From positions 64,001 through 128,000 of the forward strand of contig CAVUXE010000009.1 of the NCBI GenBank assembly GCA_963745235.1: a DNA stretch of 64,000 bases. Reading direction: 5' to 3'. Source of the stretch: an uncultured Spirochaetota bacterium (GTDB lineage: Bacteria > Spirochaetota > Spirochaetia > SZUA-6 > Fen-1364). Shown here in pieces: positions 1 through 64,000 of this stretch. Every line of letters starts with the position of its first letter. Position 1 is the stretch's first letter. Under the pieces are notes generated by a model. That model did not search any database and was not told the origin of the DNA. It saw nothing but the letters and a program-made list of their open reading frames with translations. The translations under genes and the position numbers were made by a program.

Positions 1-206
1 GCGTTCTGTCCGTCAGCGACACCGACGATCTTGTGTGCATTACCTCCCAGGGCAACACGCTCAAGCTCCGGCTCTCCGAGGTTGCCACGCTCGGGAAGAC
101 CGCCATGGGCGTGCGCATCGTGAATATCACGCGGCCAGATGTGGTGGTCGGCGTGGCCCGGGTCGTCAAGGAAGAAGAGAACGGGGACGGTCCTTCCGAA
201 GGCTGA
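1..206 (+). CDS. gyrA: DNA gyrase subunit A, C-terminal fragment (5' truncated)
   Basis: Frame from base 3 reads VLSVSDTDDLVCITSQGNTLKLRLSEVATLGKTAMGVRIVN...EEENGDGPSEG*, a GyrA/ParC beta-pinwheel blade with an acidic tail; lies near parAB. Confidence 0.8.
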   Translation, partial: VLSVSDTDDLVCITSQGNTLKLRLSEVATLGKTAMGVRIVNITRPDVVVGVARVVKEEENGDGPSEG

Positions 207-235
207 GCTTCCGGCCAAAGGCATCCCAACCATTT

Positions 236-559
236 CTACTCTGTGATTTTGTACCTGCTGATCATGTCCGCAATTCGCTGGCGGATATGGGCATCCACAT
301 CATCAAAGTGACGCCTGAGAATCGGAAGAAGCTCCTCACGCAGCGCCTTGCCCCGAACCATCCACTGGTAATAGTTCCTTCCACCGTGATGATACGGACC
401 GTAGAGCTTGGAGCCGGCGATCTTCGCCTCCAGCCAGTGGAAAAGCTCCTCGTGTCTCGTGTGCATTCGCAACGTCACTTGGGGGTGAAGCCCGTCCCCG
501 CCGAAGTGGCCCTCGCCGACGAGAATACCCATGAGGAAGCCTTCTTCGAAGTCGTTCAT
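236..559 (-). CDS. Stand-alone single-motif LAGLIDADG-like protein (~107 aa)
   Basis: MNDFEEGFLMGILVGEGHF matches a LAGLIDADG helix (LxGxxxGEGxF), followed by PQVTLRM and YYQWMVRG strands; ATG at 559. Confidence 0.7.
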   Translation of the reverse strand: MNDFEEGFLMGILVGEGHFGGDGLHPQVTLRMHTRHEELFHWLEAKIAGSKLYGPYHHGGRNYYQWMVRGKALREELLPILRRHFDDVDAHIRQRIADMISRYKITE

Positions 560-565
560 TTTATC

Positions 566-594
566 GATATACAGACTTGTTGTTTCACCGTCAA
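566..594 (-). promoter_or_regulatory. Putative sigma70 promoter of the LAGLIDADG-like gene (leaderless)
   Basis: TTGACG (594-589), 17 bp spacer, TATATC (571-566), 6 nt before ATG, no SD. Confidence 0.45.
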
Positions 595-609
595 GTTGCA
601 CGTGAAACG
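594..609. promoter_or_regulatory. parS centromere-like site
   Basis: AGTTGCACGTGAAACG versus consensus TGTTNCACGTGAAACA (only terminal bases differ); extra half-site TGTTTCAC at 581-588; parAB about 4.6 kb away. Confidence 0.7.
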
Positions 610-642
610 TCAGCGTGCCTAGTAATTGACTACGGGCAGGAA

Positions 643-2181
643 ATGCCATCAAGGTTCTCTATGCTCGTCCCAGTCTATCTCCTCGTTGTGATCCTCCTGC
701 TCTTTCTGAATGGCTTTTTCGTGCTTGCGGAGTTCGCGGTAGTAAAGGTACGCCCAACGCAGATGGAGGCCCTTGCCGAAAAAGGGAACAGGCGCGCGAA
801 GCTCGTCGAGCGCATCCAAACTCACCTTGATGAGTACCTTTCCGTTTGTCAGGTGGGGATTACCCTCGCCAGCATCGGTCTTGGGTTCGTGGGGCAGCCA
901 GCGTTCGCAAGGCTGCTCGAGTCGCCGCTTCGACTGGCAGGGGTCTCTGCCGCTGGAGCCCATGTCACTTCCAATACCCTGGCTATAGCACTTGCCTACC
1001 TCGTCGTCTCGTTTCTTCATATCGTCATCGGTGAGCTGGTCCCAAAATCGGTTGCCATCAGAAAGACAGAAGGCGCCGCCCTGCTGACCGCCTACCCGAT
1101 GCTGGTCTTCCGGTACGTGTTCATCGTGCCGATCTGGGCTCTCAATTCCACGGTCAACGGGATCCTTCGGCTGTTTCGGCTTTCACCTTCAATCGGCCCG
1201 GGCATCCACAGCGAAGATGAGCTTCGGATCATTCTCGACCAGTCGCAGACGAGCGGAACGCTTTCCTTTCGCCGGCTCCTGCATCTGGAGAACGTCCTGG
1301 ACATGGGCACCCTTGTTGTCAGAAACGCCATGCGCGCCCGAAGACTCGTGAGGAGCCTCGGCGTCAACCAGACGGGGAAGGAAGTGGATGCGATCATCGC
1401 AGCCAATCGCTACTCCCGATATCCGCTGCTCGGGGATAACCCCGAGCGGCCCCTGGGCTACGTCCACATCAAGGACTTGTTTCTCGCGCAGCGCTCAGGC
1501 AGGCCCACAGATGAGCTGAAGGCGTTTGTCAGGCCCTGCTTGCTTTTCAAGGAGGAAGATTCCCTGGAGCAGCGGCTCTCCGAGATGCAGCGCAAGGCCT
1601 GCCACATGGCCCTGGTCTTCACCGCGGACGGCACGTGGAGCGGGATCCTCACACTGGAAGATGCCATCGAGGAAGTCATCGGGACCATCGAAGAGGAATA
1701 CCCGACCGAGCCCGCCATACGGCTTTCTGACCTTCTGACCCCGGAGCGCACGCTTCTGGATGTGGACGGAGACAGCATCATTTCGGCCTCGCGAAATGCG
1801 CTGGAACGAATCCAGGTGACAGCGCTTCCCGTGTCAAAAGAAGCAATCATGCTTTCGGTCGCTGAAAGGGAAAGGCTCGGGAGCAGCTACGTCGGAAGGC
1901 GGCTGGCAATCCCCCACGCCCGACTGAAGAGGCTCTCTGAGCCCATGGTGATTGTGGCTCGGCTCAAGAAGCCCATACCGGCTCCCGTTCCAGGAGAGGA
2001 CATCAACCTCATGTTCATCCTCCTGACCCCTGCGGATACGCCCCGCATCCACCAGATCCTTCTTTCTCATATCGCGGGAATCTTTGAAAGCGACTACCTG
2101 GAGGACCGGCTGGAGACGGCAACGTCATCCGCAGAGCTGCACAATGTCATCGTGACCGCGGAACAGGTTGTGCTGGGGTAG
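643..2181 (+). CDS. CNNM/DUF21 + CBS-pair (CorB/TlyC family) transporter with C-terminal PTS EIIA-like domain
   Basis: LNGFFVLAEFA, QVGITLAS, HIVIGELVPKS, YSRYP, GILTLEDAIEEVIGTIEEE; C-terminus ERERLGSSYVGRRLAIPHAR; start at 643 or 661. Confidence 0.85.
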   Translation: MPSRFSMLVPVYLLVVILLLFLNGFFVLAEFAVVKVRPTQMEALAEKGNRRAKLVERIQTHLDEYLSVCQVGITLASIGLGFVGQPAFARLLESPLRLAGVSAAGAHVTSNTLAIALAYLVVSFLHIVIGELVPKSVAIRKTEGAALLTAYPMLVFRYVFIVPIWALNSTVNGILRLFRLSPSIGPGIHSEDELRIILDQSQTSGTLSFRRLLHLENVLDMGTLVVRNAMRARRLVRSLGVNQTGKEVDAIIAANRYSRYPLLGDNPERPLGYVHIKDLFLAQRSGRPTDELKAFVRPCLLFKEEDSLEQRLSEMQRKACHMALVFTADGTWSGILTLEDAIEEVIGTIEEEYPTEPAIRLSDLLTPERTLLDVDGDSIISASRNALERIQVTALPVSKEAIMLSVAERERLGSSYVGRRLAIPHARLKRLSEPMVIVARLKKPIPAPVPGEDINLMFILLTPADTPRIHQILLSHIAGIFESDYLEDRLETATSSAELHNVIVTAEQVVLG

Positions 2182-2203
2182 CTTTCGCCGGCTGACACCC
2201 TGG

Positions 2204-2893
2204 CTACCTGAGAGCCGCCGGCAGTCCCATCGCGCTGAGCCGGCTCCGCGCCTGTTCGAGTTTCTCCCGTGAAGTTCGAGGAAGGAGAACGACCCGTGGG
2301 TCGATTGCCTTGGAGGGCTCGAAGGGCTGCACCAGAAAGAGCCTGCAGCCTCGAGCAAGCTCAGCCACGCCCGTCATATCGTCCAACGCCACGAAGGGTT
2401 CGATAAAAGTCATTCGTAGCTCATGCGGAAGCCCGGAAGAAATGACGAGCTCGACGCTTCGTCTGAGGGCGGCGGTGTCCACCGACGCTCCCGCGGCCCG
2501 CTCATACGAGTCGGGTGACGACTTGATGTCGATTGCAACATAGTCCAGGAGACCTTCGCGGCAGAGCTGATCGATCATTTCAGGGGCGCTGCCGTTGGTG
2601 TCCAACTTTATGAAGAAACCAAGCCGCCTGATTCTGCGCAGCAGGTCGGGGAGGTCTGCGTGAACAGTCGGCTCGCCTCCAGTGACCACCACTCCCTCCA
2701 GCCGCGCAACTCTGCTCGCAAGAAAAGAGAAGACCTCCGCCTCGGGGATCGGCTCGGCGTAGAGACTCGGGTCCACAAGCTCAGGGTTGTGGCAGTAGGG
2801 GCAGCGAAAGTTGCAGCCCCGCGTGAACAGGACGGCCGCCAGGCGCCCGGGAAAATCGGCAAGAGTGAGCTTTTGCAGCCCCCCAATGACCAT
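2204..2893 (-). CDS. nrdG: Anaerobic ribonucleotide reductase activating radical SAM protein
   Basis: GCNFRCPYCHNP, VVVTGGEPT, KLDTNGS; directly downstream of nrdD. Confidence 0.9.
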   Translation of the reverse strand: MVIGGLQKLTLADFPGRLAAVLFTRGCNFRCPYCHNPELVDPSLYAEPIPEAEVFSFLASRVARLEGVVVTGGEPTVHADLPDLLRRIRRLGFFIKLDTNGSAPEMIDQLCREGLLDYVAIDIKSSPDSYERAAGASVDTAALRRSVELVISSGLPHELRMTFIEPFVALDDMTGVAELARGCRLFLVQPFEPSKAIDPRVVLLPRTSREKLEQARSRLSAMGLPAALR

Positions 2894-2906
2894 CTCAGTG
2901 TCGCGG

Positions 2907-5018
2907 TTATCCCAGCTTGAAGGTCTTGCGTTCTTTGAACTCTTCAGCTTTCCCCTCATTCCACTGGTTGACCGGCCGAAGGTACCCGACGACCCGGGAA
3001 TACACTTCTGCGGACGCTCCGCAATGGGGGCAATTCTCCTGCCTGCCGGACAGGTAGCCGTGCACGGGGCAGATACTGAAGGTTGGGGTCACGGTGAAAT
3101 AGGGGAGGTGGTAACGCTCGCAGATGAGCTTCACGAGCTTCCTCACGTTGTCGGGGTTTGTGATTTCCTCACCGACGAAGAGGTGAAGAACAGTGCCGCC
3201 AGTATACTTTGTTTGAAGGTCATCCTGCAGGTCCAGGACCTCGAAGAGGTCATCCGAGTACTGCACAGGGAGCTGCGAGGAGTTCGTGTAAAACGGGAGG
3301 CGCGCACCGGCCCCTTCTTTCTCCGCGGAATCCGCGGTCTGCCCATTCCCCGAGAGGATGCCCGGGAACTTCTCCGCATCTATTCTCGCAAGGCGATACG
3401 ATGTGCCTTCCGCGGGAGTCGCCTCCAGGTTGTAGTTGTTTCCCGTCTGCTCCTGGTAGGTGAGAAGCCTGTCCCGCATGAAGTCAAGGACGCGTTGGGC
3501 GAAAAGCTGGCCCTTTTCAGCGCCGATGTTCGTGCCCAGCAGGTTGGTGCATGCCTCGTTCAGTCCGACGAGGCCGATGGTGGAAAAGTGGTTTTTCCAG
3601 TAGTGACCAAACCTCTCGCGGATCCCCCGCAGGTAGTGCTTCGTGTACGGGTAGAGGTTGTTCTCCGTGAACCTCTCCAGCACCTTTCTCTTGATCTCCA
3701 GAGAATCCCGGCCAAGGTCCATCAGGTCCGAGAGGCGCTCGAGGAACTCCCCCTCATCTGCTGACAGGTAGCCGAGGCGCGGCATGTTGATGGTCACCAC
3801 TCCGATTGACCCGGTCAGCGGGTTGGCGCCAAAAAGGCCGCCCCCGCGTTTTTCCAGTCCTCGCAGGTCCAGCCGCAGTCTGCAGCACATGGACCTTGCG
3901 TCCTCCGGCGACATGTCGGAGTTCACGAAGTTGGAGAAGTATGGGATGCCGTAGCGGGCGGTCACGCGCCAGAGGACATCGAGGACGGGGTCATCCCAGG
4001 GAAAGTCCCGCGTGATGTTGTAGGTGGGAATGGGGAACGTGAACACGCGACCCTTCGCGTCACCCTCCGAGAGAACTTCCAGGAAGGCCCGGTTGAAGAT
4101 CTCCAACTCCTGCTGAAACTCGCCGTATGTCTCTTCGCGGTACTCACCGCCGAAGATAACGGGCTTGTCCAGCATCATGGCGGGCACCCTGAGGTCCATG
4201 GTGATGTTGGTAAAGGGAGTCTGGAAGCCCACACGCGTGGGCACGTTGATGTTGAAGACGAACTCCTGCAGGGCCTGCTTCACCTCCTCGTAGCTCAGGG
4301 AGTCGAAGCGGATGAAAGGGGCAAGAAGCGTGTCGAAATGAGAGAACGCCTGCGCCCCGGCGGCTTCTCCCTGAAGCGTATAGAAGAAGTTCACTACCTG
4401 GCCGAGGGCGCTTCGCAGGTGCCTTGCGGGGCGGCTTTCAACCTTTCCCGGGGCACCAAGAAATCCCTGCATGAGCAGGTCTTCCAGGTCCCAGCCAACG
4501 CAGTACACGGAGAGGATCCCCAGGTCATGGATGTGAAAGTCCCCGTCAGTATGAGCAAGCCGGATCTCGGGAGGGTAGATCTTGTTCAGCCAGTAGATCT
4601 TGCTGATCTCGGAAGACACGTAGTTGTTCAGCCCCTGGAGCGAGTAGGCCATGTTGGAGTTCTCGTTGACCTGCCAGTCTTCCCGCTCGATGTACCTGTC
4701 GATGAGGTCCACGTCCGCACGGGAAACGATCTCCCTGATCCGTGCGTGCTGCTCACGGTAAATGATGTAGGCCTTTGCCGTGCGCTTGTATTGCGAGGAA
4801 AGAAGCACCTCCTCCACCGTGTCCTGGATCTGCTCCACGGAGGGGATTTCTCCGGGGAGCGCCTGGTGAGCCAGGTTGAGGATCCGCAGGGTCAGCCTCT
4901 GCGCCGCCTCTTCCCCGAACTCGCCGGTGGCTTCCCCGGCGCGGCTGATTGCTGCAGTGATCTTCTCAGGCCTGAAAGGGACTATGGCGCCATTCCGCTT
5001 TTTGATTGAGACAAACAC
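2907..5018 (-). CDS. nrdD: Class III anaerobic ribonucleoside-triphosphate reductase with ATP cone
   Basis: IKKRNG ATP cone, SMCCRL, EATPAEG, C-terminal CPVHGY..CPHC and YSRVVGYLRP glycyl-radical motif; GTG at 5018 with GGGAGG SD. Confidence 0.95.
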   Translation of the reverse strand: MFVSIKKRNGAIVPFRPEKITAAISRAGEATGEFGEEAAQRLTLRILNLAHQALPGEIPSVEQIQDTVEEVLLSSQYKRTAKAYIIYREQHARIREIVSRADVDLIDRYIEREDWQVNENSNMAYSLQGLNNYVSSEISKIYWLNKIYPPEIRLAHTDGDFHIHDLGILSVYCVGWDLEDLLMQGFLGAPGKVESRPARHLRSALGQVVNFFYTLQGEAAGAQAFSHFDTLLAPFIRFDSLSYEEVKQALQEFVFNINVPTRVGFQTPFTNITMDLRVPAMMLDKPVIFGGEYREETYGEFQQELEIFNRAFLEVLSEGDAKGRVFTFPIPTYNITRDFPWDDPVLDVLWRVTARYGIPYFSNFVNSDMSPEDARSMCCRLRLDLRGLEKRGGGLFGANPLTGSIGVVTINMPRLGYLSADEGEFLERLSDLMDLGRDSLEIKRKVLERFTENNLYPYTKHYLRGIRERFGHYWKNHFSTIGLVGLNEACTNLLGTNIGAEKGQLFAQRVLDFMRDRLLTYQEQTGNNYNLEATPAEGTSYRLARIDAEKFPGILSGNGQTADSAEKEGAGARLPFYTNSSQLPVQYSDDLFEVLDLQDDLQTKYTGGTVLHLFVGEEITNPDNVRKLVKLICERYHLPYFTVTPTFSICPVHGYLSGRQENCPHCGASAEVYSRVVGYLRPVNQWNEGKAEEFKERKTFKLG

Positions 5019-5202
5019 GAGTTTCCCCTCCCAAGGATTTCGTTGCGGTCGATGACCGGCCACTGGTATATCTCATGCGAACAGGCAACGCAAGCCCTGT
5101 CAGTTTTTTTTCGACGAACGGCAAAATATGGTAACGCATGTGTAGCGAAAGTTCGCCGCGTCATATTGTAAGCAGGGGTGAAAAGGAGTATTCCTGAGGG
5201 CG

Positions 5203-5958
5203 ATGGCAAAGATCATAGTTTTTGCAAACCAGAAGGGAGGAGTCGGGAAGACCACCACGGCTGTCAACCTCGGCGCTTACCTGGCAGAAGCCGGCAAGAA
5301 GGTTCTCCTTGTCGATTTCGACCCTCAGAGCAACACCTCCAGCAGCGTCGGTGCAAAGAAGGATCTCCCCGGTATCTACGAGGTCATAACAGGAAGCATC
5401 GAGCCCTCCGCCGCCATCCAGACCTGTTCGGTTCCCAATCTCTCCATCATTCCGTCCAGCATCAACCTGACGGGGGCGACTGTTGAGCTGGTGGATGAGA
5501 AGGAGCGGGAGTATTTCCTCAAACGGTCCTTGCGTACCCTCTCTCCCGGGTTCGACTACATCTTCATCGACTGTCCGCCTTCGCTGGGGCTCCTGACTTT
5601 GAACGGGCTCGTTGCGGCTGATTTCGTCATCATCCCGCTGCAGTGCGAATATTTTGCCCTCGAAGGACTGAGCCTTCTCCTCCAGACCGTCAACAGGGTG
5701 CAGAAGAGCCTGAATCCCGAGCTGAAGATTGGCGGCATCCTCTTCACCATGTACGACGTACGGACCAGGCTTGCCCACGAGATAGTCCAGGAAGTGACGG
5801 GTTATTTCAAGGACAAGGTTTTCCGCACAATCATCCCGCGCAACGTGCGGCTCAGTGAGGCCCCATCGTTTGCGAAGCCTATCAGCCAGTACGACCCGGA
5901 GTGCATCGGCGCCCGCAGCTACCAGAAGCTCGCGGAGGAGGTCCTCCTCAATGTCTAA
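5203..5958 (+). CDS. parA: Chromosome partition ATPase ParA/Soj
   Basis: NQKGGVGKTTT, DCPPSLG, IIPRNVRLSEAPS. Confidence 0.95.
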   Translation: MAKIIVFANQKGGVGKTTTAVNLGAYLAEAGKKVLLVDFDPQSNTSSSVGAKKDLPGIYEVITGSIEPSAAIQTCSVPNLSIIPSSINLTGATVELVDEKEREYFLKRSLRTLSPGFDYIFIDCPPSLGLLTLNGLVAADFVIIPLQCEYFALEGLSLLLQTVNRVQKSLNPELKIGGILFTMYDVRTRLAHEIVQEVTGYFKDKVFRTIIPRNVRLSEAPSFAKPISQYDPECIGARSYQKLAEEVLLNV

Positions 5959-6811
5959 GAAGGTCCTGGGCAAGGGAATCGGCGCCCTGCTCGGCGATGA
6001 GGGGGACGTTGATCCTTCCTTCGTGTCCGAGGTGTCGGTATCCGCCCTGAAGCCCAATCCGCAGCAGCCGCGGAAGGAGTTCGATGAGACAGCGCTTCGA
6101 GAGCTGGCGGACTCCATCCGGCAGAAAGGCGTCTTGCAGCCCATCCTTGCAGAGCCGTCGAGGGACGGAACGTACGTCATCGTGGCTGGAGAGAGACGAG
6201 TGCGCGCCGCGCGGCTGGCGGGTCTTGAGAAAGTGCCCGTCCTTGTCCGGCAGTTCAGCACCGACGAGAAGCTGGAGATTGCCCTTATTGAGAACATCCA
6301 GCGTGAGGATCTCAATCCAATCGAAGAGGCCCTGGCATACCGAAAGCTGATGGAAATAGCCGGTCTGAATCAGGAGCAGATTGCAAGCAGGGTCGGGAAG
6401 GACAGGTCGACCGTCGCGAACACCCTGCGCCTGCTCAAGCTTCCTGATGAGGCACAAGGCGCGCTGGAAAAGGGCGCCCTCAGCCCCGGTCACGCCCGCG
6501 CAATACTCTCCCTGGTCAACCCCGCAGACCAGCAGCTGCTCTTCAGGCGGATCGTGGAAAAAGGCATTTCCGTGAGAGAGGCGGAGGAGCTGGCAACTGC
6601 CTTCTCCGCTGGAAAGCGGCAGGCCGGAAAATCACGGCGCGCACAAGCAGCCTCTTCGCGCAAGGACCCGGAAGTGAGGGAGATCGAGCAGAAGCTCATA
6701 GAGAAACTCGGCACAAAGGTCGACCTCAAGGGTAACGGCAGGAAAGGGCGCATCGAGATCTCCTACTACTCCGTGGAGGATCTCGAGAGGCTCGTGGACC
6801 TCATCCTGTAG
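5951..6811 (+). CDS. parB: Chromosome partition protein ParB/Spo0J
   Basis: LGKGIGALL, PNPQQPRKEF, IVAGERRVRA, ENIQREDLNPIEEA, HTH. Confidence 0.95.
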   Translation: MSKKVLGKGIGALLGDEGDVDPSFVSEVSVSALKPNPQQPRKEFDETALRELADSIRQKGVLQPILAEPSRDGTYVIVAGERRVRAARLAGLEKVPVLVRQFSTDEKLEIALIENIQREDLNPIEEALAYRKLMEIAGLNQEQIASRVGKDRSTVANTLRLLKLPDEAQGALEKGALSPGHARAILSLVNPADQQLLFRRIVEKGISVREAEELATAFSAGKRQAGKSRRAQAASSRKDPEVREIEQKLIEKLGTKVDLKGNGRKGRIEISYYSVEDLERLVDLIL

Positions 6812-6991
6812 CTTCGCGCCGCAGGCACAGCGCCGAATCCCGTGCCGATGGGTCAGTAATTCCTCAGAGAGGCCGGTACGGTCCCCGCAAGCCATGTGGA
6901 TTGGTCTTGACGGTTGGCACGAGGGGGGTATCATAAGAGGAAAGCGTGCGCTCCTGCTGGAACAGTTTCATGGAAAATAGGAAGGCCGGTC

Positions 6992-7561
6992 GTGAAAATC
7001 CTGAAAGCTTTTCCACTGGTTGCTGTTGTCGCTCTCCTCTCCTGCGCGGGGATTCCAAAGCCAGAAAGTCCTGAGGACTCTCTGGTCGTCGGCTCTTTGG
7101 TCTTGGATTTCCCGGACGGTTTCTTCGGTTTTCCGTCGCGTACCATCGCATCCGGCATCGAATTGACCATAGTCAACACCACCCAGAACTATTCGTTTTC
7201 GGTCCGAACCGGGCCGGATGGCTACTACTCCTTTGGCAGCAACGGCCATGATTGCTTCTCCCTTGCGAGCTTTCACTATGAAGAGAAGGTGTTGTCATGG
7301 GAGAGAGTGACCCTGGAGAACAAGCTCGAAGTGCCGATAACACTGAATCCGGGAACGGTCCGCTACGTTGGGAGACTGACAATCACTTTCGCCCGTCCCC
7401 AAAGGTCAAATGTCGAGGCGGGGCGGGCAACCCTGTGGGACTACGACGCATCGATTGCTTGTGCGAACTGCAAAGGCGACATGACGGAATACATCAAGTC
7501 AATGGATCCGGAGAGCCCATGGCTTTCTCGTGACGTCGATGACCTGATGGTGATCCGTTGA
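6992..7561 (+). CDS. Hypothetical lipoprotein
   Basis: KILK, hydrophobic stretch, lipobox-like LLSC. Confidence 0.65.
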   Translation: MKILKAFPLVAVVALLSCAGIPKPESPEDSLVVGSLVLDFPDGFFGFPSRTIASGIELTIVNTTQNYSFSVRTGPDGYYSFGSNGHDCFSLASFHYEEKVLSWERVTLENKLEVPITLNPGTVRYVGRLTITFARPQRSNVEAGRATLWDYDASIACANCKGDMTEYIKSMDPESPWLSRDVDDLMVIR

Positions 7562-7579
7562 GCCGCGAAGGCTTGTGCC

Positions 7580-8221
7580 ATGAGAAAAATACTTTTCTCC
7601 CTTATCTTCCTCTCAGGCATTCTCGGCGCGCGCGCCAACGCCGGCGCCTTTTTCAATGCAACTGAGATCTGGGGCTCCATGTCCTTTGGCAGTCTCCTTT
7701 CGGGATTTCAATTGGACATGCCCCGTCAGACCCTCTCGCCGGCTCCCGACAACTGCTCAGCCATAATGCCGATGCTCGGCATCAGAAGCTACCTTGTCGG
7801 TCCCATCGGGCTCGAGGCGTCCGCAGGGTTCGGCATGACGACCGCCAACTTCAGCGGCGGGTATTCGGCCATCAGGATGTATGACTTCACCATGGTGAAC
7901 CTGGGTTTCGTTGGGAGATACGCATTCCGGTTGCCGGGCAGCAGGACCGGTTGCGCTATCCTCGCCGGGGCTGGAGCGGATTATTCTTTCCTCTCTCTTG
8001 CCGACGCGTACACCTCCCTGTTCAGCGGATTCTCCTTCTACAAGGTGCTGTCAGACATGGGGTGGTACGCAAAGACAGGCATCTCCTGGTACCCGACGCC
8101 TGGATTTTTCCTGGAGGCAGACGCCTGCTACTATTACGTCAACGCGAGGTTCGACGTCAGCGGGAAGCAGCTCGATGGGGGATACCTTCTCGCGGCCATG
8201 TCCCTGGGATTCGCCTTCTGA
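7580..8221 (+). CDS. Putative outer-membrane beta-barrel protein
   Basis: Signal peptide, aromatic-rich alternating strands, C-terminal SLGFAF. Confidence 0.6.
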   Translation: MRKILFSLIFLSGILGARANAGAFFNATEIWGSMSFGSLLSGFQLDMPRQTLSPAPDNCSAIMPMLGIRSYLVGPIGLEASAGFGMTTANFSGGYSAIRMYDFTMVNLGFVGRYAFRLPGSRTGCAILAGAGADYSFLSLADAYTSLFSGFSFYKVLSDMGWYAKTGISWYPTPGFFLEADACYYYVNARFDVSGKQLDGGYLLAAMSLGFAF

Positions 8222-8272
8222 CCGGCAGGCTTTCTATCAGACAGATCGGTCTTGCCCGAGACGCGCGTTTTG

Positions 8273-8301
8273 TTGACAAAGCCCAGGGCCGTGAGTATAG
8301 T
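8273..8301 (+). promoter_or_regulatory. sigma70 promoter of the tRNA/SRP/dnaX cluster
   Basis: TTGACA, 17 bp, TATAGT. Confidence 0.75.
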
Positions 8302-8381
8302 GGCAAATGCCAGTAAAGCGTGAAGGTGGCGACTCAGATGGGCAATTGTGGCCTGCAAGCCGTCACGCTTCCATGCGCTTG

Positions 8382-8468
8382 GGAGAGGTGTCCGAGTGGT
8401 CGAAGGAGGCGGTCTTGAAAACCGTTGAGCCGCTTGCGGTTCCGGGGGTTCGAATCCCTCCCTCTCCG
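8382..8468 (+). tRNA. tRNA-Ser(TGA)
   Basis: GGAGAGG acceptor stem, anticodon arm GCGGT-CTTGAAA-ACCGT, long variable arm, GGTTCGAATCC; CCA not encoded. Confidence 0.95.
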
Positions 8469-8565
8469 GTCACGTTTCCCTTGCCCCGCCATGCCGCTCG
8501 TGAGAGGACCAAGCTGACCCTTTTCGTGTGAACCGGGGATGCCGTCCTGGGGGGTGCTGGAAAAG

Positions 8566-8653
<88 letters not shown>

Positions 8654-8697
8654 TAGGTCGAGCAAGGTACACGGAAGTACGGAGGCGAGACCACCAT

Positions 8698-8772
8698 GTG
8701 CCCATAGCTCAGCCTGGATAGAGCATTAGACTGCGGATCTAAAGGTCGGAGGTTCGAATCCTCTTGGGCACG
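8698..8772 (+). tRNA. tRNA-Arg(GCG)
   Basis: GTGCCCA/TGGGCAC acceptor, anticodon arm TTAGA-CTGCGGA-TCTAA. Confidence 0.93.
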
Positions 8773-8774
8773 AA

Positions 8775-8965
8775 GAGCTCGGTCGCCTCCCGCGTGATGA
8801 TGCGGGGGGACGACCGCGCGTTGTTTTGGAGCCCCTCGCTCCGTCCGTGGAGCTCGGTCGGCTCTGGTACGTCACTGTACTTCGCCGACCTCGACCCATC
8901 CTGGGTTGGATGCGCGTCTGCTTGTACATCCTTGTACGCAGCCGCGCTCGCGCCGTCCTGGCGCT
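8775..8965. repeat. Cluster of short palindromic (REP-like) hairpin units in the Arg-Ser spacer
   Basis: GAGCTCGGTCG at 8775 and 8850; hairpins GCTC-CGTCCGTG-GAGC, GTAC-GTCACT-GTAC, GTAC-ATCCTT-GTAC, GCGC-CGTCCTG-GCGC. Confidence 0.65.
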
Positions 8966-8966
8966 C

Positions 8967-9053
8967 GGAGAGATGCGAGAGCGGTCGAATCGGGCGGTCT
9001 CGAAAACCGTTGAGCCGCTTGCGGCTCCGTGGGTTCGAATCCCACTCTCTCCG
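8967..9053 (+). tRNA. tRNA-Ser(CGA)
   Basis: Anticodon arm GCGGT-CTCGAAA-ACCGT, long variable arm. Confidence 0.95.
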
Positions 9054-9084
9054 CTTGCGATTTTGATGCACCATGGAGGTGCTT

Positions 9085-9171
9085 GGGCAGCCGCCCTTGC
9101 TCCATCCATGGCGCTGGGGCGTCTGCCTGTACATCCCTGTACGCAGCCGCCCTTGCTCCATCCGTGGAGCT
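9085..9171. repeat. Second cluster of the same hairpin repeat
   Basis: GCAGCCGCCCTTGCTCCATCC occurs twice; GCGTCTGCCTGTACATCCCTGTACGCAGCCGC is near-identical to ~8914-8945. Confidence 0.7.
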
Positions 9172-9258
9172 GGAGAGATGACCGAGTGGCCTAAGGTGCA
9201 CGCTTGGAAGGCGTGTGTACTCGTAAGGGTACCGTGGGTTCGAATCCCACTCTCTCCG
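9172..9258 (+). tRNA. tRNA-Ser(GGA)
   Basis: Anticodon arm CACGC-TTGGAAG-GCGTG, long variable arm. Confidence 0.95.
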
Positions 9259-9260
9259 TA

Positions 9261-9391
9261 CAACCCTCTCGGCGTTGATATCCAGGTCATACGCTATGAG
9301 CTGTTGCCCAACCCCGTCAGGCCCGGAAGGGAGCAGCGGTAAGCAGCGTGCTCATGAGCCGTACCCGGCTTGGGTGGAGCCGAGGGGGTTG
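9261..9391 (+). ncRNA. ffs: Signal recognition particle RNA (small bacterial type)
   Basis: Domain IV motif TCAGGCCCGGAAGGGAGCAGC within a long hairpin; canonical position upstream of dnaX; ends approximate. Confidence 0.9.
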
Positions 9392-9462
9392 CTTTTTCAC
9401 CGCCGGTTGGCTTTCTTATGGCTACGGCCGCCGGATTCGTCAGCGGCGCGGAGGCCTCGTAC

Positions 9463-11013
9463 ATGGCATATGAAGTTACGGCAACTCGAAAACGTCCCCA
9501 GAGCTTCGCTGAGCTGGTGGGCCAGGAGTTTGTTTCCACTACCCTGGCAAGCTCGCTCCGCCAGGGGCGGATTGCGCACGCATACCTGTTCGCAGGTCCC
9601 CGAGGCGTGGGCAAGACATCAGTGGCCCGCATCCTTGCCCGGGCCCTCAACTGCGAGAAAGGCCCCACTGACACCCCCTGCGGCGTGTGCTCCAGCTGCC
9701 AGGAGATCGCCCGCGGGTCTTCTCTTGACGTGATAGAGATCGATGGCGCCTCCAATACGAGCGTGAACGATGTTCGCGAAATACGTGACGAGGTCCTCTT
9801 TGCCCCGAATGCCGGTCGCTTCAAGGTCTACATCATCGACGAAGTCCACATGCTGTCAAACAGCGCCTTCAACGCGCTCCTGAAGACCATCGAAGAACCC
9901 CCCCCCTACATCGTGTTCATATTCGCCACCACGGAGGCTCACAAGGTTCCTCCGACCATCCGCTCCCGCTGCCAGCAGTACAACTTTCGGCTCATCTCAA
10001 CGGCGGAGATCAAGGGGAAGCTCCGGGAGGCGGCCCAGGAGCTTCACGTGGAGGCGGAGGAGAAAGCCCTCACGTGGATCGCCAAGGAGTCCACCGGCTC
10101 GCTTCGCGACGCGTATACCCTGCTGGACCAGGTTGTCTCCTTCTCCGAGGGCTCCATCACGCTGGAGCGAATCAGGGAAAAGCTCGGAGTGCTGGGAATC
10201 GATGAGCTGAACGATTTTGTCCGTCTCCTTCGAGGCGGGGAGATGGCAAAAGTGCTGGAAAGCACGGATGCGCTCCTGGCTACGGGGGTCTCAGTCGAGC
10301 AGTTCGTCGCAGACCTCGCCGAGTATTTCCGCAACCTTCTTTTCCTCGCAAGCGGCATCACCCGGGACACGCTCCTTGGGTTCGCCGCCGAGGACTTCGA
10401 CCAGGCCGTGGTGAGCTCTCTGTCGGCCGCCCAGATCGAGCGGGCCATCGAGCTCCTTCTTTCCCTGTATCGCAATATCCGCTTTTCTCTGAACCAGCGT
10501 TTCGAGCTGGAGCTCACCCTTTCCCGTCTCTCTCAGCTTGACTCCCTCATCAGCGCATCTGAGGTGCGGGAGGCCCTGATGGAGATTCGCGGCGAGCTGC
10601 TGTCCGAGCCGGGCGCCCAGTCGCAGCAGGCAGCGGCCCCGGCGGAGTCTGTCCCTCAGGGGAAACCGGCCCAGGTCCAGACTGCGGCGAAGAGCGTGGC
10701 GGACACGCTTCGCCGTGAGAAGCCCGCTCTTGCCTCCGCGCTGGACCGCGTGGCCTCAGTCCGCCTGGAGGGAGACGACGTGGTGCTGACTTTCTCGGCG
10801 AAGGACCACTTCCAGGGGGAAGTGGTGCTGAAAGACAAGGATATGCTCACGGCCCGGTTCTCAGAGCTCTTTTCCCGCGCCGTTCGGCTCAAGCTGGCTT
10901 TCCTGGAGGCGAAACAAGAGCCCGCCGTGGTCGATCAAAGGGTCGAGCTGCTGCGCAAGGTTTTTCGCGGCGAAGTGGTGAAAGGTGAGGGGCATGGCGA
11001 CCAATCCGTTTGA
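9463..11013 (+). CDS. dnaX: DNA polymerase III subunit gamma/tau
   Basis: RPQSF, GPRGVGKTS, PCGVCSSC, IIDEVHML, TIRSRCQ. Confidence 0.95.
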   Translation: MAYEVTATRKRPQSFAELVGQEFVSTTLASSLRQGRIAHAYLFAGPRGVGKTSVARILARALNCEKGPTDTPCGVCSSCQEIARGSSLDVIEIDGASNTSVNDVREIRDEVLFAPNAGRFKVYIIDEVHMLSNSAFNALLKTIEEPPPYIVFIFATTEAHKVPPTIRSRCQQYNFRLISTAEIKGKLREAAQELHVEAEEKALTWIAKESTGSLRDAYTLLDQVVSFSEGSITLERIREKLGVLGIDELNDFVRLLRGGEMAKVLESTDALLATGVSVEQFVADLAEYFRNLLFLASGITRDTLLGFAAEDFDQAVVSSLSAAQIERAIELLLSLYRNIRFSLNQRFELELTLSRLSQLDSLISASEVREALMEIRGELLSEPGAQSQQAAAPAESVPQGKPAQVQTAAKSVADTLRREKPALASALDRVASVRLEGDDVVLTFSAKDHFQGEVVLKDKDMLTARFSELFSRAVRLKLAFLEAKQEPAVVDQRVELLRKVFRGEVVKGEGHGDQSV

Positions 11014-11317
11014 GATTTTCAAGCAGCTCCAGGGGCTGCAGTCCAAAATGGGCGAGATTCAGGCCAAGCTGAAAACAGTCCGGGCTACCGGCTCGGCCGG
11101 CGGAGGTCTCGTCACCGTGGAGGTGAACGGGCAGATGCAGGTGGAAAAAGTCACCATCGCCCCGGAGGCTGTTGATCCCCGCGACATCCAAATGCTCCAG
11201 GACCTGGTCCTTGCCGCAGTCACCGACGCGCTGGACCGCCTGAAGGAAAAAATCAGGGAGGAGGTGTCCCAGGCGACCGGCATGCTGGGCCTTCCCCCGG
11301 GCTTCCTCGGGCTGTAG
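10994..11317 (+). CDS. ybaB: YbaB/EbfC nucleoid-associated protein
   Basis: GSAGGGLVTVEVNG, LQDLVLAA; located between dnaX and recR. Confidence 0.92.
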   Translation: MATNPFEIFKQLQGLQSKMGEIQAKLKTVRATGSAGGGLVTVEVNGQMQVEKVTIAPEAVDPRDIQMLQDLVLAAVTDALDRLKEKIREEVSQATGMLGLPPGFLGL

Positions 11318-11320
11318 GGG

Positions 11321-11908
11321 ATGAACGCCCTGGAAAGGCTGATCGGGAACCTCGCGCGGCTTCCTGGCCTCGGCAAGAAAAGCGCTTCCCGGATTGCCTA
11401 CTACCTCCTGCGGGCAGATGAGACTCTTGTCAGGTCCCTCGCCGAGGATCTTGCAGGGCTGCGACAGACCATCCGCTCCTGCAGTATCTGCGGGACATAT
11501 ACCGACATCGATCCCTGCTCCATCTGCACTGACCCCTCGCGGGACAGGACGACCATCTGCGTTGTCGAAGAGCCTCGCGATGTGATCACCCTGGAGTCTA
11601 TCCACGAGCACCGGGGGCTCTACCACGTCCTGATGGGCGCCATTTCACCCATCGAAGGCGTGGGACCGTCAAATCTCCGAATAGGTTCGCTGCTGGAGCG
11701 AGTGCAAAAAGGGCACATCCAGGAAGTGATCCTTGCCACCAATCCCACCGTGGAGGGGGAGACGACGGCCCTGTACCTGGTGAAAGAGCTCAAGGAGTCA
11801 GGGGTAAAGATATCCCGCCTGGCCTTCGGGCTGCCCGTAGGCGGGGACCTGGAGTTCGCTGACAAGCAGACTCTTGCCCGCTCTTTCAAAGGCCGCAGCG
11901 CACTCTAG
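11321..11908 (+). CDS. recR: Recombination mediator RecR
   Basis: LPGLGKKSA, CSIC..CSIC, ATNPTVEGETTA. Confidence 0.95.
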   Translation: MNALERLIGNLARLPGLGKKSASRIAYYLLRADETLVRSLAEDLAGLRQTIRSCSICGTYTDIDPCSICTDPSRDRTTICVVEEPRDVITLESIHEHRGLYHVLMGAISPIEGVGPSNLRIGSLLERVQKGHIQEVILATNPTVEGETTALYLVKELKESGVKISRLAFGLPVGGDLEFADKQTLARSFKGRSAL

Positions 11909-11928
11909 CCCGCGGCGGCCATCAGGCT

Positions 11929-13350
11929 CTACAGTTTGTCTACCAGGATCGAGCACTTTCCCGAGGGGATCGGGAGGGTCTTGCTGCGCGCCCCGAACAG
12001 GTCGATGGTGAGGTAGTACAGCTTCTCGCTCTCCAGGTGCACTTCCCATCCGCGGCTGCTCTTCGCGCTGAGTATGGAGATGAGATTCCTCTTCAAGGCC
12101 AGGTCCTCTATCCCCATCAGCTCCAGGGTGGGAATGGTCCAGTCCACTGTCTTGCGAGGAAGCGAGATGTTCAGCCCGATGATGTTTTCCAGCATCAAGG
12201 AGACGGTTGTCAGCGCCGTGTAAGGCACATACATCGTGCGGGGAAAGCCCTTCTTTCCCGGCCACCTGGCCGGGCCTTCCGTATGCGGCGCGTAGGCCTC
12301 GTACAGCGACCCGCGCTTTCCGTTGCCGGTGTACAGGCCGTCCAGCACGTGGTAGAGGTGGCGGATGGCGAACTCCCGGGCGAGGTCGTTGCGCTTGTAC
12401 TTCTCCAGCCCCTTGATGACCATGTAGTTGAACGGCGGGTACACGGAGCCGCGGAAACCCATTCCCATCGGATCAAACCTCTTGTCGCAGACAGCGAGCG
12501 TGGGGAAGGGGTTTTCGATGCCGAACTCGTGCGGGTCCACCAGGTGATCGATGAGCCTCTCACCCCGCGCCTCGTTGGGGATCTCCGCAAGCAGCGGCCA
12601 GAAAGAGGCAATCGTCTTCGTCTTCAGCCGCTTCTCCGACTCGTCCAGGTCGTAGTAGAAGCCGTCTTTCTCATCCCACATCAGGGCACTGATCTTCGTC
12701 TTCAGAGAGAAGTAGGCCTTCTTGTAGGCGTAGTTTGTTTCCTTGTCATTGATGATGTCGGCAAGCTCCGACATGTAGAGCGCTGCCAGGGCCATTTGCG
12801 AGTTGAAGTCGATCGGGTACGCCATTGCCTCGCGCGGGGAGTTCTCCATCATCGTTGCGGAAAGGGGCACCGAGTACAGACCGTTTTCCCTTTTGAAGGT
12901 CGTCTCGATCCAACGGTAGTACTTCTCCAGCACCGGCAGCACTTCCCGGATTCGCTTCTTCACCCCCAACTTGTGGTAGATGTTGTATTCGGCCCATGCG
13001 AAGAGGGGCGGGAGAACTCCCTTGGGGTTGTCCTTGGAATGAACGGGCTTTCCATCCGCCTCGCGATATTCCCCCCGGATTGCTCCGGTCTCCTCTTGCT
13101 TGGAATAGAAGTTGTCGAGGACCGACAGCACGGGAAATATCCTGTTCGAATAGACAAGGAAGAACGACGCAAAGCACGCGTCGAACTGGTTTATCCGCGT
13201 GCTTTCAGGGTGGCTGAAGAACCTGCTGTGGAAACCATTGACTGTTGTGCCCTTCTTCCAGAAGTCCTTGATCAGGATCCACGTTTCGTCATACAGCGCA
13301 ACCAGATCCTGATCGTAGAAGTGTATCTTCGGGAAGTCCTTTTTTACCAC
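11929..13350 (-). CDS. Glycoside hydrolase, trehalase/GH63 (MGH1-like) (alpha/alpha)6 family
   Basis: PPLFAWAE, MENSPR, LMWDEKDGFYYD, FRGSVYPPFNYMVIKGL. Confidence 0.75.
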   Translation of the reverse strand: MVKKDFPKIHFYDQDLVALYDETWILIKDFWKKGTTVNGFHSRFFSHPESTRINQFDACFASFFLVYSNRIFPVLSVLDNFYSKQEETGAIRGEYREADGKPVHSKDNPKGVLPPLFAWAEYNIYHKLGVKKRIREVLPVLEKYYRWIETTFKRENGLYSVPLSATMMENSPREAMAYPIDFNSQMALAALYMSELADIINDKETNYAYKKAYFSLKTKISALMWDEKDGFYYDLDESEKRLKTKTIASFWPLLAEIPNEARGERLIDHLVDPHEFGIENPFPTLAVCDKRFDPMGMGFRGSVYPPFNYMVIKGLEKYKRNDLAREFAIRHLYHVLDGLYTGNGKRGSLYEAYAPHTEGPARWPGKKGFPRTMYVPYTALTTVSLMLENIIGLNISLPRKTVDWTIPTLELMGIEDLALKRNLISILSAKSSRGWEVHLESEKLYYLTIDLFGARSKTLPIPSGKCSILVDKL

Positions 13351-13619
13351 TCACATTCCTCGCTCTCGGGGTCGTATTGTACCATGCCCTCTTCCGTCGT
13401 CAAACGCAATTTTCATCTCCGCATGGAAAAAGCGCGTGCCAAACGCGCCGGCCGTTGACGCCACAGGGAGTTTTCCTGAGTGAGGAAGCGGGGGTGCTCT
13501 GGAGGAAAATGTACGGCGAATCGACCTGCGTCGTCAAGTTTTCGACCCGCCCTTACCCGCCGTCTGCGCGGTTTCTCATCGTCCTTGACACGTATGGGAG
13601 CGCCGGGTTAACTACCGAC

Positions 13620-13898
13620 ATGGATCTGCAGGAGCTTTCCGCAACCGCACGCATGGCGCGGCTCTCCCTCACGCCGGTTGAGATGGAAAAGCTGGGGAAG
13701 GCTGTTGAGCAGATGCTCCAGCATTTTTCCCATATGAAGGAAATCGACGTTGAAGGCCTGTCGCCGACCACCCACGCGCTCCTGCGGGAAAATCGAACCC
13801 GTGATGATGCGGAGCGCACGGAAGACCTCTCTGCCGCGCTGCTGGAAAACGCTCCGCAGCGGGAAGAGCGCTTCATCGTCGTCCCGAACGTACTCTGA
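13620..13898 (+). CDS. gatC: Asp/Glu-tRNA amidotransferase subunit C
   Basis: ARMARL, IDVEGLSPT, TRDD, LENAP..FIVVPNVL. Confidence 0.9.
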   Translation: MDLQELSATARMARLSLTPVEMEKLGKAVEQMLQHFSHMKEIDVEGLSPTTHALLRENRTRDDAERTEDLSAALLENAPQREERFIVVPNVL

Positions 13899-13924
13899 TC
13901 ACCGCGCATCCCCCGGGAGGGGCA

Positions 13925-15397
13925 ATGGACTGGCACGGCACCGCGACAGCTGAAGGATCGCTGGAAAAGTGGAAGAACTTTGCGCAGGCGCGAAATAGGG
14001 ACCTGGGCTGTTTCCTCCAGCTGGACCCTGAGCTCGGTCGTACCTTGTGCATCCGCGCACGCAACGACCTCGCTCCATCCCTGGGGCGGAAGGCGGGCGT
14101 TGCGCGCCGGGAGCCCGTGGAGCTCGGGCGGGAAGGCTCCAGCGCGGACGGACCGCTCGCCGGCGTTCCTTTCGGAGTCAAGGACAACATTGCCGTTCGC
14201 TCGTTCCGTCTCACCTGCGGCTCGCGAATGCTTCGGGACTTCGTCTCCCCCTACTCCGCCACAGTCGTTGAACGCCTTGCACGTGCCGGCGCAGTAGTGG
14301 CGGGGAAGACCAACCTCGACGAGTTCGGGATGGGCTCATCCACTGAAAACTCTGCCCTGGCAGAGACCCGCAATCCCTGGGACACGAGGCGCGTTCCGGG
14401 AGGGTCATCAGGCGGGTCGGCCGCTGCGGTTGCCGCGGGGATCGTGCCTTTTGCCCTTGGAAGCGATACGGGAGGCTCCGTCAGGCAGCCAGCGTCTTTC
14501 TGCGGGGTCTATGGGCTGAAGCCGACCTGGGGTGCCGTCTCGCGCTTCGGGCTGGTGGCCTACGCTTCCTCACTGGAAGTGATCGGCGTCGTGGCCAAGA
14601 CGGTCGATTTTGCTGAACAGGCATTTTCAATCATGCGCGGGCAGGATGCCATGGACCACTCCTCGCTCCAATGGCAGCCCCCGGCGCAGAGGAAAGGGCG
14701 CCTTCGCATCGGAGTGCCTCGGCAGTGCGCGGATGTGCCCATGCACCCGGACGTGAAGAGGACCCTCGAGCGAACACGCGGCATGCTCGCGGACCTGGGG
14801 CACGGGATTGAGGAAGTCTCTTTCCCGACTTTCGACCACGTGGTCTCTTCCTACTATGTCATTGCGACCGCCGAGGCCAGTGCCAACCTGGCCCGGTTCG
14901 ACGGTGTGCGCTATGGACACCGTGCATCCCGGGCAGACAACCCGGAGGAGATGATGCTCCTCTCCCGCACCGAAGGCTTCGGGGACGAGGTCAAGCTGCG
15001 CATCCTCCTGGGCACCTACGTTCTCAGGTCCGGGTTCCAGGACGAGTATTACCTTCGCGCCCAGAAAATCCGCACGGCAATCAGGTTGGACTTCGAGAAG
15101 GCCTTTGCGGGAGTTGACCTCGTCCTGATGCCGGTCTATCCAGTGCCTCCGTTCGAGCGCGGCGGGGCGGATTCTGATCCCTTCTCTCAGAAGCTCGCGG
15201 ACATCTTCACGTGCTCGGCGAACCTTGCGGGGCTCCCTGCCATGTCGTTTCCCGCCTCGGTGGAGAACGGGCTGCCCATCGGCATGCAGTTCCTGGCCCC
15301 TCCCTTTGCCGAAGGGCTGTTGTTCGACATCTGCGGTCAGCTCGAGAAGACCTTTCCCTCCCCTGATGCACCCGGCTACCCGAAAGGCTGGGGGTGA
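13925..15397 (+). CDS. gatA: Asp/Glu-tRNA amidotransferase subunit A
   Basis: Amidase triad motifs VKDNI, GGSSGGS, SDTGGSVRQPA intact; EASANLARFDG. Confidence 0.95.
   Translation: MDWHGTATAEGSLEKWKNFAQARNRDLGCFLQLDPELGRTLCIRARNDLAPSLGRKAGVARREPVELGREGSSADGPLAGVPFGVKDNIAVRSFRLTCGSRMLRDFVSPYSATVVERLARAGAVVAGKTNLDEFGMGSSTENSALAETRNPWDTRRVPGGSSGGSAAAVAAGIVPFALGSDTGGSVRQPASFCGVYGLKPTWGAVSRFGLVAYASSLEVIGVVAKTVDFAEQAFSIMRGQDAMDHSSLQWQPPAQRKGRLRIGVPRQCADVPMHPDVKRTLERTRGMLADLGHGIEEVSFPTFDHVVSSYYVIATAEASANLARFDGVRYGHRASRADNPEEMMLLSRTEGFGDEVKLRILLGTYVLRSGFQDEYYLRAQKIRTAIRLDFEKAFAGVDLVLMPVYPVPPFERGGADSDPFSQKLADIFTCSANLAGLPAMSFPASVENGLPIGMQFLAPPFAEGLLFDICGQLEKTFPSPDAPGYPKGWG
14030..14127 (+). repeat. Copy of the tRNA-spacer hairpin repeat in frame within gatA
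   Basis: 14031-14090 aligns with 8851-8910; GAGCTCGG recurs 90 bp apart (14030 and 14120). Confidence 0.6.
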
Positions 15398-15400
15398 GCC

Positions 15401-17815
15401 ATGTATGCATCATTTCTCGGGCTCGAGGTCCACACCCAGCTCCTGACTCGCTCCAAGGTCTTCTGCAGCTGCCGAGCCGCTTTCGGTGATGAGCCCAACA
15501 GCAATGTCTGCCCCGTCTGCATGGGGTACCCGGGCGTGCTGCCGACGCTGAACGTTGAAGCAATCCGCATGGGCTACGTCGTGGCCCGAGCGCTGAACTG
15601 CACCCTCGCGTCTTCCACGATGTTCGAGCGAAAGAACTACTTCTATCCCGACCTTCCGAAGAACTACCAGATCTCGCAGTTCCGCTCCCCGTTGGGCACC
15701 GACGGGTGGGTCGAGATCGAGCTTCGAAAGCGCAAGAAGCGCGTGCGCATCCGCGAAGTCCACCTGGAGGAAGATGCGGGGAAGATGATCCACGCGGGGG
15801 ACATCACTCTCCTTGATTTCAACCGGACCGGGACGCCTCTCCTGGAGATCGTGACTCAGCCCGACATGGAAGTGGGGGAGGAAGCGGAAGTCTTCCTCCA
15901 GCATCTGCGGCGCTTGGTGCGTTATCTCGGCGTCTGTGACGGCAACATGGAGGAAGGCTCCCTGCGTTGCGACGCAAACGTCTCGGTGAACCTCGAAGGC
16001 AAGGGCCTGGGGAGCAAGGTGGAGGTGAAGAACCTCAACTCCTTCAAGTTCGTCCGAAAGGCCATCGTGTACGAGATAGAGAGGCAGACGGAGATCCTGG
16101 AGCGCGGCGGCTCCGTGACGCAGGAAACGCGCCTCTGGAATGAGAACCGCGACGTGACGGAGGGAATGCGGACCAAGGAAAGCTCATCGGATTACCGCTA
16201 CTTTCCCGAGCCTGACCTGCCGCCCTTTGTTCCCGACAAGGCGTTCCTGGCAACGGTGGAGGCCTCTCTTGTCGAGCTGCCCCAGGCCCGAAGGCGCAGG
16301 TTCATGGAAGAGTTCTCCCTCAGCGAGGACCAGGCTGATTACCTGTGCGAAGAGAAGTCCACCGCTGACTACTTCGAGGAGACGGTCCACCTGGGGGCTG
16401 ATCCGCAAAGCGCGGCGCTGTGGCTGGCCGCTGACGTGAAGAAGCACCTGAACAGGACGGGGGCCAGCCTGTCTGCGAGCCCGCTCACGGCCCGTCGCCT
16501 TGCCGAGCTCCTCAGCCTCCTTGCAGAAAAGCGCATCCACGGGAAGATCGCCAAAGGTGTCCTTGAGAAGGTTTTCGACGAGGACAAGGACCCCCGTGCG
16601 ATCATCCGCGAAAAGGGGTGGGAGCAGATCACGGACCCGGCGGCGCTGGGCGTCCACGTGGATTCCGTGATGAAGGCGAATGCCTCTGTGGTCGCCTCCA
16701 TCCGTTCCGGGGACAGCCGGCAGATCACCTTCCTGATCGGTGAGATCATGAAGGAGACTTCGGGCCGGGCTGATCCGATGCTCGTCCAGGGCCTGGTGAA
16801 GAAGAAGCTTGCCGTGTCGGTGATCCAGATCCTGTCCCTGGGGGGAGCGATTGTCGGCCGCGAATCCGAGCAGGGAGATGTGGTTGCGGGAGACCCTTCC
16901 GAGATCATGCGCGTGGTCGAGGAGGAGGGGCATTTCGGCAGGAAGATCGCCTTCGAGGAAGGTGAGGTCGGCAGGATCCTGAGCGAAGAAATCACGCCGA
17001 GGGACTGGACCCGCCTTGCGGCCGGCCTGGATGAGCACCTGCGCGGCGGCAGGGCATCAGGCATTGTCGTGACGCACGGCACGGATACGCTCGCCTACAC
17101 GGCGTCGCTCGTGTTCTGGCTTTTCTCCCGCCCTCCCGTGCCGATCGTCCTCGCGGCCTCTCTGTCGACACCGGGCAGGGAGAACGGGGATGCCGTCCCC
17201 ACCCTTCGAAAGGCCATCCAGACAGCGGCGGAGGCCGCCCCCGGCGTCTACGTCGTTTTCGGGAGCAAGGTGTTTTCCCCCGTGAACCTGAAGTTCGAGC
17301 GCATGACCGCGGACGGGTTTCGCAACTGGAACATGAAGAAACCCTGCCATACCGCCGGAGCGCTGTTCGACGACCTTTCCCTGGGGGGGGACCGGGAGAA
17401 GCTTCGCGCCCGCCTGGAAGCCGCGATCAACGCAACGCTCATTCTCCGGGTGTACCCCGGCATGCGGGGGGACCACCTCGTGGAGCTCATGGACCGCGGG
17501 GTCAGGAACTTCGTCCTGGAGCTCTATGACACGGGCACGGCAAACCTGCGAGACTCCCCGTATTCCCTTCGCCGCGTTTTCCTGGCCGCGCGGGAGAAGG
17601 GGGTGCATTTCTTCTGTACGTCCCAGCAGGAAGGGATTGTGGATTTTTCCCGCTACGCCAGCTCGCACGAGCTCTGGCGGGAAGGGGCCATTCCCATGGG
17701 CCCGCTCACCACGGAGTCCGCGTGGACAAAGCTTGTCGTGTGCTCGGCCTTCTCCGAGACCGAGGAGGAGATGCTGGCAAGAATGGAGCAGGGAAATGCG
17801 GACTCTTGTCTCTGA
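15401..17815 (+). CDS. gatB: GatB fused to a C-terminal L-asparaginase/GatD-like domain (804 aa)
   Basis: aa 1-470 GatB (GLEVH, RKNYFYPDLPK, HLEEDAGK, LRCDANVS, YRYFPEPDL, Yqey tail); aa ~472-804 LGGAI, SEEITP, VVTHGTDT, TTESAWTKL. Confidence 0.92.
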   Translation: MYASFLGLEVHTQLLTRSKVFCSCRAAFGDEPNSNVCPVCMGYPGVLPTLNVEAIRMGYVVARALNCTLASSTMFERKNYFYPDLPKNYQISQFRSPLGTDGWVEIELRKRKKRVRIREVHLEEDAGKMIHAGDITLLDFNRTGTPLLEIVTQPDMEVGEEAEVFLQHLRRLVRYLGVCDGNMEEGSLRCDANVSVNLEGKGLGSKVEVKNLNSFKFVRKAIVYEIERQTEILERGGSVTQETRLWNENRDVTEGMRTKESSSDYRYFPEPDLPPFVPDKAFLATVEASLVELPQARRRRFMEEFSLSEDQADYLCEEKSTADYFEETVHLGADPQSAALWLAADVKKHLNRTGASLSASPLTARRLAELLSLLAEKRIHGKIAKGVLEKVFDEDKDPRAIIREKGWEQITDPAALGVHVDSVMKANASVVASIRSGDSRQITFLIGEIMKETSGRADPMLVQGLVKKKLAVSVIQILSLGGAIVGRESEQGDVVAGDPSEIMRVVEEEGHFGRKIAFEEGEVGRILSEEITPRDWTRLAAGLDEHLRGGRASGIVVTHGTDTLAYTASLVFWLFSRPPVPIVLAASLSTPGRENGDAVPTLRKAIQTAAEAAPGVYVVFGSKVFSPVNLKFERMTADGFRNWNMKKPCHTAGALFDDLSLGGDREKLRARLEAAINATLILRVYPGMRGDHLVELMDRGVRNFVLELYDTGTANLRDSPYSLRRVFLAAREKGVHFFCTSQQEGIVDFSRYASSHELWREGAIPMGPLTTESAWTKLVVCSAFSETEEEMLARMEQGNADSCL

Positions 17816-19070
17816 GCTGGCGGGAAAGGTCGGCGCCGCTGTCACCGTGTGCGGCTGGGTCCACCGGATCAGGGACCTTGGCAAAGTGTCTTTCGTCGTT
17901 CTGCGGGACAGGAGCGGCAGCGTCCAGCTGGTGTTCGATGCGAGGCCCGACGTGACCCTGGAGTCAGTGGTGAAAGTGGACGGCACCGCCAGTGCCAACG
18001 AGAAGGCGCCCGGGGGCGTCGAGGTGAGAGTGCAGAACCTGGAGGTCCTCTCCCATGCCGCGCCTGATCTCCCCTTCCCCGTGAACCAGGAGCCGGGAAA
18101 GACCTCCCTGGAGTCCATCCTGGACAACCGCGTGATATCCGTGCGGAACCCCGCCATCCTCTCGATCTTTCGCGTTCAGTCCGCCATTCTCAAGAGCTTT
18201 GCGGAGCACATGAGAAAAGAGGGATTCACCGAAATCAAGACGTCGAAGCTCATCGGAACGGGGACCGAGGGAGGGACCGGCCTCTTCGCCGTGGAATACT
18301 TCGACACTCGCGTCTACCTCACGCAGAGCCCGCAACTGTACAAGCAGGTCATGATCGCCTCAGGCCTGGAGCGCGTCTTCGAGATTGGACCAGCCTACCG
18401 GGCGGAAAAGCACGACACGCCGCGACACATCAACGAGTTTGTCTCCCTTGACGTGGAAATGGCGTTCATCGATGGAGAGCAGGACCTGATGGATCTGGAG
18501 ACCCGGATTCTTTCTTCAATCTTCCATGAAGTCCGCTCCACCTGCCAGCAGGACCTCGACGCCTGGAAAGCTTCCGTTCCTGATCCCGAGCGGTGCGCAA
18601 AGATAGCGCGTGTCTCACACGACGAGGCCAAGGAGATCGTGTCCCGGGAGACCGGAAAGAAAGTGTACGAGATCACACCCGAGGCGGAGAGGTCCCTCTG
18701 CGACTGGGCCCAGAAAGAAACTGGCGTGGACGCCTGCTTCGTGTACGCGTACCCCAGAAAATCGCGCCCCTTCTATACTTTTCCGGCGGAGAACAACAAG
18801 ACACGGGCCTTCGACCTGCTTTTCCGCGGCCTGGAAGTGACATCCGGCGGCATGCGCATCAACCAGTATGACATGCTGGTTGAGAACGCAAAGACCTTTG
18901 GCCTTGATCCCGCGGGTCTCTCTGACTATCTGTCGATCTTCCGCTATGGATGTCCGCCGCACGGCGGGTTTGCCATCGGGCTGGAGCGGCTCACGCAGAA
19001 AATCCTGGGGCTTTCAAACGTGAAAGAGGCCACGCTCTTCCCGCGGGACCGAAAGAGAGTCAGGCCGTAG
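17796..19070 (+). CDS. aspS: Non-discriminating (archaeal/AspRS2-type) aspartate--tRNA(Asp/Asn) ligase
   Basis: ~424 aa with no GAD insert; GWVHRIRDLG, NEKAPGGVEV, QSPQLYKQ, YRAEKHDTPRH, PPHGGFAIGLERL. Confidence 0.9.
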   Translation: MRTLVSELAGKVGAAVTVCGWVHRIRDLGKVSFVVLRDRSGSVQLVFDARPDVTLESVVKVDGTASANEKAPGGVEVRVQNLEVLSHAAPDLPFPVNQEPGKTSLESILDNRVISVRNPAILSIFRVQSAILKSFAEHMRKEGFTEIKTSKLIGTGTEGGTGLFAVEYFDTRVYLTQSPQLYKQVMIASGLERVFEIGPAYRAEKHDTPRHINEFVSLDVEMAFIDGEQDLMDLETRILSSIFHEVRSTCQQDLDAWKASVPDPERCAKIARVSHDEAKEIVSRETGKKVYEITPEAERSLCDWAQKETGVDACFVYAYPRKSRPFYTFPAENNKTRAFDLLFRGLEVTSGGMRINQYDMLVENAKTFGLDPAGLSDYLSIFRYGCPPHGGFAIGLERLTQKILGLSNVKEATLFPRDRKRVRP

Positions 19071-19620
19071 GAGTAGGCGCGGGCCCCCCTGGTTCCCCGG
19101 CTTTCTTCTGGTGCTCGCTGATGTCCTCTGCGTCCCAGGGATAGCAGATCCAGCGGTCCTCCAGCTCCTGGCCGGCAAAGTATCTGCGTATCTCCCGGGG
19201 GATTTTGCCTTTCTTTTCTTTCTTCTTGTTGTGCAGAACGGCGATTGCGATTTCGCACGCCCCGTGGCGCAGCAGCTCGCGCAGGCAGTATTCCAAGGTG
19301 ACCCGCGAATCGTCAACCTCGTCCACCAGGAGTACCTTCCTCCCCGCGAGCTTCTTCTCGACCTCGTCGATCCATTGGATAGTGCGCGGCATCTTTGCGG
19401 GCTTGTTGTCAGGCCCGTAGTACGAGATCCCGACGGTCAGAATTGGCTTCTTCAGGAACGTCTTCAGGATGCGGGCGGGGATGAACCCGCCGGATCCGAT
19501 GGCCACGATGACATCCGGGTCGAAACCATCCGCGCGGATCTGCCCCGCCAGCTCCCGGATGGTCGTGTGTATCTGCTCGTAGGAAAGATAGTACCTGCCA
19601 TCGATGACCGGTGACACCAT
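19060..19620 (-). CDS. Purine (xanthine/hypoxanthine-guanine) phosphoribosyltransferase
   Basis: VAIGSGGFIPARILKTFL, PRPP motif VLLVDEVDDSRVTL, WICYPW. Confidence 0.85.
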   Translation of the reverse strand: MVSPVIDGRYYLSYEQIHTTIRELAGQIRADGFDPDVIVAIGSGGFIPARILKTFLKKPILTVGISYYGPDNKPAKMPRTIQWIDEVEKKLAGRKVLLVDEVDDSRVTLEYCLRELLRHGACEIAIAVLHNKKKEKKGKIPREIRRYFAGQELEDRWICYPWDAEDISEHQKKAGEPGGPAPTPTA

Positions 19621-19674
19621 GGAAGGCAAACAATAGTTGGATTCCCTACCCTGCGCAAGGGTCACCGTGATGAC

Positions 19675-20151
19675 CTACCTGTCTTCCAGCTTGAACCGCG
19701 CCCGCACGGCCTGGAAAAGGCCGTCGAGAAGCGGGTTCTGGGGGCCGCCAATGTGGGCGTCGGACAGGATGTCCCTCCGTTCCTCGGAGAGAACCTTGTA
19801 CAGCTGGCGCAGCGCATCGCTCTTTGTCTCGGCCGCATAGCAGATACGCACGATTCTCTTCAGCTCATCGAGATTCAGGACCTTGCGGCTCTGCCCGATT
19901 GTCAGGAAGAAGACCTTGCCGCCGTCCGACTCCTCGATCTCCACCCCCGCCGCCTGCGGCGTCTGTGTCTTGCGAGACCCCCGGATCTCCCCTGCCACCT
20001 TGTTGATCCGCTCCACACGGGCGTTGTGGATCAGGACACCGGCCTGCTGAAGGAGGAAGAGAAGGCCTTCCTCGTCGACTTCCTTGATGGCATCCCGCAG
20101 CTCCTTTTCCAGTTTTGCCCTGCGCTGGTCGACCTTCTTCTTTGTTGCCAT
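19675..20151 (-). CDS. Hypothetical protein
   Basis: Protein-like ORF MATKKKVDQRR...; TATACT 6 nt upstream of ATG. Confidence 0.6.
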   Translation of the reverse strand: MATKKKVDQRRAKLEKELRDAIKEVDEEGLLFLLQQAGVLIHNARVERINKVAGEIRGSRKTQTPQAAGVEIEESDGGKVFFLTIGQSRKVLNLDELKRIVRICYAAETKSDALRQLYKVLSEERRDILSDAHIGGPQNPLLDGLFQAVRARFKLEDR

Positions 20152-20286
20152 GGCAGGAGTATACACCTCCGGGCAAGTCGGGTTCATGGCGCGTGTGGCG
20201 TTCAAGGCGTGGCCAGGCGTGGCCACGAGCGCTTGACACCCTCGGAAAACCATCACTACCCTTGAAGCAAAGAGAGGGTGCAAGAG

Positions 20287-20640
20287 ATGGCTGATTCCAG
20301 GCGGGGATACGATTCAGATCTTCTTCGCGGGAACACGGACTCGCTGCTTCTCTACCTCATCAACGAGATGGGACAGGCATATGGATATCGCCTCATCAAG
20401 GAGGTGGAGATCCGCAGCGGAGGATACTTCCGATTCAAGGAAGGAACGGTCTACCCGGCGCTTCGCAAGCTGGAGAACGACGGCCTGGTGCAGGGAGAAT
20501 GGAAGAAACTGCCCAACGGTCAGGAGAGGCGCTACTATTCCATGACGGACCAGGGCCGGGAGCTCCTGCAGCAGAAGCTCGCCATGTGGCGCAGCTTTGC
20601 GAGCGCCATGGCGCTCGTCATGAAGCCCTCGGAGGGGTAA
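20287..20640 (+). CDS. PadR family transcriptional regulator
   Basis: YGYRLIKE, EGTVYPALRKLE, RRYYSMT. Confidence 0.92.
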   Translation: MADSRRGYDSDLLRGNTDSLLLYLINEMGQAYGYRLIKEVEIRSGGYFRFKEGTVYPALRKLENDGLVQGEWKKLPNGQERRYYSMTDQGRELLQQKLAMWRSFASAMALVMKPSEG

Positions 20641-20654
20641 GAAAGAGGACGGCC

Positions 20655-21632
20655 ATGCAGGCGGAGGTGGCCACGTACCTGGATGAGGTCAGGACGCACC
20701 TGCACCTCGATCCGCATACGGAATCCAGAGTCATAAGCGAGCTGTATTCTCACCTGCAGGAAAAGGTGAGCGACCTGCAGGAAAGAGGCGCGTCAGAGCT
20801 TGAGGCCACGCGGGAGGCGTTGGCGTCTTTTGGCGGCGCGCGCGCAATTGCCCGGCTGACCTACGAAGCGTACAGCCGGGGCAGCTGGATGGAAGCGCTC
20901 ATCAGCTGCCAGCCCCATATGATTGTCGCGGCGCTGTTCGCGACCCACATCTGGAGACAGCCGGTCATGCTGGGGGCGGCATTTGCCGCCATTCTCCTGA
21001 CCGCGGCGCTCGGCAGCCGCCGGGGCACCCCGACATGGCTGTACTCCTGGATGGGGTACGCGGTGTTCCCGTTCCTGATCCTGGCGAGCATGTCCTGGGA
21101 CCCGGTGGTCCGCACGGTGACCTACATGGTCAGGGGAACCGGGGAGCCCGCGCCGGTGTGGGAGCTGGCGCTGCTGGGGGCCCTGTGCGTGTTCACGATC
21201 TGGCTCGTGGCTTCCACTACCGTGAAGTCGACCAGGCGGGACTGGATCCTGGCATCGCTCATGCTTCTCCCCCTCCCCGTGCTGGCAATCTGGCTCATCA
21301 CGATCAACAAGTCCGAGGGATTTGTCCTCGACGCCCTGCGCGGCTTCGAGGTCCGGTTCAGCCGCTGGGACGCGGCCATGGCATATTTCTCCGCGACCCT
21401 CGGAGTCGCCTCCGTTCTCTTCATCCGCGTCCGTCAGCGCGTGCTCAAGGCCGGGTCCATTTTCGGCGTCGGGATCGTTGGCGGGGCCGCGCTGCTCAGA
21501 AGCTTCTGGGGCGTAGCGGGAGTCCTGGATCTTCTCCTCCTGTCCCTGGCTCTTCTCGCGTTCCTGACGAGCCCTCTCCTGCTTCGCAGGGTCATCGGAA
21601 GGGAGGCTGAGCCTGCCGTCAGGCCTTCCTGA
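20655..21632 (+). CDS. Membrane protein with N-terminal HAAS/permease-prefix domain
   Basis: ELYSHLQEKV...ATREALASFG followed by multiple TM helices; typical PadR partner. Confidence 0.7.
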   Translation: MQAEVATYLDEVRTHLHLDPHTESRVISELYSHLQEKVSDLQERGASELEATREALASFGGARAIARLTYEAYSRGSWMEALISCQPHMIVAALFATHIWRQPVMLGAAFAAILLTAALGSRRGTPTWLYSWMGYAVFPFLILASMSWDPVVRTVTYMVRGTGEPAPVWELALLGALCVFTIWLVASTTVKSTRRDWILASLMLLPLPVLAIWLITINKSEGFVLDALRGFEVRFSRWDAAMAYFSATLGVASVLFIRVRQRVLKAGSIFGVGIVGGAALLRSFWGVAGVLDLLLLSLALLAFLTSPLLLRRVIGREAEPAVRPS

Positions 21633-21723
21633 CCTTTCCTGACCCGCGTTTCTTGACTCTGCGCGGCCGGTGTGGATACTATTCGCATAGGCTGTCTATG
21701 TAAGGTCAGCCGGCAGAGGCACC

Positions 21724-22431
21724 ATGGTCGCTCGCTATTTCTACAAAGCGGTGCGTTACCTCTTTTTCAGAGCTCACATTCGCGGAAGGCGAAACCTTCA
21801 ATCGAAAGAGCCGGTGATCATGGTGGCCAACCACGTTGGCTCTTTCGGTCCCGTGTCCCTCATCACCTCAATGCCCGTCCGGATGTATCCCTGGGTGGCC
21901 CACGAAGTCACTGACGTGAAGACTGTCGCATCGAGGATCCAGCAGGAGTTCCTGGAGCAGGAGCTTCACCTGAAACCACCGCTCAGCACCTGGCTCGGTC
22001 GGGTGGTCGGAAGGATCTGCGTCGCGCTCATGAAGGATATCGGAGCCATCCCGGTCTACCAGAAAAGCAAGCAGATCAAGGCAACTGTCCTGCAATCTCT
22101 TTCCCTGCTGGAGCAGGGGAAGAACATTCTCGTGTTCGCCGAGGACTCCACGAAGAAAATCAACGACACGATGTGCGAGTTCTGCACCGGCTTCATTCAC
22201 GTTGCCCGGCAGTATTACCAGAGGACGAGGAAGGCGGTTCAGTTTCTTCCCGTGGCGGTCAACCGCAAAATCGGCGCAATCCTGATTGGCACGCCGATAC
22301 GTTTTGACGGGGGGAAGCCGTTTTCAGCAGAGAAAGTGCGGCTGAAAGCCGAGCTTGAAAGCACCGTGTTCGCGCTGTACCAGCAACTGGAGGATGGCGC
22401 CGTCGAGCATCTGGTCCCCGTCAGAACCTGA
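21724..22431 (+). CDS. PlsC-family lysophospholipid acyltransferase
   Basis: MVANHVGS, GAIPVY, ILVFAE, FLPVAV. Confidence 0.75.
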   Translation: MVARYFYKAVRYLFFRAHIRGRRNLQSKEPVIMVANHVGSFGPVSLITSMPVRMYPWVAHEVTDVKTVASRIQQEFLEQELHLKPPLSTWLGRVVGRICVALMKDIGAIPVYQKSKQIKATVLQSLSLLEQGKNILVFAEDSTKKINDTMCEFCTGFIHVARQYYQRTRKAVQFLPVAVNRKIGAILIGTPIRFDGGKPFSAEKVRLKAELESTVFALYQQLEDGAVEHLVPVRT

Positions 22432-24241
22432 GGTCAACTTCCTCCGTATCGTGCCTGCCTGTTATCTTCATGAAAAGTGTCCTGCTCGCCTCATCGTATG
22501 TCCAGCCGTCCGAGTACTTCGCATAGGAAGGGTCCGAATGCCAGGGGACTCCGTGCAGCCGAATCTGCTGAAATGGGCGGACCCCCTGAAATACCAGGTG
22601 CTCTGGTACTCCCACCGGATACGAGAGGGTGAGCCGCACCTCTCCATCAACCATGTCTGCTGACCTGACGTCAGCCGCGGTCCAGACCCAGCAGCCTGAG
22701 CCCATGAGCCGATACAAGGGCACCTCGTGCGGGATGTGCCGTCCCTGCGGCAGCATCATGTAGACTGACTCAGGAGCAATGGCGCCTTCTTTCGCTGCAG
22801 GCCGCCCGGATGCCAGGGACAGGGTGGCCGGCAGGAAACCGTCACTCGATGCAAGGGAGAGAGAGGAGACGATCAAGCCGCGCCCGAGCGCTCCGACCAT
22901 GGAGGATTGCAGAAGCGATCCCGCCCGGACGAGCAGCGACCCGCAGCGGATGGATTGCTTGAGATCGACCCTGCCGTCCTGCGAAAGGAAGAACACCGCC
23001 CCGCTCCCATCTGCCCCTATGGATGGAAGCAGCCGGTTCTCTATGAGGTTTCTTGCTGCCTGCGGGATGGAGGCGTCATCCCCTATGAACTGGAGGGAGT
23101 CCAACATGGCCTCCAGCACGGTCAGCAGCGAAGCCGGCGGAAGCCTGGCCGGGTCCAGGGCCTGAAGGGAGGAAAGGATGGTCTTTGCCAGCGCCGGACC
23201 TCCCCGGTCCAGCCCGTACAGCAAGACTCCCGCCTGCGCCGCAAGCGACGCGTCCCCCTGCGCGGCGAGGCTCTTCAGTCGATCTGCCCCCCCGGTATCC
23301 CTGTCCCGGAGCCGCTTTGCAAAGTCCCTGACACGGCCGGAATACACGCACGTGAAGTTCGTCAGCTGAAGCCCCGAGCTCCGGCCGATCTGATCATCAA
23401 GCGCATTTGACCAGGTCTGGACCGCGGTGGAAAATGACCCGCGCTCCAAGGATTCCGCCAGCAAGCCCGCGCCTATCTCCTCCGCGAAACCCGGCCCGCC
23501 GTCGGCCATTTTCCAGCTTCCGTCGTCAGCTGAAAAACGGGATACGCTCCAGCCGGAGTACGCAAGGTCCGAGAACCTGGCCATGGAGGCGGCAAGCTGG
23601 TCCTGCGTGGGAAGCGATTTCTCGTCAGGAAGACGGGGCGTCGGGGCCGGAGCCGCCGACACAGCCGCAGGAGACGCCGCCGGGGAAAGGGAGACCAGGC
23701 GCATCTGGGAAGGCGAGGCCGCCCCCAGCCGAAGGCTGATTGTTCTCGAGTCGTAGTCGATGGCGGCACCCGATGGGAGGACCAGCTGGAACGCGCCCGT
23801 CCCCTGTCTCCATGACAGCATGTTCGTCCCCGAGTCTCCCTGGAGCACGCCCGTCACTTTGAAAGGAATGTCGAGAACACCGGCGGGCGCAGAGTTGCCA
23901 GGCACCTGGGAGATCATCATGTCTGTCCCGGCGGAGGACAGCCGCAGCCGCTCGCTGTCGGCAAGAACAATGTCCGCCGTCCCGTGTCCCGTTTCGAGCC
24001 TCACGAGACCTGGACTGGAGGCTCGTGAAAATCGAAGGCTCATCCCGTTCCAGGAGACAGTCAGCTCCTCCAGGGCGTCCCTGTTGAAAAGGGGGAGAGG
24101 GGAAAAGCGCCCTGAGACGCGCGTCTCACCAACGACCGTCCGCGAAAAGCTGCCCGCGAATACGGCGAGGCACAGAAGGAGAAGGACAGCGCCGGCGTAG
24201 ACCACCGACGCGAGAAGATACCGGCGCGGCAAGCCTTGCAT
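22421..24241 (-). CDS. Hypothetical membrane-anchored protein
   Basis: 606 aa ORF with N-terminal TM helix; no family recognised. Confidence 0.6.
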   Translation of the reverse strand: MQGLPRRYLLASVVYAGAVLLLLCLAVFAGSFSRTVVGETRVSGRFSPLPLFNRDALEELTVSWNGMSLRFSRASSPGLVRLETGHGTADIVLADSERLRLSSAGTDMMISQVPGNSAPAGVLDIPFKVTGVLQGDSGTNMLSWRQGTGAFQLVLPSGAAIDYDSRTISLRLGAASPSQMRLVSLSPAASPAAVSAAPAPTPRLPDEKSLPTQDQLAASMARFSDLAYSGWSVSRFSADDGSWKMADGGPGFAEEIGAGLLAESLERGSFSTAVQTWSNALDDQIGRSSGLQLTNFTCVYSGRVRDFAKRLRDRDTGGADRLKSLAAQGDASLAAQAGVLLYGLDRGGPALAKTILSSLQALDPARLPPASLLTVLEAMLDSLQFIGDDASIPQAARNLIENRLLPSIGADGSGAVFFLSQDGRVDLKQSIRCGSLLVRAGSLLQSSMVGALGRGLIVSSLSLASSDGFLPATLSLASGRPAAKEGAIAPESVYMMLPQGRHIPHEVPLYRLMGSGCWVWTAADVRSADMVDGEVRLTLSYPVGVPEHLVFQGVRPFQQIRLHGVPWHSDPSYAKYSDGWTYDEASRTLFMKITGRHDTEEVDLRF

Positions 24242-24360
24242 CGGCTGCGGATTCTATCAGGGCAGCTTGAAACATGCAACGCGAAGGGCCTTTCGGCCTT
24301 TCGGACCTCGCCGGGCTTGAACCTCAGGGACAAAATCAATAGCATGGCCCCGGAGGTGTG

Positions 24361-25051
24361 ATGGCCCTCAACAGAGTCCAGACGATCGATGACCGGGTAC
24401 GGGTGAAAACCGCCCTGGTCAGCGTCTGGGACAAGACGGGCCTGAACCTCCTGGTATCCGGACTCCTCGCCGCTTCCCCTGAAATCAGGATCCTCTCGAC
24501 GGGCGGAACGTATGGCGCCGTGCAGAAGATCCTGGGGCCCGCGGCGGCCGGCAGGCTGCAGCAGATCTCCGAGTACACCGGGCAGCCCGAGATGCAGGGC
24601 GGGCTGGTGAAGACGCTGGATTTCAAGGTATATCTGGGCATTCTCTCGGAAACCTACAACCCGGCGCATCATGACGATATGGCCCGCGCGGGAGCGGCTC
24701 CCATCGACCTCGTGGTGGTGAACCTCTACCCCTTCGGGAGCGTCGTCTCACAGCCGGGCACAAGCCCGGAAGACGGCCCGGGCGAATATCGACATCGGCG
24801 GCCCCTGCATGGTCCGCGCGGCGGCGAAGAACTTTCACCGCGTGGCCACCCTCACTGATCCCGCGGATTACCAGCCCCTGATCTCGGAGCTTTCCGAATG
24901 CGGGGGGGCACTCTCGCTTGCCACGCGGTGGCGCCTTGCGCAGAAGGCCTTCGCCGTCACTGCCGCGTACGACGCCGCGATCAGCGCGTACCTCGCGGGG
25001 CTCGACGTCGAGCGCGTGCGCCGCGACTATGAAGTAAGACAGGGAAGCTGA
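24361..25051 (+). CDS. purH: PurH N-terminal half (IMP cyclohydrolase, MGS-like), one frameshift at ~24778
   Basis: [30 protein letters not shown], then [17 protein letters not shown] in the next frame. Confidence 0.85.
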
Positions 25052-25057
25052 AGCGAC

Positions 25058-26319
25058 ATGGCGGCCCCTGATCTGAAGAGCGCCTACAGGCGCATCATGG
25101 AGGACCATTTCCCCGATCGGATGGAGATCAGCTTCGTCGGGCGACGCGGGCCGGCAGACCCTCTTCTACGAAAAGGCCACCTGGGTGATCGACGGTGAAG
25201 AAAAGGGGCTTCGCTACGGGGAAAATCCCGGGCAGGAGGCGGCCCTGTACCGCCTGGTGAACGGGAACCTTTCCCTCGGGGACGCTGTCACGATCCGCCC
25301 CGGGCGTCACCTCGCCTCGGACGTCGAGCTCCTGCAGTCGGGGAAGCACCCGGGCAAGATCAACATCACCGACGTGGACAACGCGCTCAACATCCTGCGC
25401 TACCTGTCCGCCACCCCGTGCGCCGTCATCGTGAAGCACAACAACCCCTGCGGCGTGGCCACGGGCGGCAACGCTTGCCGAGGCGTATCACAAGGCCCAC
25501 ATGGCGGACAGGATCGCCGCCTTCGGCGGGGCCATCGCGCTGAACCGGGAGGTGGACAAGGAAACCGCGGAGCTCATTGCGGCGGCGTACGCGGAGGTGG
25601 TGGTCGCCCCCGATTTCGCCCCGGGCGTCATGGAGATCTTCTCGCCGCTGGAAGAACCTCCGCGTCATGCGCATTGCAAACATGGCACGGCTGGAGAGCT
25701 TCGTCGGCGCGCAGTACGTCGACTTCAAGAGCCTGATCGACGGAGGGATCATCGCGCAGACCGCCTTTGTTCCCCGCACACGCGGACGTGACGGACTTCC
25801 TTCCCGCCCAGGCCGCGTCCAAGGGCAAGGAATATCGCGTGCGCGAGATCTCCGACTCCGGCGGAGAGCTGGACGACCTGCTCTTCGGCTGGCTCGTGGA
25901 GACCGGGATCACGAGCAACTCGGTGATCTACGTCAAGGACGGGGCGACGGTCGGCATCGGCACGGGGGAGCAGGACAGGGTGGGCGTCGCGGAGATCGCG
26001 CGCGACAAGGCGTATCGCAAGCTTGCAGACCGGCTGGCCTGGGAGAGCTTCAGCACCCCGTACGCTTCCCTCGACAGGCCGGAGGCGCGCGCAGAGATCG
26101 ACCGGGAAGTGGCCCGGCAGAAGGGCGGGATCAGCCGGATCCTGCATGGTCTCAGACGGGTTCTTCCCCTTCCGCGACGGCGTGGACGTCGGCATCCGGG
26201 AAGGGGTGACCGCCATCGTCCAGCCGGGAGGCTCGGAGAGGGACTTCGAGTCGATCGAGGCCTGCAACGAGGCGGATGTCGCCATGGTCTTCACGGGCCA
26301 GAGAAGCTTCAAGCACTGA
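25058..26319 (+). CDS. purH: PurH C-terminal half (AICAR transformylase-like) as a separate gene, about 5 frameshifts
   Basis: [70 protein letters not shown] spread over successive frames. Confidence 0.8.
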
Positions 26320-26332
26320 GGAAGGACGGACG

Positions 26333-27581
26333 ATGTACGAGAGGAACGCGGCCCACATCGAGGCCCTGGTGAAGGACCAGAACGAATGGCGTGAAAGCTG
26401 CATCAACCTGATCGCCAGTGAGAACGTGACCAGTCGCAGGGTCCGAGGGATCATGGGATCGGATTTCGCGCACCGGTACGCGGAAGGCCATCCCGGAGAG
26501 CGCTATTACCAGGGGACCGAGATCATCGACGAGATCGAGAGCCTCCTCAAGCAGCACATGAAGAGCCTCTTCCACTGCAAGCATACCGACGTGCGCCCCA
26601 TCAGCGGGACCATCGCCAACGACGCGGTCTTCAGCCGCTACATACGCTGGGGCGACATTGCGCTGGTCAACTCCACGCCCGGCGGCGGGCACATCAGCCA
26701 TCACCGCGCCGGCTCCGTGGGCAAGTACACGAAGAACATCGTGAACTTCCCGCTCACCGCGGACGGCTGTCACATCGACGTGGACCATACCCTGGACATC
26801 ATGAAGGCCCTGGAGCCGCGGTTGCTGATCATGGGAAAGAGCCTCTTCCTTTTCCCCGAGCCCGTGAAAGAGATCGCCCCGTATTGCCGCAAAAAGGGGA
26901 TTCACCTCATCTACGACGCGGCGCACGTTCTGGGGCTGATTGCCGGCCATCAGTTCCAGGACCCCCTGGCGGAAGGGGCGACCATCGTCACCGCAAGCAC
27001 GCACAAGACGTTCTTCGGCTCCCAGCGCGGCGTGATCCTTTCCAACGTGGACGACGAGGAATGGCGCAAGATCGACAAAGGGGCTTTCCCCGGTTCTTCC
27101 TCCAACCACCACCTGGAGACCCTCGTTGCGCTTGCCCTCTCCACCTACGAGATGCTGGAGTTCGGCGCGGACTACGCGCGCCAGGTCGTTGCCAACGCAA
27201 AGCACTTGGCTCGCAAGCTCTTCGACCTGGGCTTCAAGGTCCAGGCGGAGCAGTTCGGGTTCACGGAGAGCCACCAGGTGGCGATCGACATGAATGACTT
27301 CGGGGGCGGGGAGACCGCGGCGCGGGATCTCAAGGACAACCGGATCATCGTCAACATGAACCTTCTCCCCTTCGAGCCCCTGGCCCACGCCACGAGCCCC
27401 GCCGGGATCAGGCTCGGCGTGCAGGAGATGACGCGCGTCGGAATGAAGGAGGCTGAGATGGAGCAGGATCGCGGAGCTGTTCAAGCGTTGCCTCATGGAG
27501 AAGAAGTTCGTCGGTGACGAGGTGAAGGAGATGCGCTCCCACTACCGGGAGGTCGGCTTCTCCTTCGACGCCCAGGATTGA
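26333..27581 (+). CDS. glyA: Serine hydroxymethyltransferase, frameshift at ~27467
   Basis: NLIASEN, YAEGHPGERYY, STHKT PLP motif, FPGSSSNHH, GIRLG. Confidence 0.92.
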
Positions 27582-27642
27582 CCAGGTACCGCCTGCCGCG
27601 CACTGCATGCCGCGCGCCGCATGATACGCGCCGCCGGAAAGC

Positions 27643-27671
27643 TTGACCTCTGCCCGCGCTCACCGTATAGT
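27643..27671 (+). promoter_or_regulatory. sigma70 promoter for the methyltransferase-folD pair
   Basis: TTGACC, 17 bp, TATAGT. Confidence 0.55.
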
Positions 27672-27715
27672 TCGCGGATCTCCTCTCTCACTCCACGCAG
27701 GAAAGGGTACCGGAC

Positions 27716-28519
27716 ATGCTCATCATTGGAGAACTGATCAACTCGACGCGCAAGCAGATCCGCAAGGCGATCGAGGAGAAGGACAGCGCCTACATCCAGA
27801 ACCTGGCCAAGAAGCAGGCGGAGGCGGGGGCCAACTGGGTGGATGTGAACGCCGGGGCGTTTCCAAACGACGAGGTGGAGAAGGTGCAGTGGCTGATCTC
27901 GGTGATCCGCGAAGTCACGGAAGTACCGCTGTCCATCGATTCCCCGCGGCCAGCGGCGGTTGAAGCGGGGCTTGCCATGGCAGGAAAGGATCCTTTCCTC
28001 AATTCCATCTCGGCCGAGTCCGACCGGTACAAGACCTTGATCCCTTTCCTCAAGAAGTACAACGCTCGGGTGGTGGCGCTGAGCCTTGATGACAGCGGGA
28101 TGACGGAGGACATGGGCCGGGTGTGGGAGGTCGCTGACGGTCTGATCAAGAGGCTGGAGGACGACGGTGTGCCCCCCGAGCACATATTCGTGGACCCGTT
28201 GATACGGCCGGTAAGCACCAATCCCGAATACGGAATGGGCGCCCTGGGTGTCGTTGCAAAGATCACCGAGCGGCATCCGCAGGTGCACAAGACCTGCGGA
28301 CTGTCCAACGTTTCCTACGGCCTGCCTCGCCGGAAGCTGCTCAACCAGGTGTTTGTGGCCATGGCCATCGCAAAAGGCATGGACAGCGCGATTGTCGACC
28401 CCCTGGATCCCCGCATGATGGCGACCATTGTCGCCGCGGAGGCCCTCGCCGGCAAGGACCAGTTCTGCATGGGCTATATCACGGCAGAGCGTGAAGGCAA
28501 GCTCGAGGGGATCGGGTAA
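27716..28519 (+). CDS. Methyltetrahydrofolate:corrinoid methyltransferase (AcsE-like pterin-binding)
   Basis: IIGELINSTRK, PLSIDS, FVDPL, GLSNVSYGLP, GMDSAIVDP. Confidence 0.88.
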   Translation: MLIIGELINSTRKQIRKAIEEKDSAYIQNLAKKQAEAGANWVDVNAGAFPNDEVEKVQWLISVIREVTEVPLSIDSPRPAAVEAGLAMAGKDPFLNSISAESDRYKTLIPFLKKYNARVVALSLDDSGMTEDMGRVWEVADGLIKRLEDDGVPPEHIFVDPLIRPVSTNPEYGMGALGVVAKITERHPQVHKTCGLSNVSYGLPRRKLLNQVFVAMAIAKGMDSAIVDPLDPRMMATIVAAEALAGKDQFCMGYITAEREGKLEGIG

Positions 28520-28532
28520 AGGAGAACAAGCC

Positions 28533-29444
28533 ATGGCGGCGCGGATCATCGACGGCACTGAAATTGCGGCCAGGATTCGCCGGGAGATAGCGGACGGAAT
28601 ACGCCTGCTTTCGCAGGAGGCCGCAATCACCCCGGGGCTCGCGGTGGTTCTTGTCGGCGACAACGCCGCCTCCCGAAGCTACGTTCGAAACAAGAACAAG
28701 GCTGCGCATGAGATCGGGATCTACTCCGAACAGCACTCCCTGGCCCAGAGCGCCACGGAGGCGGAGCTCCTTGAGCTTGTGGAGAGGCTGAACAAGGACC
28801 CGAAGATCCATGGAATCCTCGTTCAACTCCCCCTGCCCTCGCAGATCAGCGAGCAGAAGGTGATCAACGCCATCACCCCGGAGAAGGACGTGGATGGCTT
28901 CCATCCCGTCAGCCTCGGCAGGATCATGACGGGGGAACCGGGCTTTCGCCCGTGCACACCTTTCGGTATCCAGAAGCTCCTGACCTACTCCGGCGTGAGT
29001 ATCGGGGGCAGCCACGTGGTGGTGGTCGGCAGGAGCAACATCGTGGGGAAGCCGATTGCGAACATGCTCATGCAAAAGGGAGAGGACGCGGACGCCACGG
29101 TCACCGTCTGCCATTCACGAACGCGGGACCTGCCTTCCATCACGCGGCAGGCGGACATCCTGATTGCCGCAATCGGGCGGCCTGAGTTCATCACGGCGGA
29201 CATGGTGCGTGACGGGGCGGTCGTCATCGACGTCGGCATCAACAGGATAGATGATCCGTCTCATCCGAAGGGGCAGCGCATGGTCGGTGATGTGAAGTTC
29301 GACGAGGTATCCCGCAAGGCGGGGGCCATCACCCCGGTCCCGGGCGGCGTGGGTCCCATGACTATAACGATGCTCCTGTACAACACCCTGCAATCTGCCC
29401 GGGCCGAGGCAGAGAGACGCCGGGCAAAGGGGGCCTGCCAGTGA
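28533..29444 (+). CDS. folD: Methylene-THF dehydrogenase/cyclohydrolase
   Basis: GILVQLPLP, EKDVDGFHP, GRSNIVGKP, TPVPGGVGPMT. Confidence 0.96.
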   Translation: MAARIIDGTEIAARIRREIADGIRLLSQEAAITPGLAVVLVGDNAASRSYVRNKNKAAHEIGIYSEQHSLAQSATEAELLELVERLNKDPKIHGILVQLPLPSQISEQKVINAITPEKDVDGFHPVSLGRIMTGEPGFRPCTPFGIQKLLTYSGVSIGGSHVVVVGRSNIVGKPIANMLMQKGEDADATVTVCHSRTRDLPSITRQADILIAAIGRPEFITADMVRDGAVVIDVGINRIDDPSHPKGQRMVGDVKFDEVSRKAGAITPVPGGVGPMTITMLLYNTLQSARAEAERRRAKGACQ

Positions 29445-29515
29445 CCCCCGTGTGACGATTCCGCGCTTGTCCGGTCACTCGAATGGTACTATACTGTAGT
29501 CCACCAGAGGTTCCG

Positions 29516-30778
29516 ATGAAGAAGCTAACGGTCCTGGCATGCCTGGTCGTGGGGGGGCTCCTGGCGTGCACGTCCACATCCACAAACGATTCGTTTCTTA
29601 TCAAGAATCTGGATGATCAGAGCAAGTCCAGGGCGCTCACGGAAGCCGGGGTCGAAGAGTACGAGGTCCACCTCGTCCACCAGGCAGAGTTCGAAAAGAT
29701 CGCGGACATCAAGAACTACTTCGTCGTTGCCCTCAAGTACGATTCGACCAACGCTCGCGCCCAGCAATACCTGTCCCTGGTGGATGACTACAAGAATGCC
29801 CAGCTGCGGACGAACCTCAGGGCGGCCTCCCGAGCGCTTCAGAAGCCCAAGCGCAGTGACGACGAGAACTACGCCATTTTCGTGGCTCTTCAGACAGCCA
29901 TCAAGATAGATCCGGGAAATGCGGACGCTCAGAAGATGCTCAACGACACGGCTTCGGTGCGTTCGACGCTCATCAACTCCTACCTCGCCAAGGCAAAAGC
30001 CGCAACGGACAAGCTGGACGACAAGAGCCCGGACTCAGTCAAGGAAAAGCAGTACTCGGAGGCTTTCCAGCAGGCTGGCAGGGCGCTGTCCATTGACCCC
30101 TCCAGCTCCGGTGCGCAGGGCCAGCGCAGCTCCGCGCGCTCGGAGCTGGGGAAGCTCGTCACGCGCCGCGTTGAGCTGGCACAGAAGGCCATAGTCGCGG
30201 GCAGCTTCAAGGACGCGAGGAAACAGGTTACGGCGCTCAATGACCTGAACCGGCGCGCCGACAACAGCTTCGACACCGAGGTGCGGCAGGTATCCTACTC
30301 GTTGAACTACAACTGGGCGGTGAGCCTGTTCAACAAGAAGGACTACACGACCGCGGACGTCAAGAACGAGGCGGCCCTTGCCGCGATGAAGACCGATGAG
30401 GCGCGCGCGCTGCGCAGGAAGATAGCGGAGAAGAATGCGCAACCGCAGGCGGTCGCGGTGTCGTTCGACACGTCGCTGCAGGACATCGACAGCTTGATCA
30501 GTGCCGGAGAGCTGGTGGCGGCGCACCGAAAGGTGAACTCGCTGGCCAAGGTGACAAAGGACCCGGCGAACATGCAGCAGCTGGACAGCAGGAATGAACA
30601 GATCCTGTCCAACCTGAAAGACCTGTACGACAAGGGCGTTGACGCCTACCGCAACGAGGATTTCAAGACTGCCATCGATCTGCTGCAGACCGTCGTCGCC
30701 ATCCAGGTAGACTATGAGCAGGCCTCCGACTACCTGGACAAGGCCCGGTCCAAGCAGAAATTGCTCGAGCAGTTCTGA
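29516..30778 (+). CDS. TPR-rich lipoprotein
   Basis: MKK, hydrophobic stretch, LLAC lipobox; TPR-like repeats (ALKYDSTN, AIKIDPGN, ALSIDPSS). Confidence 0.7.
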   Translation: MKKLTVLACLVVGGLLACTSTSTNDSFLIKNLDDQSKSRALTEAGVEEYEVHLVHQAEFEKIADIKNYFVVALKYDSTNARAQQYLSLVDDYKNAQLRTNLRAASRALQKPKRSDDENYAIFVALQTAIKIDPGNADAQKMLNDTASVRSTLINSYLAKAKAATDKLDDKSPDSVKEKQYSEAFQQAGRALSIDPSSSGAQGQRSSARSELGKLVTRRVELAQKAIVAGSFKDARKQVTALNDLNRRADNSFDTEVRQVSYSLNYNWAVSLFNKKDYTTADVKNEAALAAMKTDEARALRRKIAEKNAQPQAVAVSFDTSLQDIDSLISAGELVAAHRKVNSLAKVTKDPANMQQLDSRNEQILSNLKDLYDKGVDAYRNEDFKTAIDLLQTVVAIQVDYEQASDYLDKARSKQKLLEQF

Positions 30779-30829
30779 CCACGCGAGGAGCGCCCGGCTC
30801 AGGTGCTCCCGCCCGAGGAGAAGGACGCT

Positions 30830-32992
30830 ATGAAGAACAGGTCCAGGCTGGGTTACCACGCCGCGGAAATTGCTTTTGCCGTCATCCTGATTGTCTGGTA
30901 CCTCCTCCCCTATTTCAGCCCGGTTCTGGGAGGCTTCAATCCGCTTCAGCTGGCCGGATCTCTGTACGGCTCCCCTCCCCGCCAGCCCGGGGCGTGGCTG
31001 GTCCTGGTCATCATCGCCTGGCTGGTACCCGTGATCTGCCTGTGGAAGATCGCCGCCTTTTTCCTCAGGGACCGGGTGCCTATCGTAGCCGAACCGACGC
31101 TGCCCCTCTCCATCCTGATGAACGTCGTTTCTTCAGCGCTCGTCGTGGCGATGCTCGTGATCCACGTGATCGCTTTCGCGGCCAGCGCCCGCTATTTCGA
31201 GGCATTCCACCCCGTCACCTACGTGGTTCTCGTCCTCTCCCTCGGGTTCAATGCTTTCTCCCTCGTGAACCTGATCATGAGCTTGAGCAAGCGTGACCCC
31301 TTCTACCAGGAATACCTGGAGTTCCGCCGGGCAGGCGAAGAAAGCGGAAATGGGGACGGACGCGCGCAGGGAGTCCTTTCCGTTGTTCCCCGCCAGGGAA
31401 TCCAGAGACGACTGATCCTCACGTTTGTCCCCCTCATCCTGGTGGTGATCGTGGTCTTGTCGTTTGTGCTCCTGAACAACTTCAAGGGCACGATCCAGGA
31501 TGCAGTCTTTGCAAACGGACAGAGCGTGACTGAAAGCGCGGCCACCGAGGTCAAGGCGAACCCGACGGATCGGATTGCGCTGGACGACTATTTCCTCGCC
31601 GCAGCCAGGAAGAACAGCGCCGCATCAGGGTCGGGAGCTTCTTTTCGCTTCAACACGCTTTCCTTCTACCGGAGGGATTCCAAGGCCGGGGACTTTGTGC
31701 TCTGGTCCGGCACCGACTCCAAGATGATCGGGCAGAGGGTGAAGCTGGACACGACCCTGACGCAGGGAATATCCCGGTACAACCCGCAGGCGAAGGTCTA
31801 CGAGTTCCTTGCCCCCGTCCTCCTCAGCAACGTCTTCATCGGCTACGTGATGGTGGACTATGCCCGCGATGTGATCTACGAGCCGTATTTCCGCACGCAG
31901 GTGAAAGTCTTCGTGATAGCAGCGCTGTTCATGTACGCCTCCGTCTTTCTCATCTACCTCTTTGGAAGGAACATCGTGTTCCCCATCCTGTTCCTGAGGA
32001 TGAGCGTCTTCTCGATTGCCGACACGCTCTCTCGAATGATCAAGGGCAAGGAAAGGGTCTCCGCGGAGCTGCTGCAATACAAGGACCGGGTCAACACGCG
32101 AGACGAGATCAAGCTCCTTTCAAACGAGGTCAACAAGATGACCACGGTCATCAAGGGCGTGATTCCGTATATCTCTGCCTCGACGTTGAAGCACTCGGAA
32201 CGTGAGAAACCCACCACGGAGAGGAAAAACCTCACGTTCCTGTTCACCGACATCCGGGGATTCACGAGCATCTCGGAGAAATTGAGCCCTGACAAGGTCG
32301 TGCAGATGCTCAACCACTACCTGGACCTGCAGACCTCCGTGATCCATGCCAACGGCGGAGAGGTGGACAAGTTCGTGGGCGACGAGATGATGGCCATGTT
32401 CGAGGGCGCGAAGAAGGACTTCAACGCCTGCAAGGCGAGCCTCGAGATCCGCAAGGCAATGGCGCATGAGAAGGAGCTCGCCCAGGCCCAGGGACGGGAG
32501 AACGTGTCCATCGGGATCGGGATCAACACTGGAACGGTGGTCTTCGGCAGCATGGGCGCCAAGGAACGAATGGACTTCACGAGCATCGGGGACACGGTGA
32601 ACCTTGCCGCCCGCCTGGAGGGCACCAACAAGGAGTACGGCACCAAGACGCTGATCACCGAGGCGGTGTACGAGAAGGTGAAGGACGCGTTCCTCTGCCG
32701 CGAGATTGACCTCATGACCGTGAAGGGCAAGACGGAACCGGTCCGCATCTACGAGGTGCTGCAGGATTCGAAAGCAGCCGCGGAGAAGCTGACGAAGTTG
32801 AAGAAGGTCTTCGAGACGTCCCTGGAGCACTATCGCAAGCAGAAGTGGGCGGAGGCGGAGAAGGGATTCTCACTGCTCGTAAAAGAGCTCAAGGACGAAA
32901 CGAGCGGGGTGTTCCTCCAGCGCATCCAGGAGTTCAAGGCAAGCCCGCCGGCACGGGGCTGGGACGGGGTGTTCCACAGGACATCGAAGTAG
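30830..32992 (+). CDS. Membrane-bound class III adenylate cyclase (HAMP-like + catalytic)
   Basis: FTDIRGFT, VDKFVGDE, MDFTSIGDTVNLAARLEG; multiple N-terminal TM helices. Confidence 0.9.
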   Translation: MKNRSRLGYHAAEIAFAVILIVWYLLPYFSPVLGGFNPLQLAGSLYGSPPRQPGAWLVLVIIAWLVPVICLWKIAAFFLRDRVPIVAEPTLPLSILMNVVSSALVVAMLVIHVIAFAASARYFEAFHPVTYVVLVLSLGFNAFSLVNLIMSLSKRDPFYQEYLEFRRAGEESGNGDGRAQGVLSVVPRQGIQRRLILTFVPLILVVIVVLSFVLLNNFKGTIQDAVFANGQSVTESAATEVKANPTDRIALDDYFLAAARKNSAASGSGASFRFNTLSFYRRDSKAGDFVLWSGTDSKMIGQRVKLDTTLTQGISRYNPQAKVYEFLAPVLLSNVFIGYVMVDYARDVIYEPYFRTQVKVFVIAALFMYASVFLIYLFGRNIVFPILFLRMSVFSIADTLSRMIKGKERVSAELLQYKDRVNTRDEIKLLSNEVNKMTTVIKGVIPYISASTLKHSEREKPTTERKNLTFLFTDIRGFTSISEKLSPDKVVQMLNHYLDLQTSVIHANGGEVDKFVGDEMMAMFEGAKKDFNACKASLEIRKAMAHEKELAQAQGRENVSIGIGINTGTVVFGSMGAKERMDFTSIGDTVNLAARLEGTNKEYGTKTLITEAVYEKVKDAFLCREIDLMTVKGKTEPVRIYEVLQDSKAAAEKLTKLKKVFETSLEHYRKQKWAEAEKGFSLLVKELKDETSGVFLQRIQEFKASPPARGWDGVFHRTSK

Positions 32993-33044
32993 GGCCCGGT
33001 GCGCCCCGCACCCCGCAGGGCAGCGCTCGGCCTTCCGCTTGTCC

Positions 33045-33812
33045 TTAGGGAGTAATGTCCGCGACGGATTCCACGATCTGCGTTGGCTGATAGGGATAGC
33101 GCTGCACATCCTCACGCCGCGTGACGCCGCTCAAGACCAGGACGGTTTCCATGCCGCTCTCGACGCCGGCCACCATGTCGGTGTCCATCCTGTCCCCTAC
33201 CATCACGGTGTCCTCGGAGTGGACCCCGAGGTAGTTCAGGGCGGTCCTCATCATCAGCGGGTTGGGCTTGCCGACGAAGAAGGGGCTGACTCCCGTGGCC
33301 TTTTCGATCAGCGCGGCCATGGCGCCGCAGGCGGGGACAAGGCCCCCGTCCCCCGGCCCCGATGGGTCAGGATTCGTGGCGATGAATCGCGCCCCCCGGG
33401 CGATGAGTCGGATTGCCGTCGTGATGAGCTGGAAGTTGTACGAGTTGGTCTCACCCAGCACGACGTACCAGGGCTCGATGTCGGTGATGATGAAGCCGGC
33501 TTCGTGCAAGGGATCGGTGAGCCCGCTTTCGCCAATGACGAAGACCTTGCCGTTGCCCTTCTGCGACTTGAGGAAGCTCACCGTCGCCATGGCGGAGGTA
33601 AAGATGCTCTGCGGAGCCACCGACAGCCCGACACTGCTGAGGCGATACGCGAGATCCTTCTGTGTATACTTCGGATTGTTCGTAAGCACGAGATGCTTTG
33701 CGCCGCGCTCCTGGAGCCGCCGGAGAAACGCATCCGCGCCCCGGATGGGGTCCATGCCGCGGACCAGGACCCCGTCCATGTCGATGAGGTAGCTTTTTTG
33801 GTTTGCAGACAT
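33045..33812 (-). CDS. nagD: HAD-IIA hydrolase, NagD family
   Basis: [29 protein letters not shown]. Confidence 0.88.
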
Positions 33813-33891
33813 TGCGGCAAGCATCATACGTGATGGCCCGCAGTGCCCGCAAGGCGTCTGCTTGGCCGCGGAAGCGAGGAGGCAACTGGAC

Positions 33892-34604
33892 ATGCGCAGG
33901 CCTGAGGCGATTCTCTTCGACCTCTGGGGGACACTTATCGACTCGGCGGCTTTCGATCCCGCTCTCGGGAACGCCGCGCTCCTTGCCTTCGCCGAGAACC
34001 CGCGCGGGGTGACCCTGGACGACCTCCAGGAGCTGGGGGAAGGCTGGTGCGGGCCACCATACCGCGCGAAGAGCAATCTGGCCTCGAGTTCACCCAGGGC
34101 GCTCTCTTTCGCATCCTCTCGGACGCATTCGACCTGCGCTTCACCCGGCCGTTTGCCGATCTGGAGTGGGAGTTCTGGAATGCGTCGTTGACGGTTGTGC
34201 TGCGCCCGGGCGTGCGGGAAATGCTGGAGAGCGTACGTCTGCTCGGCATGCGAAGCTGCGTGATCTCCAACTCCTCTTTTGCCGCCGGCACCATCACGAG
34301 GGAGTTGGAGCGCCAGGGGATCTCAGGCTTTTTCGAGTTCGTGGTCTCCAGCGCGGACTATGGCATCCGCAAGCCCGACGCGCTGATTTTCGAAGCGGCT
34401 CTTCGCAGGATGGAAGTCTCGCCGGACAAGGCGTGGTTTGCCGGAGACAACGTGGGCTACGACATCGTGGGGGCCACTGACGCGGGGCTGTTCCCCATTG
34501 CATACAACGCCCACGCGCCCATCCCGGGGAGCATTTCCGAATACGCGGCAATCTCCCACTGGCGCGAGCTCCTGGACCTGCTGGAAGGTGCGCACACGGG
34601 TTGA
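33892..34604 (+). CDS. HAD-IA family hydrolase, frameshift at ~34042
   Basis: FDLWGTL in the first frame; [20 protein letters not shown] in the second. Confidence 0.8.
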
Positions 34605-34729
34605 GAGCCCTGCACCCTCTGTGGTTGACAGAGGAAAGACTTCTGGTCACTGAGCGCTCAGAAACGGCTTCTCGACTGATGGACCGGACGTTGCAGAGAC
34701 CGGCCGTCACATTCACCGGCCGTCACAAT

Positions 34730-34758
34730 TTGACGGGCGCGTCATTTCGGGCTATCCT
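34730..34758 (+). promoter_or_regulatory. sigma70 promoter preceded by a tandem 13-bp direct repeat
   Basis: TTGACG, 17 bp, TATCCT; ACCGGCCGTCACA at 34699 and 34715. Confidence 0.55.
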
Positions 34759-34805
34759 TGAACTGAGGGCACCGGAGTGGGACCACCCATTTCCGCAGCC
34801 CGTGA

Positions 34806-34926
34806 CTTCGTGCGCTGTGGAGGGTATATGCAACATACCGACGACCCTGGGGGTAGGCTGACTTAGCGCACGGGGGGTGACCTCCATCTCCCTGTGCCGG
34901 TCTTTGGCGCGCCACGGGAGGTGGAG
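34806..34926 (+). promoter_or_regulatory. Putative translational attenuator (four mutually exclusive pairing segments)
   Basis: 1:2 CTTCGTGCGCT/AGCGCACGGGG; 2:3 GCACGGGGGG/CTCCCTGTGC; 3:4 CTCCATCTCCC/GGGAGGTGGAG masks the SD. Confidence 0.6.
34828..34866 (+). CDS. Putative leader peptide MQHTDDPGGRLT
   Basis: GGAGGG SD at 34819-34824, ATG at 34828, TAG at 34864-34866. Confidence 0.45.
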   Translation: MQHTDDPGGRLT

Positions 34927-34927
34927 C

Positions 34928-35575
34928 ATGAAAAAGATAAGAGTCTTTCTTGACCTGTTTGTTCTGAGCGGTTTCGTCAGCAGCTTCTTCTACGGATTTC
35001 TCAACCCGCTGTACGTCAGCGTGATACTCGCGCACCTGGACCCGCGCATCATCGCCGTGGGATCCTTCATGTCGTCAGGGTTCCCCGTGCTCATCGGGGC
35101 CGTTCTGGGCAACAGACGCCTCTTCAAGCGCCTGTATGCCGTTCTTCCCTGGCTCATGGTCCTCGAGCTTGTAGCGGCGTGCGCCGCCGCCGCCATGGCC
35201 TCCCTCGATCTCGCCGTCTATTACCTTGCATCCATGGTGATCATGGGGGTGTTCTCCACGTCGGTTGTGTATCTGCTGCAGAAGGTCAAGGAGGCGAGGT
35301 ACCGCGCCAGCCGGGCGAGCTTCGACAGGCGCTACGGAATGGCGGACGCGCTGGGCTCAGGGGCAGGCTCGGTTCTGAGCATTGCCGCAGTCTCAATGCT
35401 GCGCGACCCGCTTCACATCGCGGTTGCTGGGGCGCTTCAGACCGGCGTGGTCTATGGGCTTTTTCTCATCATGTACCGTCGGGTCCCGGGCCCTCGCGGG
35501 CGCCGGACGGCCGACGAGGAGCCGCATCCATGGCGCGAAACTGCCCTTGCGACGCTGCCGCCCCAGGCGGCCTGA
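34928..35575 (+). CDS. Membrane protein, about 6 TM helices (half-MFS-like)
   Basis: Six hydrophobic segments; strong SD GGAGGTGGAG. Confidence 0.65.
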   Translation: MKKIRVFLDLFVLSGFVSSFFYGFLNPLYVSVILAHLDPRIIAVGSFMSSGFPVLIGAVLGNRRLFKRLYAVLPWLMVLELVAACAAAAMASLDLAVYYLASMVIMGVFSTSVVYLLQKVKEARYRASRASFDRRYGMADALGSGAGSVLSIAAVSMLRDPLHIAVAGALQTGVVYGLFLIMYRRVPGPRGRRTADEEPHPWRETALATLPPQAA

Positions 35576-35689
35576 GCTCGCGTTCGACCGTTCCCACGGG
35601 GATGAATCCCGCCGGGACTTGACACCAGCCGGCCGCACCGCTATCAGTAGTGCAACCGCGCCCCTGAAGCGCGGCGGAAGGAGCACCCC

Positions 35690-37448
35690 GTGCCAGACCC
35701 ATCACCCCATGGCCCTGCCCCCGCGCGGGACACAGCGCAAGGGGCGTCGACCTCGGACTTCATCCGCGACTTCGTCGCGGAGGATCTGAAGAGCGGCCGA
35801 TTCTCCCGCGTGCAGACACGGTTCCCGCCGGAGCCCAACGGATACCTGCACATCGGCCACGCCAAGGCCATGTGCATTTCCTTCGGCATCGCCGAGCAGT
35901 TCCACGGCAAGTGCAACTTGCGCTTCGACGACACAAACCCGACCAAGGAGGAGCAGGAGTACGTCGACGCCATCAAGGGTGACGTGAAATGGATGGGATT
36001 CGACTGGGAGGATCGGGAGTTCTACGCCTCCGACTATTTCGAGCAGCTCTACCAGTGGGCAGAGCAGCTCATACGAGCGGGCAAGGCATACGTGGATGAC
36101 CTCGACGAGAAGGAAATCCGCGAATATCGCGGGACCGACGTCGTGGACAAGGGCCCCATCACCGTCACGCCTCCGGGCCGCGACAGTCCGTACAGGAACC
36201 GCCCGGTGGAGGAGAACCTCGATCTTTTCCGCCGGATGCGCGCCGGGGAGTTCCCCGACGGGGCGCGGACGCTGCGGGCGAAGATCGACATGGCGCATCC
36301 CAACCTGCACATGCGGGACCCCGTCATGTACCGCATCCGCCACGCGTCGCACCATCGCACGGGCGACGCGTGGTGCATCTATCCCATGTACGATTTCCAG
36401 CATCCGCTCTCGGATTCCATCGAGGGGGTCACGCATTCCCTGTGCAGCCTGGAGTACGAGATCCACCGGCCGCTGTACGACTGGTTCCTGGAGCAGCTTG
36501 GCATCTTCCACAGCCGACAGATCGAGTTCGCGCGCCTCAATCTCACCCACACGGTTCTGAGCAAGCGCTGGCTGCTGGAGCTGGTCAGGGAAGGGCGGGT
36601 GAGCGGCTGGGACGACCCCCGCATGCCCACCATCGTCGGGCTGCGCCGTCGCGGCTACACCCCCGAGGCGCTACGGGACTTCGTGTCGCGCATCGGCATG
36701 TCAAAGGCGGACAGCACCGTGGATATCGCGCTGCTGGAGCACTGCCTTCGCGAGGATCTGAACAAGAGCTGCCGGCGGGCCATGGCGGTGCTGAGACCGT
36801 TGAAGCTCGTGATCGAGAACTGGCCCGCGGGAAAGGTCGAGGAGCTGGAGGCGGTGAACAACCCGGAGGATCCCTCCGCGGGCACGCGCAGGGTGCCGTT
36901 CTCCGGTGAGCTTTTCATCGAGCAGGACGATTTCCGCGAGGTACCGCCGCCCAAGTATTACCGGCTCTCCCCGGGGCAGCAGGTGCGGCTGCGCTACGGG
37001 TACATCGTGACCTGCACCGGCGTGAAGAAGAACCCGGCCACGGGCGCCGTGGAGGAGGTCCGCTGCCAGTACGATCCGTCCACCCGGGGCGGCAACGCGC
37101 CGGACAACCGCAAGGTGAAGGCCACCATCCACTGGGTCTCCGCGGCGCACGCGCTGAGCGTCGAAGCCCGGCTGTACGACCACCTTTTCCTTGCGGAGTA
37201 TCCGCAGGCGGTGCCGCCAGGCATGGACTGGAAGGACACCATCAATCCCGCCTCCCTGGAGGTCGTTCAGGGAGCCCGCGTGGAGCCGGGGCTTGCGTGA
37301 TGCAGCCGCAGGGGACAGGTTCCAGTTCGAGAGGCTTGGCTATTTCTGCGTGGACCCTGATTCGAAGAACGGAAAGCTGGTTTTCAACCGCACAGTGTCA
37401 CTGAAGGATACCTGGGCCCGGATAGAGAAGAGAGCGTCTCAGACCTGA
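35690..37448 (+). CDS. glnS: Glutamine--tRNA ligase, frameshift at ~37294
   Basis: [34 protein letters not shown]; C-terminus [18 protein letters not shown] in the next frame. Confidence 0.95.
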
Positions 37449-37501
37449 GGGTGATTCAGGAGCCGTGCCCGTCCTCCTTGATTCCCTGAGGCGGCTGCGT
37501 T

Positions 37502-37702
37502 TCAGTGCCATTCTGTGGAGAGGATTCTTCCCCATTGCGGGTTCGCGGGCACGGAGCCGTCCGGGAGAACATCTCCCGGTTGATCAGGGGAGGTGTCCCC
37601 CTCATGTTTCTTGTTGAACCGGCGCTGCCTTTTTTCTTCCTGTTTCTTCAGGCGGGCGAGCTCCTTGCGGCGTTTTTCACTCTGGTATGGCGATCTGCCC
37701 AT
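37502..37702 (-). CDS. Small basic protein downstream of the RRM gene
   Basis: MGRSPYQSEKRRKELARLKKQEEKRQRR with SD GGGAGG. Confidence 0.6.
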   Translation of the reverse strand: MGRSPYQSEKRRKELARLKKQEEKRQRRFNKKHEGDTSPDQPGDVLPDGSVPANPQWGRILSTEWH

Positions 37703-37831
37703 GTGGTCCTCCCTTCTCCATGCCGTCGCCGCCCGGAAGCACGGCACGGATGAATGACTTTCTTCAAGAGGCCGAAATCGAAAAGGGAGGCCCAGCCAGA
37801 GCGTGCCGGACGGCGCCTCCCCCAGATCGCC

Positions 37832-38137
37832 TTAGTAGTACCGGCTGCGGCTTCCTCCGCCTCCCCCGCCGCTGCTGTTGTTGTCCCGCGGCTTGTCGTT
37901 CGCCTCGTTGACCTTCAACTGCCGGCCGTCGACTTCCTTGCCGTTCAGCGCTGTCATGGCGGAGCGGGCGGCGTCTTCGGACGCCATCTCGACGAACCCG
38001 AAGCCCTTGGCGCGCCCGGTGTAGCGGTCGGTGATCACGTTGACGGACACCACCTCGCCGTACTGGGCGAAGAGCTGTCTCAGCGTGTCCTCGCTCGTGT
38101 TATAGTTCATGTTGCCGACATAGATTTTCTTCGCCAT
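37832..38137 (-). CDS. RRM RNA-binding protein with Gly-rich tail
   Basis: RNP2 IYVGNM, RNP1 KGFGFVEM, LKVNEA. Confidence 0.95.
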   Translation of the reverse strand: MAKKIYVGNMNYNTSEDTLRQLFAQYGEVVSVNVITDRYTGRAKGFGFVEMASEDAARSAMTALNGKEVDGRQLKVNEANDKPRDNNSSGGGGGGSRSRYY

Positions 38138-38498
38138 GTCGATCCCCCTTTTTGTGCGGAGGCCTTCCCCCCGCCGTTCCAAAGCCCCAGAGCCTGCCGA
38201 CGACAGGCTCAATGCGCTCCTAGCAAGGTTGCGGGCGTTCGCGCTGCATGACTGTCATGGGCCATCAAAACGGGGGAAAAAGAATTGATTCGAAGGGAAA
38301 CAATTACTTTATGGGGAAGTAATTCGATCACTCGAGCTTCTTCCAGATTCACCCCTGGGCGGCACACATCGTACATGATGCAATCCCGCGCGTGCCATGT
38401 CATCTCTCCGCGCGCCAGTCCTGAGGAACGCGGTATTCCTCCGCATGTCAGTCCTGTTTCAACGAAACCATCCCACGAGCGACCGGAATACGCAAAGA

Positions 38499-38527
38499 AG
38501 CATACTCGATCCGGAATGCCAAGTCAA
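38499..38527 (-). promoter_or_regulatory. Putative promoter of the RRM gene (long 5' UTR)
   Basis: TTGACT, 17 bp, TATGCT on the minus strand. Confidence 0.5.
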
Positions 38528-38594
38528 GTAAGAAAATCCCCGACGCCCCCTGTCAACGCCTCGCACCAGCGTCCGCCGCGTCCGCCGGCGTTTG

Positions 38595-38623
38595 TTGACA
38601 GCGCATTCGGCGGCGCTTAGGAT
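38595..38623 (+). promoter_or_regulatory. sigma70 promoter
   Basis: TTGACA, 17 bp, TAGGAT, then SD GGGAGG before ATG at 38651. Confidence 0.6.
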
Positions 38624-38650
38624 ACGGGAAAGAGGGAGGGGAAAGACGCA

Positions 38651-38930
38651 ATGAGCGAAATGAGCTTTCTCCTTGCCGTGTTTGCCGTCATTGAGCACCT
38701 GAACAAGTCGGAGCTGACTACCACCAGCAAGAAGCTGATCATTGCCTACGTGAACGAGGCCAACGGAGAAGAGCTCGTGGAGAAAGCGCGCGAGGCGGTC
38801 AGGAGGTACACGGAGACGGTCCTGCCAACCCTCGCGAGCATCCGCACGAAAGCGAAGACGGTCAAGCTCGACAAGCTGGACCACCTGGTCCTGAAGCTGG
38901 AGTACGAGGGCGCACGGCTCACGCGCCTAG
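38651..38930 (+). CDS. Small hypothetical protein (3' end uncertain; ORF formally runs to 39439)
   Basis: Protein-like for about 93 codons, then reads as antisense of the DUF475 gene. Confidence 0.5.
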
Positions 38931-39846
38931 GGTCGCCCTTTCTCGCTTCCCTCAGGGATCTGGCAAAAAAGAATCCAACCACGGCAAACGTGACAAGGGG
39001 TGAAATCCACTGCGGGATGGAAATGCCGAACCCGTCGCACATCATGACGATGCCGAGGAACAGGATGGAATACATGGCGCCGTTCTTCAGGAAGCTGTAC
39101 CGCTTGATGCGTTCCACGTTTCCCGCCGTAACCTGGCGCACGATCACGGCCCCGAGGCCGTTGCCCGCCACGATCAGCGGCACGCTGAGCGTGAAAGCAA
39201 AAGCGCCCAGCACTCCGTCGATGGAAAAGGTCATGTCGATGACCTCCAGGTACAGGATCTTCGCCACATCAGACATGCCGCTCCCTGCCAGTTCCCGCTC
39301 CTTCCTCTCCGCGTTCTCCTTGAAACCGTGCGTGATGAAAAATACGGTGGAGCCGAAGACGGCGGCGAATCCAACCATGTCGCTCATGGGCAGGGCCAGC
39401 CAGACGGTTCCCGCCAGGAAGATGGACGCGATCGTATAGAACCAGAAACCCTTCTTGTAGAAAAACTTTTCTCCCGGGATGCTGAAACGCTTCGGCTCCA
39501 GGAACAGCCAATGGAGGAACAGAAGGACCAGGAATACGCCTCCCCCCATGAGCAAAGGTGGCGCGGACAGGCGCACCGCCTGGACTACGCGCGGGTCGCT
39601 GGAAAACGTCGCGGTGAGCGCTCCCCAGGGCCCTATCCCCGGCAGCGCCAGCCAGACGATCAGCCAGGGAAGGAGCCCGCGCACGACGAACACCGCGAAA
39701 ACCACTCCCCAGAGGAGAAACCATCGACGCGCCCGTCGCGCCATGCCGGAAAGGACCGTTGCGTTTATGATGGCGTTGTCCACGCTGGAGATCGATTCAA
39801 AAAGGGACAGTCCGAAGACGGTGAGGAGGACGCCGAGGACAGTCAC
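38746..39846 (-). CDS. DUF475/TerC-like integral membrane protein (3' end uncertain)
   Basis: ESISSVDNAIINA, LYLEVIDMTFSIDGVLGAFAFT, GNGLGA. Confidence 0.82.
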   Translation of the reverse strand: MTVLGVLLTVFGLSLFESISSVDNAIINATVLSGMARRARRWFLLWGVVFAVFVVRGLLPWLIVWLALPGIGPWGALTATFSSDPRVVQAVRLSAPPLLMGGGVFLVLLFLHWLFLEPKRFSIPGEKFFYKKGFWFYTIASIFLAGTVWLALPMSDMVGFAAVFGSTVFFITHGFKENAERKERELAGSGMSDVAKILYLEVIDMTFSIDGVLGAFAFTLSVPLIVAGNGLGAVIVRQVTAGNVERIKRYSFLKNGAMYSILFLGIVMMCDGFGISIPQWISPLVTFAVVGFFFARSLREARKGDPRRVSRAPSYSSFRTRWSSLSSLTVFAFVRMLARVGRTVSVYLLTASRAFSTSSSPLASFT

Positions 39847-39929
39847 GCGCGGCAGTGTATCCCCGGCGGAAGGGAAAAACCAGCAAGTGATTGCCACGAA
39901 GGCCCGGAGTACCGATACTGTAGGAAGCG

Positions 39930-40700
39930 ATGGACGCGAAACTCCTGGATGCATGCGCGGTCCTGCTGGGACCGCAGGCAAGAAGGGCAGGCCAGGCCCT
40001 GTTGCGCCAGTTGACTGTCGGCACGGTTCGAGCCGCATTCCGCAGGCTCGCGCTGCGCACGCATCCCGACAGGACAGCGGGTTCCCGCGACGGGACGCTT
40101 TTTATCGAGGTGTCCCGAGCGTACGAGCTGCTCATGGCTTTCCTGGTGGCCCGATCAACTCCAGCCGGTGCTCGCGCCCACCGGACGCACGAAAGCCCTC
40201 CCCGTCCATCGGCAGCGCGTCCGAACCCCTCGCGGCAGCGCACACGGGAAGTGTTCTACCACGGCCCGCTTCCTCGCCGGCGCCTTCGGCTGGCGGAGTT
40301 TCTCTACTACTCGGGATGCATATCCTGGCAGTCCCTGATCAGCGCGCTGGTCTGGCAGCGCACTGGACGGCCCCGGTTCGGCGAGATAGCGCGTCAGCTG
40401 CGCCTGGTATCAGAGAACGACATGATGCGCGTCCTTCAGTCCCGCGCGCTCCACGAACAGACAGGGGCCACCGCTTCACGGCTTCGGCTCATCACCGTGG
40501 AGGACGTGCGACGGATCCTCAGGATCCAGCGCGCGCGCCAGCGGCCCATCGGCAGGTACTTCGTGGAGAAAGAGCGCATGGCGGATGCGGAGCTTTCCCG
40601 GCTCCTGCACGAGCTGTTCAGGCACAATGCGCGCTGCCGTCTCGAAGCCGAGAAGAATCGCCGCAAGAATCGGGTTGAGAAGGAAGAGGCCACCGCGTAG
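39930..40700 (+). CDS. J-domain protein with C-terminal MshEN-like repeats
   Basis: AFRRLALRTHPDR..F.EVSRAYELL; repeats LAEFLYYSGCIS, FGEIARQLRLVS, IGRYFVEKE. Confidence 0.75.
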   Translation: MDAKLLDACAVLLGPQARRAGQALLRQLTVGTVRAAFRRLALRTHPDRTAGSRDGTLFIEVSRAYELLMAFLVARSTPAGARAHRTHESPPRPSAARPNPSRQRTREVFYHGPLPRRRLRLAEFLYYSGCISWQSLISALVWQRTGRPRFGEIARQLRLVSENDMMRVLQSRALHEQTGATASRLRLITVEDVRRILRIQRARQRPIGRYFVEKERMADAELSRLLHELFRHNARCRLEAEKNRRKNRVEKEEATA

Positions 40701-40741
40701 CTTCCTCCTGTGGCGCCGGGTGCGTCACACGGAGGCAGCAC

Positions 40742-41746
40742 ATGGGCGCGCTTGACGTCGCGCTTCTCCTGTCCATTTCCGCGATCTGGGGAAGCTCATT
40801 CATGTTCATGAGGTACCTTGCCCCGGCGGTCGGTCCGGCGTTCACCGCGGACATGAGGACGCTCATCGCCGGGATCATCCTCGGGTTCTTCTTCCTCGCC
40901 ATACGCTTTCGGCCGGGATGGCGCAGAAACGCCGGCCATTTCGTCGTCATCGGCCTTTTGAATGCCGGGATCCCGGCCCTCCTCTACTCCTTTGCCGCCC
41001 TGTCCCTGCCTGCGTCGGTAGAAGCCATCCTGAACGCGCTTTCGCCGCTGTTTGGCGCTGTCTTCTCCGCGATCTGGCTCGGAGAAAGATTCACCGTCCG
41101 CAAGATCGTCGGTCTTGCCCTGGGGCTTGCCGGAGTAGCGCTGGTCACGGGCCTCGGGACCGGGCCCGGGGAGGGGACGACGCTCCTTTCGGTTGCGGCG
41201 TGCGTCCTGGCAACCGTGTGCTACGGCCTGGCGGGAGTGTACATCAGGAAAAAGGCGCCTCACGTAAAGCCCATGGCAGTGGCTGGAGGAAGCCAGCTGG
41301 CCGCTGGCCTCATCATGCTTCCCCTCGTCTTTCTTGCTCCTCCCCCCGCAGGCGAGCTCATTCGCGTGGCCCCGGTGATCCTCGTGTTCGCGTTCCTGTG
41401 CAACGCGGCGGCCTTCCTGATGTATTTCCGGCTCATCTCGAGCGCGGGGCCCACAAAGGCGCTGACGGCCACGTTTCTGATCCCCGTGTCGGGTATGGTC
41501 ATCGGGGCTCTGGTGCTCCTGGAGCCCGTGACAGCGCGGATGCTGATGGGGACTCTCGTCATCCTGGCGGGCAGCGCCCTGGTGGTGGCGCCTGCTTTCC
41601 TTGACAGGGCGTACGCGGCCGTTTATAGATTCATCATCGCGTCATTCCGAGGAGCAAACCGTGAGAAACGATTCAGCGCGCGCAATCCCCCGCCTGGAGC
41701 TGATGGACCGGGAGCAGTGCGAGAAGATCCACCAGGCATCGCTTGA
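40742..41746 (+). CDS. EamA/DMT family transporter
   Basis: IWGSSFMF, ILNALSPLF, WLGER, about 10 TM helices. Confidence 0.9.
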   Translation: MGALDVALLLSISAIWGSSFMFMRYLAPAVGPAFTADMRTLIAGIILGFFFLAIRFRPGWRRNAGHFVVIGLLNAGIPALLYSFAALSLPASVEAILNALSPLFGAVFSAIWLGERFTVRKIVGLALGLAGVALVTGLGTGPGEGTTLLSVAACVLATVCYGLAGVYIRKKAPHVKPMAVAGGSQLAAGLIMLPLVFLAPPPAGELIRVAPVILVFAFLCNAAAFLMYFRLISSAGPTKALTATFLIPVSGMVIGALVLLEPVTARMLMGTLVILAGSALVVAPAFLDRAYAAVYRFIIASFRGANREKRFSARNPPPGADGPGAVREDPPGIA

Positions 41747-43088
41747 GATACTGCGGAAGACCGGCGTGCGAGTGTACAGCGACGAAGCCCGCGCGCTGCT
41801 CCAGGATGCCGGATGTCTTGTGACGGACGGCAACCTGGTTCGCATCCCCCCCGCAGCCGTGGAGTGGGCGCTTGCGCACGTCCCTTCCACTATAGCCTTG
41901 TGCGATCGGGGCTCGACGACAGCCAGCGTCAGGCTGACCCCGGGAGAGTCCAGCTTCGGCCCGGGCTCTGACTGCCCGAACTATCTCGACCCGAAGGACG
42001 GGGCGCGTCGCCCGTTCACGCTTGCCGACCTGGATGGCTGCGTTCGCCTGGCCGATGCCCTTCCCGAGATCTCTTTCCTCATGTCCATGGGGATTCCCCG
42101 CGACTATCGCGGCAACGCGTACCGACGGCAATATGCAACCCTGATCCAGGGAAGCAGGAAGCCGGTTGTGTTCGTCTGCAACGACGCGGCTGACTGCCGC
42201 GCAATCACGGCGGCGGCTGCCGCAGTGGCGGGCGGAACGGAGGAGCTGCGCCTCAATCCCACGCTGCTCCTGTACTCGGAGCCGACAACGCCGCTTTCCC
42301 ACAGCGCGACGGCCACGGAGAAGCTCCTCTTCATGGCGGCGCGCGGGCTTCCGGTGGTGCACTCCCCCGCCCCCATGATGGGCAGCACCGCCCCCGTCAC
42401 GGTTGCGGGCGGTCTTGCCCTCGGCAATGCCGAAGTCCTGAGCAGCATCGTCATTCACCAGAAGAAGCGGCCCGGCGCCCCGTTCCTGTACGGAAGCGGT
42501 CTTCATCACATGGACATGAAGACGTCAATCAGCGTCTATGGCGCGCCGGAGTTCCAGATTGCACGCGTTGCGGTGGCATGCATGGGGAGGCACTACGGCC
42601 TCCCTACCTGGGGGTACGCCGGCCATTCGGACGGCATCCTGTTCGATGAACAGGCCGCCGCTGACGCGGTGTTCTCCGTCCAGACTGCTCTTCTCAGCGG
42701 GACAAACCTCATCCACGACGTCGGGTACCTGGAGGCGGGTCTCATCACGTCCCCGGAGATGATGGTGTTCACGGCAGACATGATCCGCATGATGCGGCAC
42801 TTCACCGACGGGTTCGGCATGAGCTCGGAAGATCTTGCCCTGGAGGCCATCCACGCCGTGGGGCCCGGAGGCAACTACCTCGGTGAGGAGCACACCCTCC
42901 GGCATTTCCGCGAGATGTGGCAGCCTGAGCTCTTCGACAGGCAGCGTTTCGACAGCTGGCAGGCCTCCGGCTCGAAGAGTCTTCGGGCCCGGCTGCGGGA
43001 GAAGACACTCGAGATCATGGCGAGCCACCCCGGCGCCCCGTTGTCCGATCCCTTGCGGAAGGAAGTGGAGAAGGTCCTGGAGCTCTAG
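41661..43088 (+). CDS. Trimethylamine methyltransferase (MttB superfamily), non-pyrrolysine
   Basis: IHQASLEIL..TGVRV, STAPVTVAG, NAEVL, RPGAP, DEQAA, VGPGGNYL; no in-frame TAG. Confidence 0.88.
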   Translation: MRNDSARAIPRLELMDREQCEKIHQASLEILRKTGVRVYSDEARALLQDAGCLVTDGNLVRIPPAAVEWALAHVPSTIALCDRGSTTASVRLTPGESSFGPGSDCPNYLDPKDGARRPFTLADLDGCVRLADALPEISFLMSMGIPRDYRGNAYRRQYATLIQGSRKPVVFVCNDAADCRAITAAAAAVAGGTEELRLNPTLLLYSEPTTPLSHSATATEKLLFMAARGLPVVHSPAPMMGSTAPVTVAGGLALGNAEVLSSIVIHQKKRPGAPFLYGSGLHHMDMKTSISVYGAPEFQIARVAVACMGRHYGLPTWGYAGHSDGILFDEQAAADAVFSVQTALLSGTNLIHDVGYLEAGLITSPEMMVFTADMIRMMRHFTDGFGMSSEDLALEAIHAVGPGGNYLGEEHTLRHFREMWQPELFDRQRFDSWQASGSKSLRARLREKTLEIMASHPGAPLSDPLRKEVEKVLEL

Positions 43089-43118
43089 GCTGGCAGGCGC
43101 GCGGAGTGGGCTTCGACC

Positions 43119-45331
43119 TCAGGAGGCCGCGGCCGCGGACCCCGCCTTGATGACATCGCAAAGAAGGGCCTTGTAGACGGGGAACCCGGAAATGGGATCA
43201 CGGTTGTCGGCATCCGTGAGCTCGTTGACGTTGCTGCTCTTCCAGCCCCCCATGGCAATGGGACTCCCTCCATGAGCGTCCGCCTCCACTGAGCCCGCCA
43301 TGATGTCCTCTGTGACGAAGGCCTGAAAGCGCACGCGGCCGCGGGGGCTCACCACGTCCACCGGGTCTCCCGAGGAAACCCCTCTGACCGCGGCGTCCTG
43401 GGGATGGATCCAGACAAGGGGACACGGCCGTTGGCGCACCAGGGCCGGGATGTTGTGGTGCTGCGAGTTGAGAAACGACTTGGCCCGCGCCCCGGAGTTC
43501 AACACAAGAGGGTATCTGGCCGCCAGCTCGGGGTTGCCTATCGGCCCTTCAGCGGGCGGTGTAAAGACCGGCAGCGGGTCGTAGCCGGAAGCTCTGCAGG
43601 ATTGTGGAAGCAATCTCCAGCTTTCCGGAAGGCGTCGGGAACCCCGGCGCGCCATCCGCGCGAAGGAGCCCCCTCTCCCACTTGCGATATTCCACCTGCC
43701 TGGCGGGCAGCGGCACACCGTCCGGGCTGTGCTCAAGTGCATCAAGGTCGATTCCCGTGCCCTCGAAGGCCCATTCGAGCATCTGGCGGGATGAGCGCGG
43801 GAAAAGGTGGCCGTAGCCAAGCCGGTCTGCGATCCCGGAAACGATATCCCAGTCGCTGCGCGACTCTCCCAGAGGCTCCACCACCTTGCGGCGCAGTCTC
43901 ACGCGGTCCCCCGAGACGAGGTACGAGTCGCTCTCGAAAGATGTCGCCGCCGGGAAGGATGATGTCGGCGTACCGCGAGTCTGCCGTCGGGTAGCGGTCC
44001 ACCACGAGCAGGAAGTCCAGCGCCGAAAAGCTGCGCCTCCAGAGACCCGGGGTCGGATAGCCCGTCAGCACGGAGGCGCCGAACACGAGCAGGCCGCGAA
44101 CCGGGTACGGGCGGCTCTCCAGGATGGCCGCCGGAAGGTCCATGGCCTGCGCTTCCTTGCGGAAGGAGTAGTAGAGGGGGTAGGTGGTCGAGCCAACGGG
44201 AGCTGCCCCGACGGGGGGAGCCAGCCGGTGTCCGGTGCTCACCCTGAACCCGGCGTCCGGCGAGGCGAAGACGTTTCCGCCCGGCACGTCGATATTGCCC
44301 GTGAGCGCCCACAGGATGAGGATGGCCCGGATGTTCTGCACCGCGCTGTTCGTATATTCGAGGCCGGAGTAGACAAGAAGCGCCGCCCCCTGCGCGGCCG
44401 CGATGTCGCGGGCCACGGACCGGATCACCTGCGGCGGGACTCCAGTTATCGACGAAGCATGCTCCGGTGTGAACCGTGAAACATACGCGCGCAGCTCCTC
44501 GAAACCCGTGGTCCACTCCCTGGCAAAGGGCTCGTCGTACAAGCCCTCCCGGACGATCACGTTGATCATTGCCAGTGCCAGCGCGCCGTCTGTGCCCGGC
44601 CGCACGGGGACCCATTGAGCGTCAGCACGCACCGCGGTCTCGGTTCGCCGATGGTCTATCGCGATGACTCGGGCCCCGCGCTTTCGTGCCTTCAGGAGCC
44701 GCTCCATCAGCTCCGGAGGGGACGCGTTGGCCGGGTTCGTGCCCCACACCACGACGAGGTCTGAGCTTTCAAGGTCGGCATAGGTATCTGCCCACCAGAT
44801 TCCCATTGTGGTGGCAGGCGCAATCACCGCCTGGCTCACGTAGCAGTTGGAGCCCGCCCCCGTGGTATTGGGAGATCCCAGGGGAAAGAGGAGGCTCCAG
44901 GCGCAGCTCTCCCGAACCCCGGCAGGGGCCAGCATCTCCCACAGCGACCGCTCGAACGTGCCCCGGCCGGTGTACGTGCACAGCGCCTCGGGGCCGAACC
45001 GCGAGGCTATCTCGCTCACCCGGGAGGCAACCGTGTCCAGCGCCTCGTCCCAGCTCACCCGGTGAAACCTGTTTTCTCCGCGGTTTCCATCCCGGGCAAG
45101 AGGATGCAGGAGCCGGTCGGGTGAATACAGGATCTCCGCGGCCCGGCTCACCCGCCTGCAGCAGATGCCGTTGGGACGGCTGGGATCAGGGACGACGCGA
45201 ATGATGCGGTCCCCTTGCAGCGTAATGGTCACGGAGCATCCCGAAGCGCAGATGCCGCAGTTGCCGGGAACAATGCGCTGGGCAGGCTGGTGAGGCGGTT
45301 GAGAAGACCCTTTCATCAAGGTGCCCATCAT
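43119..45331 (-). CDS. Molybdopterin (DMSO-reductase family) oxidoreductase, frameshifts at ~43952 and ~43600
   Basis: CGICASGC, DRLLHPL, VSWDEAL, WGTNP, RPGTDGALA, TPSGKLE, IHPQDA, DPISGFP. Confidence 0.88.
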
Positions 45332-45464
45332 AGCGCCCTATCGGCTCCCGAGACAACATGATGAATCGGCAGGGCGAATTGGTTGCCCGGCGCAATTATT
45401 CGTCCCTGAAAATGCACTTGCACTCGGATGGTCTTCTTCTATAATGAGGCGCTGTGAAAGGGGG

Positions 45465-47000
45465 ATGATCCTCATGCCACACAAGTTATCCATGCGTCTT
45501 CTTGCCGTAGCGGCGCTCTTGTCGGCAGCTGTCCTGGCTCAGGCGGCGCCGACGCCCGGGGGCGTGATGAAGATCGGCAGCCAGCCCGTCAGCAACCTGG
45601 ATCCGCACTTTGCCACCTCCATTGCTGACATTACGCTGCTCGAGCAGGTCTACCAGCATCTCACCTACATCGACCCCAACAACCGGGCCGTTCCCGACCT
45701 GGCCACCAAGTGGCAGTCAGCGGACGGCAAGGTCTGGGTGTTCACCATCCGCGGTGACGCGAAGTTCTCCAGCGGGGAGCCGGTGACCGTGGACGACGTG
45801 ATTGCCAGCTTCAACCGTCTGCGTGACCCCAAGGTGGGAAGCCCCGCTGCCAGCCTCTTCAAGGGCATCCAGGACATCAAGGGGCTGGACGCCTCCCGGG
45901 TGCAGTTCACGCTTTCCGACACGAACCCTGAGTTCGCAAGCGACGTGGGGGACTACCACGCGTGCATCATCCCCGCATCCAGCAAGGACCCGGGCAAGGA
46001 CAGAATAGGAAGCGGACCCTTCATGATCGACTCCTATTCCCCTGAAGACCGCATCGTGCTGAAGAAGAACCCGTACTTCGCCGCCAAGGATTCCAATGGC
46101 CAGGCCCTCCCGTACCTGGATGAGATCGACATCATCTTCTCTCCTGACCAGGGTGGCCAGGTGGAGGCTCTTCGCGGCGGCCAGCTCAACTACGTTGCCG
46201 GCCTGAGCGCCCAGCTGGCTGACGCCGTCTCGAAAGACCCGCAGACAAAGATCATCAGGAACACGTCGAACATGCACTGGGTCATCCACATGCGCTCCGA
46301 CAAGGGCCATCTTGCTTCCGACAACAGGATCCGTGAGGCCTTCAAGCTGGCAACGGATCACCAGGCCATTGTGGACGCGGTGAGGCCGGGGCTCGCTTCA
46401 GTTGGCAATGGCTTCACGCCCGTTGGCCCGGCGTTCGCTGACTACTACCTGGACAAGGCGCCCAAGGTCGACATTGCGCGGGCAAAGAAGCTTCTCGCCG
46501 AGGCGGGATATCCCAACGGTCTGAAGATCACCCTGGCCACCCAGAACCAGCTGGATGTCGTCCCGATTGCCACGGTCTGGAAAGAACAGCTGGCGAAGAT
46601 CGGCGTCCAGGTGGACATCCAGATAGTCCCCTCCGATGTGTACTACGGGAACGGGGACCAGAGCTGGCTCGTTGCAGACTTCGGCATCACGGATTGGGGC
46701 TCGCGCGCGACGCCTGTCACCTACTTCAAGCTCGCTTACACGAGCGACGCGCAGTGGAACGAGAGCCACTGGTCTGATGCCCAGTTCGACGAGATCACGA
46801 GCAAGGTCGACAAGGAAATGGACAAGGCCAGGCGCGTTGCGCTGTACAAGCAGGCCCAGCAGATCCTCATCGACCGCGGTCCGGTCATCGTCGCCTATTT
46901 CGAAAAGGCGGTTGCCGGCCTCAGCGCGAACCTCCAGGGCGTGGTCCTGACCTCTGACTGGCCAAGGACCCGGTTCACCAACGCCTGGCTCTCGAAGTAG
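45465..47000 (+). CDS. ABC transporter substrate-binding protein (peptide/nickel family 5)
   Basis: Signal peptide, NLDP, PDLATKW, GSGPF, AKKLLAEAGYPNG. Confidence 0.92.
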   Translation: MILMPHKLSMRLLAVAALLSAAVLAQAAPTPGGVMKIGSQPVSNLDPHFATSIADITLLEQVYQHLTYIDPNNRAVPDLATKWQSADGKVWVFTIRGDAKFSSGEPVTVDDVIASFNRLRDPKVGSPAASLFKGIQDIKGLDASRVQFTLSDTNPEFASDVGDYHACIIPASSKDPGKDRIGSGPFMIDSYSPEDRIVLKKNPYFAAKDSNGQALPYLDEIDIIFSPDQGGQVEALRGGQLNYVAGLSAQLADAVSKDPQTKIIRNTSNMHWVIHMRSDKGHLASDNRIREAFKLATDHQAIVDAVRPGLASVGNGFTPVGPAFADYYLDKAPKVDIARAKKLLAEAGYPNGLKITLATQNQLDVVPIATVWKEQLAKIGVQVDIQIVPSDVYYGNGDQSWLVADFGITDWGSRATPVTYFKLAYTSDAQWNESHWSDAQFDEITSKVDKEMDKARRVALYKQAQQILIDRGPVIVAYFEKAVAGLSANLQGVVLTSDWPRTRFTNAWLSK

Positions 47001-47024
47001 AGCCTCGTCGTCTCCCAGCGCGCG

Positions 47025-47888
47025 ATGAGCGACCCAGGGACAGCCTCGCCCTCCCGCGGTCTCTCGCGCGTGCTGGGACGCCTTCGGCGCAATCCGGCGG
47101 CCCTCGCTGGCACGGTGGTCTTCCTCTTCTTTCTGCTCATGGCCCTCATCGGGCCCCTGGTGGCGCCCTACAGCTTTGAAGCCCAGAACATAGCGCAGCG
47201 GCTCAGGCCCCCGGATGCGGCCCACCTCCTGGGAACAGACCAGTACGGCCGGGACATCCTGAGCCGGATCCTTACGGGGAGCAGGGGGATCTTCCTCTTG
47301 AGCGGGACGGGCACCCTCCTGGCCGCCTTCATCGGTGTCTCCCTGGGGCTTTTCTCCGGCTTCTACGGGCGCCTCTGGGACGAGGTCCTCATGCGCATCC
47401 TCGACGTGCTCCTCTCCTTTCCGCCCCTGCTCTTTGCGCTGCTTCTGCTCGCTACCCTGGGCCCCTCCCCGCTCAACCTGCTGCTGGTGATATCTGTCCT
47501 CTACGTCCCGATGCTTGCGCGCCTTGCCCGCAGCACGGTGCTCGACCTCCGCACACGGGAGTTCGTCGAAGCGGCGCGCATCCGCGGGGAGCGTGACCTG
47601 GCCATCCTTTTCCGGGAGATCCTTCCCAACGCCCTGGGCCCCATCCTGGTGGAGATCTCGGTGAGATTCTCCTACTCGATCTTCCTTGTCGCCTCCCTGG
47701 GTTTCCTGGGGTTGGGCGTCCAGCCTCCCTCCCCCGATTGGGGGCTGCAGATCAACGAGGCGCGAAGCTTTTTTGCCACCGCCCCGTGGATCCTGCTCTT
47801 TCCGGCCGGGGCCATCTCGCTCCTGGTGGTGGCCACCAACCTCATGACGGACGGGCTGCGGCAGGTCCTGCAGCCGGGGTCACGGTAG
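47025..47888 (+). CDS. ABC permease (DppC/OppC-like)
   Basis: LGTDQYGRD, EFVEAARIRG, LGFLGLGVQPPSPDWG. Confidence 0.92.
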   Translation: MSDPGTASPSRGLSRVLGRLRRNPAALAGTVVFLFFLLMALIGPLVAPYSFEAQNIAQRLRPPDAAHLLGTDQYGRDILSRILTGSRGIFLLSGTGTLLAAFIGVSLGLFSGFYGRLWDEVLMRILDVLLSFPPLLFALLLLATLGPSPLNLLLVISVLYVPMLARLARSTVLDLRTREFVEAARIRGERDLAILFREILPNALGPILVEISVRFSYSIFLVASLGFLGLGVQPPSPDWGLQINEARSFFATAPWILLFPAGAISLLVVATNLMTDGLRQVLQPGSR

Positions 47889-47890
47889 CC

Positions 47891-49963
47891 ATGGCGGACC
47901 AGGCAACGGTGTTCCAGGCGGCGGACCTCTCCATCGGCTACCGCACGGAGTCGGGGCTCCTGCCCGCCGTGCGGGGCGCCACCTTCAGCGTCCACGAAAA
48001 AGAATGCTTCGGCGTGGTCGGGGAGTCCGGTTCGGGCAAGACAACGCTTGCAATGGGTGCCATCAACTATCTCAGCGAGAACGGGGAAGTCCTCGGCGGC
48101 TCCTCAAGGCTTCGCGGCCAGGAGATCACGAGCCTTCGCCGCTTCCAGATGCGGAGGATCTGGGGAAGCCGCATCGGCATGGTTTACCAGAACCCCTCCG
48201 CGGCCCTCAATCCCTCCCTGCGCATTGGTGAGCAGCTGTGCGAAGTGGCCCGCCGGCATCTCGGCCTGTCCCGCAGATTGGCAGGGGAGGCATCCCGGGA
48301 GATGCTTGCCCGGGTGGCCATGCCGGACCCCGTTGCGATCATGCAGCGCTATCCCCATCAGCTCTCCGGGGGGATGCTGCAGCGATGCGTCATTGCGATG
48401 GCGATGATCACACGGCCCGAGCTTCTCATCCTGGATGAGCCCACGACGGCGCTCGACGTGACGACGCAGGCGGTGGTGCTCGACCTGGTGGCTCAGCTCA
48501 CGAAAGAGCTCGATTCAGCAGTCCTCTACATCACGCATGACCTGGCAGTTGTCTCGAAGCTGTGCGACAGGGTGGGCGTGATGTACGCGGGGGAGTTCTT
48601 CGAGCAGGCGCCCGTCAGGGAGCTCTACCACGCCCCTCTTCATCCCTACACGCTGGGCCTCCTGGGGTGCGTTCCCCGCTTCGATCCCGAGGGAGGAAAG
48701 CACCTTCTTGCGAGCATCCCGGGGTCCATTCCCCGCCTGGACAGGCTGCCCGCGGGCTGCATCTTCGCCGCGCGCTGTCCGTTCGTCCAGGACAGGTGCC
48801 GCACATCTTCCCCGCCCCTGCGGGAGGTACGCCCTGGCCACTTCAGCGCCTGCCTGCGATGGGACGAGCTGCCTACTGCCGCGGAGTACGCGCGATCCAC
48901 CCCGGCCGTCCCCGCTCATAAGGAGGAACGGCCGGAGGTCCTTCGCGCGGTGGAAATCAAAAAGAGCTTTCCGCCGACGGAAAGGCTCTTCGGGTCGGGG
49001 GGCAGGAAGAGCATGAGTGTCCGCGCCGTGGATGGCGTCACCCTCTGGGTCCGCAAGGGGAACACCCTTGGGGTGGTTGGGGAAAGCGGATGCGGGAAGA
49101 CAACGCTGCTTCGGGTGATCAGCGGCCTGGCGCCGGGGACCTCGGGGGACCTGCTGCTGGATGGCCGGAAGCTGGAACGAAGCGTCCAGCGACGCCCCCG
49201 GAAAGTTCTGAAGATGCTTCAGATGGTGTTCCAGAATCCCGAGGCATCGCTGAACCCCCGCCACACCGCTGGGCGCGCCATCGCGAGGCCGCTGCGCCTT
49301 CTTGCCGGGCTCTCCCGCCGTGAGGCGCGCGGCCGGGTCTCGGAGCTGTTGCAGGCGGTCAACCTTCCCCCCGCTTTTTCCCGCCGGCTGCCGGAAGAGC
49401 TGAGCGGCGGGGAGAAGCAGCGGGTCGCCATTGCGCGGGCGTTCGCCGCATCCCCCCGGATCATCCTTCTCGACGAGCCCCTTTCCTCACTGGATGTCTC
49501 CGTGCAGGCGTCACTGGTCAACCTGCTCTGCGAGCTGCAGGAGAGGAACAACGTCTCCTATCTCTTCATCTCCCACGACCTTGCGGCTGTCCAGCACCTT
49601 TCCCACTGGATCGCGGTCATGTATCTCGGGATCCTCATGGAATGGGGCGATGCGGAAGATGTCTTTGCGCCGCCCTTTCATCCCTACACGGAGGCGCTCC
49701 TCTCCGCCATCCCCGTGGCGGACCCTGACATCAGGCAGCGCCCCATCCGCCTGGAAGGCAGCGTCCCCAGCGCGGCGAACGTTCCCTCCGGTTGCAGGTT
49801 CCACACCCGGTGCCCCCGCAAGATCGGCAGGATCTGCGAGACGGAGACTCCGCCGTGGCGGGAAGGGAGAAACCACCACAGTATCTACTGCCACATCCCG
49901 CTGGAGGAGCTCAGGCGGCTCCAGGCCGACACCATTGCCAGGACGACGAAGGGCGATGGCTGA
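47891..49963 (+). CDS. Fused double ABC ATPase (DppD-DppF)
   Basis: Two Walker A motifs (GESGSGKT, GESGCGKT), two LSGG signatures, two Cys-rich oligo-HPY tails. Confidence 0.92.
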   Translation: MADQATVFQAADLSIGYRTESGLLPAVRGATFSVHEKECFGVVGESGSGKTTLAMGAINYLSENGEVLGGSSRLRGQEITSLRRFQMRRIWGSRIGMVYQNPSAALNPSLRIGEQLCEVARRHLGLSRRLAGEASREMLARVAMPDPVAIMQRYPHQLSGGMLQRCVIAMAMITRPELLILDEPTTALDVTTQAVVLDLVAQLTKELDSAVLYITHDLAVVSKLCDRVGVMYAGEFFEQAPVRELYHAPLHPYTLGLLGCVPRFDPEGGKHLLASIPGSIPRLDRLPAGCIFAARCPFVQDRCRTSSPPLREVRPGHFSACLRWDELPTAAEYARSTPAVPAHKEERPEVLRAVEIKKSFPPTERLFGSGGRKSMSVRAVDGVTLWVRKGNTLGVVGESGCGKTTLLRVISGLAPGTSGDLLLDGRKLERSVQRRPRKVLKMLQMVFQNPEASLNPRHTAGRAIARPLRLLAGLSRREARGRVSELLQAVNLPPAFSRRLPEELSGGEKQRVAIARAFAASPRIILLDEPLSSLDVSVQASLVNLLCELQERNNVSYLFISHDLAAVQHLSHWIAVMYLGILMEWGDAEDVFAPPFHPYTEALLSAIPVADPDIRQRPIRLEGSVPSAANVPSGCRFHTRCPRKIGRICETETPPWREGRNHHSIYCHIPLEELRRLQADTIARTTKGDG

Positions 49964-50908
49964 ATGCTGCGCTTCATCACGCGACGGCTTGGCCTGGTAC
50001 TGCTCACCCTGCTGATCTCCTCGGTGCTGATTTTCCTGGTGACGCAGATTCTCCCCGGGGACGTGGCCCGGGCAATCCTCGGCAGGTTTGCCACGCCCCA
50101 GGCGCTCGCCAACCTGAGGGAGAAGCTCGGCCTGGACCGCCCTCTCCTGGTCCAGTACGGGAGCTGGCTGATGCACTACGTCCAGGGGGACTGGGGTCTG
50201 TCCCTTTCGACGGGAGAGCCGGTTTTCCCCCTCGTGACGACCCGGCTTCGCAACTCCGGCATGCTGGCTCTCGTTGCCTTCATCATGTACGTCCCCCTGG
50301 GCATCATCCTGGGGCTTTTCTCCGCTCTTCGCCGGACAAAGGTCTTCGACCAGGTGGTGTCCATCACGTCCCTGGCATTCATCGGCCTGCCGGAGTTCGT
50401 GACGGGGCTCGTCCTCATTGCCATTTTTGCGATCGGCCTGAACTGGCTGCCCGCGAGCTCCGCAATCCGGCCCGATTCAGGTTTCATTGCCGCGCTTCCG
50501 CGCCTCATTCTGCCCGGCATCACGGTCTCCCTGGTGAGCCTGGCATATATCACGCGCATGACGCGCTCCAGCACCGCCACGGTCCTGGAGACGGATTACG
50601 TTCGAAGCGCATACCTCAAGGGCCTGCACCCGCTGCGCGTCCTGTTCACGCACGTGCTTCGAAACTCCCTGCTTCCCACGGTGACGGTGATTGCCGTGGG
50701 GATCGGATGGCTCATCGGGGGACTGATCGTGACGGAGTCCCTGTTCAGCTACCCGGGGCTCGGGAGGCTGCTGTTGTTTGCCATCCAGCGCAGGGACCTG
50801 CCGCTCCTCCAGGCAATTACATTGCTCCTTGTCGTTGTCTTCAGCCTTTCCAATCTTCTGGCCGACATCCTCTACGCTCTGCTGAACCCTCGAATCCGCT
50901 ACACGTAG
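49964..50908 (+). CDS. ABC permease (DppB/OppB-like)
   Basis: LPGD, GLDRP, DYVRSAYLKGL, NPRIRY. Confidence 0.92.
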   Translation: MLRFITRRLGLVLLTLLISSVLIFLVTQILPGDVARAILGRFATPQALANLREKLGLDRPLLVQYGSWLMHYVQGDWGLSLSTGEPVFPLVTTRLRNSGMLALVAFIMYVPLGIILGLFSALRRTKVFDQVVSITSLAFIGLPEFVTGLVLIAIFAIGLNWLPASSAIRPDSGFIAALPRLILPGITVSLVSLAYITRMTRSSTATVLETDYVRSAYLKGLHPLRVLFTHVLRNSLLPTVTVIAVGIGWLIGGLIVTESLFSYPGLGRLLLFAIQRRDLPLLQAITLLLVVVFSLSNLLADILYALLNPRIRYT

Positions 50909-50956
50909 CGGAAGCCCCGCGCCGCGCTTCGCCGCTCCCGGGTCCCAATCTCCCGT

Positions 50957-50985
50957 TTGCCGGCGCGACACTTTAGTACTAAATT
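50957..50985 (+). promoter_or_regulatory. marR promoter with palindromic operator
   Basis: TTGCCG, 17 bp, TAAATT; perfect palindrome TTTAGTACTAAA at 50972-50983. Confidence 0.6.
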
Positions 50986-50990
50986 ATGGC

Positions 50991-51524
50991 ATGAACACAG
51001 GCGGACGCGGAGGACCGGCGGCTCAGAGAGCCGGCTCGGAAGGTCGCTGCTCGCCGGCGCGGACACGGCGCGCAGTTGCAACCTGGCTCAGGCTGGCGAA
51101 GCTCGTGAGCGGGCAGCACGCAGCCCTCGGGGCGCGGTTGCGGGACTCCGGACTGAGCCTGGCGCAGTTCGACGTCATCGCCCAGATCGGGGCATCCGAA
51201 GGGCTGACGCAGAAAGAGCTTGCAGATCGGCTCGTGGTGACCCCTGGTAATGTCACCCAGCTGCTGCAGAAGCTGGAGAAGAGGAGGCTCGTCGTTCGGC
51301 CGCCGAGCGGCCGGTGCAACAGCGTCCGGCTGACGGCCGCCGGCAGGAGCCTGCATGACGGCCTTGTGCCCGGGCAGGAGCGTGCAGTTGCCCGACTCTT
51401 TCTCAGGCTCACGGACGTGGAGCTGGAAACGCTTTCCCGCTTGTTGCGGAAAGTCACTCGCGCGCAACGCGAGCAAAACGAGGAATCGGGGCGGGGAGCC
51501 CCGGAGGAGGACTCACATGAGTGA
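50991..51524 (+). CDS. MarR family transcriptional regulator
   Basis: GLSLAQFDVI, GLTQKELADRL, NVTQLLQKLEKR, VRLTAAG. Confidence 0.88.
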   Translation: MNTGGRGGPAAQRAGSEGRCSPARTRRAVATWLRLAKLVSGQHAALGARLRDSGLSLAQFDVIAQIGASEGLTQKELADRLVVTPGNVTQLLQKLEKRRLVVRPPSGRCNSVRLTAAGRSLHDGLVPGQERAVARLFLRLTDVELETLSRLLRKVTRAQREQNEESGRGAPEEDSHE

Positions 51525-52176
51525 AAAGGCGAAAATCGCCATCGTCTATTACAGCGCCATGGGGCACGCCTACCAGGTCGCGAAGGCCTTCGAGGCGGGC
51601 GCCAAGGCCGAAGGGGCGGAGGTCAGGCTCCGCAAGGTGAAGGAGCTTGCCACTCCCGAGGTGATTGCGACCAACCCGGCGTGGAAGGCCCACCTGGAGG
51701 CGACAAAGGATGTTCCCGAGGTGACACTCGCCGACCTGGAGTGGGCCAATGGGTTCATCTTCGGCAGCCCGACGCGCTACGGCGTCATGGCTGCGCAGCT
51801 GAAGCAGTTTTTCGACTCCACCGGCCCGCTCTGGGGGCAGGGGAAGCTTTCGCACAAGCCCGTCACCGCTTTTGCCGGGGCAATGAACCCGCACGGCGGC
51901 CAGGTCAACACCATCAACTCCATCTACTCAGTCATGCAGCACTGGGGCACCATTGTTGTCCCGACCGGCTACACGGATTCGAGCATCTATGCGGCAGGAG
52001 GAAGCCCGTACGGTGTCATCTACACTGCGGCGGCCCGGGAAAGCACGTCCGTGGAAGAGCCGGTCCTGGCCGCGGCACGCTACATGGGAGCCCGCCTGGC
52101 GCGCTACGCGGAGGTGCTGGCGGCAAACAGGGAGCGGCTGCTGTCCGCCCCGGGAGCAGGCACCAGGGCGGCGTGA
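51517..52176 (+). CDS. wrbA: NAD(P)H:quinone oxidoreductase, WrbA family
   Basis: YYSAMGH, GSPTRYG, QLKQFFD, HGGQ, GGSPYG. Confidence 0.9.
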   Translation: MSEKAKIAIVYYSAMGHAYQVAKAFEAGAKAEGAEVRLRKVKELATPEVIATNPAWKAHLEATKDVPEVTLADLEWANGFIFGSPTRYGVMAAQLKQFFDSTGPLWGQGKLSHKPVTAFAGAMNPHGGQVNTINSIYSVMQHWGTIVVPTGYTDSSIYAAGGSPYGVIYTAAARESTSVEEPVLAAARYMGARLARYAEVLAANRERLLSAPGAGTRAA

Positions 52177-52181
52177 CGGGA

Positions 52182-52239
52182 CTGACGAGGCTGCGCGGCG
52201 GGAAAGCGGAAACGCATCCCCGCCGCGTTTGCCTGTCAG
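52182..52239. terminator. Long GC-rich stem-loop between convergent wrbA and MFS genes
   Basis: CTGAC/GTCAG, AGGC/GCCT, CGCGGCGGG/CCCGCCGCG arms; no U-tract. Confidence 0.4.
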
Positions 52240-52332
52240 CAGGCGAATTGCTGCGTGCTCGAGCCTCAAGGGAGTGTCGGAAGCAATGGTCGTCTACCGG
52301 GTGAAGCCGAGGGAAATGATGTCCGTGGGCAC

Positions 52333-53872
52333 CTAGCGCTCGGGCCGGAAGCTCCTTTCGACAAAAAGTCCAGCAAGGGCAGCGCCGACCCATGCCAGGA
52401 CCGCGCAGACGATCATGACCATCTTGAAGGTGTCCACAAAAGCCATGCGGATTGCGGACCGGACGGCCGCGGCTTCCTGGGGCGCCGCCGCCGCGGGCAC
52501 CGCGGCGGCTCCGAGCCGGCTCGCCTCCTGGGAAAGGGCCAGCCGCACGGGCTCGGAAAAACCTGCTGACGTTGCCCGGGCATCCAGGCCGTGCGAGAAC
52601 ATCACAAGGGAAAACGCACCGACGACCGCGATGGCCAGGACGCCCGCCGTTCGCGACACGGCGTTATTGATGCCCGACGCGGTCCCCGACAGGTGCGTGG
52701 CAACGGAGCCCATGACCGCGGTTGTGAGCGGTGCAACGGTGATCCCCATGCCGACCCCCAGGAGCACGACCCCCGGGAAGAAGCTGACCCAGTAGCGGGA
52801 CGGACCGGGGGTCAGGCCGCTCCACGCCATTGAGAGGAAGGCCAGCCCGGCGATCGCCGGGCCGATGACCAGGGGAAGCCGGGGGCCTGACTTGTCAACC
52901 AGGCCGCCTGCCCACCGGGACAGCGCTGTCAGGATCAACGCGAACGGGGTGAAGGCGAAACCCGCCACGGCCATGCTGTAGCCTTGCGCCTGAACGAGGT
53001 TCAAGGACAGGAAAAACATCCCGACGCTCAGCGCGCCGTAGAGGGCGAGGGTAAGCAGGTTGGTCCCGCTGAAGGTCCGGGAAGCGAACAATCCGAGAGG
53101 GATCATGGGGTGAGCGCTGCGAGTCTCGACGACCAGGAAGCCGGCCAGCGCCGCAACTCCCGCGGCAAGAGCGGCAATGATGCGTGGATCACCAAACCCG
53201 AAGTCCGGGACAGAGATGAAACCGTACGTGAGCCCCGCCAGGGAAATGATGAGGAGCCCGGCCCCGGGGAAGTCGATTCTGCCGCCGGCTTCCTCGTTGC
53301 GGCTCTCCGGCACCTTCAGGAAAAGGGGGATGAGCGCAGCGACGCCGAGAGGGATGTTGATCAGGAAGACGCCGCGCCAGAATCCCGCTCCGGACAGCAC
53401 GCCGCCCAGGATGGGCCCGATCACGGTGACGATTGTCGTAGCGGCCGACCAGGTTCCGATGGCCCGGCCGCGCCGCGTCGGCCCGAAGAAGGAGCTGATG
53501 ATTGCCAGGCTGCCGGGAATCATGAGAGCGCTGCCGATTCCCTGGACGGCGCGCGCCCACAGCAGGAACTCAGCGCTCGGCGCCAGGCCGCACACCAGGG
53601 ACGCCAGCATGAAAAGGCCGATGCCCAGGGCAAAGACCTTCCTGCGGCCGAACAGGTCCCCCAGGGACCCGCCCACCGGGATCAGCGCCGCCAGCATGAG
53701 AAGGTACGCGTTGACGATCCAGAGAAGCTGAACGCCTGTGGCATGCAGGCCGGCCTGGACCGCCGGGCAGCGCCACGTTGAGCGCGGTGCCGTCTATGAA
53801 CGCCATGCTGGAAGCAAAGATTGTCGAGAAAAGGACCCAGGGTCCCGGGTCCCCGCTGGCACGCTCCGCCAT
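52333..53872 (-). CDS. MFS drug:H+ antiporter (DHA2, 14 TM), frameshift at ~53765
   Basis: MAFIDGTALNVALP, GSLGDLFGRR, WRGVFLINIP. Confidence 0.88.
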
Positions 53873-53905
53873 GTCCGAAAGGTAACGACCGGAGGGCTCC
53901 GCGGG

Positions 53906-56900
53906 CTACTTTTCGTTCCCCCAGACTACAACAGGCGCCTCACCCTGTGCGGCCGCTCGCTTCGCAGTTGCTCCCGAGCTGACTGTGTCCGCGTATCGGG
54001 CCGCAAGCTCCGGGGCAACGCTCTTGAGCTTTGTCATGTAAGCAGATGCCTCGCCGGAATCCCCCAGGGAGGAATAGATCCGGGCCGCCAGCAGGTTGAG
54101 AAGGGGCGATGACTGGTTTATCGCAAGGCCCTTCTTCACCATGGCCAGCGCTCCCTCGTTGTCCCCCGAAAGCACCCTGATATTGGCCACGTTGACGTAG
54201 GGGGAGACAAGCGACGGGTCAGCGGCAATCACGCCCTGGAACGCGGCCTCCGCCTCTTTCATGTTCCCGAACATGCCGTGGAGGATCCCCATCCGAATGC
54301 GAAGCAGGCTGGCCTGCCTGCCGGACAGCCCCGCAAGCTGGGCTGACAGCTCCGAGAGACGGGAGGTATAGACGACCTCCGTAAAGCCCGAAAGCGATGC
54401 CGAGTAGATCTTCGAAACCGCCGTCGAAGACGGGTCGATGACCGTGAGGGAGCTCGGCGGAAGCGGAAGCGGCGGCCACGTCTCCCGCATCTCGGCCAAC
54501 GGAAGAAACTCGAAGGACCCGGTTTGACGATACTTCCTCACAAGCTCTGAAGCTGCTGTCCACGCCGCCATGAATCCCTGGCGCAGCACCGTGGTTTCCA
54601 CCGGGAGCCACACCGTGCCGTGGACAATGACCTCCTGGGCCTTCGTCGTGAACAGCGCCGCGTTCTCAGCCGGCTCACCCGAGTCGAAAGCCAGGAAGAT
54701 GTGGCCGGGAGTCGTGAGGACCGCCGTCCGTATTCCGACAGATTCCAGGAGCGATGCGAGGAGCGCCGTCGTGTCGCTGCAGTCCCCCCCGCGGTTGGAA
54801 AGGGTCACCCGGGGGAAATGCACGGTGTCTATGACCTGGGCGTTGCCGAGGATCTTGGAGATGGGGGTCTCGGGGTTGGGAACATAGCTCATCCCGTAGG
54901 CCCCGAGTGAGTCGCATAGATGCATGGCATAAAAGATCTTGCGCGATATCTGCAGGCCACGCGCAGAGTCCCCGATGTCCAGCATGCGCCGCGCGAACCC
55001 GGCAACCGTTTCCTCGTTCGGGGTGATGTATGCGGCGATCTTGCGCGTGTCATCCCAGGTCAGGGCGGTGTTGCGGTTCATGGTGGCGCTCACGATCTTG
55101 CTGACCGTCTGCTCCGCGCCGTTCACCGTGCAGGTGACCTTCACCTCCACCTGGACCGCGGCATCCTCCTGCAGCTCCAGGACCGAGGGCTGGAGCTTCA
55201 GGATGAGGTCGAAAGAAGCCTGCTCTCCCGAAGGGAGGATAGGCAGCGTCCTGGCTTCCGACGGGAAATCCATGAACCGGGGAATGAAAACGCTGACGCG
55301 TACGTTCTCGGCTGACGTGGGAAGGGGGTTCGAGACGGTCACGGTCCCGGCAGGATGCGTGAGGTAGAACTGCATGAGCGCAGGGAAAAGGCTGGGGAGC
55401 TTCACGTCCTGGACCACAAGGGGGGCCTGTTGCTGAGGCGCCGGGCCACCTGACTCGAAGAGCTTCTTCAGATCTTCCATTGCCGCCCGGGTCTCCCGGT
55501 CATCCCGGTTTCTGCTCAGCACTTGCTCGTACGTCTGCAGGGCCTGCGTATAGGCGAGCCGGGCGGATTCCGGCCCGAGGTCTCGCAGCGTGTCGCGGGC
55601 CTTCCTGTCCAGCTCCGCGGCCGCGCGCTTCAGATCCACAATCTCCAGGGCCCGCAGCCTGGCCTCCGCCGCCTGGTTGCCCGGGTCTGCATCCAGGACT
55701 TTCTGCCAGGCAGCCCGAGCCAGGAGCGAGGAGCCGGCAGCCTCGTAGAGAGCGGCAGCCTGCGCAAGGGTGGAGGCCTCATCCGCTCCAGCGCCCTGCG
55801 TGAGGGCCATCAGCTTTTCTTCCGTCTGGTTGTGGATGCCCTTCTGCTCGCAATAGGCGGTATCCAGCAGCCGGACGATGCGCCGTGCGTTCATGTCCGA
55901 GAGATAGACCAGCCCGCGGTTCCAGTCCGCTGCCACCGAGCCGATTGCGGGCAGCTTTTCAACATCCAGACCCGCCAGTGTTTCAAGCTTCCAGACCAGG
56001 CTGCCGTCCCGGGAGAACTTCAGGAGCTGCCCGCTGGAAAGCACAATGAAGCTTCCGTCCGGTCCGATGGCCATTGCGACCGGCGCGAGCGGCTTGGCCG
56101 GGTCAACAAGGGGGAGCACATAGTCCACAAGCCGGCCTTCCGTGGTATAGATGCGGAAGGCGCGCAGCACGTAGTCATAGACCCAGACCGTCGAATCCGG
56201 GCTGACGCCGATGAAGCTGATGTATTGAGTGGCGTTTGCGAAAAGCGGGAAATCTTCCCGCTTCTTTCCGGTGATCTTGACTGCCTTGCGCGCGGGAGAA
56301 TCCACCACGAGCACGCCGCCATCCGGAAGCGCGGCGAAAGGTGCGGTAGCAAGCTCGACGCCAGTCTGCATCTTCCGCGCGCCCGGGGAATCCGCGTCAA
56401 CGCGGTACAGGCTGCTTCCCTGGGCCGGTTTCAGGAGCACCGTGCCGCCGGGGGTGACGGAGACTCCGAGTGCGTAGTTGACAACGCCGGTGTCTCCCAG
56501 GCTTTTGCCCGGCTCGGCCACCACGCGCATTGAAGGATCCAGCTCCACGCAGCCGTTGCCAAGCGCGGCAAGAAGGTTCCCGTTCTGCCGTGTTGCCAGG
56601 GACCACGGATACGCATATTGGGAAATCAGCGCGGCCGGCAGCTCATCCACCGCCCGCGGCGCCGGGGCTGATGCCTGCTGCGTCATCCCTGTCATCGAGC
56701 CCCACAGCATGAAGACCGCATGGGCGAAGAGAGACGGGAGCTCGGGGGTGGGCTGGCCGACCCACGGGTAGGCAGCTGATTCCGCACCATCGGAGATGCG
56801 CTTGATGCGCATGACAACGCTCGGGTTGTCGGGTCCGAGGCTTGCAATCAGGGACAGGGAGTAGTCGAAGCTCCCGCCGGCCTCCGCTCTGGCACACTGG

Positions 56901-57088
56901 ATGCGGTCCCCGTACAGCCTGTTCGTGACTCCCGCCATGGTGTCCAGGAGCTCAGCCGCCTGTCCCTGCGCCTCCGTGGTCCGGGGATTCACAAGCGGCG
57001 CATCCAGCCTGATGCGCTGCACGGCGGCGGCGCCCGCGGAGGCGGCGCACCCCGCAAGGACAAGCAGAATGATCATCAGCTTCTGCAT
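53906..57088 (-). CDS. Large exported protein: beta-propeller + TPR + transglutaminase-like domain
   Basis: Signal peptide; propeller-like repeats; GDCSD...GHIFLAFD...WLPVETT; C-terminal TPR repeats. Confidence 0.7.
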   Translation of the reverse strand: MQKLMIILLVLAGCAASAGAAAVQRIRLDAPLVNPRTTEAQGQAAELLDTMAGVTNRLYGDRIQCARAEAGGSFDYSLSLIASLGPDNPSVVMRIKRISDGAESAAYPWVGQPTPELPSLFAHAVFMLWGSMTGMTQQASAPAPRAVDELPAALISQYAYPWSLATRQNGNLLAALGNGCVELDPSMRVVAEPGKSLGDTGVVNYALGVSVTPGGTVLLKPAQGSSLYRVDADSPGARKMQTGVELATAPFAALPDGGVLVVDSPARKAVKITGKKREDFPLFANATQYISFIGVSPDSTVWVYDYVLRAFRIYTTEGRLVDYVLPLVDPAKPLAPVAMAIGPDGSFIVLSSGQLLKFSRDGSLVWKLETLAGLDVEKLPAIGSVAADWNRGLVYLSDMNARRIVRLLDTAYCEQKGIHNQTEEKLMALTQGAGADEASTLAQAAALYEAAGSSLLARAAWQKVLDADPGNQAAEARLRALEIVDLKRAAAELDRKARDTLRDLGPESARLAYTQALQTYEQVLSRNRDDRETRAAMEDLKKLFESGGPAPQQQAPLVVQDVKLPSLFPALMQFYLTHPAGTVTVSNPLPTSAENVRVSVFIPRFMDFPSEARTLPILPSGEQASFDLILKLQPSVLELQEDAAVQVEVKVTCTVNGAEQTVSKIVSATMNRNTALTWDDTRKIAAYITPNEETVAGFARRMLDIGDSARGLQISRKIFYAMHLCDSLGAYGMSYVPNPETPISKILGNAQVIDTVHFPRVTLSNRGGDCSDTTALLASLLESVGIRTAVLTTPGHIFLAFDSGEPAENAALFTTKAQEVIVHGTVWLPVETTVLRQGFMAAWTAASELVRKYRQTGSFEFLPLAEMRETWPPLPLPPSSLTVIDPSSTAVSKIYSASLSGFTEVVYTSRLSELSAQLAGLSGRQASLLRIRMGILHGMFGNMKEAEAAFQGVIAADPSLVSPYVNVANIRVLSGDNEGALAMVKKGLAINQSSPLLNLLAARIYSSLGDSGEASAYMTKLKSVAPELAARYADTVSSGATAKRAAAQGEAPVVVWGNEK

Positions 57089-57834
57089 CGCGGCCTCCAG
57101 CAGGTCTCGGCCCGGGCCGCCTCCACGCCGTCACCGGTGCGCAGGACGGCGTGCGAAAGCCTTCCCGGATCACGAGGGTCGTGCTGCGTGCGCACCACGA
57201 TATTCCCCCCGTAGGTCGTCTCTGAGAGAAAATCGATCCCCAGCTCGGTGACCATGCTGCCGTCCAGGAGGTCGAGCCCAGCGCTTTCGACCACCCATTC
57301 GACGTAGCGGCTGTTGCCCACGTGCCTGTTGGCGTCCAGGTCTCCAAAGCGCACCACGGCCGACCATTCCTTCTCAGCGCGCGCAGGGCCGGGCAGTTTC
57401 TCCATGTCCGCATCCAGAGCGCGGGGAAGAGCATTCATGCCGGGGGGATCGAAGACGGACTGAACGCGCACGGGTCGAAGGGAGTCCAGCTTCAGGGCAA
57501 GCCATGCGCTTGTTGCGCACGCAATCTGCGCACCCCCGGCGTCTCTCACGGAGAAATCCCGGAGAGCAAACAGCCTCTCGATGCCTGCGGGCCACGTGCG
57601 AACCGTTACCTTCTCTCCCAGGGTGGGATACCTCTCCACCCTCATGCGCAGGCGCGAAAGGATCCACGCGAGCCCCCGAGGCCGAAGGTCTTCCGGCGCT
57701 ACGCCGAGCAACTGGGTGTGGTAGCCCGCTGTTTCCTGCAGGAGGTCCCACAGCCCTCGAACACAGAGAAAGCCGTGGGCGTCCGTGTCGAAGAGGTGGA
57801 CCGTGTAGGAAGCTTCGGCAACCAGCTCAGCCAT
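57076..57834 (-). CDS. Acyl-ACP thioesterase
   Basis: LLQETA, WILSR, VRTWP, RDF, DLDANRHVGNSRYVEW. Confidence 0.9.
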   Translation of the reverse strand: MAELVAEASYTVHLFDTDAHGFLCVRGLWDLLQETAGYHTQLLGVAPEDLRPRGLAWILSRLRMRVERYPTLGEKVTVRTWPAGIERLFALRDFSVRDAGGAQIACATSAWLALKLDSLRPVRVQSVFDPPGMNALPRALDADMEKLPGPARAEKEWSAVVRFGDLDANRHVGNSRYVEWVVESAGLDLLDGSMVTELGIDFLSETTYGGNIVVRTQHDPRDPGRLSHAVLRTGDGVEAARAETCWRPRCRS

Positions 57835-57911
57835 GGCCTTCACGGGGTTGAGGGTATCCGCGCACCATGATAAGGTCAATGCGCGCCCGCGCCGACACTC
57901 TAGGTGCTGTC

Positions 57912-59576
57912 ATGAGCATCCGCTGGAAAATCATCCTGATCGTTCTTCCTCTCATCGTCGCGACCCTGGGGCTCACCGGGGGCTCCTCGTTTTTCTCCAC
58001 GCGCAACGGCATCACGCGGATCGCCAAGGACTTCCTCGGCTTCAAGGCTGACGAGCTTCGCAAGCAGGCGGAAAGCCAGTGGTCCCTGCTCGTGCAGAAC
58101 AACCTCACCGAAGAGCCGGACATGGTATCCGCGACAAAAGCCGCGGTGGAAGCGTACGCGCGCAGCATTGCCGGCAGCCCCGCCGAGCTGATTGTCGCGG
58201 TGGGGGAGGACGGCGGAGTGGCCATGAGCACGGCCGACGTCAGCCTTTCCCCGTCGGAAAAGACCGCCCTTGCCGGCCTTGCGAAGGCGAGGACCGCTGA
58301 CCTGATCCCCGCCATCAGCATCGGGGGCAGGGACAGGGTGGCCAAGGGCTTCTGGTTCGACCCCTTCAAGTGGTACATCCTGACCACCGAGGACCGGGCA
58401 GCGTTTTACAGCCTCGTCAACCAGATCACCGTCCAGACGGGAATCATTCTCCTGGGCGCCATCGGGGTCGGGGTCCTCCTGGTGCTCCTTTTTGCCGGCT
58501 ACCTCACCCGGCCGCTGACCCGCGTGGCTTCCACCATGAAGGCAATCATCTCCACCAATGATCTCTCCAAGCGCGTGGTGGTGGAGTACCACGACGAGAT
58601 CGGGCAGCTCGCGCAGACTTTCAACCTGATGGTGGCAGAGCTGGAGAAGGCGTACCGGCAGGTGAAGGGGTTCGCCTTCAAAGCGGTGCTGGCCCAGAAG
58701 AAAGAGCAGAAGATCAGGAACATCTTCCAGAAATACGTTCCCAAGGACGTCATCGAGGAGTTCTTCAAGAACCCGGAGAGGATGCTCATTGGTGACAACC
58801 GCATCGTCTCAGTGATGTTCTCTGATATCAGGAGCTTCACATCCATCTCAGAGAAGATGACCCCGGATGACCTGGTCAGCGTTCTCAACAGCTACTTCTC
58901 GCTCATGGTGGACATCATCATGGACCGCCACCATGGAGTGGTGGACAAATACATCGGGGACGCGATCATGGCGATCTTCGGCGCCCCGAAACGCCACGAT
59001 GACGACGGCCTGCAGTCTGTGCTCGCAGGCCTGGACATGATCGAGGCGCTGGACGGGTTCAACGCGCGCCAGGAGAAGCAAGGCAAGCCGCCGTTTCACA
59101 TCGGTGTCGGGATCAACTACGGCGTGGTCACCGTCGGCAACATGGGGACCGAAAAGAAGATGGACTACACGGTGATCGGGGATACGGTCAACCTCGCTTC
59201 ACGTCTGGAAGGGCTCACCAAGCAGTATCATCAACCCCTCATCTTTGCTGAAAGCCTGCTCTCCAAAGTGGAGGGCATTCTCCCCTGGCGGCTTCTCGAC
59301 AGGGTCGCGGTGAAGGGCAAGAAACAGGGAGTGAAGATCTACACCGCGAAAAAGGACACTTCCCCCGCGGAAAAAGAGGCCTGGAGCCTGCACAACGCTG
59401 GAATGGACGCATACTACAAGAGGAGCTTCACCCGGGCCCTGTCCTTGTTCAGGGATGTGCGGCGCTTGCTGCCTCATGATGGTCCCGCCGGCATCTTTAT
59501 CCAGAGCTCTCAGCGGTTCATCAAGAGCCCGCCGCCCCCCGCGTGGGACGGTGTCATCGAGATGACGACCAAATGA
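57912..59576 (+). CDS. Class III adenylate cyclase with extracytoplasmic sensor and HAMP domain
   Basis: Two TM helices, DEIGQLAQTFNLM, FSDIRSFT, VDKYIGDAIMA, DYTVIGDTVNLASRLEG. Confidence 0.92.
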   Translation: MSIRWKIILIVLPLIVATLGLTGGSSFFSTRNGITRIAKDFLGFKADELRKQAESQWSLLVQNNLTEEPDMVSATKAAVEAYARSIAGSPAELIVAVGEDGGVAMSTADVSLSPSEKTALAGLAKARTADLIPAISIGGRDRVAKGFWFDPFKWYILTTEDRAAFYSLVNQITVQTGIILLGAIGVGVLLVLLFAGYLTRPLTRVASTMKAIISTNDLSKRVVVEYHDEIGQLAQTFNLMVAELEKAYRQVKGFAFKAVLAQKKEQKIRNIFQKYVPKDVIEEFFKNPERMLIGDNRIVSVMFSDIRSFTSISEKMTPDDLVSVLNSYFSLMVDIIMDRHHGVVDKYIGDAIMAIFGAPKRHDDDGLQSVLAGLDMIEALDGFNARQEKQGKPPFHIGVGINYGVVTVGNMGTEKKMDYTVIGDTVNLASRLEGLTKQYHQPLIFAESLLSKVEGILPWRLLDRVAVKGKKQGVKIYTAKKDTSPAEKEAWSLHNAGMDAYYKRSFTRALSLFRDVRRLLPHDGPAGIFIQSSQRFIKSPPPPAWDGVIEMTTK

Positions 59577-61846
59577 GAGGCGCCGTGCTCGGCCTTCTCC
59601 GGAAGGCCCATACGATCAGGACGTCCCTGGGACTGCCTCCCGACGGGCGTGACGAGTTTGCTTTTGATCCGGATTCGGGCATTTCAGAAGAGGATCAGAA
59701 GGACGTCCTCCGGCAGATCGAGCGCGTGGCCACCCAGAACCGGATGGATGTGCGGCCCGAAGAGTTTGCCGTCAAGGCGGCCAAGCGTGGGATCCTTTTC
59801 CCCGTGCTCGTGAACCTCGTGGCCGTCATCGCGCTGGTCGGGGGTCTTGGGGCTCTGTACTTCTTCTTCCAGAAAGGGGAAACACAGCTTTCCCGGAGCG
59901 AGACCGGCACCATCACGGCGGAAGGCAAGCTCATCGAGACTTTCAAGAAGGAGTCGGAGGCCAGGCTCCTGGAGAAGAACCAGCAGATCAACCAGATCCA
60001 GGACCGCTTGCAGCAGATCGACAAGCAGCGCCAGGACCTCCAGGCGAACATGGATTCGAAGATCCAGGAGCGGGAAAGTCAGCTCAAGGCTTCCATGGCG
60101 GCCGAGTTGGAGGCGGAGAAGGCCCGGCTCCAGAAGCAGGGGTTGTCTGAAAAAGACATCAACAGCCGCCTGGCAGCTCTGGAGGCTCAGAGGAACGCGG
60201 AATCCTCCCGGCAGCTTGAAGCGTTTCGCGCCCAGGCGGAGACCGACAGGCAGAAGGCGGATGAAAACCTCAAGGCACTCCAGGCGGAGTTCAACTCGAA
60301 CCTGTCCAAGGCCAACCTGGAGCGCCAGCAGGTCCTGGATGAATCGAAGAAGCGCGAGGCGGACCTCCAGGCCCAGCTGGAGCAGAAGACAAAGGAAGCC
60401 GCCTCAACGCAGGCGAGCTCGCAGCAGGCTCTGGCGGCCTTCCAGTCGCAGAAACAGCAGGAAGACCTCGTGGCGGGCCAGCTCGTGGGCCTGTACACCG
60501 TGGTCAAGGCCGACATCTCCGCCAGGGACTACCCCAAGGCGCTTGCGAGCCTGCAGGCCATTCGCGACTACGTCACCCGCGCGGACGTTGCCGTCCTTCC
60601 AGCAATTCAGCAGAGGCAGGACGTCGACCTCTTTGTCGTGGATTCGCTCTCCAGCTACGTGCAGGGCCAGCTTTCCCCGGCGGCCACGGACACAAGCTCA
60701 TTGGTGGCGGCGGCAGGACAGATATCCGAGGTCAGGACCGCGGTCTCCCAGGCGGACACGCAGGCCCGGGCAGGGAATATCGCTGAGGCGGAAGTGCTCT
60801 ACGACAAGGCGCTTGCCGTGATCCCGGAGATTGCAAGGAGCTACGCTTACTTCACGACAAAAGCGCGTGACGCCCAGTCCGCGCGGGAACAGGTCCTCAA
60901 CGCCGGGCTCACCCGCGCCGAAGCCGCCTTTGACGCCGGGCGCTACCCTGACATGCTGGCTGCTTACAAGGATGCTCTGAGCTATCTGCCGGAGACCTCC
61001 GTGAGGCTGGACACAACGCTGTCGAACATCCTTTCCGCGGGGTCCGAGCAGGGCAGGACGCGAACCCTGGCGGATCAGGGGAGGGCCGCCGCTCCCATTC
61101 TGAGCCAGGCGGAGGCAAGTCTTTCCAAGGGAAAGCCGGCGGATGCGTTGTCCCGCTATCTCACCATCCTGGACCGCTACCCGCAGAGCCCGCAGGCCCC
61201 CGCGGCGGTAAAGGGAATCTCGAAGGCAGCCGCCGCGCTGAGCGACAGCGCGGACGCCCGACTGTCTGCGCAGGAGAAAGAGCTCGGAGCGCAGGTTGCC
61301 GCGCTGCAGGGGTCCAAAGACAACGCAGCCGCTTTCCAGAAAAAGATCGATGCGCTTGCCGCCGAGAACCAGAGACTGAAGACAGCCGCGGACAAGGCAG
61401 CCGCCGACGCGGCGGCACGGCAGGCGACGGCGGTCGGGCAGCAATCCGCCCCGGGGTCGTCGCAGGACCTTGCGTCCCTGCGCGCCAGGCTGGCGGCGTT
61501 GAGCAGCGGGTACTCCGCATACACGTCCCGCGAGGACCCACTCCTCAAGGCGCGCGGAGACATGGGCCTCGTGGACACCAAGGCCTATCTGGACGATTTT
61601 CTCGGATCCAAGCCCATGGAAGAGACGTTCCCGGGCCTCTTCGAACGGATCAAGCGATACGATGAGGGCTTCCTGTCCGCGGGCAGGGCAAACGCCATCC
61701 AGGAGGTCCTGGACGTGGTCATAGAGATGTCCAAGCAGGCGACTCCGGACGCGCGCGCGAAGTTTCTCTCGGATGAGCAGAAGGCCTACAGCAGCGACAA
61801 GGACATGACGGACCTCGTGAAGGGGCTGCGGTCCCTCATGAAGTGA
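59573..61846 (+). CDS. Membrane-anchored coiled-coil/TPR protein
   Basis: One TM helix, long Q/E/K coiled coil, TPR-like YPQSPQA; ATGA overlap with the cyclase. Confidence 0.65.
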   Translation: MRGAVLGLLRKAHTIRTSLGLPPDGRDEFAFDPDSGISEEDQKDVLRQIERVATQNRMDVRPEEFAVKAAKRGILFPVLVNLVAVIALVGGLGALYFFFQKGETQLSRSETGTITAEGKLIETFKKESEARLLEKNQQINQIQDRLQQIDKQRQDLQANMDSKIQERESQLKASMAAELEAEKARLQKQGLSEKDINSRLAALEAQRNAESSRQLEAFRAQAETDRQKADENLKALQAEFNSNLSKANLERQQVLDESKKREADLQAQLEQKTKEAASTQASSQQALAAFQSQKQQEDLVAGQLVGLYTVVKADISARDYPKALASLQAIRDYVTRADVAVLPAIQQRQDVDLFVVDSLSSYVQGQLSPAATDTSSLVAAAGQISEVRTAVSQADTQARAGNIAEAEVLYDKALAVIPEIARSYAYFTTKARDAQSAREQVLNAGLTRAEAAFDAGRYPDMLAAYKDALSYLPETSVRLDTTLSNILSAGSEQGRTRTLADQGRAAAPILSQAEASLSKGKPADALSRYLTILDRYPQSPQAPAAVKGISKAAAALSDSADARLSAQEKELGAQVAALQGSKDNAAAFQKKIDALAAENQRLKTAADKAAADAAARQATAVGQQSAPGSSQDLASLRARLAALSSGYSAYTSREDPLLKARGDMGLVDTKAYLDDFLGSKPMEETFPGLFERIKRYDEGFLSAGRANAIQEVLDVVIEMSKQATPDARAKFLSDEQKAYSSDKDMTDLVKGLRSLMK

Positions 61847-61861
61847 GGAGCGCCGGCTCCT

Positions 61862-62959
61862 TCAGTATTTCAGCGAATCGATCTGGCTTGTCGCAATGGA
61901 ATACACGGCGAACGACATGTGGTTGTTGCCGGTCACAATGGGCAGAGAGAAGAAAACGCGCGGGGTGCCGCTGACGTATTCCTCGTAGGCGAGCTGGAGA
62001 TTTCCCATCGGGAAGCTTGCCACCACGTTTCCGTTGGAGTCATAGACCCGCCCGATCCCTCCCTGCGTGGAGAAGAGCTCTCCCGTGGTCAAAAGCGCAT
62101 CTATGCGCGATACAACGCCCGTGAGCTGGGTTTCGTGGAAAACGCCGAGTGCATCCACCCACCATTTCCAGCACTGCCAGGACCCACCCGCGTTGAAGCT
62201 CGCGTAACTGGCCCCGGACGCCGGGTCGTGATAGTACAGCACCCTGACGGCTCCCGCGGCCAGGAAATCCAGGGTTTCCGGCGGCGAGGGGACCACGTAC
62301 GCGAAGCTTGTTGCAATGACACCGGTGGAACTCATGGTCGCCAGGCCCTCCCAGAACTTCCCTCCGGAGTCCCTGATGAGGAAATAGAGCGTGTCTGTGG
62401 CTGCAGCGGACGGAGAGACCGAAACTCCGATGGCGGCGACCGGCGCCGTTCCATAACCCCCGAGCGCGGAGAAGCTGAGCCCGTAGATCAGCGTGTCGCT
62501 CGTTGTTGCAACTTCGGCTTGCACGACCGCGAGTGCAGTGTTCGAAGGATTCGTGGAATCGAACGAAGTGAGCGAGGTAAAGTCTCCCGCTTTCACGGGA
62601 ACAGCGACAGCGGCAGGATAATTGGGGTCCTGGTGATACAGGCTTCCCGGCGCGGAGACAAATGAGGAGTATCCACCGAGGCCGTCAGGCTGCACGAACC
62701 CCAGGAACTCCTGGGAGTTGCCGGGGTCAGTCATGTAGTAGAACCCCCGAGACGCGTCCACGCCGCTCGCGGTCTTCTCGGGGTAGAAGGCCGGCGTGGA
62801 TGAATAAGATCCGGTGGAGTAGTTATTCAGCGGTCCCAGCTGCGATTCCTTTGTCATCTTGCTGAGAATGACCGCCGCGGAGCTGTAGGCCAGGTCGAAC
62901 GGAGGCGCGCACGAAACCAGAAGTGCAATCCCGGCAGCGGCCGCGAAAAGCTTCTTCAT
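61862..62959 (-). CDS. Hypothetical lipoprotein
   Basis: MKKLFAAAAGIALLVSC lipobox; Ser/Thr/Gly-rich beta content. Confidence 0.7.
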   Translation of the reverse strand: MKKLFAAAAGIALLVSCAPPFDLAYSSAAVILSKMTKESQLGPLNNYSTGSYSSTPAFYPEKTASGVDASRGFYYMTDPGNSQEFLGFVQPDGLGGYSSFVSAPGSLYHQDPNYPAAVAVPVKAGDFTSLTSFDSTNPSNTALAVVQAEVATTSDTLIYGLSFSALGGYGTAPVAAIGVSVSPSAAATDTLYFLIRDSGGKFWEGLATMSSTGVIATSFAYVVPSPPETLDFLAAGAVRVLYYHDPASGASYASFNAGGSWQCWKWWVDALGVFHETQLTGVVSRIDALLTTGELFSTQGGIGRVYDSNGNVVASFPMGNLQLAYEEYVSGTPRVFFSLPIVTGNNHMSFAVYSIATSQIDSLKY

Positions 62960-64000
62960 AGCATCCACCGCACGCCGAATCGAATGTTCGCGAAATCGAA
63001 CGCTCCGAAAGAGACCGGCACGTAGCCGAAAGGCACGCCGTTGGGACCAAGAGAATCAACGAAGAGGTCGGTCATTGCGCTCAGATACAACATCGGAACG
63101 TATTCGACGAACAGCCTGCTCCTGCCCGCCAGAGGAAACTCCACGCCGAGGTTCAGCTGCAGCCCGCCCGGAGAGATGGCGTCAAGGTGGGGCGGGAATC
63201 CCGGGATGAGCACGACGCGAAGGAACCCTCCCACCGAGGTGTACCAGCGCAGGAATGCGTCCTCGGGAGACCAGTACGATCCCAGCTGAACGTTCACGTG
63301 GACCAGGGGGAAGCTGTGGAGAAGGGAATCAGGGCTGAAAGCAAGCCCCACGAGGAAGCTCGTGACCCCGACTTTGAGGAATGCCGTGTCCGGGAGCAGG
63401 AAGAATCCGGCATCTCCGCCGATGAAAAGGGCGTTGAAGAAAGAACCCTCCACGGAGAAAGAAGGTCCCGGCTGCTGTGGTATCTGAAGGTCGCGATCCG
63501 TGTCGACGTACAGCTCCATCTGCGCGGGATAATATCCTGCCCGGGTGGCCCGCACATGGTAGAAGGAGGGCGCCTCGAGATTCACCGTTGCCGCCCCATA
63601 CCTGCTCGTGAGCACGGGGCCGCCGGGCAATCCGCTTATCCGCGTGTCCGGGATCGCATGGATCGTCAGCTTTACGGTCCGTCTCACGGCGGGCTGATAC
63701 TTTTCCCTTGCCAGAGAGACGACCATTTCCCAGGACACCCGGGAGACATCCGCGGATGCGAGGTCTTGCACGGCGGAAAAGCCCTGGTCAATGATCGTGC
63801 TCTGCGTCAGCAGATCGAAGGACACGACGTGAATGGCCGGAGAGCCGCGACTTCCCGAGACTGCCACCCAGAGCCAGCTGTCCGCGCCTCGCCGGGCTGC
63901 CTCGTCGTTTCGCGCCGCCGGCGTCGGCGGGAACGCGAACGGTCCGTACTCGATGACCCTGAATCCTGGAAGACCTTCCTGGAGGGACAAGACCAGGGAC
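62956..64000 (-). CDS. Putative outer-membrane protein with PEGA-like domain (5' end outside window)
   Basis: YHVRATRAGYYP PEGA-like motif, C-terminal beta strands ending RFGVRWML. Confidence 0.5.
   Translation of the reverse strand, partial: SLVLSLQEGLPGFRVIEYGPFAFPPTPAARNDEAARRGADSWLWVAVSGSRGSPAIHVVSFDLLTQSTIIDQGFSAVQDLASADVSRVSWEMVVSLAREKYQPAVRRTVKLTIHAIPDTRISGLPGGPVLTSRYGAATVNLEAPSFYHVRATRAGYYPAQMELYVDTDRDLQIPQQPGPSFSVEGSFFNALFIGGDAGFFLLPDTAFLKVGVTSFLVGLAFSPDSLLHSFPLVHVNVQLGSYWSPEDAFLRWYTSVGGFLRVVLIPGFPPHLDAISPGGLQLNLGVEFPLAGRSRLFVEYVPMLYLSAMTDLFVDSLGPNGVPFGYVPVSFGAFDFANIRFGVRWML

Follow-up and report, generated by a model that had tools for sequence, protein, structure and literature searches.

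A GatB subunit carrying an asparaginase-like domain with a substituted nucleophile in a predicted tRNA-dependent asparagine-synthesis operon of Spirochaetota

Asn-tRNA and Gln-tRNA are made, in the textbook account, by GatCAB and the transamidosome, and GatB usually comprises about 475 to 500 aa, ending after its YqeY domain. Why, then, would a GatB carry a complete asparaginase fold, and what could that fold do once its attacking residue is gone? The question is raised by a gene in the window analyzed here, a stretch of 64,000 nucleotides from an uncultured Spirochaetota bacterium. The gene is a single open reading frame (ORF) with an ATG start (15401..17815, + strand) that encodes 804 aa, in which an intact GatB (aa 1-470) and a full type I asparaginase fold (aa 472-804) lie on one chain without a linker. 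The gene order is gatC-gatA-gatB~domain-aspS2, with the following features.

11932..13350, - strand: divergent GH63/MGH1-like glycoside hydrolase gene (Pfam MGH1-like_GH, E = 7.8e-35)
13620..13898, + strand: gatC (92 aa), at the head of the operon (TIGR00135, 65 bits; cutoff, 47.1)
13925..15397, + strand: gatA (490 aa), glutaminase subunit of the amidase family (TIGR00132, 505.8 bits; cutoff, 481.1; Pfam Amidase, E = 3e-133)
15401..16813, + strand: gatB core (aa 1-471), with cradle, helical, and YqeY tail domains and canonical catalytic motifs (NF004012; Pfam GatB_N and GatB_Yqey)
16814..17815, + strand: asparaginase-like domain (aa 472-804), sharing the gatB ORF (Pfam Asparaginase and Asparaginase_C; AF2; Foldseek)
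17796..19070, + strand: aspS2 (424 aa), archaeal-type aspartate--tRNA(Asn) ligase (NF003483, 525.1 bits; cutoff, 353; TIGR00458 aspS_nondisc, 418.5 bits; cutoff, 368.4)

Four Pfam domains match the 804-aa protein in one frame, all above their gathering scores: GatB_N at residues 6-282 (E = 1.5e-113), GatB_Yqey at 323-470 (7.6e-41), Asparaginase (PF00710) at 475-646 (2e-28), and Asparaginase_C (PF17763) at 681-790 (1.8e-10). The GatB equivalog models exceed their cutoffs (NF004012, 613 bits against 338; NF004014, 596.3 against 414; TIGR00133, 552.1 against 314.8) and stop at residue 470-471 of a protein that is longer than the usual GatB. It is the sole GatB match in the genome. That two genes were read as one through an error of assembly or gene calling has virtually no probability: nothing speaks for it, and it is refuted by the 724 matches (E ≤ 1e-3) of an aa 472-804 query to proteins of 442-1407 aa and by 66 genome loci in which the GatB and asparaginase parts are contiguous in one frame. 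A single open frame of 786-850 aa is also present in 11 of 401 sampled genomes (our own included), among them complete, single-contig ones, and none of the relatives has a stop followed by a restart at the junction, the sign that the first-pass annotation of this DNA had named beforehand as telling against the fusion. Among the matches listed for the same query, PF00710 occurred together with PF02637 in 120 of 120. The first-pass annotation had also regarded the fusion as an undescribed system. This stands insofar as the main texts of the openly available literature searched held no description of a GatB-asparaginase fusion and no characterized regulatory or accessory domain on GatB; however, the protein is common to hundreds of Spirochaetota relatives in public genomes, whose database entries, named plain GatB, conceal the extra domain.

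The relatives were assigned to groups 1 and 2 by GatB-core identity, neighboring genes, and GatB motifs, and the groups are described below by partly the same features. Six GatB core motifs (GLEVH, RKNYFY, HLEEDAGK, GTPLLEIVT, DANVS, and DYRYFPEPD) are present in the window's protein, are common to all group-1 relatives, and are invariant in our alignment A2; the cradle-domain motifs among them contain the His/Glu that binds metal and the Lys/Tyr located where the channel ends. The GatB of this operon is predicted to be catalytically competent. We read the gatC start as the ATG at 13620; of a longer ORF from 13377, just the final 72 residues fit the GatC model. GatA was correctly noted to be intact in the first pass: it reaches the gatA equivalog cutoff and retains the amidase-signature stretches GVKDNI, GGSSGGSAAAVA, and GSDTGGSVRQPA, to which we assign the Lys-Ser-Ser triad, so that the complex has no need of a second amidase. 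The ATG of aspS2 lies 20 nt inside the end of gatB, with GGAG upstream of the start; the product, called an ND-type AspRS at first sight, scores well above the NF003483 cutoff and is probably nondiscriminating, judging by its family assignment. In group 1, gatA lies upstream of gatB in 22 of 22 loci and aspS2 immediately downstream in 21, the contig of the 22nd ending earlier. The GH63-like gene, on the opposite strand upstream in 18 of 22 group-1 and 34 of 44 group-2 loci, serves here as a synteny marker, and we claim no functional part for it. When 13300-19800 was scanned for promoters and terminators, the + strand yielded no usable prediction.

The rest of the genome bears on what this operon makes, a point that the first-pass annotation had not taken up. 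AsnRS (471.3 bits) and GlnRS (635.4 bits) were both found above their cutoffs, together with a separate bacterial-type AspRS on another contig (C54; NF001750, 814.1 bits); AsnA was not found and AsnB was not found above its cutoff, an absence that is provisional at 85.7% genome completeness. Two complete group-1 genomes (G380 and G332) repeat the pattern, with AsnRS and GlnRS present and no AsnA or AsnB. The single tRNAAsn(GTT) found by an ARAGORN genome scan has a U1-A72 pair and G73, and tRNAAsp has G1-C72; bacterial GatCAB needs the U1-A72 pair in tRNAAsn, according to PMC4206432. Since AsnRS and GlnRS are present, AsnA and AsnB were not found, and tRNAAsn has U1-A72, we assign the four genes, from sequence, to a Thermus/Deinococcus-style operon for tRNA-dependent asparagine synthesis, and gatC-gatA-gatB-aspS2 is the only predicted asparagine-synthesis route that we found in the genome; it would turn Asp-tRNA(Asn) into Asn-tRNA(Asn). 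The likeness to the Thermus thermophilus and Deinococcus radiodurans systems (PMC2330236 and PMC4206432) covers GatC, GatA, and GatB with an archaeal-type aspartate--tRNA(Asn) ligase, AsnRS and GlnRS, the separate bacterial AspRS, U1-A72 in tRNAAsn, and AsnA and AsnB not being found. Unlike in those systems, GatB here bears ~330 extra asparaginase-fold residues, all four genes stand in one operon with overlapping gatB and aspS2 ends, and the lineage is Spirochaetota; PMC4206432 reports a second AspRS in Deinococcus-Thermus only among its 18 genomes.

The active site of the added domain has changed in one place. Its nucleophile motif reads L480-G481-G482-A483-I484 (Ala483 codon GCG at 16847-16849), followed by H559-G560-T561-D562-T563 (T561/D562 at 17081-17086) and N629-L630-K631-F632-E633-R634 (K631 at 17291-17293); the residue numbers given in the first pass match the sequence. 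Ala483 aligns with the Thr of GMGGTIAS in 1wls, and stand-alone asparaginases and GatD from the same search have GGT, the GatD rows reading TGGTIAS. In class 1 asparaginases, the primary nucleophile is Thr12 (PMC8948990 and PMC8256714). The Thr-to-Ala change reported earlier is real and conserved across the family: 94 of the 98 full-length homologues carry Ala, as do 92 of 97 group-1 proteins (the close relatives) and all 24 of the group-1 rows that could be read (23 loci plus the protein encoded in the window). HGTDT is kept in 98 of 98 close relatives, and T561, D562, and K631 match the Thr, Asp, and Lys at the equivalent positions in 1wls and 4q0m; the (3)Thr-(4)Asp-(5)Lys set is present, as the first reading had it, and Lys631 is replaced by Arg in 21 of the 98. 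A relocated nucleophile at Ser/Thr489 was considered and rejected: a hydroxyl is present there in 96 of 98 close relatives, but distant members have Gly, Ala, or other residues.

According to one suggestion of the first-pass annotation, the domain is an alternative ammonia source, hydrolyzing Asn or Gln and feeding ammonia to GatB as GatD feeds GatE. Retention of the fold and of the Thr-Asp-Lys set would suit such a second amidase, as would Thr (9 rows) or Ser (8 rows) at the nucleophile position among 52 group-2 rows and the precedent of GatD itself, an asparaginase homologue feeding a GatB-like subunit (PMC2330236). However, GatD relies on this Thr as its nucleophile (PMC2330236), Ala takes this position in all readable group-1 rows, an intact GatA is encoded alongside, and the domain does not branch with GatD (see below). 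Moreover, an active asparaginase would destroy the product of the only predicted Asn source. Since 92 of 97 close relatives lack the nucleophile, we regard hydrolysis by the domain as highly improbable.

What remains of the pocket is well preserved. S528, E529, D562, T563, N629, T713, S741, and Q742 are conserved across all three groups, and the Ser-Glu pair occupies the place of the Ser-Gln/Thr that binds substrate in asparaginases. Asp493 stands opposite the loop Tyr of 1wls (GERGY) in the alignment, and Tyr752 is conserved and falls within the predicted dimer interface described below; type 1 enzymes may draw the Tyr that closes the active site from the C-terminal part of the partner subunit (PMC8256714). 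The domain is under purifying selection (dN/dS, 0.131 versus 0.096 for the GatB core, both against one locus, L023). By the titles of PDB entries 7c8x and 5dnc, Thr-to-Ala asparaginase mutants hold bound Asn. Because a complete fold has lost only its attacking Thr, the domain is more likely to bind an amino acid and to pair than to cut.

The first-pass annotation had also seen a GatCAB/GatDE-like hybrid. In the sense of ancestry, this was not supported. All 72 fused domains group in one clade (SH-aLRT, 100), and five verified GatD sequences form a separate clade (SH-aLRT, 100) within the outgroup, in a quick LG+G4 search of 97 rows that gave long-branch warnings, excluded five partial loci (L024, L053, L064, L086, and L087), and took 25 of ~110 stand-alone matches as the outgroup. 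GatD models score below their cutoffs (NF003217, 103.2 bits against 310; TIGR02153, 102.6 against 324) and cover no more than its N-terminal half (with positions 69-220 or 50-208 of the models), the best stretch for NF003217 placing residues 466-620 on model positions 69-220. A PDB sequence search ranked type I asparaginases of Thermococcales first (E = 1.7e-30) and GatD only at 1.5e-17. Model scores, sequence search, and tree thus give no support to GatD ancestry. The class 1 asparaginase cutoff is missed as well (TIGR00519, 108.8 bits versus 260.5). The domain resembles the Thermococcales type I L-asparaginases (4q0m, 1wls, and 5ot0) in sequence (E = 1.7e-30 to 2.6e-28), in structure (TM, 0.73-0.76), in having both subdomains, and in a prenucleophile motif that opens with Met/Leu rather than Thr (1wls alignment); unlike them, it has GGA in place of GGT and is not free-standing. 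Its likeness to archaeal GatDE lies in the pairing of an asparaginase fold with a GatB-type subunit and in a dimer, predicted here and described for GatD, whose homodimer forms the core of GatDE (PMC2330236); there, GatD is an asparaginase-like glutaminase and GatE a kinase/transamidase resembling GatB. Unlike in GatDE, a single polypeptide here has GatB first and the asparaginase fold at its C-terminal end, Ala replaces the Thr nucleophile of GatD, and GatA and GatC are present.

The AF2 model of the domain (pLDDT, 79.8; pTM, 0.85) had 5ot0 as its best Foldseek match (E = 2.3e-18; TM, 0.75), with type I enzymes at TM 0.73-0.76. A homodimer model, run on an alignment that we supplied, gave ipSAE values of 0.87, 0.86, and 0.87 in three runs, against 0.00 for the best of three controls, and passed a mark that, in calibration of the tool, was reached by 20 of 30 proteins with a solved pair structure but by 1 of 23 with a solved single-chain structure; since asparaginase dimers have already been solved, this result may mirror likeness to them. 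The runs share at least 87% of contacts, with a partner pLDDT of at least 85, and the predicted interface (62 residues) holds 20 of the 59 most conserved columns, where ~11 would be expected. At the junction, helix 459-470 continues directly into strand 472-479 (pLDDT of the block, 77-81), and the join between the YqeY tail and the domain is predicted to be rigid. The full-length AF2 model has a pTM of 0.53 and therefore gives no relative domain orientation.

The reading that we prefer, with about an even chance of being right as a whole, is that the domain is a nonhydrolytic, dimerizing, amino acid-binding module on GatCAB, possibly an Asn sensor. Having lost Asn/Gln hydrolysis, it would form the classical intimate asparaginase dimer, making GatCAB a dimer of heterotrimers to match a dimeric AspRS2. 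The old active site would keep binding an alpha-amino acid, with Asn as the prime candidate, and motifs of the C-terminal domain may close the pocket across the dimer; ligand binding could then make the Asn transamidosome respond, in its assembly or its activity, to amino acid supply. The data establish the domain architecture, its conservation, the missing nucleophile, and the setting of operon and pathway; the dimer is predicted from the model, and we infer ligand binding and any regulatory effect. AnsA, the cytoplasmic asparaginase I of E. coli and an allosteric enzyme regulated by Asn, belongs to the same fold family (2p2d, E = 2.8e-14) and differs in being catalytically active; it illustrates that Asn can serve as an effector of this fold and alter its quaternary structure (PMC8948990 and PMC8256714). 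The AnsA allosteric site is not evidently kept here, since Thr162 aligns with Leu630 by motif reading. A simple inhibitory sensor would be physiologically awkward, because feedback inhibition of GatCAB only would let Asp-tRNA(Asn) accumulate. A conserved, disarmed asparaginase on the tRNA-binding tail of GatB, in organisms with no other predicted source of asparagine, suggests either feedback of amino acid supply on on-tRNA biosynthesis or an independent bacterial GatD-like dimeric amidotransferase core, both ideas being open to ordinary biochemistry. If the module proves as proposed, it would offer a clean natural case of an enzyme fold turned into a noncatalytic module through one lost residue.

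A second branch of the family, which the first-pass annotation did not note, widens the question. Treponema-type genomes have the same gene at the same locus, without gatCA or aspS2 there and with degenerate GatB catalytic motifs. In group-2 proteins GatB_Yqey scores 126.7 bits versus 139.9 for the window's protein and GatB_N 137.1 versus 379; the GatB half of this branch has decayed, and the Treponema-type copies are probably not GatB enzymes at all. Because the gene persists in these genomes, its role cannot lie solely in assembling an Asn transamidosome. The preservation of YqeY and the added domain as the well-conserved unit of otherwise decayed proteins, together with the predicted rigid join to a tRNA-binding tail, could mean that the module acts on the aminoacyl end, with tail and pocket holding, protecting, or editing Asp-/Asn-tRNA(Asn). 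We think this unlikely: it has no known precedent, and an asparaginase pocket takes an alpha-carboxylate in its free form, whereas aminoacyl-tRNA presents this group as an ester. Returning to the amino acid-binding module, a bolder and rather doubtful version makes it a natural substrate trap, with the whole pocket retained and the attacking Thr gone. As an Asn sensor it would switch how a dimeric GatCAB-AspRS2 transamidosome assembles or binds tRNA, and in Treponema-type genomes YqeY plus sensor would have been kept as a stand-alone regulator once the catalytic site of GatB had decayed. If true, this would be the first small-molecule-regulated tRNA-dependent amidotransferase, balancing on-tRNA asparagine synthesis against reuse of free Asn by AsnRS. 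A link between regained Thr/Ser and loss of GatA, suggested by two group-2 genomes (G317 and G305), was not borne out by 28 more: GatA is present in 11 of 14 with the Thr/Ser type and 13 of 14 with the Ala type (metagenome-assembled genomes of completeness not given), which is no clean link. The group-2 gene neighbors (GH63-like, TPR, DHH, Ppx, and Ppk) provided no functional lead.

It is conceivable that no small molecule is bound and that the dead fold only dimerizes or stabilizes GatCAB or the GatCAB-AspRS2-tRNA complex, a possibility to which we give real but clearly smaller weight than to the amino acid-binding module. A pure scaffold would be in keeping with the homodimer score, with the linkerless attachment to the YqeY tail, and with a precedent, in that binding of archaeal-type AspRS stabilizes Thermus GatCAB (PMC4206432). 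Against it stand the invariance of HGTDT in close relatives, the conservation of the Ser-Glu, Asp-Thr, and C-terminal pocket motifs in all groups, and the removal of the nucleophile alone, a selectivity unexpected for a mere scaffold; on the other side, conservation of the pocket residues could stem from their position at the dimer interface alone. Ligand sensor and oligomerization scaffold, both among the roles first proposed for the domain, remain the two most plausible. A deep branch of the family (P0148, P0156, and P0158 plus fragments) retains the domain with HGLDT in place of HGTDT and with the Lys lost. Pocket chemistry is thus not uniform across the family, which favors a purely structural role. 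In the Atlas, the clusters nearest to this deep branch are commonest in Spirochaetota, the phylum being known for 11-14 members.

Residues 2-471 of the 804-residue product scored as GatB against the NCBIfam equivalogs (613 bits; cut-off, 338), while the C-terminal remainder gave weak matches both to type I asparaginase (108.8 bits; cut-off, 260.5) and to GatD (103.2 bits; cut-off, 310). The domains recognized by Pfam, each above its gathering score, are as follows.

15401-17815, + strand: gatB-asparaginase fusion, 804 codons open
aa 6-282: GatB_N
aa 323-470: GatB_Yqey
aa 475-646: Asparaginase
aa 681-790: Asparaginase_C

Rereading of the sequence placed every motif residue named in the first-pass annotation at its reported position. 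AlphaFold2 modeling of the whole chain places the opening strand of the asparaginase fold (472-479) immediately after the final YqeY helix (459-470), at block pLDDT values of 77 to 81; a flexible linker at the junction is thus not predicted. Judged by its sequence, the protein is a GatB with a new accessory pseudo-asparaginase domain. Public sources label such proteins plain GatB, and we found no published description of a GatB-asparaginase fusion in a body of full texts with few subscription journals.

The proposed fusion is real. A search with residues 472-804 alone, limited to proteins of 442 to 1407 aa, returned 724 matches at an E value of ≤1e-3; all 120 of the matches listed carried both Asparaginase and GatB_Yqey, most were 800 to 810 aa long, and their source names, where given, were GatB of Spirochaetia. 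When all cluster representatives were searched, 39 matched at an E value of ≤1e-30. Representatives of ~790 to 817 aa aligned at ~470-800, and the shorter ones appear to be cut gene calls, since the GatB end precedes the domain in those inspected; stand-alone asparaginases and GatD followed only after a clear gap, at ~30% identity. In a sample of the phylum, 30 of 401 genomes had a match, and 11 of these 30 (both counts include the window's own genome) encoded a single frame of 786 to 850 aa, all within the window's class; two more held fragments. With each species represented by a single genome, scanning recovered 66 loci in Spirochaetota (Treponema, Gracilinema caldarium, Alkalispirochaeta, and many metagenome-assembled genomes). 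Beyond these, identity fell to 27 to 34%, and no GatB adjoined the match in any of the 14 unrelated taxa concerned. Relative to the closest locus (L023), the domain shows a dN/dS of 0.131 and the GatB core one of 0.096. The extra domain is therefore strongly constrained, and it lacks the asparaginase nucleophile.

The catalytic residues of asparaginases are Thr12, Tyr25, Thr89, Asp90, and Lys162, with Thr12 as the primary nucleophile, according to the reviews PMC8948990 and PMC8256714. The Thr-to-Ala change at this position, whose conservation had been raised as a check, is widespread: the residue aligned with the nucleophile of 1wls (GMGGTIAS) is Ala in the window, in 94 of the 98 homologues of full length, and in 92 of the 97 proteins whose GatB motifs are canonical, as well as in all 24 readable rows (the window's own protein and 23 loci) of group 1, the group to which the window belongs. 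The HGTDT motif is kept in all 98 full-length homologues; of these, 77 have Lys and 21 have Arg at position 631. Ser528-Glu529, which aligns with Ser-Thr of the Thermococcales enzymes, presumably corresponds to the pair Ser58-Gln59 that binds the substrate in E. coli asparaginase II. All branches of the family conserve Ser528-Glu529, Asp562-Thr563, Asn629, Thr713, and Ser741-Gln742. The active-site Tyr is ambiguous: the Tyr in the 1wls loop is matched here by Asp493, while the conserved Tyr752 lies inside the predicted dimer interface, and in type 1 enzymes this Tyr can come from the partner subunit, as stated in PMC8256714. Given the conserved pocket motifs and this ambiguity, the nucleophile is the single residue that is clearly gone. 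Its absence sets the domain outside the asparaginase and GatD families in a functional sense, and a true amidase, despite the retained pocket, seems very improbable. By their PDB titles, 7c8x and 5dnc are engineered Thr-to-Ala mutants, a change employed for the very reason that Asn is then held uncut.

Descent of the domain from archaeal GatD, one sense of the GatCAB/GatDE-like hybrid proposed in the first-pass annotation, was not supported. The best fold match of the domain model (pLDDT, 79.8; pTM, 0.85) was to Thermococcales type I asparaginases (5ot0; E value, 2.3e-18; TM score, 0.75), with GatD at rank 6, and a sequence search of the PDB gave 1.7e-30 for 4q0m versus 1.5e-17 for GatD (1zq1). 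In a quick tree of the asparaginase fold (97 rows, with long-branch warnings), the 72 fused domains formed one clade (SH-aLRT, 100), and five verified GatD sequences formed a separate clade within the outgroup. A special GatD ancestry is thus unsupported by the tree, with its long-branch warnings, and by the sequence and fold searches.

Prediction of a domain homodimer gave ipSAE values of 0.87, 0.86, and 0.87, compared to 0.00 for the best of three controls; at least 87% of contacts agreed among the runs, and pLDDT was at least 85. In the calibration of the method, 20 of 30 proteins known to pair attained this mark, compared to 1 of 23 whose structures are single chains. The pass may nevertheless reflect likeness to known structures, since asparaginase dimers have already been solved and an alignment of our own was supplied. 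The predicted interface is of the classical intimate type; at its seam lie HGTDT, the Ser-Glu-Glu segment, LELYDTGT, and TSQQ. The 62 interface positions include 20 of the 59 columns with the highest conservation, where ~11 would be expected.

The fusion gene is embedded in an operon with the following neighbors.

13620-13898, upstream of the fusion gene: gatC (TIGR00135, above cut-off)
13925-15397, upstream of the fusion gene: gatA (TIGR00132, 505.8 against 481.1; amidase signature intact)
ATG at 17796, downstream of the fusion gene: aspS2, 424-aa archaeal-type aspartate--tRNA(Asn) ligase (NF003483, 525.1 against 353)

The 3' end of gatB and the start of aspS2 share 20 nt. The Amidase and gatA models begin to match GatA only at residue 72 to 74, which leaves the first ~70 residues (13925-14140) uncovered; these reflect an extension of the N terminus or else a start codon placed too far upstream.

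The window's genome (5.85 Mb in 104 contigs, 85.7% complete) has this GatB as its only copy and encodes a true AsnRS, GlnRS, and a separate bacterial AspRS. At that completeness, no further asparaginase-like genes and no AsnA were found, and no AsnB match reached the cut-off. The complete relatives G380 and G332, with the same operon, have the same inventory. The one tRNAAsn of the window's genome has U1-A72 and G73. This gene set is the constellation described, in PMC2330236 and PMC4206432, for Thermus/Deinococcus, where the sole purpose of GatCAB and a second, archaeal-type AspRS is asparagine synthesis on tRNAAsn. From its gene content, the operon is of this Asn synthesis type; GatCAB and the GatA within it are both intact and stand in a dedicated Asn synthesis context. 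We also noted, at 35690-37418, that the GlnRS gene (ORF 35690-37300; 536 aa; glnS model above cut-off) may contain a frameshift or an assembly error near its 3' end: the last ~45 model positions match another frame (~37284-37418), and the read-through match counted two TGA codons. G380 and G332 each carry, in addition to AsnRS and the operon AspRS2, a third AsnRS/AspRS2-like class II synthetase gene (G380:C1:3598267-3599520 and G332:C1:3599910-3601169; 177 to 209 bits to the asnS model, below cut-off).

We give about even credence to a combined reading, drawn from sequence and models, in which the domain is a dimerizing and ligand-binding module. The domain would not hydrolyze amides; by dimerizing, it would hold two GatCAB units and their tRNA-binding tails in a fixed geometry, which could match the dimeric AspRS2. 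The preserved pocket would bind an alpha-amino acid, with Asn as the natural candidate because in these organisms free Asn comes from uptake or turnover only and is reused by AsnRS; an "Asn available" signal would then tune the costly on-tRNA route. Against such sensing stand the loss of more pocket residues in the deep branch of the family, the Lys-to-Arg change in a fifth of relatives, and the accumulation of mischarged Asp-tRNAAsn that inhibition of GatCAB alone would cause. A scaffold only is about half as probable as the combined module; action of the domain at the aminoacyl-tRNA end is unlikely.

The fusion family has three branches, the first two separated by GatB core identity, neighboring genes, and GatB motifs, which partly recur in their description. 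Group 1 comprises the window and 24 loci (22 of the 66 species scan loci plus L019 of G380 and L021 of G332) and retains all GatB motifs; all of the 22 species scan loci have gatA upstream, and 21 have aspS2 downstream. Group 2 comprises 52 mostly Treponema-type loci, at which the fused gene stands without gatC, gatA, or aspS2.

Group 2 loci: L012-L018, L020, L031, L033-L036, L038-L044, L046, L048, L049, L051, L054-L057, L059-L067, L069, L070, L072-L075, L078-L085, L087

Their GatB core shows only 30 to 45% identity and falls below every GatB cut-off; in the catalytic motifs, His is replaced by Arg (LEVRI) and Glu by Arg (LRIRT), and RKNYFY and FPEPD are lost. From these sequences, the genes are probably misannotated as GatB. 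The YqeY and asparaginase-like domains are still well conserved, with Ala (32 loci), Thr (9), Ser (8), or another residue (3) at the nucleophile position. Since the module survives here without pathway genes at the locus, its role is not confined to Asn-transamidosome assembly.

A divergent GH63/MGH1-like gene neighbors 18 of 22 group 1 and 34 of 44 group 2 loci, which makes the group 2 gene the positional counterpart of the window gene after loss of gatC, gatA, and aspS2 at the locus. This glycoside hydrolase gene (11932-13350, - strand, in the window) lies upstream of 52 of the 66 Spirochaetota loci, at 53 to 89% identity. The pairing is unusually stable, and no functional link is evident.

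Group 2 genomes usually encode a canonical GatCAB elsewhere. The complete genomes G323 and G347 have, besides the group 2 fused gene, a separate unfused gatA-gatB-aspS2 operon (L103, G323:C1:1085869-1090144; L104, G347:C1:523561-527905) with 56 to 57% (GatB) and 57 to 61% (AspRS2) identity to the window, which suggests duplication followed by division of labor.

The deep third branch (P0148, P0156, and P0158, with fragments P0151, P0153, and P0154) has canonical GatB motifs; in its domain the motif is HGLDT, and the Lys is missing (NLRM/NLQM). The Atlas clusters nearest to it occur most often in Spirochaetota. A different kind of GatB fusion was seen in an Atlas cluster of 698-aa "GatB family" proteins, commonest in Bacillota, in which 71% of members carry a tRNA_anti-codon OB-fold.
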